Assembly (NCBI GenBank): GCA_051747585.1
Contig: JBNJGH010000104.1
Location: 1-11,497, forward strand
DNA from: Candidatus Rifleibacteriota bacterium
GTDB taxonomy: Bacteria > Muiribacteriota > Ozemobacteria > Ozemobacterales > Ozemobacteraceae
Direction of reading: 5' to 3'
DNA length: 11,497 nucleotides
This document shows positions 1-11,497 of this stretch, one piece after another. Both the position numbers and the translations under genes were made by a program. Position 1 is the stretch's first letter. Each line of letters opens with the position of its first letter. A model generated the notes under the pieces. It was not told where the DNA came from. It ran no database searches and saw nothing but the letters and a program-made list of their open reading frames with translations.

Positions 1-186
1 TACCACAGACTTGCTTACCAGTCTGACACCATGGCTGTAATCTACGTAATTTTCACCCTGAACCGCGGTTAAGTTCTGAAGCGGGTTTCCGCCATTATTG
101 GAATTGTGCCAATCATAATATTGCCCACCTGACATTGGTCTGGGAGAAATTGTGGTTTCTGCGTTTTCGTAGATCTGTTCTACCAT
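1..186 (-). pseudogene. Partial ORF running off the left edge; probable internally deleted remnant of a conserved 'DYSHGxRLV' hypothetical protein
   Basis: Not in the ORF track. Manual translation from ATG at 186 is open to the window edge: MVEQIYENAETTISPRPMSGGQYYDWHNSNNGGNPLQNLTAVQGENYVDYSHGVRLVSKSVV. The ATG lies 1 nt after the TGA of 188..607. The motifs resemble a hypothetical family recalled from memory (MVDxIY...YGWH...PIQPL...YxDYSHGxRLV). Confidence 0.5.
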
Positions 187-187
187 T

Positions 188-607
188 TCATTTGCTGTCA
201 GCTTCGCCGGCAATTCCTTTTTGGTTGAGAAAATCAGTTATTTTTTTTGCTGTATCTTTAGATATCCAGACTTGAAGGAAAGGCGCAGATTCTTCGTCTT
301 GATGAATAAAGGTAAGACCATATCCAAGCGCTGAGAGGTCTTTTTCCTTATAAGACTTTATGTCGGTATATTTTAACTTGATCCTGTCGGGAATATCATT
401 ATATGTACCCATCATCGCCGGAAATTTATCTGCTTTTTCGAACCAGCGCAGAATAAAACCCGGCAGATATTGAATCTTTAACACAATATAATCATCATAC
501 ACTTCGATTTTGCCAAACGGCCAGGAAGCCTGAAAAGACTTCAAAAAACTTCTACCGATATGTATCCCGCCACTAGCTTCAATCAAGGGCTTTTCGTCAT
601 TTCCCAT
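188..607 (-). CDS. Hypothetical protein (139 aa)
   Basis: ATG-started ORF with normal composition, preceded by an AGGA Shine-Dalgarno-like sequence (tcct at 617-620 on +); no recognisable motif. Confidence 0.7.
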   Translation of the reverse strand: MGNDEKPLIEASGGIHIGRSFLKSFQASWPFGKIEVYDDYIVLKIQYLPGFILRWFEKADKFPAMMGTYNDIPDRIKLKYTDIKSYKEKDLSALGYGLTFIHQDEESAPFLQVWISKDTAKKITDFLNQKGIAGEADSK

Positions 608-708
608 AACAATTTATCCTAAAAAAATTTAAATTTAAACTTATTTACCAGATCCCTTAATATTATAACAACTAAAATCTTAACCTGTTTAAGGTCATAA
701 ACTTCAAG

Positions 709-3700
709 CTACAATTTACATATAAATCTGGCAATAGTTCTGAAATTGTCTGGATTTACTGGTATCTCTTTATAGGCTTTATTTTGTGAAACCAGATAAT
801 ATTTACCTGAAGAATCTTTTTTGACTTTTTTTAATGCATAGGCAGTGTTGCCTGAATTATCAGTAAAGCCAACTGCTATTATTTGCCCCTGAAGGCTTCC
901 GGCGGAAAGAGGTGTAATTGGTTCAAGAACTACCAAGTCTCCATTCGATATTGGTTCTTTACCACCATCCATTGAATCACCTGATATTTTGACAACAAAC
1001 TGATTTCTTTCAGGACTAATTTTTCTTTTTCTTTTAACCTTAATTTTTTCGGAAGAGTTTTCAAAAATTCCTGTATTAGAAATGTTCCCTGCAGCTACTT
1101 TTATATTTGTATAAAAAGGAAGTTCCAACAATTTTTCTTCATTGTCACTGATATTTTCCAAATCATTTTGCGGATTAAGGTTTTCAACCTCTTCTAAAAT
1201 TTGCTTTTCTGCAGACACTTTTTTATTATCATTTGCAAACATATTTTTATTTTTGCGATAAAAATAAGCGGCTAATGCATACTCTACCCTATCTTGAATC
1301 AATTTTCTAAATTTTAAATTATTCCACCAGTCTTTTAACTCATCACAAATTTTAAAGCTATTGTTTTGATCTTTTTTAAGTTCAAAATAACTTTTGACAT
1401 TTTTTTTCTTTCGACCATGACCGGCAAGCTTAGCTAAAGGCATTTCCTTTACAAGCTTCATAAAGTTTTTTAATGAAACATTTTTATTACCATTATTTTT
1501 ATTAAAAATAGAACAGTCACTTTGATGCGAAGGATGAGTCAAATAATAGTTTCGAAATTGTCCTGCGATCCATTCTAAATGCCAGGATGTGCGCCTTTGA
1601 GTATCTTTTAACAGAACTTTGAGAACTACCATCTTATAAGATTTATTTGGAGCGAGTTCTTTTTCTATATGCTGCAAAAAATTGGCTGCAATTGTTCCAG
1701 TTAAAGATTTTTCAAAATCCGTTAAATCCTCAGCTTTTTCTTTGACTGCAAGCCAGTTTCCAAAACATTTAATAAAAGCTTTGGGTTCTGCAGCTTCAGG
1801 GTTGGCAAGAAAATCAAGTAAAGTCGGTGATCTTCCAAGTAATTTTTTAAGTCTTTTATATTCATCAATCAATAGCTGTTTACGCGATTTTGCTGCAAAG
1901 GTTTTTTTAATATCATCATGCCAAATTTTATAAACTTTTTTGTCTGCATCAACATAACAACCTGCAGGCAATTGAAAATCTAATGTCGCTTTAAGCGCTT
2001 TATCAGCATTGTGGGAATATTGCTGATTAAAAATCAAAGGAGTGATATAGGAATTACGAAAGTTTCCAATGAAGTCCAGCACTACAAGAAATTCTTTTCC
2101 CGGTGTCTTTCGCAAGCCTCTGCCAAGTTGTTGTAAAACTACCGAAAAAGATTCTGTCGGACGCAACATCAAAACATGGCTCACAGAAGGAATGTCCACG
2201 CCTTCGCCGAGAATATCCACAGAACAGATTACATTTAAGCTATCAGATTCATTTTGCAATCTGGCAATAGCTTGTTTTCTTTCGGCTTCTGTTGCTTCGC
2301 CAAGAAGGGCAACAGAATCAAGCCCGGCTATTGAGAACTTTTTGCTCATATAATTTGCGTGGCCTTTATTGGAGCAAAAAGCAAGAGCTTTAATTTTTCC
2401 TTGAGAAGGTAAAAAGCTTTTCAGGTTTTTAATAATCAACCCTGCTCTGGTATCATTTTCGAGCGCAGCTTCAAGCTGGCTTTCATCATAGCCCCGGCCT
2501 GTCCAACGGATGTTTGAATAATCGGTTTTATCATAAATTGCATAATACTGGAAAGGTGTAAGCCAACCTTGATCTATTGCAGAAAATAGTCTTGCTTCAT
2601 AAGCAATTTCGTAATCACAAATTTCCAGGACATCCCTTCCATCCATTCTTTCAGGGGTTGCCGTTAGACCAAGTAAGAATTCACTATTAAAATGCCTGAG
2701 AATTGATCGATAAGTTCTTGCCTCACTATGATGGAATTCATCAAAAACTATGTAATCAAAACGATTTGTTGCAAAAAGCTCAAGAGTAGATGCCCTGGAA
2801 AGAGTTTGAACCATTGCAAAAACACTACAATCAGAAACAGCAATCGCCTTTTTTTGCCCCAGGTTATTTTCTCCCGTAAGCAAAAGACCAAATGAATCTT
2901 TTTGCAAAACTTCTCTGAATACTTCCCTGGCTTCACCTAATATATTGGCCCTGTGCACAACAAACAAACATCTTTTTAATTTGCTTTGCTCAAAATCAAA
3001 TGCTGCAAGATGTGTTTTCCCCAGCCCGGTGGCAGCAATAACTGCAGCTTTTTTTATTCCTTGTTTTCGACGCTGCGCCAGCTCGCAAAGAGCATGTTTC
3101 TGCGCTGGTCTGGGAGAAGGCTTACCTGAATTTTCAAAATCAACTTCAAGCTCAAGTTGCAACCTTCTAACAATCTCTCTTTTTTTAAATTGTTTTCTGT
3201 AAGCTTCCAGAAATGAATTATTTATAAATACCGACTGCTGCTGCCAATATCCTTGAAAATCTTCCCGAGCCCTCTCAAACACTGTTTTTGAACTACATTG
3301 TTCGAAAGCCAGATTTATTTCAGAGTTAGAATAATAATTCCACTCTTCGTTATTAAGCAAACCACCTCCTGTCATATTTGAAGAACCAATTACAAGAGAA
3401 TTGTGCCCATCTGGTTTGGAAAAAAGAAAACATTTAATATGAAAAGACGGTGGTTGTTTCTTAAAGTCAACATTTTCATTATCCGGGTAAAAGACCTTTA
3501 ATTCTAAATTTGGAAAAAGCTTTACAAGGTGAATAAGATCATCAGGATCATTAAAGCAATTCATCGTAGAAGTTAGAATTTGTAATTGCCCGCCCCTGGC
3601 AAGAAACTTTTCAATATGTCTTTGTAACAAGTTAATCATGCCACGGCTTAGAAAGGCACTGGCGATCATACATTCTACTGATTCTGACAATTCCTGAATA

Positions 3701-4122
3701 AGAAGTTCCAACAAAGTTGGCTTACTGGAATTACTTACAATAAAAGGATTCAGTAATTTTCCTTCGCTTAAGGAGACTGTATCTTTTTCGCTGCTACTAT
3801 AGACAGCATGCAAATAATCGCGGTTTAAAAATCTTCCTCGGCTTAAAGCTCTATTATTTCTTGTTTCTTCTATTTCTTCTTTAGAAACCTTATAATAATC
3901 TGCCAGTGCATTTATTATTTCAATCACATCAGCAGCTTCTTTTGTAAATTCTTTCTGATTATTGCTTTGAAATAACTCATGAGCTTCTTCTATCAGTTTC
4001 AACTTGAGAAAGTAAGCATATTCCTCGGTTGTAAGCTGTTTCTTTATGGACTTTTTGCCACTGTTTGAAATTATTTCGGCAATTTTGTCCCTGACCAGTT
4101 TGCGGTAATAGATTGGAGGCAT
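709..4122 (-). CDS. Multidomain putative restriction/defence enzyme: MazG-like NTP pyrophosphohydrolase + PLD (HKD) nuclease + SF2 (ResIII-like) helicase + unassigned helical domain + S24/LexA-like peptidase; SauUSI-like core
   Basis: N-terminal KLVRDKI...KLIEEAHE...KEAADVIE (all-alpha NTP-PPase). FHIK...IGSSNMT...NEEWN (single PLD motif, His at 3439-3441). Walker A AATGLGKT (~3013-3036), DEFHH (2728-2742), GLTATPER, QQLGRGLR. C-terminal LPFY...VAAG, GDSM (970-981), ALKK. ATG at 4122 (MPPIYYRK, GGGAAG upstream) is preferred over the TTG at 4173 used in the ORF track. Confidence 0.88.
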   Translation of the reverse strand: MPPIYYRKLVRDKIAEIISNSGKKSIKKQLTTEEYAYFLKLKLIEEAHELFQSNNQKEFTKEAADVIEIINALADYYKVSKEEIEETRNNRALSRGRFLNRDYLHAVYSSSEKDTVSLSEGKLLNPFIVSNSSKPTLLELLIQELSESVECMIASAFLSRGMINLLQRHIEKFLARGGQLQILTSTMNCFNDPDDLIHLVKLFPNLELKVFYPDNENVDFKKQPPSFHIKCFLFSKPDGHNSLVIGSSNMTGGGLLNNEEWNYYSNSEINLAFEQCSSKTVFERAREDFQGYWQQQSVFINNSFLEAYRKQFKKREIVRRLQLELEVDFENSGKPSPRPAQKHALCELAQRRKQGIKKAAVIAATGLGKTHLAAFDFEQSKLKRCLFVVHRANILGEAREVFREVLQKDSFGLLLTGENNLGQKKAIAVSDCSVFAMVQTLSRASTLELFATNRFDYIVFDEFHHSEARTYRSILRHFNSEFLLGLTATPERMDGRDVLEICDYEIAYEARLFSAIDQGWLTPFQYYAIYDKTDYSNIRWTGRGYDESQLEAALENDTRAGLIIKNLKSFLPSQGKIKALAFCSNKGHANYMSKKFSIAGLDSVALLGEATEAERKQAIARLQNESDSLNVICSVDILGEGVDIPSVSHVLMLRPTESFSVVLQQLGRGLRKTPGKEFLVVLDFIGNFRNSYITPLIFNQQYSHNADKALKATLDFQLPAGCYVDADKKVYKIWHDDIKKTFAAKSRKQLLIDEYKRLKKLLGRSPTLLDFLANPEAAEPKAFIKCFGNWLAVKEKAEDLTDFEKSLTGTIAANFLQHIEKELAPNKSYKMVVLKVLLKDTQRRTSWHLEWIAGQFRNYYLTHPSHQSDCSIFNKNNGNKNVSLKNFMKLVKEMPLAKLAGHGRKKKNVKSYFELKKDQNNSFKICDELKDWWNNLKFRKLIQDRVEYALAAYFYRKNKNMFANDNKKVSAEKQILEEVENLNPQNDLENISDNEEKLLELPFYTNIKVAAGNISNTGIFENSSEKIKVKRKRKISPERNQFVVKISGDSMDGGKEPISNGDLVVLEPITPLSAGSLQGQIIAVGFTDNSGNTAYALKKVKKDSSGKYYLVSQNKAYKEIPVNPDNFRTIARFICKL

Positions 4123-4217
4123 ATATTTGGGCTTCCCGGAAATTGTTATGAAAATAACGCTATCATCTGGCAAGCAAGTTGTAAAATTGCTTGCAGTATT
4201 TATTTAGTATAATCAGG

Positions 4218-4808
4218 TTAAATTTGGGATTCGAGGCGGATCTGGGTTTTGTAGTGGGAATAGGTCCATAAACCAATTGCAAGAAAGATTATGCCTAGAA
4301 TGAAAAATTTATCTACTTGAGGGCCGGGGATAAGAACGGAAAAGTCTTTTTTGAACGGACAATAGCGGACCTTAATTTTTTTGCCGGGCTTATTGTATAT
4401 ATAGGTTTCAGAGGGAACACTTCCTTTGTTATCCCAGGTATTTTCGGGTGCCATCCAGACGCGACTGCCAAAAAATTGAATGCCGCCAACTTTGTATTCG
4501 TAGGTTATATCCAAACCATAATGAGTTTCCTCGCCATACCTCTCGCCAAGAATTTCAACGAAATAAGTTAACCAATCAGGATTTGCTTCGCTTATTTTAA
4601 ATGAAACGATTTTTCCTTCTGCCTCGGGCCAGTATGAACTGTAAAAACCCACAGGAAGCCAGAAAACATGTTGAAGAAGCATTAAAACTGCAAGGGCGAT
4701 ACAAATTTTTGCAGCATTCAAATTGTTCTTTAGTTTTTCAAGGTTACTCTCATTATCAGGCTCTTTAATGCCGTATTTGCTGTATTCTGAGCCCCAGCCA
4801 AAAGCCAT
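4218..4808 (-). CDS. DUF3592-like membrane protein
   Basis: TM helix, then WPEAEGKIVS...YEYKVGG...GKKIKVRYCP...SVL, then a second TM helix, the usual DUF3592 layout. Start moved to ATG 4808 because GGAGG (4817-4821) lies 8 nt upstream. Confidence 0.75.
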   Translation of the reverse strand: MAFGWGSEYSKYGIKEPDNESNLEKLKNNLNAAKICIALAVLMLLQHVFWLPVGFYSSYWPEAEGKIVSFKISEANPDWLTYFVEILGERYGEETHYGLDITYEYKVGGIQFFGSRVWMAPENTWDNKGSVPSETYIYNKPGKKIKVRYCPFKKDFSVLIPGPQVDKFFILGIIFLAIGLWTYSHYKTQIRLESQI

Positions 4809-4928
4809 AAATATTTCCTCCCGGTTAACTATTATTAAGTTAATGTTCTTCAAGTATATTATCAGTAATTATCTATTTAGAATATTAGCAAATTTTAAAA
4901 CATTATTGTATTAAATGATTTTTGCACC

Positions 4929-4982
4929 ATGGTCATTTCGACGCTTCGACTGCGCTCAGCGCAAGCTTCGCTCAATGACCAT
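4929..4982. repeat. REP-like palindrome (family 1 host) interrupted by a 24-bp module at 4943..4966
   Basis: atggtcat-ttcgac-[gcttcgactgcgctcagcgcaagc]-ttcgctca-atgaccat, with 8-bp perfect terminal inverted arms. Removing the bracketed part gives a 25/26 match to the empty copy at 9138..9163. Confidence 0.9.
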
Positions 4983-5068
4983 TATATAATAACATACTGT
5001 TGCGATCTTTCAGCGGAAGCAAAGGAACCATTAATCTTTATTTAATGCTTTTTTATTTTGGTTCATAG

Positions 5069-5653
5069 TCAAACGACTCTGGTAAAGCCGGGGGCGCTGT
5101 AAATATTGTCGGGGGGAATGACTTTCTGACCAAGGAATTGGGTTGGCTCGATGCCGGCCTGGTAATGTCTGAATAAATAATTGATTACTTCGGTGCAACT
5201 GAAAGCTGAGGCATCATCAAAGTTGAAGTCGAAATCATATTCAAGCCCTACTATTTCTTTGATCTCCTGCTCCATTTCCAGGTGATTTACAGGAAAAAGC
5301 GGTCTTAAAACGCAGACATGGTCGGTTTTCATAAAATCAAACAAAGACTCACGGCAAACCCCATCAGAAGTGGCATGAACTATAGTAGAGAAAGGGCCGT
5401 CAGCTTTTTCGCATATTGCGGCATGATTCCACCAGCCGGGAATGAAAACTTTGTCGACATAGGTGTCGTAACGTCTTAACAAAACATCAAATCTGTTAAT
5501 GTTTCGAGCAACCTTTTTAAAGTTGTCACCCTTAATTTTATAACCTTTCGGATGATAAAGAAAAAAAAGAGGATAATTATAAAGCCTTATATCACCAAAA
5601 AAGGTGAAAAGCTTATTTTTAAAATCTTTGGTAAGTTTTTTAATTTTTTTCAT
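5069..5653 (-). CDS. Permuted papain-like NlpC/P60 (YiiX/YebB/YaeF-like) cysteine hydrolase
   Basis: Catalytic His before Cys: PGWWNHAAI, IVHATSDGV, GLEYDFDF, FSCTEVI, and C-terminal PDNI. Confidence 0.85.
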   Translation of the reverse strand: MKKIKKLTKDFKNKLFTFFGDIRLYNYPLFFLYHPKGYKIKGDNFKKVARNINRFDVLLRRYDTYVDKVFIPGWWNHAAICEKADGPFSTIVHATSDGVCRESLFDFMKTDHVCVLRPLFPVNHLEMEQEIKEIVGLEYDFDFNFDDASAFSCTEVINYLFRHYQAGIEPTQFLGQKVIPPDNIYSAPGFTRVV

Positions 5654-5697
5654 TTTTTATTCCAAGTATCCAATTTAATTTTTTATAGAGAAATTTA

Positions 5698-5755
5698 GAG
5701 ATTGCTTCGTCGCTTCGACTACGCTCAGCACAAGCGCTACGCTCCTCGCAATGAC
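5698..5755. repeat. REP-like palindrome (family 2 host) interrupted by a 24-bp module at 5712..5735
   Basis: gagattgcttcgtc-[gcttcgactacgctcagcacaagc]-gctacgctcctcgcaatgac. The host has attgc/gcaat arms; the insert is 22/24 identical to 4943..4966. Confidence 0.85.
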
Positions 5756-5764
5756 ACCCTGTAT

Positions 5765-5790
5765 GGTCTCTGAGCGGAGTCGAAGAGACC
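5765..5790. repeat. Uninterrupted family 1 REP-like palindrome, inverted orientation
   Basis: ggtctc-tgagcggagtcgaa-gagacc. The core is the exact reverse complement of the ttcgactccgctca core of 9138..9163, with different but self-complementary arms. Confidence 0.88.
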
Positions 5791-5805
5791 CTGTAACCAT
5801 CCATT

Positions 5806-5856
5806 GGTCATTTCGACGCTTCGACTGCGCTCAGCGCATCGCTTCACTCAACCACC
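5806..5856. repeat. Family 1 REP-like host (degenerate right arm) interrupted by a 25-bp module at 5818..5842
   Basis: ggtcat-ttcgac-[gcttcgactgcgctcagcgcatcgc]-ttcactca-accacc; 5806..5838 is identical to 4931..4963. Confidence 0.88.
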
Positions 5857-5865
5857 AAAATATTG

Positions 5866-6876
5866 TTACTTAACACCGCCGAGGCTTTTTATGAGCTGAA
5901 TGGTTGATTTTTGTTTTTGTGCGATAGCACATTTAAGAGGTGTATCTTTGCTGATTTTGCCGCGCTTGTTAATGTCTGCCCCCTTTTCAACCAGGTATTT
6001 GACCATGTCATCAGCACCACGATGAGCTGCATGGTGCAAGGGGGTAGTTTCGCCATAAGCAGCTGCATTTACGTGGGCTCCAGCTTCAACCAGAAGCTTA
6101 ACCATTTTGAGGTCAGACTTTTGAGCAGCATAGTGTAGAGGTGAATAGGTAAATTTGCGATCATAGTTTCCTGCATAGGAAGAATGCCTGGCAAGTGACT
6201 CGAGTTCATAAACATTGGGTTTGGCACCATTTTCAATAAGAAATTTTGCTACTTCATAGTGATTATTTTCAGCGGCAAAGTGCAGCGGCGTTTTATTGTT
6301 TTCGCCATAAATATTTGCATTGGCTCCGTTTTCGACCAGAAATTTAACAAATTCGAAATTTCCATCGGCAGCAGCTGCATGAAGTGCAGTATATTCGGCA
6401 GATTTGCCTTTTTCGTTCAGGTTGAATTTGTGCATGGAAAACAGCTTTTTGGCCAGATCATAAAGCTTCAGGCGGGTTGCAAGAATAAAAAGATTGCCGG
6501 CATCGTTTCTTTCATAAACATGGGCACCCTCTTTTATCAGCATTTCAGCAATATCTAAGTTCTTAAAACCGATTGCATAATAAAGCGGGCTTTTTCCGCT
6601 GATTGAACTTTTATCGTTTTTGTTGGGATCGGCCCCCAGCTCAAGAAGTGCTTTGGCAACCTCGGGTTTCCCGAATTTGGCGGCAAAATGAATGGGCATA
6701 TGTTTTGTTCGCCGCGATAAGCTTTTAAGAAGCTTTTTATCGGCTTTTATCATTTTTGTAACTTTTGCAACATCGCCCGCTCTTATCGCTTTAAATATTG
6801 GCTTATCTTCGGCAGCAAAGTTTACAGGTAAAAACAAAGAAAGAAACAACAGTGTTGTAATTAAATACTTGTTCAT
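5866..6876 (-). CDS. Secreted ankyrin-repeat protein (~336 aa, about 8-9 repeats)
   Basis: Repeated TPLHxAA...VKxLxExGAxxN units. Start moved to ATG 6876 (GGAGG at 6883-6887), which gives a Sec-type signal peptide MNKYLITTLLFLSLFLPVNFA. Confidence 0.92.
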   Translation of the reverse strand: MNKYLITTLLFLSLFLPVNFAAEDKPIFKAIRAGDVAKVTKMIKADKKLLKSLSRRTKHMPIHFAAKFGKPEVAKALLELGADPNKNDKSSISGKSPLYYAIGFKNLDIAEMLIKEGAHVYERNDAGNLFILATRLKLYDLAKKLFSMHKFNLNEKGKSAEYTALHAAAADGNFEFVKFLVENGANANIYGENNKTPLHFAAENNHYEVAKFLIENGAKPNVYELESLARHSSYAGNYDRKFTYSPLHYAAQKSDLKMVKLLVEAGAHVNAAAYGETTPLHHAAHRGADDMVKYLVEKGADINKRGKISKDTPLKCAIAQKQKSTIQLIKSLGGVK

Positions 6877-6991
6877 TATTTTCCTCCAAATTTTGATTAG
6901 TAAAAGATTATCGCGAAATTTAAGCGTTTTCAATTAAAAATCTGAACTGGCTTAAAATTTAAATTAAGAATAACTGACCGCGCGTAGCAAG

Positions 6992-7651
6992 CTAGGCTTT
7001 TTCGATTTGTTGGGCCAGATAATGAAGCATTATTATTACCTTCTTGTAATAACCAATCTCGAAATTGAAATCCTTTCGTTCAAATTCGATTTTATCGGGT
7101 TTAACAATGAGGGTAAAATACTGATAAACGCCCTGCATTGACATAAATCCGGTGGGCGGAGACTTGAGTTCGAGCATGAGCTGTCTGATTTCAGGAATTA
7201 AAATTCGTTTAACCTCATTGGAAGAAATACCATGAACATAAAAAGCCTCATCAAATGGTTTGTCGCCAAGCTTTAAATCTCTAAGGCCTTTGGATCGCAA
7301 TTTCTTGCGGTTGGCCTGGCGATACATGTCATTTACTTTTTTAAAACTACTGGATTCTATTTCCAGCTCGGGTTCAAGTCTGAAAAGAATACTGGTTTGC
7401 TTTTTGGGATAAACAACAATTTGAATATCAGTGCGATAACGCCGATCTCGGCGCATTGTCTTTACTATAAAACTGATTTTTCGCCCATCGATTTCACTTT
7501 TAAACCTTGGGTTCTCCAGATCATCATCAATTAACTTTAATTTTAAATGCCGGGCAAATTTTTTAGCTTTATTAGATCTGTTGTAGCGCCATGAAAGAAC
7601 CAACAACAGGGGTAAGACAAGAACAGCAATTAAAAACAAAATTCCTTCCAT
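6992..7651 (-). CDS. Hypothetical membrane-anchored protein (219 aa)
   Basis: One N-terminal hydrophobic helix (ILFLIAVLVLPLLLVLSW) followed by a basic soluble domain containing GDKPFDEAFYVHG. Confidence 0.75.
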   Translation of the reverse strand: MEGILFLIAVLVLPLLLVLSWRYNRSNKAKKFARHLKLKLIDDDLENPRFKSEIDGRKISFIVKTMRRDRRYRTDIQIVVYPKKQTSILFRLEPELEIESSSFKKVNDMYRQANRKKLRSKGLRDLKLGDKPFDEAFYVHGISSNEVKRILIPEIRQLMLELKSPPTGFMSMQGVYQYFTLIVKPDKIEFERKDFNFEIGYYKKVIIMLHYLAQQIEKA

Positions 7652-7721
7652 ATTTTAAATATAATGAATTAATAAGGCAGAAGCAATCATGAAATATTTA
7701 TTCGATTATTTAAAATAAATT

Positions 7722-9089
7722 TCAATAAATAAATCCCAGATAAAGATCATTCACATTCGAACCGGTATATCCGGTAAAAATCAAATCACCGATTTGCTCG
7801 AAAAAGTGGTATGAATCATTATTCACCCGGAAATTTGCAGGTTGCAGTCCCTTCATCATAGAATGAACAAAAGTTTCGCCATCAACAATGGCACCTGCGG
7901 AATCGGTCGGGCCATCAATTCCATCGGTAGCGAAATAACACAAGATTATTCCATCGCTGTTTTTTAAGGCCTCTACTGAGGCCAGAGCCATTTCCTGGAC
8001 CCGGCCGCCAAGCCCTTTTCCTTCAACTTTAACATTGGCTTCACCGCCTGATATAATTGCAACAGGAATCGACCGGTTCGACATGCCTTGTTTTAATTTC
8101 AATGCAGCATTAGAAAATTCTTCTGCTGCTTTTTCGGCATTGATTTTTGCAAACTGCTTTAGTTTTACAACTTCGATCTTATTGCGGGCAAAAAAGTCAG
8201 CTGCCGCATCAATTGCTGAATGGTTATTCCCAAGAACAAAATTAAATGCTTTATTGAAACAGAAAGCATTAGCCTCAGGTGTCTCCTGTCTTTGGCCATC
8301 GGCACCTTCTGCTAATATTTCATTTATTTCTCCTGGTATTTGTTCAGCCAAATTGTGCTTTTTAAGAACCCCTATTGCATCCGCATAAGTTGAGGGATCT
8401 GGAACAGTGGGTCCCGAGGCAATGCAATCAAGCGGGTCGCCGATTACATCAGATAAAATTAGATTAACCAGAGTTGCAGGGTAAGCAGCCTTTGCCAGTT
8501 GCCCACCTTTTATTGCCGAAATATGTTTTCTTACGCTGTTGATTTCTGTAATATCAGCACCGGACTCAAGAAGTAATCTGGTAGTTTCGATTTTTTGTTC
8601 CAGGGAAATGCCATTGGCCGGAAGTGGCAGCAAACTTGAGCCTCCGCCGGATATCAAAGAAATAATCAGATCATTTTCGCCGGCATTTTTTGCCAGTTGC
8701 AAAATAGCTTTGGCTCCCGCCTGACCATGAATATCAGGAGTTGGATGAGCTGCCGGGTTAAGATGTATATTACCTGTTCTATCTTTATCGCCCGGATAAT
8801 TAACAACCCCATTTTTTATTCTATTTGCCAGAATATCAGTTAGAGCTTTTGCCATGGTTTTACCGGCCTTGCCGGCGCCGATAACATATATTGACTCAAA
8901 ATTATCAAGATTAAAAATTCGGTTTTGAATTAAAAGCTCATTATCTTTTAATTTCACCTGTCTCTTAATCAATTGCGCGGGATCAATTTCAGATATGACA
9001 GTTTGGCATGCTTTGAGCAGCAATTCTCTGGCCTCGCGGTTTTTTTGTCCGCAGCCATTTCTAATTATTTTAGCAAAGTTTTTAATCAC
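7722..9089 (-). CDS. Glycerate 2-kinase (GckA/TtuD type; DUF4147 + MOFRL domains)
   Basis: VIGAGKA, AAHPTPD, LISGGGSSL, VRKHISAIKGG, SDVIGD...IASGPT, SGGE, GGRVQE, TDGIDGPTDSAGA, TGSNVND; GTG start. Confidence 0.93.
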   Translation of the reverse strand: MIKNFAKIIRNGCGQKNREARELLLKACQTVISEIDPAQLIKRQVKLKDNELLIQNRIFNLDNFESIYVIGAGKAGKTMAKALTDILANRIKNGVVNYPGDKDRTGNIHLNPAAHPTPDIHGQAGAKAILQLAKNAGENDLIISLISGGGSSLLPLPANGISLEQKIETTRLLLESGADITEINSVRKHISAIKGGQLAKAAYPATLVNLILSDVIGDPLDCIASGPTVPDPSTYADAIGVLKKHNLAEQIPGEINEILAEGADGQRQETPEANAFCFNKAFNFVLGNNHSAIDAAADFFARNKIEVVKLKQFAKINAEKAAEEFSNAALKLKQGMSNRSIPVAIISGGEANVKVEGKGLGGRVQEMALASVEALKNSDGIILCYFATDGIDGPTDSAGAIVDGETFVHSMMKGLQPANFRVNNDSYHFFEQIGDLIFTGYTGSNVNDLYLGFIY

Positions 9090-9137
9090 AGCTGAGCAAC
9101 CTGTCTGTTAAATCAATGTGGTTTTGGATATTATACC

Positions 9138-9163
9138 GGTCATTTCGACTCCGCTCAATGACC
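9138..9163. repeat. Uninterrupted (empty) family 1 REP-like palindrome
   Basis: ggtcat-ttcgactccgctca-atgacc, 26 bp. Confidence 0.9.
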
Positions 9164-9183
9164 ATAAAATTTGTTTATTATAC

Positions 9184-9233
9184 CGTCATTAAGATGCTTC
9201 GGCAACGCTCAGCACGAGCTTAGCTCAATGACC
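9184..9233. repeat. Degenerate family 1 host interrupted by a 24-bp module at 9196..9219
   Basis: cgtcat-taagat-[gcttcggcaacgctcagcacgagc]-ttagctca-atgacc; same total length (50 bp) and insertion register as 4931..4980. Confidence 0.8.
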
Positions 9234-9246
9234 AAAAGAAGAATTG

Positions 9247-9456
9247 CACCACGGAGGCCTCAGAGAGCACGGAGCTGATTTTCAATCTTTTTCAGCCAGG
9301 GATTGTCCGAGGGACAATCCGCCGGCGGTTTCACCGCCCGGCTTTTCCATTAACAGCAGAACTTCAGAAAAACACCAGTGTTTTTCTGAAGTTCTGCTGT
9401 TAATGGAAACAAAGGCTGAAAAAGACTCTCTGTGTAACTCTGTGATCTCTGTGGTT
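9247..9456. repeat. Composite palindromic element bounded by inverted triple heptamers (CACRGAG x3 ... CTCTGTG x3), MITE/REPIN-like
   Basis: Left heptamers at 9250, 9259 and 9268; right heptamers at 9428, 9438 and 9447. Perfect 12-bp stem 9286-9297/9414-9425 enclosing hairpins at 9300-9320, 9321-9342 and 9344-9409. Confidence 0.8.
9344..9409. repeat. Perfect inverted repeat with 32-bp arms and a 2-nt spacer
   Basis: tttccattaacagcagaacttcagaaaaacac-ca-gtgtttttctgaagttctgctgttaatggaaa, checked base by base. Confidence 0.97.
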
Positions 9457-9565
9457 AATTTTTCTTGTCTTTGTGGTTTTGTGTGGGGCTTCTTATTATT
9501 TAGAAATCACTGATGGTGATTGCATAGGCATGGCCGGACAAACGGAATTTTTTTTAAGTTAGAAA

Positions 9566-9594
9566 TTGCATAAGGTATGATTAAGTGATAAAGT
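9566..9594 (+). promoter_or_regulatory. Candidate sigma70-type promoter for pruA
   Basis: TTGCAT (9566-9571), 17-nt spacer, TAAAGT (9589-9594) with extended -10 TG at 9586-9587; about 90 nt upstream of the ATG, which is preceded by AAAGGA. Confidence 0.5.
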
Positions 9595-9685
9595 TTTTAC
9601 AACAAACATTCAGCTGTAATTTTTTAACAGTTGTATTTATTATTAGATAAAATAAAAGGCAGACAATTTTGAAAGGAATGAAGTA

Positions 9686-11335
9686 ATGACCGTAAACAGT
9701 TTACACGTTAGTATTCCCTTACCTGCTAATGAGCCCTTGAACAGTTATGCTCCAGGCACTGAACCCAGAGCGTTGCTGAAGGCCGAATTAAAAAAACAAT
9801 CAGAGCAAACTATCGAAATTCCTTTGCTTCTTAACGGCAAAGAAGTTAAGACCGGAAAATTTGCTGAAATAAGAGCGCCACATAATCACGATTTGCTGCT
9901 GGCAAAATATCATCTGCCAGGGCCAGAAGAAGTGAAAATGGCAATTGATGGTTGTCTTGAAGCTTCCCGACAATGGCGTGACACTCCCTGGGAAGAAAGA
10001 GCTGCAATATTTCAAAGAGCTTCCGAGCTTCTTGCGGGCAAATATCGCATGAAAGTCAATGCTGCAACCATGCTTGGTCAGAGCAAAACAGCTCACCAGG
10101 CCGAAATAGATTCTGCTGCCGAGCTTATAGATTTTTTAAGATTCAATGTATACTACTGGGATAAAATTTATCGCGAACAGCCACCTCATTGCAGAACCGC
10201 AGATGCTTTCAACCGACTTGAATACAGACCTCTGGAAGGTTTTATTTTTGCAATTACGCCATTTAACTTTACTGCAATTGGCGGGAACCTACCTACTTCA
10301 CCGGCAATGGGCGGTAACGTAGCAATATGGAAACCTGCAAGCACTGCTGTTTTAAGTAATTATTATTTTATGCAGGTATTGATTGAAGCCGGTCTGCCAA
10401 AAGGGGTAATAAACTTTCTGCCCGGAAAAGGTTCAGTTATCGGGAATCCGATTTTTGATCACCCGGATTTTGCAGGACTGCATTTCACCGGATCAACCGG
10501 AACTTTCAACGGAATGTGGAAACGCATGGCCGAAAATCTCGAAAAAGGCCTTTACAAGAACTACCCAAGAATAGTTGGCGAAACCGGCGGCAAAAACTTT
10601 GTTCTAGCCTGTCCCGATGCAGAACTGGATGCTCTGGCTACTGCGCTTGTCAGAGGAGCATTCGAATACCAGGGTCAGAAGTGCTCTGCAGTAAGCCGCG
10701 CTTATATTCCTGCTTCGCTTTGGCCACAGGTTAAAGACAAAATGGGCGAAATGCTAAAGAAAATCAAAGTTGGCGAAGTAACAGATTTTACCAACTTTCT
10801 TGGAGCAGTTATCGATAAAAGCTCTTATGAAAATATAGTAAGCTATATTGAACATGCAAAAAGTGCTTCAGATGCCGAAATTCTTTTTGGTGGCACCTAT
10901 GATGACAGCAAAGGCTGGTTTATAGATCCGACAGTTGTAAAAACCACCAATCCACAATTTAAATTGATGCAGGAAGAAATTTTCGGCCCTGTCTTGACTG
11001 TTTATGTTTATGACGACGACAAACTCGACAGCATAGTTGACACAGTTGACCAGACGAGCCCTTACGGACTTACCGGTGGTCTGTTCACCAGAAACAGAGA
11101 AAACATAGTCAACATTACCAGGCGCTTGAGATATGCTGCCGGGAACTATTATATCAATGACAAACCGACTGGTGCGGTTGTCGGCCAACAGCCATTTGGC
11201 GGTGGTCGTGGAAGTGGAACCAATGATAAGGCAGGTAGTCTGCTGAATCTTCTTCGCTGGGTTTCTCCGAGAAATATCAAAGAACAACTGGTATCGCCAG
11301 AAAACTTTGATTATCCCTTTATGCAGGAACCCTGA
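9686..11335 (+). CDS. pruA: L-glutamate gamma-semialdehyde dehydrogenase (1-pyrroline-5-carboxylate dehydrogenase, ALDH4 type)
   Basis: PANEP start, ATMLGQSK, ELIDFLRFN, RPLEGF...TPFNFTAI, HFTGST, catalytic ETGGKN and FEYQGQKCSA, EEIFGP, NDKPTGAVVGQQPFGG...SGTNDKAG. Confidence 0.96.
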   Translation: MTVNSLHVSIPLPANEPLNSYAPGTEPRALLKAELKKQSEQTIEIPLLLNGKEVKTGKFAEIRAPHNHDLLLAKYHLPGPEEVKMAIDGCLEASRQWRDTPWEERAAIFQRASELLAGKYRMKVNAATMLGQSKTAHQAEIDSAAELIDFLRFNVYYWDKIYREQPPHCRTADAFNRLEYRPLEGFIFAITPFNFTAIGGNLPTSPAMGGNVAIWKPASTAVLSNYYFMQVLIEAGLPKGVINFLPGKGSVIGNPIFDHPDFAGLHFTGSTGTFNGMWKRMAENLEKGLYKNYPRIVGETGGKNFVLACPDAELDALATALVRGAFEYQGQKCSAVSRAYIPASLWPQVKDKMGEMLKKIKVGEVTDFTNFLGAVIDKSSYENIVSYIEHAKSASDAEILFGGTYDDSKGWFIDPTVVKTTNPQFKLMQEEIFGPVLTVYVYDDDKLDSIVDTVDQTSPYGLTGGLFTRNRENIVNITRRLRYAAGNYYINDKPTGAVVGQQPFGGGRGSGTNDKAGSLLNLLRWVSPRNIKEQLVSPENFDYPFMQEP

Positions 11336-11370
11336 TATATCAATGGTTTGAAGAAAAATTACTTAGCTTT

Positions 11371-11401
11371 AAGCTCTCTGGGCAACCAGAGAGCTTTTTT
11401 T
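11371..11401 (+). terminator. Rho-independent terminator of pruA
   Basis: aagctctctgg-gcaa-ccagagagctt perfect 11-bp stem with a GNRA loop, running into a T-tract, 35 nt after the stop codon. Confidence 0.9.
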
Positions 11402-11480
11402 CAGGAATTCTCGGTCAACTATTATTAGCTGGTTACAAAAAGTTCTGGTTTTATTTATTTAGGGCAAATAAAGAATTTAA

Positions 11481-11497
11481 ACCACTGAGGACGCCGA
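11481..11497. repeat. Probable left end of another heptamer-type element, cut by the window edge
   Basis: aagaatt-taa-accactgag-ga-cgccga matches aagaatt-gc-accacggag-gc-ctcaga at 9239..9264 in motif and spacing. Confidence 0.45.

Follow-up and report, generated by a model that had tools for sequence, protein, structure and literature searches.

P0001, a protein encoded on the minus strand of the window (the whole 11,497-nt stretch of DNA analysed here), belongs to a sizeable, uncharacterised SauUSI-like branch. On balance, we predict that it is an accessory, ATP-driven, SauUSI-like restriction-type defence nuclease with a different reader. Since the SRA sensor is absent and a domain resembling the sulfur-binding domain (SBD) is kept, P0001 may be an undescribed variant of an anti-phage restriction enzyme. 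The features of the gene and its upstream region are as follows.

709..4122, minus strand: single ORF of P0001 (NTP pyrophosphatase, PLD, SF2 helicase, coupler, SBD-like winged helix, S24)
3799..4122, minus strand: all-alpha NTP pyrophosphatase, HisE/PRA-PH-like, residues 1-108 (E45, E46, E49, E62, D65, E68 and KLVRD motif)
3178..3759, minus strand: PLD (HxK) nuclease, residues 122-315 (H228, K230, N249, E260, equivalent to SauUSI H119, K121, N139, E150)
2023..3120, minus strand: SF2 DExH helicase-like ATPase, residues 335-700 (Walker A K369, DEFH 461-464, motif VI QQLGRGLR)
1723..1890, minus strand: coupler subdomain 1, about residues 745-800, four short helices (compare SauUSI 618-669)
1249..1710, minus strand: winged helix, residues 805-958, at the position of SauUSI coupler subdomain 2 (candidate pocket Y829, K830, M894, P895, K898)
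712..1140, minus strand: S24 (LexA/UmuD-type) domain, residues 995-1137 (A1011-G1012 cleavage-type bond, S1050, K1098)
4206..4234, minus strand: sigma-70-like promoter, assigned by eye (-35 hexamer, 17 nt, -10 hexamer)
4170..4194, no strand: perfect 8-bp inverted repeat with a 9-bp spacer, between promoter and start codon

The frame at 709..4122 (1137 aa) is open throughout, as stated in the earlier note, which gave no strand, and no stop or Met separates residue 108 from the start of the PLD domain, also as described there. Neither a stop nor a frameshift, which the note had named as grounds for rejecting its reading, lies between the two parts: contigs of 3 of 4 sequencing runs (2 studies) bridge the junction without indels, although the run with the best match may itself be the source sample of the assembly. 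The single substitution at the junction (3796, read by hand) changes Ser to Arg and creates no stop. A frameshift or assembly artefact as the origin of the fusion was ruled out, and the pyrophosphatase/PLD/helicase fusion is real. An in-frame TTG (4173) lies upstream of ATG 4122, and the Met matching this ATG is the start in all 8 homologous upstream regions examined. Elements similar to the promoter were seen by eye upstream of close homologues. The inverted repeat occurs once in the genome, has no counterpart upstream of homologues and is a possible operator.

SauUSI is the best sequence match of P0001 (E 2e-88, residues 125-839) and also its best Foldseek match (AlphaFold2 model, mean pLDDT 85). 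Library searches returned ResIII (E 6e-33), Helicase_C (7e-13), Peptidase_S24 (5e-12), PLDc_2 (1e-4) and MazG-like (0.058). Alignment to 7CLG identified an N-terminal PLD nuclease in which H228, K230, N249 and E260 are each conserved in 120/120 family members; SauUSI mutants of the PLD residues are inactive (PMC3141236). An SF2 DExH ATPase and a helical coupler follow, as in SauUSI-type enzymes, so that the proposed SauUSI-like PLD-SF2 core was upheld, with intact catalytic residues. The structural alignment places residues 123-954 of the model on 26-794 of 7CLG and ends before the SRA domain of 7CLG (806-953), and the match to PADLOC mREase_IV extends only to model position 707 of 953. The C-terminal SRA target-recognition domain (DUF3427 C-half) of SauUSI-type enzymes was not found in P0001; an SRA profile from SauUSI-type loci matched 0/121 family proteins, while its Staphylococcus-only version, used as a control, matched 34/34 SauUSI-type proteins. 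An SRA-like tail accompanies the winged helix in 5 of 136 distant representatives. The SRA domain being the source of the 5mC/5hmC specificity of SauUSI, modification dependence like that of SauUSI does not follow directly from the shared core, and the target is probably not 5mC.

The four modules listed in the earlier note were all confirmed, but a fifth, the winged helix at residues 805-958, had been overlooked. The absence of a SauUSI-type SRA domain had likewise escaped it. Of the 120 best homologues, 106 carry the pyrophosphatase as a fusion, which reverses the view that it is normally a separate gene and its fusion unusual; all four modules occur together in 24 of these 120. The winged-helix profile matched 848 clusters (50% identity) at E up to 0.001, and 19 distant PLD-helicase-winged-helix representatives have no N-terminal enzyme by our profiles. 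A search for shorter stand-alone winged-helix fusions gave 41 proteins, of which 10 were inspected; these resembled fragments or pieces of split P0001-family proteins. The alternative tail of other members (~110 aa) matched nothing in Pfam or Atlas and no structure clearly.

The winged helix of a homologue model (L088) matched 8H0L (Z 8.4, rmsd 2.7 over 112 residues), 7CCD (Z 7.5), 5ZMO (Z 7.2) and the Cdc6 winged helix (Z 7.3). Five of the top 8 structural matches are SBD entries, from three proteins, with a lead of about 1 Z unit over Cdc6/Orc1 winged helices, and matches with Z below 8 (below 13 for helical bundles) may be generic. PF26340 came up as a lead (0.77), and the fold also matched an AAA ATPase and a DUF262 protein (Foldseek probability 1.0, E about 0.01). 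K830, M894 and P895 are conserved in 118/119, 110/119 and 119/119 proteins, respectively; across 129 diverse aligned rows, the Pro is present in 129 and the Lys in 122, and neither the equivalent of K830 nor that of P895 is kept in any of the 34 SRA-type relatives. Compared with the SBD pocket pattern (H-[RK], x-P-x-x-[AHR]), in a register set by eye and not by residue-level superposition, K830 and P895 are near-invariant and the highly conserved His is a Tyr in P0001. The part of the ScoMcrA report available to us describes P165 and R117 as essential and R117K as tolerated, with better binding by Y164M and a 94% loss of binding in H116I (PMC6224610). Profile homology to SBDs was not detected. 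With hhalign, local and global comparisons of the winged-helix profile with one narrow SBD-HNH clade gave probabilities of 0.16-0.3%, within block-shuffled controls. No SBD was found with three profiles in PDB, in NCBIfam or by a Pfam scan (PF26340 was not among the families returned by the Pfam copy used), and a Foldseek search of PDB with the winged helix alone gave no matches. Phosphorothioate is the leading candidate target, a prediction that we put forward only tentatively.

The N-terminal domain combines a helical domain bearing the ExxE...ExxD metal-binding motif with a profile match to all-alpha NTP pyrophosphatase members. The acidic motif recognised earlier is conserved throughout the family (E45 109/112, E46 106/112, E49 101/112, E62 104/112, D65 104/112 and E68 106/114). 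The family profile matched HisE phosphoribosyl-ATP pyrophosphatase structures (E 1e-6) better than MazG proteins, and PRA-PH was matched in 21/23 members; the domain labelled "MazG-like" is therefore an all-alpha NTP pyrophosphatase with greater similarity to HisE/PRA-PH than to MazG itself. The N-terminal slot is interchangeable, being occupied by this HisE/MazG-fold pyrophosphatase, by a HIT hydrolase (P0309, P0315, P0354 and P0361, by sequence motif) or by a SAM methyltransferase (L075). A MutT/Nudix gene is linked to SauUSI, and the reason for this association was left unexamined in the same paper (PMC3141236). With the pyrophosphatase fused, the reason why nucleotide hydrolases accompany SauUSI-like genes could be examined directly in a single chain.

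At the other end, PF00717 scored above the cut-off, and alignment to UmuD revealed a Ser/Lys dyad with an upstream Ala-Gly. The Ala-Gly bond and the Ser and Lys motifs are all present in 29/29 S24-bearing members. Among 119 winged-helix proteins, 90 have no S24 domain, and the tail is an optional module. Both recA and lexA are present in the genome.

The family gene is distributed patchily, in keeping with a defence gene, with 8 of 87 phylum genomes carrying it in differing contexts. Defence, restriction or toxin-antitoxin genes neighbour 19 of 34 homologous loci, a count with no random-locus control; such neighbours occur among homologues and not at P0001, whose neighbours in the window are not defence genes; the window is not a defence island. 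The P0001 locus and several of its closest homologues lie among housekeeping genes. No methyltransferase was found among the 9 ORFs scanned, in agreement with the earlier note. In 16 of 30 loci, the gene immediately upstream encodes a small methyltransferase; "stand-alone" accordingly describes the P0001 locus and all 5 loci of its closest clade, but not the 16 of 25 other loci with this co-oriented SAM methyltransferase gene, which in 9 loci ends -4 to +20 nt from the family gene start. Its candidacy as a sulfur-specific partner (weak TPMT/TehB matches) was weakened because it also precedes 5 SauUSI-type (SRA-type) genes. Family genes are often split by frameshifts (L072, L085, L095, L098, L115, L127 and L131), some of which may be assembly errors. 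No dndC, sspD or DUF4007 match was obtained in the 93.6% complete P0001 genome, in searches of which one had a control that also went unmatched. Among the 87 genomes, dndC exceeded the cut-off in 1 and sspD was strong in 4, none of them among the 8 carriers; the overlap expected by chance is about 0.5 genome, so that this absence, and any anti-correlation with phosphorothioate writers, is uninformative. sspD lies directly downstream in L093 and L126, and L083 lies within a PT-BREX-like cluster, neighbours that are awkward for a phosphorothioate-restricting enzyme. No phage record covered 80% of the P0001 query, and the only pattern match on a viral contig did not belong to the family by our profiles. 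No RNA run was listed among those matching the gene, and a possible link to DdaA led to no result among the entries listed.

We propose a mechanism for P0001, in part by homology with SauUSI. Two chains would dimerise through their single-HxK PLD domains to form the DNase site. The winged helix, instead of an SRA domain, would recognise foreign DNA, its SBD-like fold and conserved Lys and Pro suggesting a backbone feature as the target. Recognition would switch on the SF2 motor, and translocation would allow the PLD dimer to shred the DNA. The pyrophosphatase would destroy non-canonical dNTPs, whether made by the invader or liberated from it, and so keep them out of the DNA of the host, which would otherwise become a target itself. 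Where present, the S24 tail may cleave itself at A1011-G1012 when it meets RecA-ssDNA filaments; the remaining core would be similar in size to the 43 homologues without a tail, and DNA damage would thereby tune the activity.

Other readings were considered. The winged helix could be only a structural coupler, with a separate SRA-type protein acting in trans in an ordinary split SauUSI-like 5mC/5hmC enzyme. The domain does take the place of the coupler in SauUSI and shows a weak match to DUF3427 positions 37-121, and a specificity domain may be a separate nearby protein according to the part of PMC6765204 available to us. In L071, the gene immediately downstream encodes DUF3427(124-248)-HNH, and contig C126 of the P0001 genome carries a homologue with 60% identity. 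However, such a neighbour occurs in only 1/34 scanned loci and has its own HNH nuclease, and a pure coupler leaves unexplained the near-invariance of K830 and P895, which are lost in SRA-type enzymes; we regard this arrangement as unlikely. We hold a nucleotide-sensing abortive system to be similarly improbable. Here, the N-terminal domain (the pyrophosphatase, HIT or a methyltransferase product) would detect an unusual infection nucleotide, whereupon a sequence-nonspecific PLD-helicase would degrade DNA. This logic would resemble that of Kongming, in which a house-cleaning pyrophosphatase fold reportedly serves as a sensor. Three unrelated small-molecule enzymes in one slot, a methyltransferase gene that often overlaps or nearly abuts the start, suggesting translational coupling, and the missing SRA reader are consistent with it. 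Nucleotide-pool monitoring is also raised as a hypothetical route in the part of PMC12707154 available to us. However, the conserved acidic residues are compatible with both hydrolysis and sensing, many distant members, including the 19 representatives above, have no N-terminal enzyme, and the closest clade has no adjacent methyltransferase (0/5).

A nuclease-helicase linked to DNA damage, serving repair or SOS-controlled cell death and house-cleaning damaged dNTPs rather than restricting phages, would account for the intact LexA-type S24 in every bearer, a similarity to the RadD repair helicase and the housekeeping surroundings. We nevertheless find it quite improbable, given the majority of winged-helix proteins without S24, the scattered and often frameshift-split gene, and a restriction enzyme as the closest characterised protein. 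Returning to a SauUSI-like restriction nuclease with a different reader, a bolder version is unlikely: P0001 would be the first SF2-translocating, PLD-cutting restriction enzyme to read a DNA backbone mark (e.g., phosphorothioate) through an SBD-like winged helix, its own pyrophosphatase would destroy modified dNTPs from shredding and prevent self-marking, its cap would be RecA-cleavable, and SauUSI would be a derived form whose reader decayed to a coupler after SRA was added. The branch cannot read 5mC in the SauUSI way, and K830 and P895 are two named targets for mutation. Should the reader prove to bind phosphorothioate or a different backbone mark, phosphorothioate-dependent restriction would extend to ATP-driven motors, and an origin of the SauUSI coupler would be suggested.

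Compared with SauUSI (type IV, 7CLG), P0001 shares the PLD-SF2-coupler order, the four nuclease residues, the helicase motifs and the association with a nucleotide hydrolase. It differs in having no SRA target-recognition domain, in the optional S24 tail and in a YK...P motif kept in the winged helix and missing in SauUSI-type proteins; its hydrolase is an all-alpha NTP pyrophosphatase fused N-terminally, whereas that of SauUSI is encoded by the adjacent MutT/Nudix gene. SBD-containing phosphorothioate-dependent enzymes (ScoMcrA, SprMcrA, Hga and EcoWI) come closest to residues 805-958 in fold, about 1 Z unit ahead of generic winged helices, and show, by eye, a pocket-like basic residue and Pro, but have no detectable profile homology to P0001, a His in place of its Tyr and a K-to-P spacing of 48-51 instead of 65. 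The effector of P0001 is a PLD nuclease with an ATP motor, whereas a survey of SBD partners lists HNH, PD-(D/E)XK, kinase or unknown partners (PMC10602919). HisE, PRA-PH and MazG proteins share the acidic ExxE...ExxD motifs, the helical fold and profile matches (E 1e-6), but the P0001 domain is fused to a nuclease-helicase and its KLVRDxIP motif lies outside the HisE match. With LexA/UmuD autopeptidases, P0001 shares the Ala-Gly bond, the GDSM serine and the downstream lysine; its S24 domain differs in having no DNA-binding HTH, in forming the C-terminal tail of an enzyme and in being missing from most of the family. END nucleases, PbeA and type-2 BR/MANTIS likewise join an N-terminal PLD nuclease to a variable sensor or helicase. 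END nucleases differ in their inactive EndoIII sensor and lack of a helicase, the match to PbeA is only partial (E 5e-37) and no dnd/ssp writer genes were found in the P0001 genome, and type-2 BR/MANTIS are set apart as multi-gene systems by the part of their description available to us.

The earlier note had read window 709-4122 as one uninterrupted frame, and this was borne out: the fusion protein encoded there is real. Contigs from three of four public runs (two studies; the best run may be the source sample) bridge the junction between the NTP-PPase and PLD domains without a gap. ResIII, Helicase_C and S24 score above the Pfam cut-off in this query, PLDc_2 and MazG-like score below it, and the AlphaFold2 model, built from an 88-sequence alignment, has a mean pLDDT of 85. 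Nine window ORFs were scanned; they include no methyltransferase, as had been noted, and no defence genes. The window features are as follows.

709-4122, minus strand: fusion protein of 1137 aa
5069-5653 and 5866-6933: a C92 peptidase (permuted papain-like amidase) and an ankyrin-repeat protein, one in each ORF
Further neighbour ORFs: a family-less 139-aa protein, DUF3592, DUF3137, a DUF4147/MOFRL protein and an aldehyde dehydrogenase
4930-4990, 5700-5760, 5805-5865 and 9180-9245: a palindromic, REP-like repeat between genes, in four copies

The ankyrin-repeat protein (signal peptide likely, by eye) and the C92 amidase lie outside the finding, and the core pattern of the repeat occurs 44 times genome-wide. 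In the close homologues L004, L005, L006, L068, L069, L070 and L101, a -10-like hexamer was seen by eye just 6-7 nt 5' of the ATG; these sequences suggest leaderless mRNAs, unlike the window gene.

The homologue search scored 8000 candidates, of which 2581 passed and the best 120 were listed. Among these 120, the closest named homologues are from Ca. Riflebacteria (55-57%), and others belong to Deltaproteobacteria, Desulfobacterota-type hosts and archaea. The N-terminal pyrophosphatase is present in 106 of the 120, and several of the other 14 look incomplete. The C-terminal region is reached by 119 proteins, query included: 29 of them have S24 there, 47 an unannotated tail and 43 no tail. Because of these pyrophosphatase and S24 counts, the four-module architecture described earlier is common to 24 of the best 120. 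Ten of 87 phylum genomes matched at E 1e-100 (eight at ≥45% identity and two more distant); no phage record covered 80% of the query, while 1 of 24 plasmid matches did. An alternative C-terminal tail of ~110 aa in P0031, P0048 and L088 carries a conserved FPARIKAAATAL motif and is alpha/beta in a confident model; neither Pfam nor the Atlas has a match for it. Another type of tail, rich in beta structure, is found alone or in tandem with it.

All four modules of the earlier reading were found, but a winged helix at residues 805-958 had been overlooked. This region was modelled via the homologue L088 (42% identical) and compared with 48,161 chains. The top match was the sulfur-binding domain (SBD) of Hga (Z 8.4, rmsd 2.7, 112 aligned), followed by the SprMcrA SBD (7.5), the Cdc6 winged helix (7.3), Orc1 (7.2) and the ScoMcrA SBD (7.2); SBD entries make up five of the eight top rows. 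The nearest Pfam-bearing Atlas cluster, as a lead only, is PF26340 DNA-SBD_ScoMcrA (0.77). By eye, Y829, K830, M894, P895 and K898 match the pockets reported in the available text for ScoMcrA (H116, R117, Y164, P165 and A168; PMC6224610) and another SBD (H25, K26, L75, P76 and H79; PMC10602919). K830 is conserved in 118 of 119 close homologues and in 122 of 129 diverse aligned rows, P895 in all 119 and all 129. Neither residue is kept in any of 34 SRA-type proteins (a group built after excluding five long proteins of other types), where the alignment is of low identity. Against the SBD reading, the structural lead is about 1 Z, the conserved SBD His is Tyr in the query, the winged-helix profile matched one SBD-HNH clade no better than shuffled controls and drew blanks in PDB and NCBIfam, and the winged helix and an SRA-like tail occur together in 5 of 136 distant representatives. 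Kinship to SBDs is plausible, and phosphorothioate (PT) binding rather unlikely.

The 57 metagenome loci found with a degenerate pattern were pooled with genome loci and de-duplicated at 90% identity, which left 30 loci with 550 nt or more of upstream sequence. A co-oriented gene for a ~200-aa class I SAM methyltransferase lies directly upstream in 16 of these 30 (0/5 in the closest clade, 16/25 elsewhere). In L075, the methyltransferase is fused where the pyrophosphatase otherwise sits, and in four distant representatives a HIT domain (by motif) fills this slot. A small methyltransferase also precedes five SauUSI-type genes. On another contig of the same genome, C65:14351-14968 (L133) encodes an orphan member of this SAM family, 39% identical to that of L089, and by sequence overlaps the end of an acetate-kinase-like gene.

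In 34 loci, one per cluster, flanking ORFs of 95 aa or more were scanned out to 5 kb (for L071 a single gene was scanned). Restriction, defence or TA domains, including BrxL/PglZ, SspD, CD-NTase, Mrr, GmrSD, AbiE, PIN and Schlafen, occur at 19/34 loci by our own, uncontrolled count. In L083, an SBD-HNH gene (L083:7113-8006) adjoins the family gene inside a type-4-BREX-like cluster, sspD is adjacent in L093/L126, and in Pseudoalteromonas a methyltransferase and PLD-helicase-S24 pair adjoins an ABC three-component operon. PT writer genes and family carriers do not overlap in the phylum genomes, in numbers too small to weigh. Several side observations were made. KK replaces the usual HK pocket motif in the SBD-HNH clade (L083:7113-8006, P0163-P0231). 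The window's genome has an SRA-like (DUF3427 C-half) HNH nuclease (C126:3515-4369, L134), unlinked to the family gene and 60% identical to the product of the gene that immediately follows the helicase gene in L071. An ADP-ribosylglycohydrolase gene lies at most two genes downstream in three unrelated loci (L092, L123 and L127). Opposite the family gene, L089:10403-12637 holds a Schlafen group 3 helicase beside an HNH nuclease and a stand-alone MazG-like gene; here too a helicase is paired with a pyrophosphatase.

PADLOC matched the protein only in part, to mREase_IV and PbeA, and none of its models covers the N- or C-terminal modules. Literature searches among open-access papers, and term look-ups in PMC7641849, PMC6765204, PMC7461809, PMC12191111, PMC12839542 (including section 35 part 1), PMC12707154, PMC12629846 and bioRxiv 10.1101/2025.01.08.631726 and 10.1101/2024.01.28.577318, turned up neither this architecture nor an SBD-like domain in a PLD-helicase; proteins of this kind may be listed in the supplements to PMC6765204, to PMC12839542 and to the DefensePredictor preprint. 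The domain combination is already spelled out in JGI automatic protein names.

The best supported reading, which we consider moderately probable, is a SauUSI-like defence nuclease that would translocate and cut by its PLD domain. The target would be read through the winged helix, the N-terminal enzyme may clean or sense modified nucleotides, and the S24 tail would be an optional RecA-responsive cap. Supply of an SRA reader in trans is improbable, a nucleotide-triggered abortive nuclease about equally so, and a role in damage or repair less probable still.

SauUSI (7CLG) is the top match of the query by sequence (E 2e-88, residues 125-839) and by Foldseek. The four nuclease residues reported as essential in SauUSI (available text of PMC3141236) correspond to H228, K230, N249 and E260, each kept in 120/120 of the best 120 homologues, and neither DEFH nor the lysine of Walker A varies. 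SauUSI is described as a PLD-mediated dimer with a coupler (618-805) and an SRA reader (806-953) (available text of PMC7913695). Unlike SauUSI, the query lacks the SRA: the structural alignment stops at 954 in the query model and 794 in SauUSI, short of it, and the SRA profile matched 0/121 family proteins, while a Staphylococcus-only version recovered 34/34 SauUSI-type proteins from fetched loci. The defining reader of SauUSI is therefore missing. The N-terminal domain profile matches HisE pyrophosphatases at E 1e-6 and MazG weakly. In the S24 tail, the Ala-Gly bond, the GDSM serine and the lysine are kept in 29/29, and recA and lexA are present in the genome; a cut at A1011-G1012 would leave a core about as large as the tail-less members.

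Follow-up and report, generated by a model that had tools for sequence, protein, structure and literature searches.

A 24-nt piece of DNA in the genome of a Candidatus Rifleibacteriota bacterium is a non-coding, independent insertion with fixed ends, which is present at some orthologous sites and absent from others. Its distribution is wide but patchy, and its target shows no signal other than a single pyrimidine, which in most cases is the same base as the first one of the insertion. We refer to this piece as the module, and we started from the copy in a stretch of 11,497 nt (contig JBNJGH010000104.1), which is called the window here and holds the following repeats:

5711..5734, minus strand: the 24-nt mobile hairpin module, with ends taken from copies in unique sequence; an alternative placement reaches up to 5715-5738.
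5698..5755, minus strand: host repeat of family 2 (host C), a CGTC-like REP palindrome with its tag at the 5755 end.
5765..5790, plus strand: an empty family-1 (A-type) hairpin, whose head is the module's head; it stands tag to tag with host C.
5806..5856, minus strand: an A-type repeat with mismatched arms (a chimera), with a 25-nt module variant at 5817-5841.
4931..4980, minus strand: an A-type repeat holding a 24-nt module at 4942-4965.
9138..9163, minus strand: an empty A-type repeat.
9185..9233, minus strand: a degenerate A-type repeat with a module at 9195-9218, for which a single placement is possible.

On the minus strand the module consists of a 4-nt leader and a hairpin with a 4-bp base stem, a putative tandem G-A mismatch and a GNA loop, and at 5698..5755 it interrupts the 3' arm of the hairpin formed by host C on the same strand. 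The sequence-only reading had stated that deleting 5712-5735 restores a 34-nt palindrome. This holds exactly for the 58 nt at 5698-5755, and the uninterrupted 34-nt host has two exact copies in the same genome and none in a reversed control. Furthermore, the inner 32 nt of the empty host C occur in 18 exact copies, or 49 with up to two mismatches (none in the reversed control), and variants of the empty host are listed among the 234 elements parsed in this genome. The junction, described before as shiftable by 1-2 nt, actually has five equivalent placements, with the deletion starting anywhere from 5711 to 5715, because 5711-5714 is identical to 5735-5738. The natural ends, as defined by copies in unique sequence, are 5711-5734, and therefore the TTCGTC noticed to the left of the junction precedes it only in the register shifted by one base and not at the natural ends.

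A contig from a public DNA run spans 4934-5728, including the first 18 nt of the module, thus the window site was not created by the assembly. In that run, whose contigs break there at the repeats, an empty allele of the site was not seen. The window copy possibly represents one hairpin insertion event, perhaps aided by the 4-nt match. A comparison of 4850-5900 with Rfam gave five hits below threshold and no real match. Regarding the rest of the window, a perfect 32-bp inverted repeat with a 2-nt loop lies at 9344-9409, within short direct repeats at around 9245-9460, and an ORF of 1154 residues at 709-4173 (minus strand) resembles a nuclease-helicase fusion. A protein that has ankyrin repeats and a likely signal peptide is encoded at 5866-6933 (minus strand) and ends 10 nt from the repeat cluster; all its NCBIfam matches were below the cut-off.

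Throughout the genome we counted 73 module copies, defined by a filter on the hairpin head plus tail, in four kinds of repeat site and in tandem arrays. The left flank was A-type in 33 copies and host B, a third host of 26 nt and the second most used site, in 28; three were at the window site of host C, five at another host-C site, close to its foot, and four in tandem arrays. Both flanks came from one host in 57 copies (31 A, 21 B, and two plus three at the host C sites), while 16 were chimeric, with unlike flanks, or had a further module alongside. The hosts are also found empty (A1 21, A2 23, A3 22 and B 37). In all four site types the module is placed in the 3' arm of the hairpin that the host forms on the minus strand, and no module of opposite orientation to its host was found in this genome. 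The 73 copies cannot be counted as separate events: filled hosts have multiplied as whole units too, and many copies surely spread within the host repeat. The four site types, on the other hand, require several separate insertion events, which bears out the earlier claim that the module inserted independently at least twice. It was also right that the module is neither a mere part of a 50-bp repeat nor a slippage product, given that the same host lies on both sides in those 57 copies and that the module stands alone in unique DNA elsewhere.

Variants of host C carry other loop inserts across the genome (for example at C18:12934 and C23:5361), namely a unit of 12 nt that is found more than 20 times, a longer nested hairpin found five times and an unrelated hairpin found four times. 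Possibly these are additional mini-elements that behave alike.

The module pattern was found in two of 41 genomes, that is, this genome and one of its 40 relatives, and among these relatives, with only one bearing the module, no nearby orthologous empty site was available for comparison. Orthologous sites were compared in other phyla. A Microcoleus gene of 904 residues holds the module in frame in 5 of 21 aligned orthologues and lacks it in the other 16; the bases at the junction are conserved, and an indel of 3 nt lies close by (of 40 other genomes, 20 were retrieved for this set). Similarly, a conserved Flavobacteriaceae gene has the module in one of 15 genomes, and several more copies lie within long open frames. 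A length of 24 nt keeps the reading frame, so the module adds 8-residue inserts to proteins in many phyla. Two comparisons said less about the ends: the insert of the filled gene L094 is 78 nt larger, which makes it uninformative on the ends, and in the topoisomerase-like gene L047 the region is variable, so that presence and absence are clear and the ends are not. The linker of the L047 gene has different repeat-like inserts in two other genomes (L634 and L636), which suggests that it is a tolerant hotspot.

These empty orthologues bear on an account with no dedicated mobility, in which the copies would be mosaics that arise where abundant repeats have short words in common and recombine or undergo gene conversion. 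Recombination of this kind does occur, as the 16 chimeric or multiple copies indicate, and the 4-nt repeat at the window junction is common to the filled host-B copies, so the window copy may have been transferred in this way. However, recombination fails to account for those copies in unique coding DNA whose orthologues are empty, and for the fixed ends in 238 unrelated contexts pooled from the matches listed in other genomes and viruses, among which 4-nt repeats at the junction occur at only 10. We consider it refuted as a general account and very improbable as the main process, although it explains the chimeras and perhaps the window copy.

Regarding the distribution, a scan of 185,579 genomes gave at least 120 module loci. 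The 80 named rows among the matches listed cover ten bacterial phyla and one Methanosarcinales archaeon, and viral contigs added 113 further unique junctions; among 301 Bacteroidota genomes, 13 match the module. Two Nostoc genomes have 42 and 18 copies, and one Anaerolineae genome has 34 copies of many stem types. In the first of these (G041, 41 of the 42 copies read) the module is nested in itself and in heptamer repeats, and the base after it is T in 38 copies. The same 24-mer is found within heptamer repeats on plasmid pNPUN02 of N. punctiforme PCC 73102, as the one full copy in two plasmids searched; a plasmid BLAST with a 35-nt query gave weak matches only. Two further observations concern coding copies: one ATPase-like Anaerolineae gene (L095:1131-1538) has two separate in-frame modules, and histidine-kinase-like genes of different Bacteroidota genomes (L086 and L101) have an in-frame module at seemingly the same position, one of the two with two tandem copies.

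The Nostoc copies recall a known class of repeats. Small dispersed repeats (SDRs) of 21-27 nt with sharp ends were reportedly described in Nostoc punctiforme by Elhai et al. in 2008 (Genome Res 18:1484), and SDR1 and SDR4 are said there to insert into heptamer repeats and into copies of themselves. With its 24 nt, its 25-nt variant and its sharp ends the module is within this size range, and it is likewise present in N. punctiforme, repeated in Nostoc genomes and nested in heptamer repeats and in itself. Since the same 24-mer lies in heptamer repeats on an N. punctiforme plasmid, the module is probably one of the SDR elements, an assignment made by size, organism and setting and not by consensus sequence. 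It differs in its range: besides ten bacterial phyla, the matches listed include one archaeon as well as viral contigs. The SDRs of Nostoc appear as cited work in the available passages of PMC3116915, PMC2884548, PMC4390886 and PMC5861425.

The fold of the module is supported by its variation. The three outer stem bases co-vary, with at least seven paired types. In the 113 viral copies the outer pair was Watson-Crick in 94 and a minus-strand G-T in 19, and a plus-strand G-T was never seen; the corresponding counts for the second pair were 108, 2 and 3 mismatches. The wobble G-T pairs occur on the minus strand only, and therefore it is the minus strand that folds. Among the copies listed all four bases occur in the loop. 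With standard DNA parameters either strand reaches only -0.5 kcal/mol, and the two are not separated. According to the available part of PMC13037366, only GNA triloops form DNA mini-hairpins, which are exonuclease-resistant and which standard parameters miss, and a related hairpin, GNNA, has a far lower stability as RNA.

Regarding the target, the sequence-only reading had proposed that a TTCGWC motif in a hairpin is chosen, by pairing with the module's own TTCGAC as in IS608. The motif precedes 29 of the 73 copies in this genome, and 21 of the 238 pooled copies sit inside another copy of the same head. However, 28 of the 29 are in the family-1 host, which contains the motif by descent, and host B, with its 28 copies, lacks it. 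Furthermore, among 120 host-C arms with TTCGTC only the window copy is filled at that site, apart from one chimeric copy with an odd tail that the head-plus-tail filter missed. In other genomes the expected enrichment of the flanks did not appear: TTCGWC precedes 6 of the 238 unique junctions pooled from the matches listed (5 of the 124 flank pairs among the matches listed and 1 of the 113 viral junctions), and 2 of the 41 copies read in the Nostoc genome. The pairing is not supported either, because the insertions into the head lie at six offsets and only 4 of the 21 are directly after the motif. Targeting through TTCGWC is therefore refuted. What stays of the comparison with IS608 is the hairpin-dependent movement of a single strand, whereas the target information is about one base.

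That base was seen as follows. In the 124 unique flank pairs among the matches listed, conservation stops at the 24-nt ends and information is about zero beyond one base on either side; a pyrimidine follows the insert in 106 and A precedes it in 68. Flank duplications in these pairs were rare (none of 4 nt, one of 5 nt, none of 6 nt and three of 7 nt). In the pooled set a pyrimidine follows in 202 of 238, and the base after the insert equals the module's first base in 155 against 98 expected, an excess that is not explained by flank GC and whose p values are overstated, as copies within a genome are not independent. This identity is not strict, since in 38 of the 238 the first base is T and the target base C. 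The junction continues a short-period repeat in 13 of 238 cases against 0.6 in shuffles, and insertions into repeats elsewhere were in the same orientation in 21 cases and opposite in 2. We also tried a rule by which the target base pairs with a stem base of the module. The raw table looked promising (T after 4 of 68 G-closed and 86 of 170 A-closed modules), but with the first base already in the model the rule brought no improvement (p 0.63), and it was rejected.

The module has fixed ends in many unrelated contexts, with neither a multi-base target nor a duplication. In one reading, an HUH transposase (Y1), of the type known from IS200/IS605 or RAYT, would move the module through a 24-nt single-stranded circle, which would be cut and rejoined after a purine at both ends. 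The precise insertion without duplication and the tandem arrays fit this chemistry, and HUH enzymes, as described in the available text of PMC8266576, are strand-specific, use a hairpin that has a stretch of 4 nt on its 5' side, and are able to join DNA. IS608 and the REP/TnpA-REP systems treated in the same text are thus like the module in being single-stranded, hairpin-dependent and free of target duplication; the module differs from them in lacking a four- or two-base target, a second end hairpin and a linked Y1 gene. By the guide rules published there, the leader would select a two-base site, and no such conservation was seen: the two-to-five-base target that a guide selects in IS200/IS605 and REP-RAYT elements is not found in the module's flanks. 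The one Y1 gene of this genome has none of the module or host repeats alongside, and no Y1 gene was found among 136 short ORFs near the 120 loci listed, so a Y1 gene flanked by the module repeat was found in neither. Similarly, the accessible part of PMC3733652 reports no tyrosine transposase flanked by CGTC repeats. We regard an HUH enzyme as unlikely. The Y1 gene itself (L003, G000:C196) is followed by a short tandem repeat and a distinct terminal motif, which are unrelated to the CGTC-like repeats.

To the same degree improbable is templated synthesis, in which a stalled polymerase or reverse transcriptase would jump to a free, stable 24-nt RNA or DNA template, copy it and return, leaving a one-base repeat. 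The one-base terminal identity is as this predicts, and the four site types lie in that arm of the minus-strand hairpin which would be the first to stall a polymerase. An RNA intermediate is also said to have been proposed once for SDRs. However, the GNA loop is a motif that stabilises DNA, with its GNNA relative far weaker as RNA, the 38 junctions with T then C do not suit strict one-base pairing, and no reverse transcriptase gene was found among the same 136 short ORFs near the 120 loci listed.

The hosts themselves resemble the CGTC REPs, which in the consulted passages of PMC3733652 have an unpaired CGTC or TGTC tag followed by AT, a stem of 8-9 bp and a loop of 4-5 nt. Our hosts carry the TGTC form of the tag and then AT (in host C at 5756-5751 of the minus strand), are intergenic and, like the repeats in those passages, form dimers and clusters. 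They differ in that their Watson-Crick stems are short and lengthened by G-A mismatches, and in that the loop has 3 nt; standard folding gives host C a 5-bp base stem and a 3-bp top stem, which is not the stem and loop of a CGTC REP, and therefore we file the hosts as CGTC-like only. The module, in turn, has no tag of the CGTC type. A passage search of PMC3733652 returned no modules nested in CGTC repeats.

A second known system is that of the Ssn nucleases. In the passages of PMC11893778 at hand, SsnA, a GIY-YIG nuclease, cuts only a tag-first single strand, just upstream of a CGTC-tagged hairpin; its authors raise an origin in mobile elements, and for Ssn these passages report cutting and no joining activity. 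The likeness to our case with the Ssn/NTS/SRM system of that source is in small single-domain GIY-YIG genes bracketed by hairpin repeats, seen in other genomes and not found in this one, in strand specificity and in conserved bases 5' of the stem. The difference is that SsnA, according to the same passages, cuts a few bases upstream of the tag, whereas the module ends at its leader. Searching with the SRM pattern, as given in the published part available, gave 15 sites in this genome against 6 in its reversed control, and the sites listed include neither a host nor a module.

The best enzyme candidate for the module is, by prediction, a small clade of GIY-YIG proteins related to Ssn. A Bacteroidota gene of this type (L157) is bracketed by seven hairpins with the module's head. 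Among its relatives, 35 of 80 metagenome loci have the same head close by, compared with 3 of 80 in reversed controls, and 14 of 27 loci from Bacteroidota genomes have at least two head copies against 0 of 27 controls. In the tree these relatives make up a clade of 70 rows (99/99 support, 99 columns) together with two genes flanked by repeats like host C. The L157-type gene is present in 6 of 12 module-bearing Bacteroidota and in 59 of 288 others (p 0.026, a weak test in which kin are not independent). Other observations fit less well: the module's leader differs from those of the hairpins beside GIY-YIG genes, an L157 match was absent from 5 of 18 module-bearing genomes, including the Nostoc genome with 18 copies, and in the one with 42 copies the match is distant only. 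No gene of the clade was found in our own genome, which is 93.6% complete; its single small GIY-YIG gene is placed outside the clade and lacks neighbouring repeats of the module or host type. As for a placement in CDD family cd10448, NCBIfam returned no name for the small GIY-YIG protein. A subclade of 31 rows in the same tree (L310-L389) is mostly without the A-type head.

The surroundings of the module pointed to no other enzyme. A Pfam scan of the 136 short ORFs near the 120 loci listed showed no recurring protein family, and the ORFs beside 17 viral loci had nothing in common by eye. A DUF559 nuclease was discarded as the enzyme, as there is none in this genome, and so was the IS110 element on C72 as the driver, which is inserted in a host-B repeat and holds no module. 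This element (L154, G000:C72:1-2585) sits at the tag end of the repeat, and a short piece resembling its end recurs in repeat clusters.

Thus, our leading reading, held tentatively at a little under an even chance, is that the module is a single-stranded DNA hairpin moved in trans by a hairpin-recognising enzyme, most probably an Ssn-related GIY-YIG protein, with joining at a one-base core. The minus strand would fold into a nuclease-resistant GNA hairpin, and the enzyme would cut beside the purine at the stem's foot. Once released, the 24-mer, as a linear molecule or a dumbbell circle, would be joined 3' of a purine in exposed single-stranded DNA, for example in the loops and 3' arms of other repeats. 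A bolder form of this is rather unlikely, namely that the clade of around 95-residue GIY-YIG proteins is a single-strand transposase and the 24-nt DNA dumbbell its minimal cargo with autonomous ends, which would spread among bacteria, archaea and phages with a one-base target and leave 8-residue inserts in proteins. In the literature searched, nothing links such modules to GIY-YIG proteins or reports a range across phyla.

The module is probably one of the smallest known mobile elements, probably of a kind already described in Nostoc, with a range much wider than reported. The available parts of the earlier work leave the CGTC repeats without a mobilising enzyme (PMC3733652) and have Ssn cutting and not moving them (PMC11893778). 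Here the module offers a minimal substrate: its ends are exact, the strand that folds is known and the target rule comprises one base. The mobility of repeats of 20-30 nt, a standing question, thus becomes testable with one oligonucleotide and one small protein.
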